From positions 1 to 12,212 of the forward strand of contig NW_021826773.1 in the NCBI RefSeq assembly GCF_006345805.1: a DNA stretch of 12,212 nt, read 5' to 3'. Both the position numbers and the translations under genes were made by a program. This DNA is from Octopus sinensis. Its lineage: Eukaryota. The first letter of the stretch is position 1, and every line of letters starts with the position of its first letter. The notes below the pieces were generated by a model that worked only from the letters and a program-made list of their open reading frames with translations, did no database searches and was not told where the DNA came from. Shown here piece after piece: positions 1-12,212 of the stretch.

Positions 1-77
1 GTCGATTTGCTCGACTAAAGGCGGTGCTCCAGCATGGCCGCAGTCAAATGACTGAAACAAGTAAAAGAGTAAGAGAG
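1..77 (+). mobile_element. 3' end of SINE family A (cut by window edge)
   Basis: Near-identical to the 3' ends of the copies at 7081-7152 and 9274-9353 (gtcgatttgctcgactaaaggcggtgctccagcatggccgcagtcaaatgactgaaacaagtaaaagag). Confidence 0.9.
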
Positions 78-120
78 TCCTTTACGTATGGCAAAACTAT
101 GAAAACGAAAGGGTACAGTG

Positions 121-480
121 GAATTGTACTAGCACCAATGAAGCAATTTTTCAAAGCTCTTAATATGGAAGGTAACAGTTTCCAATTCATATGTGCAACA
201 TTTCCTGGCCTAATTTATATATTTCTTTACTGCCCACAATGGGCTAAACTTAGAGGGAACAAACAAGGACAGACAAAGGGGTTAAGTCGATTACATTGAC
301 CTGAGTGCGTAACTGGGACTTAATTTTATCGACCCCTAAAGGATGAAAGGCAAAGTCGATTTCGGCGGAATTTGAACTTAGAACGTAACGGCAGACGAAA
401 TACGGTTACGCATCTCGCCCGGCGGGCTAACGTTTCTGCCAAGCTCGCCGCCATCCTGGCCTAATTTATAATAAAATAAC
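121..480 (+). pseudogene. Degenerate DNA-transposase fragment (Chapaev3/CMC-like), split by a SINE
   Basis: Removing the SINE and one TSD copy joins 121-219 to 471-480 in frame, giving IVLAPMKQFFKALNMEGNSFQFICATFPGLIYNKI. This resembles a recalled transposase motif, HIKLGLMKQFVKALxxxGxxFxYIxxxFPGLSxEKIK. The superfamily name is from memory. Confidence 0.45.
220..453 (-). mobile_element. Full-length SINE family B (tail type 1) with 17-bp TSD
   Basis: Reverse complement matches the 7454-7684 copy from head (ggcggcgagc) to tail (gtgggcagtaaagaaat). Flanked by a perfect direct repeat tcctggcctaatttata at 203-219 and 454-470. Confidence 0.92.
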
Positions 481-668
481 TCCACTCATGCATAGTTTCT
501 TAATGTTTAATAGCTAGATTTAAACATACTTTCAAAAATTCTTATTTTGTTTTCCACACATTCACCTGTGTAGGTTGAACTTTATCTACTCATCTGTATA
601 TTCGCGCGTACACGCACAAACATGTATATACATTAATCCCTTGCCACATCGCGGTTCACCTATCGTGG

Positions 669-674
669 TTTATT
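669..674 (-). terminator. Candidate polyadenylation signal (AATAAA) for the EB1-like gene
   Basis: tttatt on the + strand about 200 nt past the stop codon; an ATTAAA also occurs at 794-799. Weak evidence in AT-rich DNA. Confidence 0.3.
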
Positions 675-869
675 ATTCAAGCTTACATCGATTCCTCCGT
701 GAGGTTGTTTTGCATTTATAATAAAATAAATATTTACAGATTATAAAAAGAATTTTAAAAAAAATATTGACATAACAGGACTGTTATGACGTTTTTAATA
801 ACATGTGGCTAAAATAAATTGGATGCAGTCCGACTTCTTTTTTAACGAGGTTCGTAGATTGTAACATTT

Positions 870-1265
870 TTAGCTATCATCCACATTGCGATTTGCTTCG
901 AAAAAGTGCTGGAACCACAAAGCAAAAAAGAAATTGAACTTAAAAGATCCTCGTACAAGATCATCTATTGGTATGGTCTTATCGACCTTCAAATTATGCA
1001 GAGCCATATTCAATTTCATAAGATTTATTCTTTTATAATATTCGTACGAAATATCTTTTTTCACTTCCCTCATGTTGATAGCTCCTGGAAACAATATGTT
1101 AATTCCGATACAGAAGTGCAGCCCCGTCGAAAGTTCCGTGATGTCAGTAATGCCCAGTTTCAGATTCTCTCTGTACCATGATACTAATCGCCTTCTACTC
1201 ATATGTCTTAATCTGAAATGCGTCACCGCCATCACGTACGTCTTAAAGAAACGAAAAAGAGACAT
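870..1265 (-). CDS. MAPRE-like: EB1/MAPRE (RP/EB family)-like protein, CH domain only; likely start at 1232 (MAV..., 120 aa) or 1265 (131 aa)
   Basis: SRRRLVSW...FFEAN aligns without gaps to recalled human EB1 residues 16-118, about 40/103 identical by hand. Family motifs LFPGxI, VK, VDKxIPxDxLVxGxF and NFxFxxWFxxFFxAN are kept. The second ATG gives MAV, like the EB1 N-terminus, in a gtgATGG context. TAA stop at 872-870. Confidence 0.9.
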   Translation of the reverse strand: MSLFRFFKTYVMAVTHFRLRHMSRRRLVSWYRENLKLGITDITELSTGLHFCIGINILFPGAINMREVKKDISYEYYKRINLMKLNMALHNLKVDKTIPIDDLVRGSFKFNFFFALWFQHFFEANRNVDDS

Positions 1266-1410
1266 GTCAACAAGGAAACGAGAATTACAGATTTCACTGG
1301 TATTTTGACGTTAAAGTATGTAAACTATTGAAAAAGAACGAGTTATTGTAGGATAGTTTCACTTAATTCTAGATTATTTTGATAATGCCGTTTTCTGTTT
1401 TAAGAACTAA

Positions 1411-1614
1411 TAATCCTTTCTACAATACGCACAAGGCCTGAAATTTGAAGAAGGAGATAGTCGATGTAATCGACCCCAGTACTTTATCGCTGGTACTTCA
1501 TTTAGCGACTTCGAAAGGATGAAAGGCAAAAGTCGACCACTCAGAACGTAGCGACAGGAGAAATACCGCTAAACATTTCATCCAGCGTGCTAACGGTTCT
1601 GCCAGCTCACCACC
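1411..1614 (-). mobile_element. SINE family B (tail type 2), internal deletion
   Basis: Head and core match family B (gccagctcaccacc; ggatgaaaggcaaaagtcgac; tcgatgtaatcgaccccagt). The tail differs (aaatttcaggccttgtgc...gaaaggatta on the - strand), and about 16 nt around the B box are missing. Confidence 0.85.
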
Positions 1615-1734
1615 TTGAAAAGCAAATCATCTAACAAAAAAGCGTGATTTGCTAATGACTTTGCTGCCTTGTAAACTGTACTTTCCTGAAATAACGTCAC
1701 TTTAAACATTAAGCAATAGTCATTTTCCACAGAC

Positions 1735-1782
1735 GTGTGCGCGCGCGCGTGCGTGCGTGCGTGCGTGCGTGCGTGTGTGTGT
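1735..1782. repeat. (GC)n/(GCGT)n/(GT)n alternating purine-pyrimidine microsatellite
   Basis: Direct reading. Confidence 0.95.
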
Positions 1783-1833
1783 TTGCGTGACAAGGCAAAT
1801 GATTGACACAATCGTATAGAGCATTGCAACATT

Positions 1834-1900
1834 TAACACACTCACCGGTAAAATTTCCACTTATTACGTCTTTTTATTTTTCTAAAATATTAAAATATTG
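1834..1900. mobile_element. Degenerate fragment of the foldback/MITE-like family seen at 11630-11868
   Basis: aacacactcaccggtaaaatttccacttatt...ttttctaaaat matches the reverse complement of 11778-11838 (aacacactatccggtaaaattccagttatt...ttttctaaaat). Confidence 0.6.
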
Positions 1901-2212
1901 CAAAATTTCTTTTGGCATTTTAAATTACTGTAGAACTTTCCGTTGACTTACGTCGTTTCGGGTTCAATACAACAAATAGGAGCAAAATTAATAGAAACTG
2001 GGAAAACAGGGGAGGGGAATAAACAGTGATACATGGAAGGAGATGAAGCAACGGGCTGCACATCCCAGAATAAATGAGCCCCGTGAATTGGAGTGTTTCT
2101 GCTCCATTCTCCATAAAGCTAAACAATAGTCTAGAATTGACAGAATTGTTCGTGTATTGAACCAAAATGCGTTGTTATAGTTCTTCCCATTTTTCATCGA
2201 TTCATTTGGCAG

Positions 2213-2398
2213 GGGAGCGTGCCAATATTGTCAGTATCTATCTGACAAGGTGGATTTCTAGTGAAACAAATTGCCTCACGGAAGAAATAAGAAACCGCCT
2301 TTGTATTCTCTCACGGAAACACCATGCCAAGTACCGTGTGTTCGACATGGGGTGTTCTGCTGGCTTGGAGACGCTTAGAGGAAGTGATTATGGCGATG
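2213..2398 (+). CDS. Putative internal coding exon of a plus-strand host gene (NWD/DUF4062-like N-terminus?)
   Basis: Acceptor ttttcatcgattcatttggcAG, donor G|GTATGC; 186 nt, phase 1/1, open throughout: ERANIVSIYLTRWISSETNCLTEEIRNRLCILSRKHHAKYRVFDMGCSAGLETLRGSDYGD. Confidence 0.55.
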
Positions 2399-2505
2399 GT
2401 ATGCTACACGTATTACTACTGAATTTTAACCAGTCTCTTCAGTAGACAAATAATGCCTTACTATAAAAACTAATTCAGTCCTAGCTAGTGAAGATTGATT
2501 TGTAG

Positions 2506-2534
2506 AAACCCCACTGAATTTGGCCAGTGACATG
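2506..2534 (+). CDS. Putative 29-nt micro-exon of the same gene
   Basis: tgatttgtAG|...ATG|GTATGT after a 107-nt intron; phase 1 to 0 continues the frame as (E)TPLNLASDM. Confidence 0.45.
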
Positions 2535-3671
2535 GTATGTGAACAACCAATTTACCAAAAAAGAAAAAAAAAAAAAGGAAACTAACAAAAGAACTGAAGC
2601 TCCTTGGGAGACAACGGTAAGCATATCCCGAAGAGATGGACGCCATCAAGATAATATTTCTAGCTGGCATTCTGGCATTTAACAGTAATAAAGAGGTAAT
2701 AGGCTCTGAACACAAAGGGAATTAGGCGGAAGTATTTCATGTATCTGAATTTTTCATGAGTACCTGTACATTTTACTTTTGATATTAGCTACTTTGGAAT
2801 TTGTATATGCATGCCGAGAGAAGAGAAAAGCTGCTCCTGTTGCAAATTCAATATTTTAAATATCCGGTGTTTTTTTTTTTTTTTTTTACACTAATTTAGC
2901 AATCCGTATTTGCTCATGTCTTTTACCTGAAAGTGTAAACTACATAGATGTAATCTAAGAAATGAGAGAGAGAGACATGTCTACAAATTAAAATTTCAGT
3001 TATTTCAAGGTTAAAATATTTAGACGTTAACTATTGAAAAAAAAATGTTTAGTGTTTGAAAGCTTCACGTAATGTAAGATTTGTTTAATTATGCTAGTTG
3101 TGTGTGTTAGAATATACGATCATTTTTCTGTTTAAAAAAAGATAAAACGTGATTTGCCTAATGACGAAGCAACGCAAAGCAAGGCCTTGTTTTTACTATG
3201 TACACTATCCTCTCCTGAAATACCCTAAACTTTCAGTACTTCCGAGCTCAGTAAGGAATAGAAAAAAACGTAGCGGGGCGGGTTCAAATCTACATGGGGG
3301 ACTATATAATAACATTATACAACCAAGAAAATATTTCGAATGCAGTATCACCGTGAAAATAGCGTAAAATTGCTTACTTTCCTTGCAAGACGGAAAAAAG
3401 TGGTCAACAAACAGCCACGGATCTCAAATTCTCATCTCTCAGAGACCGGTTGAGCACTTTATCGTTAAGCCAAACTATAATTCCGTCTCTCAGAGATGGG
3501 GGGTTCGAGTCAAGTGACTGTTGACAATTGGGTAATAATGCCCAGTTTTTTTTTATGGTTTTCATGGCAATACTGCGTTCGAAATATTACTTTGAATGAT
3601 AAAAAACACATTCGACATGCCTGTTAAAAAATAAAAAACGAACAAAAATCATACAATTTTATATGTTTCCA

Positions 3672-3683
3672 GTGTGTGTGTGT

Positions 3684-3715
<32 letters not shown>

Positions 3716-3735
3716 ATATATATATATATATATAA
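3672..3735. repeat. Compound (GT)n-(TA)n microsatellite
   Basis: Direct reading. Confidence 0.95.
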
Positions 3736-3816
3736 TAATAAATATTAGGGAATAAATCCAAATTACAGGGAAAAAATCAGATTTAGGATTAAATCCAATT
3801 TTATAGTAAAATATTA

Positions 3817-3974
3817 TAAAATATTATTAGAGACAAAACCACTATTTGTCAAAACAAACAAGGAAAGACTTAATCAATACATAAAATTTTAATCTATTTA
3901 TTAAAATTTTATGTATTGATTAAGTCTTCCTTGTTTGTTTTGCAAAATAGTGGTTTTGTCTCTAATATATTTTA
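3817..3974. repeat. Near-perfect palindrome, ~75-bp arms, 6-nt loop
   Basis: Arm 3817-3893 is the reverse complement of 3900-3974 apart from two 1-nt indels and one 2-nt change; loop ctattt. Confidence 0.95.
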
Positions 3975-3980
3975 TATATA

Positions 3981-4041
<61 letters not shown>
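3973..4041. repeat. (TA)n microsatellite
   Basis: Direct reading. Confidence 0.95.
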
Positions 4042-4044
<3 letters not shown>

Positions 4045-4210
4045 CGATTTAAAAAAAGCAAAAGATTAAGACCGGATGTGAACAACAAACAGATGTATTA
4101 GTTTATCGTTCGGGAAGTGAGAAAGACTTTTATGTTTTGAGCCTACGCTCTTCGACGGAAAGGAATAGAGAAATAACACATGGAGAGAAAATAGCAATAT
4201 ATATAATTCA
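4042..4210 (-). mobile_element. Interspersed repeat remnant, possibly Penelope-like pseudo-LTR
   Basis: Recalled as an octopus dispersed repeat. The minus strand carries a decayed GAAGAGC-GTAG-GCTC-(G/A)AAAC motif like Penelope hammerhead relics. Classification is inference. Confidence 0.35.
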
Positions 4211-4276
4211 AAGATTTAACAAAATCACTGCAAACGGAAAATTTAAGAAAAGTATAACAAACTGTTCTAGGAAAAA

Positions 4277-4522
4277 TTAGGTGAACCATTCTCCTCGTTT
4301 CTCTGGTGGAAGTAGTTTTACCTCCCCACCTACTTTAGTTATGTAAGCTTGAAAACCTGGCAATTTTTCTAGGTTTATCTCCTTTTCCTCTGTCGTCTTT
4401 TTTGCAGCTCCAGCGTACGTCTTTTTAACTTCCATATTATTCACAGCGCCGATCAGCTCGTCCTCAGAGGTCGATGCTTCTGACAAGGTCTCGAACAACC
4501 ATTCCTCCTCCGACTCTTCCAT
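4277..4522 (-). pseudogene. N-terminal fragment of L1/Tx1-like LINE ORF1
   Basis: MEESEEEWLFETLSEASTSEDE...KKTYAGAAKK...KEINLEKLPGF has an acidic N-terminus and a [ST]YA-xx-AK motif typical of non-LTR ORF1 proteins; paralogous motifs occur at 5917-5967. The longer annotated ORF (to 4804) reads through UTR. Confidence 0.6.
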
Positions 4523-4556
4523 TAGGGAGGGGGTCGTCCATATCCTTTTGTCTGTC

Positions 4557-4744
4557 TCACACAGACAGACAACGGCCGCCAGAACAGAAACAGTATAACA
4601 CGAAACCGTATCAACAAACGTACAACAAAATTCAACAACAACAATTTTCCAACTTACTTTTTTGTTCTTTTTTGCAGTTTCAGGAGCGTTCACTAACAAC
4701 CGACCAATGGTTCGTATTTGGTGATTCTGCGAAGAGATATTTGG
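4557..4744 (-). repeat. Direct repeat copy 1 (LINE 5'-UTR block)
   Basis: Matches 5050-5240 except for a 2-nt indel, a 1-nt indel and one substitution. Confidence 0.95.
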
Positions 4745-5049
4745 TGATTCTTTATTACCCACTAGGGGCGACACAGAGGGGACACCACAAGACATTGGGG
4801 GCATAGAACATTACAATTAATAGTATGGAGAATAAATTTTTAGAATGATAATGATAATATGAAAGCGATGCTGACGGCCCCATCCGCCAGCACCACTTAC
4901 CTGTCCTTCACAACCCTTCGTCACCTCTTATCTCCAATCAAAAGCCCCTCTCAAATATCCTTTCATACTCTTTTATCTCCTCATTCGAAAACTCCACCTC
5001 AATCGCTTTTACACTCTCATTTACACACATCTTCATTGTGTCCATTACT
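4745..5049 (-). mobile_element. 3' end of a non-LTR element: coding remnant, 3' UTR and AATAAA
   Basis: Minus frame 5045-4908 reads MDTMKMCVNESVKAIEVEFSNEEIKEYERIFERGF*LEIRGDEGL*. AATAAA at 4756-4751. The terminal ~45 nt are homologous to the SINE B type-1 tail. Confidence 0.6.
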
Positions 5050-5240
5050 TCACACAGACAGACAACGGCCGCCAGAACAGAAACAGTATAACACGAAACC
5101 GTATCAACAAACGTACAACAAAATTCAACAACAACAATTTTCCAACTTACTTTTTTGTTCTTTTTTGCACAGTTTCAGGAGCGTTCACTAACAACCGACC
5201 AATGGTTCGTATTTGGTGATTCTAGCGAAGAGAGATTTGG
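5050..5240 (-). repeat. Direct repeat copy 2 (LINE 5'-UTR block)
   Basis: See 4557-4744. Confidence 0.95.
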
Positions 5241-5710
5241 ACGGCTGAAGAGAAAAAACAATATTAAAATAAAATACCGACTGAGACGGTTTTTTATATG
5301 GTTACGTGCTAGTGGGAGGAGAGAGAAAGAGGAGGGCACAGAAGCAATAGAGAAGAATGTTAGGGAGGAAAGGGGAGAGGGAGAGAGGTAAAAGAGAGGT
5401 AAAGGAAGAGAAAGACATAAAGACTTCTTACGAAAAATATCTCAAGAATATTCCATTTTTATTTTCCTTTGTAAAAAAGACGTAACGGGATCAAATCGCA
5501 CGAGGCGTGCCGTTGCTTTATAGAAGGAACGTTTGTCGTTATTTTTTATAGAAGTTGTCAATTGAATTGTCTATGTTATAACCGGGATTTTATTACCAGC
5601 TTTTGTTAATTTTTTTTTTGGTGGGGGAAGTAAGTTCTTTTTGAATTGTTATTCGAAGTATATTATTTGATTATCATTTATTGAAGTCGCTAAGGAGGAG
5701 TAGGCCAATA

Positions 5711-5990
5711 ATGGCCAGCCCGAAGGCGGACAGAACTGAGGACCGAACCCAGGTCCTAAACAAAAGTCCAGTTAGCAGGATGTCCAGTCCAGAAAGAATG
5801 GGTATACCCGTTTTTTCTCTGATACCGACGAAGAGGAAAAAAGCGTAACCAAAAAAGAAAAATTGCAGGTACGCAGAAATATAAACGTGCCAAGCTTGGC
5901 AAAGAAGATGTTAAACTTCGCCGAAGCGGCAGGTCCCAAAGAAAGAAAAATTAATTTATCAAAGCTGGAAGAAATAAAGAAGACTATATC
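5711..5990 (+). pseudogene. Frameshifted N-terminal ORF1 fragment of a related LINE
   Basis: ATG at 5711, a 1-nt frameshift near the T6 run (5811-5816), then FSDTDEEE...LNFAEAAGPKERKINLSKL, paralleling TYAGAAKK...EKEINLEKL of the minus-strand fragment. Confidence 0.5.
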
Positions 5991-6101
5991 AAGAAACGGT
6001 TATGAAATAAAAATACGGCAGTCACAGGAATCTCGTGAAGGGATAGAGAAAAGAACAATAATTCATAAAAAGTATAGAAATAAAGAGAAAAAGATAGAAA
6101 A

Positions 6102-6381
6102 AAACCTAAAAGCTCCACGAGGCTCCGGCAGGGATGGTGGTGATCCCTGCTGTATTCTCTCACCACAACTTTCTCTCACTCTTACTTCCTGTTTCTGTTG
6201 TACCTGTATTTCAAGGGGTCGGCCTTGTCACTCTCTGTGTCACGCTGAATATCCCCGAGAACTACGTTAAGGGTGCACGTGTCTGTGGAGTGCTCAGCCA
6301 CTTACACGTTAATTTCACGAGCAGGCTGTTCCGTTGATTCGAATCAACCGGAACCCTGATCGTCGTAACCGACGGAGTGCT
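6102..6381 (+). mobile_element. 5'-truncated SINE family C
   Basis: GC-richer block (agctccacgaggctccggcagggatgg...cgtaaccgacggagtgc) recalled as the body of a common octopus SINE; tRNA head absent; internal perfect hairpin gcagggat/atccctgc. Single copy in the window. Confidence 0.6.
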
Positions 6382-6488
6382 TCCATTCAGTGAGATAGTG
6401 GTTTGTTTGAGGATGTTAACCCTTATTTCTAGCAAGCTGATTCTTCGTGTACCCTCCATTATAATTATAAAGTTTTAATGAAATTTTA

Positions 6489-6498
6489 TACACACACT

Positions 6499-6548
<50 letters not shown>

Positions 6549-6710
6549 TACACATACTCGATGGACTTCGTTCAGTTTCCATCAACCAAAATCCACTCAA
6601 TGGGAAGCTTGAGACTATAGCAGAATACACTTGCCGAAGGTGCCACGCAGTGGGACTGAACTCGGAACAATGTGGTTGGGAAGCCAGCTTCTTACCCCAC
6701 ACCCACGCTT
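6489..6710 (-). mobile_element. SINE family A, 5' half plus internal (CA)n
   Basis: Reverse complement aligns to 6711-6865 with roughly 20% divergence by eye (ggtaagaagc...gttcagtcccactgcgtggcaccttcggcaagtg). Confidence 0.88.
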
Positions 6711-6880
6711 GGCTGTGTGGTAAGTAGCTTGCTTACCAACCACATGGTACCGGGTTCAGTTCCACTGCGTGGTACCTTCGGCAAGTGTCTTCTACTATAG
6801 CCTCGGGCCGACCAAAGCCTTGTGAGTGGATTTGGTAGACAGAAACTGAAAGAAGCCCGTCATACATATATGTATATATG

Positions 6881-6914
<34 letters not shown>

Positions 6915-7152
6915 CATATATATATATACATGTACTTGTGTGTATATGTTTGTGTGTGTGTGTTTGTCCCCCCCCATCGCTTGACAATCGATGCTAGGGT
7001 GTTTACGTCCCCGTAACTTAGCGTTTCGGCAAAAGAGACCGACAGGATAAGTACTAGGCTTACAAAGAATAAGTCCTGGGATCGATTTGCTCGACTAAAG
7101 GCGGTGATCCAGCAATGACCACAGTCAAATGACTGAAGCAAGTAAAAGAGTA
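6711..7152 (+). mobile_element. Full-length SINE family A (tRNA-derived head, internal TA/GT microsatellite, GAGTAAAA-type tail)
   Basis: tRNA-like head with B box GGTTCAGTTCC; collinear with 8933-9353. Confidence 0.93.
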
Positions 7153-7300
7153 ATTCTTTCAAATTTAGGCACGTGATCAGCAATTTCATAGGCAAGGTGT
7201 ATCGAGTAACCGAAATGACAAAAGGCTAAGTTCACTCATTGGCATTTGAACTCAGAATGGAAAGAATAAGAATATATACCGCAAAGCATTTTTTCCACCA
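7153..7300 (-). mobile_element. Old, deleted SINE family B (tail type 3)
   Basis: tttgaactcagaat...ataccgcaaagcattt matches the reverse complement of the B head; the tail attctttcaaatttaggcac...cagcaattt resembles the type-2 tail. Confidence 0.55.
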
Positions 7301-7453
7301 TATTTTTTTAATGTTTTTGTAACGCTCTAAATTCTCCCATCTCACAGCGTATGTTTATTTCGCAGTCATTTCTGTATGCAAATTCCAACAGACACAAGCA
7401 AATATCTTCACATATCAGTCACAACACTATACAAGAAACTTAGTGGCCAGGAG

Positions 7454-7868
7454 GGCGGCGAGCTGGCAGAGTAGCTAGCACGTCGGGCGAAATGCTTAGC
7501 GGTATTTCGTCTGCTGTTACGTTCTGAGTTCAAATTCCGCCGAGGTCGACTTTGCCTTTCATCCTTTCGGGGTCGATTAAATAAGTACCAGTCACGCATT
7601 GGGATCGATATAATCGACTTAATCCGTTTGTTTGTCCTTGTTTGTCCTTTCTGTGTTTAGCCCCTTGTGGGTAGTAAAGAAATAGGTATTTCGTCTGTAG
7701 CTACGTTCTGAGTTCAAATTCCGCCGAGGTCGACTTTGCCTTTCATCCTTTCTGGGTCGATTAAATAAGTACCAGTTACGCACTGGGGTCGGTGTAATCG
7801 ACTTAATCCGTTTGTCTGTCCTTGTTTGTCCTCTCTGTGTTTAGCCCCTTGTGGGTAGTAAAGAAATA
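7454..7868 (+). mobile_element. SINE family B (tail type 1) with tandem 184-bp body duplication
   Basis: One head (7454-7500) followed by units 7501-7684 and 7685-7868, each starting ggtatttcgtctg with B box GAGTTCAAATTCC. Probable TSD act(t/a)agtggcca at 7438-7449 and 7882-7893. Confidence 0.93.
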
Positions 7869-8067
7869 TATAAAAGAAGCCACTAAGTGGCCATTGCTAG
7901 TGTGGCGATGGTGGTGGTAGAAGAATAGCTGGAAATATCTTCGTCTTTGTTTTTTGTTTTACATTATGCTTGCTAGTTGTTATTTTCTTAGTTTCTGTTT
8001 ACATGTATTTATAGGATGCAATGAAATATAATACTTGATATTCCCAAAAACTCTTATACTTTATTGA

Positions 8068-8079
8068 ATGTGTGTGCGT

Positions 8080-8122
<43 letters not shown>

Positions 8123-8182
8123 AAGAAAGATTTTGTGTGTATGTAATATATATGTATATCTATCTGTCTATACATACATACA

Positions 8183-8216
<34 letters not shown>

Positions 8217-8242
8217 CATACATAATACATACATATATACAT
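8068..8242. repeat. Compound (GT)n, (AG)n, (TACA)n microsatellites
   Basis: Direct reading. Confidence 0.95.
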
Positions 8243-8493
8243 AACATTCAAAGCAGGAGGTGCATCCCCAATGGAAACTGCAATCTGGAGAAGCACGACC
8301 CTTCAACCAAGACAAAGAACTTCATTCCCAGTTGTGTGCAAGGTTTACTTCTTTCCCTTCCGAAAATGTCAATTCTCGACAATATTCTCCAGAGTACCAA
8401 AAGATCAAGTAAAAGGAAGTTAATTAGCCGATTAGGTTTCACGCAAAATTTTTCGTGCGTTTTACCTATCGTAAAACCATTATGCATACAGGA

Positions 8494-8590
8494 AGTATTA
8501 CTGTTATTGCAGTTGCTGATATTATCATTGTAGTTATTGCTGTTGTTATAAGTGGTGGTAGTGGTGGTGGTGGTGGTTGTAGTGGTGTAG
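8494..8590. repeat. Degenerate trinucleotide (RTT/GGT)n low-complexity tract
   Basis: Direct reading. Confidence 0.85.
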
Positions 8591-8683
8591 CAGAGAAAAT
8601 GGCGGTAACATTGCTGTATTTGATTTTCCTTTGTTATTTTTCTTTTTTATATTGTTGCTTTATCCTCTACATGCTTTAATCCC

Positions 8684-8880
8684 TTGACTGCGATCATGCT
8701 CGGGTGCCTTCTTGAAGGGTTTTAGATGAAAAAATCGACCCCGGGAATTACTCTATATATTTTCTTTTTGAAGCGTGGTACTTATTCTATCGGTTCCTTT
8801 TTACCGAACAGCTAAGTTACGGAGGGCCAAAATATACCACCGGTAGTCAAGCGATAGTAGGGAACACACACACACACATA
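8684..8880 (-). mobile_element. SINE family A, diverged 3' half
   Basis: Reverse complement aligns to about 9150-9325 (ttgactgcg...tggtacttattctatcggt...gctaagttacgg...gtcaagcg) and ends in (CA)n. Confidence 0.85.
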
Positions 8881-8932
8881 TTGTTATATTTCGGGATGAT
8901 CATTTATTTTTATTTATTTATATTTTTTTGAC

Positions 8933-9087
8933 GAGTGGCTGTGTGGTAAGTAGCTTGCTAACCAACCACATGGTTCCGGGTTCAGTCCCACTGCGTGGCA
9001 TCTTGGGCAAGTGTCTTCTGCTATAGCCCCGGGCCGACCAATGCCTTCTGAGTGGATTTGGTAGACGGAAACTGAAAGAAGCCTGTC

Positions 9088-9141
<54 letters not shown>

Positions 9142-9353
9142 TTGTGTGTCTGTGTTTGTCCCCCTAGCATTGCTTGACAACCGATGCTGGTGTGTTTACG
9201 TCTCCGTCTCTTAGCGGTTCGGCAAAAGAGACCGATAGAATAAGTACTGGGCTTACAAAGAATAAGTCCCGGGGTCGATTTGCTCGACTAAAGGCGGTGC
9301 TCCAGCATGGCCGCAGTCAAAATGACTGAAACAAGTAAAAGAGTAAAAGAGTA
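8933..9353 (+). mobile_element. Full-length SINE family A
   Basis: Head gagtggctgtgtggtaagtagc, B box GGTTCAGTCCC, internal (TA)n(GT)n, tail (GAGTAAAA)2. Confidence 0.93.
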
Positions 9354-9650
9354 AATAAACACGCGCACAATATATAAATTTTCTCTCGTTTATTACTGTT
9401 CTTATTTTATTATTTTAACTTATGTTTATTATCCGGAAATCTTTCGTCACACATTTGTGACCACTTCAGTGAAACTTTTCGTTTTCGTGGAGCAAGCGTA
9501 GCAAGAGCACACACGAAAGCGGAAAGTGTCACTGAAGAGGTCACAAATGTGTGACGAAAGATATCCGGACAATGGACATGAGTTAAAATAATAAAATAAG
9601 AACAGCAATAAACAAGTGAATAAAACTAAATATAGTGTGTGTGTTTATTT
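9353..9650. repeat. Long inverted repeat, ~138-bp arms, 22-nt spacer
   Basis: 9353-9489 is the diverged reverse complement of 9512-9650 (for example ctttcgtcacacatttgtgacc / ggtcacaaatgtgtgacgaaag). Confidence 0.92.
9526..9571 (+). ncRNA. Hammerhead-ribozyme-like core (probably degenerate)
   Basis: CTGAAGA (9532-9538), extra G, stem II GTCACA/aatg/TGTGAC, GAAA (9556-9559). Helices I and III are imperfect. Confidence 0.4.
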
Positions 9651-9699
9651 GGCGAAAAAATAATAAATAAATGACCATCCCGAAATACAACAATACCTG

Positions 9700-10080
9700 T
9701 TTCAAACACACGATTTCACACCAGGACTCTTGCAAATCGAATTGATAAACGTAAGGCTTCACTTCCACACACGTCAGGTTAATTTAATTCGTCCTTAGTC
9801 GAAAGACACCTGTTGTTAATGTCCTGTTTGTAATTGTAATTGTGTACCACTTCTCCGTTTCTTTTCGTTCTTGTTTTCGTATGCATTCGCTTGCTTCCTT
9901 CCAAGGAATCTAATGCTCTTAGCTTAGATTTTCTTGGGACCGGTCTGATTGGAGCAGTCTCGAGTGTAACCGGACGAAACTGCTAAAATGATCTGGAACT
10001 TGACTGAGGATAGAAAACTTCGAATGACCCGTCCTTCTTTTTACTGTTCGGATGATTTGTTGTTGCCTGTTACGTTCTTG
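9700..10080. mobile_element. Unclassified dispersed repeat with a structured core
   Basis: Recalled as octopus repeat-like sequence; several internal complementary segments at 9937-10034. No second copy in the window. Confidence 0.35.
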
Positions 10081-10085
10081 TTCCA

Positions 10086-10130
10086 TATATATATTATATA
10101 TATATATTATATATATATATATATGTGTGG

Positions 10131-10187
<57 letters not shown>

Positions 10188-10252
10188 TGTGTGTGTGTGT
10201 ATATATATTTATATATATATTTATATATTTATATATATATATATGTATGTAT
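10086..10252. repeat. Compound (TA)n-(GT)n-(TA)n microsatellite
   Basis: Direct reading. Confidence 0.95.
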
Positions 10253-10309
10253 AACGCCTCGCATCCATTTCCAAGTAATCTTCATCTTAATAATTTCGAT
10301 GCGACACTT

Positions 10310-10460
10310 ATCCTGTCTCTTTCCGTTTCTCTTTCCCTTCCCTCTTTCGTTTCCTCTCTCTTACTTTCGCAAATTCTTTTTATCTCTTCTTCTCCCCTTT
10401 CGTTTTTTCCTTTCATCCTTTCTCTAATTCTTTTCCTCTCTCATTTGCCGTTCTCCGTCA
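10310..10460 (+). repeat. Polypyrimidine (CT-rich) low-complexity tract
   Basis: Direct reading. Confidence 0.8.
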
Positions 10461-10976
10461 CTCTTCCGCCTTTGCACTCTCGTTGTTCGCACGTAATCAT
10501 CGGCCATCATTATTTTCCTATTTGAACTTCTTTATATCTGATCAACCGCAGAGATAAGACGCATTCTTATCTGTCTCCTGTCAGAGCTTGTTCACCAACT
10601 CAACTCGTTCACCATCTCAACTCGCTCAGGCTTAGCAGAACTTCTTGTTTGTTTCCACTGTCCTGTTTTTATTATCAACTTTGACCCTCCGCAAAATCCC
10701 AAATTTTAGTTAATTTGCTTTGCAGTAGCAACTGTTTCGTTGAAAACGTATCTTGTCATGGATTGCTAGAAATACGAAGTAGAAAAACAGCCGACAGCTG
10801 ATGAAGGATAATTTTTTTATGTTGCTTGTCTTGTTTTCCCTTTGTTTCTTTCGTTTTTATCAAAAAAAGTTTGTATTCCTTGTTTTCGTATTTCATATTT
10901 TTTTGCGTTCTATGGTGTCCTGCGCATATACATATATGTATATGCATGTGCATATACATATATACACTACCGTCAG

Positions 10977-11013
10977 AAATTAATTAGCACCCTTGATTTG
11001 CTCTTCACTCAAG
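10977..11013 (+). CDS. Putative 37-nt coding exon of the plus-strand host gene
   Basis: ccgtcAG|AAA...CAAG|GTATGT; phase 0 to 1, KLISTLDLLFTQ(E); phase-compatible with the exon ending at 2534. Confidence 0.5.
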
Positions 11014-11104
11014 GTATGTGCTGTCACCTAGTGGCCATATCTCGAACTATTGCTTTGTTGCGAGTTCACTGTTGCGCAGAACGATGACGTAACTTTGTTT
11101 GCAG

Positions 11105-11204
11105 AGCAGTTTGAGAGTCTACAGCCTTATGATGTTGACATAGCAGTGCAACAACAACTTGGAGTGCGGATGCAGACAAATCTTCCTTTGTTTAATAGAT
11201 ATAG
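11105..11204 (+). CDS. Putative 100-nt coding exon of the plus-strand host gene
   Basis: Follows a 91-nt intron with acceptor taactttgtttgcAG; donor AG|GTAGCG; open frame (E)QFESLQPYDVDIAVQQQLGVRMQTNLPLFNRY. Confidence 0.55.
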
Positions 11205-11406
11205 GTAGCGCCTCGCAAGGACCGAAATCACACCATACTAAGTTTTCTCATCGCGTAAGACGTTTTGAACAGCTCATAGGTTAATTGATTTAACCTATTT
11301 AATGTAGAAATTTGAGAAGTGCTAATTAATTTCTGACGCAAGTGTATGTATGTAGATATCTGTGTATATATGCATTCTTATCCAAGTAAGTTTTGTCTAT
11401 CTCTCC

Positions 11407-11482
<76 letters not shown>

Positions 11483-11625
11483 CTATCTCTCTCCCTTTCT
11501 CTATCTATTTATCTATCTATTTAACTATCTATCTGTTTATCTAACTATTTATCTATTTATTTTATTTATATATCTTTTATATTTATTTATCTATTTTATT
11601 TATTTATTTATTTATTTATTTTATT
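11407..11625. repeat. (ATCT)n decaying into (ATTT)n microsatellite
   Basis: Direct reading. Confidence 0.95.
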
Positions 11626-11629
11626 TTGT

Positions 11630-11868
11630 GAGAGTTATTCTCTTTTGGTGCCTTATAATTTCTGGCCGGTAAAATTTCTACTCATTTCCTTCTTTATTTT
11701 TCTAGGATTTTCGTTGCGTCTTGCAACCTTTTCAAGTTTTTGAAGAGTCAAAACTATTGAAAAAGTTTGCAAGACGCAACGAAAATTTTAGAAAATTAAA
11801 AATAAGAAATAACTGGAATTTTACCGGATAGTGTGTTAATTATAAGGCACTAAAAGAGAATGACTCTC
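11630..11868. mobile_element. Foldback/MITE-like element (~240 bp)
   Basis: Termini gagagttattctcttttggtgccttataatt and aattataaggcactaaaagagaatgactctc; inner arms ttttcgttgcgtcttgcaa / ttgcaagacgcaacgaaaa. No TSD seen. Confidence 0.75.
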
Positions 11869-12212
11869 CCCAGACACAACAGAATTGCTTCAACACACGA
11901 ACTCACATAAAGAATCTTAGAAACCAAATCCAAAAACGAAATATGTATATATACACATTTTTTAAAGTATATAATTATGAAAATATTAAGGCCGCTGGAG
12001 GGTCAACGACAATCCCCTAGGAGTAGATGCCAAATGTCCACCAACCACTCTAAATGATGGATTTGTATAGCGATAGACAGAACGCTATTAATATTGTTTA
12101 AAAAAACGTTATATGATATAACGTCATAAGTAGCTAACAGAAAGAGTAGGGATATTAATAGTGAATGTTAAATATAAGGAAATTAAAGTTTAAATTATAT
12201 ATAATGATAGAG

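Follow-up and report, generated by a model that had tools for sequence, protein, structure and literature searches.

The microtubule plus-end network has EB proteins at its hub, and the CH domains of these proteins are, as a rule, highly conserved. The locus described here lies in a stretch of Octopus sinensis DNA of 12,212 nucleotides (contig NW_021826773.1; "the window" refers to this entire stretch). It carries an uninterrupted reading frame, ORF A, that encodes a divergent EB-type CH domain and stops shortly after it. What is such a frame? It could be a working gene for a stand-alone EB head, what is left of a longer gene, the first coding exon of a gene reaching beyond the window, or a stray copy of a canonical EB message. 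The original prediction, made by reading the letters, favored the first of these and pictured a fast-evolving, retro-derived gene maintained by selection. The features that bear on the question are collected in Table 1.

Table 1. Features of the ORF A region (positions in the window)
Feature	Positions	Strand	Description
ORF A	870..1265	minus	intact, 131 codons, ATG start, TAA stop at 872-870; predicted 15.8 kDa, pI 9.9
Family-homologous coding part of ORF A	870..1232	minus	from Met12 (MAVTHF...), 120 aa
EB-type CH domain	885..1208	minus	ORF A residues 20-127; Pfam, PDB phmmer, structure model
nhmmer homology to P0151-type gene	886..1401	minus	profile positions 126-636, 5'UTR to CH end
Proximal 5' flank/5'UTR-like segment	1233..1401	minus	common to copy B and to the P0151, P0152 and P0002 loci
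Distal 5' flank blocks	1636..1976	minus	1636-1659, 1680-1827, 1927-1976; collinear with L001 9296-9782
SINE-like repeat	1458..1627		splits proximal from distal flank homology; further copies 199-452, 7454-7868
3' sequence	453..869	minus	unique, AT-rich; hexamers ATTAAA at 799 and 511, AATAAA at 674, at about chance frequency
Copy B	2735..3213	minus	dead partial duplicate; 5' flank 2948-3213, about 68 decayed codons 2735-2947

The ORF listing gives a single frame of 131 aa on the minus strand of the interval 870-1265. Two initiation sites are conceivable. The ATG at 1232-1230 (Met12) aligns with the start codons of the related genes P0151, P0152, P0002 and P0004, while the first ATG, at 1265, prepends 11 residues encoded by a stretch that is 5'UTR in the closest relatives; this in-frame upstream ATG is specific to ORF A and to a neighboring partial copy (copy B, see below). 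Depending on the start, the predicted product has a mass of 14-16 kDa and a pI of 9.7-9.9. The first 25 residues of ORF A carry a net charge of +6, the maximum for the family, the other members ranging from -1 to +4. At the other end, FFEAN is followed by RNVDDS and the stop codon, that is, by six residues; the seven counted in the original prediction include the stop. An acidic EEY/F tail is absent, the frame ending in ...RNVDDS. Exact look-ups in the contig index returned no record of any of the four window ORFs or ORF forms submitted, the 131-aa and 120-aa products among them. The fact that neither product is on record was counted against function, together with the lack of an orthologue in the protein library. 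Scans of the whole window for tRNAs and Rfam families were empty.

Identification of the domain is straightforward. Pfam CH (PF00307) matches residues 23-113 with 29.9 bits (E 6.8e-7), above the curated gathering cut-off of 26 bits, and is the sole Pfam match, with no EBH domain (PF03271) in ORF A. When PDB chains were searched with phmmer, the human EB1 CH domain (1pa7) was matched with E 1e-21; EB3 scored alike and Bim1 more weakly, and all significant matches were to EB1, EB3 or Bim1. The gapless alignment of an uninterrupted frame to the EB1 CH domain noticed by the original prediction was thereby reproduced, with residues 20-127 lying against EB1 13-120. Its hand estimate of about 39% identity was also close: a tblastn comparison of the window with human EB1 gave 41 identical residues out of 110 (37%), without gaps (E 4e-22). 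An AlphaFold2 model, obtained from a six-sequence alignment that yielded poor models in two of five cases, has a mean pLDDT of 81.5 and a pTM of 0.77. The best Foldseek matches to this model are EB1 and EB3 CH crystal structures, among them 1ueg of EB1 (TM 0.83, rmsd 1.1 A). Structures of EB1, EB3, Mal3 and Bim1 span TM 0.78-0.83, while no other CH domain exceeds 0.67. The structural match, and the retention of 21 of 23 family-conserved columns, bear out the intact hydrophobic core claimed in the original prediction.

The remainder of an EB protein is missing. Linker, coiled coil, EBH domain and acidic tail were sought with Pfam, tblastn, nhmmer and profile searches and were found neither in ORF A nor elsewhere in the window, and tblastn detected no further significant piece of EB1 across the 12.2 kb. 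On this point the original prediction of a stand-alone, CH-only EB holds. A weak tblastn match (E about 3) between 330-280 and the start of the EB1 coiled coil falls within a SINE and was dismissed as chance.

Canonical EBs are not, however, the nearest kin of ORF A. When 1.84 billion representatives were searched exhaustively with HMMER, far closer relatives were recovered (P0002, P0004, P0001, P0003, P0005 and P0007). Octopod proteins provide the best library matches, with identities of 41-53%, compared with 37% for EB1; P0002, a protein of 299 aa, is 50-53% identical to ORF A and its MAVTHF start is identical to that at Met12. Members of this family include P0151 of Octopus bimaculoides (299 aa, named 'MAPRE2'), P0152 (301 aa, 'MAPRE1-like') and P0017 of O. 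vulgaris, and P0001, P0007, P0008, P0056 and P0124 of Argonauta hians; a protein of the cuttlefish Acanthosepion pharaonis falls within the wider clade. In a neighbor-joining tree of CH domains, ORF A groups with the P0151 and P0004 groups. Search and tree leave the EB-type assignment standing and displace canonical EBs as the closest relatives in favor of the divergent family. Among the 1.84 billion representatives there was no closer homologue or orthologue of ORF A. Word-indexed homologue searches with the ORF or the family alignment as query produced no matches, and a metagenome scan for an ORF A orthologue found nothing.

The other family proteins listed here are all longer than ORF A and consist of a CH domain, a low-complexity linker and a C-terminal tail. 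Since gene span equals CDS length for P0151 (299 aa/900 nt), P0152 (301 aa/906 nt), P0008 (695 aa/2088 nt) and P0001 (428 aa/1287 nt), these coding sequences are intronless; an exception is P0056 of Argonauta, whose genomic span exceeds what its CDS needs. P0004 comes from a 1.69 kb contig that has the same ends in three sequencing runs and looks like a transcript. Two proteins, P0001 of Argonauta and P0003 from an ENA contig, contain two CH domains. In the three full-length members tested (P0151, P0004 and P0008), Pfam EBH (PF03271) gave no match. The tails nonetheless contain faint motifs collinear with the EB coiled coil and EBH domain, such as KEANLFFNKLQCIDRLCR in P0056 against KERDFYFGKLRNIELICQ in EB1, and IVDILKDTNEKF in P0002 against IVDILYATDEGF in EB1. 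A tail profile matches EB1 residues 185-233 with E values of 0.004-0.08, alongside generic coiled coils. At the sequence level these resemblances point, if weakly, to a full-length EB as the ancestor of the family. ORF A has in common with the family a CH domain that falls inside the clade, an uninterrupted CDS, and a 5'UTR and flank like those of the P0151 subgroup, and it lacks the linker and the coiled-coil tail with degenerate EBH-like motifs. Because the family tail is missing, ORF A is to be regarded as a truncated relative rather than a full member.

How the CH domain came to stand alone can be read from the surrounding DNA. An nhmmer profile of three orthologous loci, spanning the 5'UTR (293 nt), the CDS and 3' sequence, matches the window from 1401 to 886 (E 3.3e-42), reaching about nucleotide 343 of the CDS, at the CH end. 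At about 886 the family homology breaks, and five unrelated codons precede the TAA. On the upstream side, the proximal flank aligns with indels at a p-distance of about 0.33, and the distal blocks are 74-92% identical to the O. bimaculoides locus, so that about 700 nt of 5' flank and 5'UTR are common to ORF A and the P0151 gene. A processed copy of EB1 would lack the upstream flank of a paralogue; ORF A is therefore a DNA-level duplicate that arose within an already intronless family. A further distal block, at 2057-2644, was rejected as flank homology: it matches the O. vulgaris locus only, with no O. bimaculoides counterpart, may be an independent mobile insertion, and has been left out of the evidence. 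On the downstream side, searches of 1-869 with tblastn, blastn and nhmmer gave no trace of the family linker, tail or 3' flank. A six-frame search with a profile of the 32 residues that follow FF(D/E)AN found nothing downstream of ORF A either, and the sequence 446-886 matches no fetched locus.

These comparisons give good support to an origin of ORF A as a truncated DNA-level duplicate within the coleoid EB-like family. They indicate that truncation occurred through partial duplication or deletion, not through a nonsense mutation that recently interrupted a longer frame, and any retro-origin would belong to the ancestor of the family and not to ORF A. Several details of the original prediction found no support. 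Its author had noticed that read-through of the TAA gives KCYNLR, faintly reminiscent of EB1. For the corresponding pairing of KCYNLRTSLKKK with PYDILQLRAQYCKKK, which would imply a possible TAT-to-TAA change, the local DNA alignment is no better than that of shuffled sequences (231 of 500), nor does the profile of the family's post-CH residues match the site. The 5'UTR intron proposed upstream depends on a GTAAGT donor at 1951 that is specific to ORF A, O. bimaculoides having TTTAAGT and O. vulgaris a deletion at this place. As for the poly(A) signal, AATAAA and ATTAAA hexamers occur at the chance density of this AT-rich window, 2.8 per kb per strand.

Partial copying is a recurrent theme in this family. 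Copy B, found by the same nhmmer profile (E 1.4e-47), includes about 265 nt of 5' flank followed by a coding remnant damaged by a poly-A insertion, a frameshift and two stops, one at codon 2 and one replacing the invariant Trp. Its CDS is nearer to P0151 (p-distance 0.34) than to ORF A (0.53), and it does not, therefore, derive from ORF A. The two neighbors have diverged in different ways. Differences between copy B and P0151 are flat over the three codon positions (0.34/0.30/0.39), whereas for ORF A the same 77 codons give 0.35/0.30/0.65; the lesions or neutral pattern expected of a pseudogene are found in copy B and not in ORF A. Further partial fragments lie upstream of P0152 in the O. vulgaris locus L003. 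Taken with copy B and the double-CH proteins, they suggest that a unit made of 5'UTR plus CH has been duplicated repeatedly in the family. The frequency with which such partial duplicates are dead, as in copy B and the L003 fragments, was also counted against function.

Has ORF A been spared the fate of its neighbor by selection? Over 115 gapless codons, ORF A and P0151 differ with p-distances of 0.35, 0.26 and 0.635 at the three codon positions. The corresponding dN is about 0.40; dS is saturated and, for this reason, undefined by the NG86 and LWL85 methods, and the ORF A branch has no numerical omega. Omega between orthologues is 0.13-0.2 by NG86 and ML methods. When neutral evolution was simulated with substitutions only, 0.25-3.4% of runs at p = 0.2-0.4 kept an open frame. 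The coding part of ORF A contains no indels; in the flank alignment, gaps occupy 31 of about 190 columns. ORF A retains 21 of the 23 columns with a family conservation of 85% or more (68-100% in other members) and agrees with the consensus at 31% of the remaining columns (Fisher p 1e-7). The two near-invariant positions from which it departs are changed from S to K and from F to L; these changes, like the SINE in the 5' flank, were entered among the points against function. Among codons for the same amino acid, 59% differ in ORF A, a figure equal to that of the P0151-P0004 paralogue pair and well above the 19% of orthologues, and this indicates that the ORF A lineage is old. With P0004 as outgroup, 21 lineage-specific replacements are counted in ORF A, many of them conservative, against eight in the P0151 group (Tajima test p 0.016), making ORF A about 2.6 times faster than its sister lineage. 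The combination of rapid evolution with a conserved core anticipated by the original prediction is thus visible in these replacement counts and in the conserved columns. Its more general claim, that ORF A is a selected gene and not a dead copy, retains the signatures of purifying selection and loses the support sought in the UTR intron and poly(A) signal. To judge from the codon patterns, the CH frame has been under purifying selection for most of its history, at a raised rate. The signal is a measure of the past, and may predate the truncation.

One feature of the locus fits less comfortably. Third codon positions (p 0.635) have diverged further than the alignable part of the 5' flank (p about 0.33). 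Among orthologues the 5'UTR evolves at 0.3-0.7 of dS, and the low divergence of the flank can be put down partly to 5'UTR constraint and partly to a bias of local alignment towards conserved islands. Base composition has shifted as well, with a GC3 of 0.44 in ORF A against 0.35 in P0151 and CpG observed/expected ratios of 1.11 and 0.60, respectively; this shift contributes to the gap between flank and third positions. The locus may also have a mosaic history in which the flank was homogenized by gene conversion. That flank islands are less diverged than synonymous sites, with 5'UTR constraint explaining part only, was a further point counted against function.

With these data in hand, the competing accounts of ORF A can be weighed. 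According to the original prediction, ORF A would have originated independently, as a processed retrocopy of the mRNA of canonical octopus EB1/MAPRE that evolved fast and was cut down to its CH domain. The intronless CDS and the repeat-rich surroundings are what one would expect of such a copy and, as canonical EB genes contain introns, a retrogene is a plausible starting point for the whole family. For ORF A itself we consider this origin highly improbable: its nearest relatives belong to the divergent family (50-53% identity, against 37% for EB1), and the flank collinear with that of the paralogue, roughly 700 nt long, reaches further upstream than the 293 nt present ahead of the CDS on contig L002. 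The traits of a processed retrocopy, namely an intron-containing parent as closest relative, homology limited to the mRNA and a poly(A) remnant, are not found here, direct reading of the sequence revealing no poly(A) tract after ORF A. It is also worth considering that ORF A might be only the start of a larger gene, its first coding exon, with the CH domain spliced, for example at AAT|GTGGAT (885/884), to exons beyond the left edge of the window. There are only 869 nt downstream of the stop, half of them SINE; the candidate GT lies exactly where family homology ends, and the span of P0056 indicates that introns can occur in the family. Against this, four relatives encode CH, linker and tail in one uninterrupted exon, no frame of 1-869 contains tail-like coding sequence, and GTGGAT makes a weak donor when set against the consensus GTRAGT. 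We regard a larger gene as improbable.

A different possibility is that ORF A is a recently disabled relic: a member of the family, full-length or otherwise, that functioned for a long time, lost its 3' part through a recent deletion or rearrangement, and is now untranscribed or useless, its frame still open for lack of time. The dead copy B next to it, the fragments common near family genes, the failure to find an annotated product or orthologue, and the SINE in the 5' flank all lend color to this idea. So do the raised amino-acid rate and the two altered near-invariant residues, and the signatures of selection would in this case reflect the past. However, no stop or indel has appeared in 115 codons despite saturated synonymous sites, and substitutions avoid the conserved columns as strongly as they do in annotated members. 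Had the excess substitutions been neutral, they should have damaged the frame, although the estimate is rough (15% of simulated frames open at p = 0.10, with substitutions alone). Moreover, no decayed remnant of the tail remains downstream, which excludes a recent nonsense mutation and leaves deletion as the one possible route. On balance, a relic seems rather unlikely, if by no means negligible. We put at about even the chances that ORF A is still a functional gene with a CH-only product. The fuller account given next is more tentative, a possibility that we would not rate above its alternatives taken together. Here, ORF A would be an anciently truncated and selectively maintained monomeric EB head, a product of a coleoid-wide radiation of intronless EB-like genes that also gave rise to double-CH proteins; its basic N-terminus and the change of Q102 to K would suit it for binding to the lattice or to another surface without dimerizing or recruiting partners.

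Comparison with known EB systems helps define what a maintained EB head of this kind might do. With canonical EB1 and EB3 (MAPRE1/3; 1PA7/1UEG/3CO1), ORF A has in common the fold, in a gapless alignment at 37-38% identity, along with the equivalent of the EB1 K89 lysine and the invariant Trp. It differs from them in being without linker, coiled coil, EBH domain and EEY tail, in having K in place of Q102, and in the loss of basic surface positions (K60 to E, K66 to S, K76 to M, K83 to H, K95 to D and K100 to S). Several basic surface positions are lost in the full-length relatives too, and not in ORF A alone. P0151, P0152 and their orthologue P0002 resemble ORF A more closely, with a CH identity of 46-53% depending on member and method, the MAVTHF start, an intronless CDS, a homologous 5'UTR and flank, and K at the position of EB1 Q102; they have in addition some 185 codons for a linker and coiled-coil tail with faint EBH-like motifs. 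Relative to the P0151 group, the ORF A lineage is as old as the split between P0151 and P0004, and its N-terminus is more basic.

The lysine at EB1 Q102, found in ORF A and most of the family, deserves attention. This position is equivalent to Q89 of Mal3, as confirmed against the PDB sequences. In Mal3, the Q89E change impairs tip tracking, while Q89A and Q89R strengthen lattice binding; Q89A binds the whole microtubule more strongly, and Q89R has a reported loss of end tracking (PMC3368265). Mal3 mutants and the engineered fragments EB3-N and EB3-NL show how CH-only EBs behave and that a single CH domain carries end recognition, although they are laboratory constructs. Tip accumulation was not seen with the CH-only EB3-N-mVenus, and EB3-NL, a monomer made of CH plus linker, neither displaced the full-length dimer nor had anti-catastrophe activity in cells (PMC2686402). 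The CH domain of Drosophila Mst27D alone did not bind microtubules, nor did that of Drosophila Eb1 unless artificially dimerized (PMC10359004). These observations weaken the idea, raised by the original prediction, of ORF A as a competitor of other EBs. The poor binding of isolated CH domains to microtubules in three experimental systems was likewise counted against function.

If ORF A is translated into a functional EB head, the product would be a very basic monomer of 14-16 kDa with an EB-type CH domain and neither a dimerization nor a partner-binding part. By analogy with the engineered CH-only fragments, its binding to microtubules might be expected to be weak, with fast exchange. The lysine at the Q102/Q89 position and the basic N-terminus (+6) would favor lattice binding over tip tracking; recruitment of SxIP partners would be impossible, and out-competing dimeric EBs would be unlikely. 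Given that CH-only and monomeric laboratory constructs perform poorly, a natural CH-only protein would need compensating features. It is tempting to speculate that the +6 N-terminus could partly offset the missing basic linker and dimerization.

A natural parallel is provided by Drosophila Mst27D and CG15306, which are testis-specific and, like the coleoid proteins, lineage-specific, divergent and similar to EB1 largely within the CH domain (PMC10359004). Mst27D originated by retroposition and binds the microtubule lattice, not tips (PMC10359004). The two expansions are unrelated and belong to different phyla, and Mst27D retains a coiled coil of its own and a partner-binding C-terminus where ORF A has CH only; even so, Mst27D and CG15306 are good counterparts of the coleoid family as a whole.

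Should the functional reading prove right, one copy of the family would have been reduced to the CH domain alone while seemingly remaining under constraint, in effect a natural test of a monomeric EB head. If instead ORF A is unexpressed, it would be an ordinary truncated duplicate, and what interest is left would lie in the family only. The family itself may be a more useful lead than ORF A. We found no account of an EB expansion in cephalopods in the literature searched, and coleoids carry a sizeable, apparently undescribed set of intronless divergent EB-like genes that includes double-CH proteins and parallels the testis-specific EB paralogues of Drosophila. The family-wide K at the nucleotide-sensing Q102/Q89 position would predict lattice binding instead of tip tracking for its members. 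Some of these are arranged in tandem, P0008 and P0056 lying about 5.5 kb apart.

Besides the intact ORF, the window holds a dead partial copy of an EB-like family gene, in which about 68 codons and 5′ flank can be recognized. Codon 2 of this copy is a stop, the invariant Trp has also become a stop, and a frameshift and a poly-A insertion are present as well. Its nearer relative is P0151, the O. bimaculoides member of the family, rather than the intact ORF. Partial EB-like fragments also occur upstream of P0152 in O. vulgaris (locus L003), where two, both without a gene call, show 39-43% identity to P0151. A further block of the window has its counterpart upstream of P0152; no match to it was found in the orthologous O. 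bimaculoides flank or in any other fetched locus. This block could be an independently inserted mobile element or a conserved upstream element.

The intact ORF also differs from P0151 in composition. When its CH-coding part (window 888-1232) is compared with that of P0151 (L001, the O. bimaculoides locus, 10001-10345), GC3 is 0.44 versus 0.35, and CpG dinucleotides are about twice as numerous (13 versus 6; observed/expected 1.11 versus 0.60). Moreover, the synonymous sites of the ORF are more diverged than its alignable 5′ flank. Constraint on the UTR, a shift in composition or a mosaic history involving gene conversion are possible explanations for these features.

A short EB-like product is not peculiar to the window ORF, since such proteins occur beyond cephalopods. 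They include P0115 from Teleopsis (158 aa), the P0015 cluster from Logan contigs (156-210 aa) and P0148/P0166, corresponding to CG15306 of Drosophila busckii (a partial 153-aa sequence and one of 216 aa), all of which consist of a CH domain followed by a tail of 40-90 residues. Those with a source name, which the P0015 cluster lacks, are all from dipteran flies; some further short matches are partial gene models. Within the window ORF's own family, P0001 from Argonauta and P0003 from an ENA contig each combine two CH domains of the EB type in a single ORF that lacks introns. The stretch preceding their second CH domain resembles the 5′UTR-derived in-frame extension of the window ORF, a likeness suggesting tandem in-frame duplication of a “5′UTR plus CH” unit.

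Features of the window and of related loci
Feature	Sequence	Positions	Details
Dead partial EB-like copy	window	2735-3213	minus strand
EB-like fragment, P0151 residues ~85-203	L003	6023-6349	same strand as P0152
EB-like fragment, P0151 residues ~86-161	L003	7583-7807	same strand as P0152
Block shared with L003 8577-9140	window	2057-2443, 2583-2644	78-85% identity
P0001, two CH domains	L008 (Argonauta)	10001-11287	
SINE-like repeats	window	199-452, 1458-1627, 7454-7868	
Further SINE-like copies	window	1-66, 7081-7128, 9274-9321	
Tandem units within 7454-7868	window	7501-7684, 7685-7868	184 nt each
Direct duplication	window	4557-4728, 5050-5223	spacing ~494 nt
Inverted repeat	window	9381-9489/9512-9620	109 nt, 89%, 22-nt loop
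Inverted repeat	window	6611-6705/6710-6804	95 nt, 86%, 4-nt loop
Repeated segments	window	6705-7114, 8931-9307	~2.2 kb apart

The SINE-like repeats have counterparts at 84-98% identity in the loci of O. bimaculoides and O. vulgaris, and neither a tRNA scan nor an Rfam scan gave a match in the window's copies. Pfam gave no match for a 175-aa ORF (window 4277-4804) or a 135-aa ORF (5863-6270). The direct duplication (100% identity over 120 nt, 90% over 71 nt) contains overlapping ORFs that have the peptide DRQRPPEQKQYNTKPYQQTYNKIQQQQFSNLLFCSFL in common. Both close inverted repeats resemble MITE-type or hairpin elements. Finally, the two repeated segments, 88-90% identical over 197 nt and 147 nt and each flanking TA/TG microsatellites, look like a local segmental repeat made of SINE plus microsatellite.
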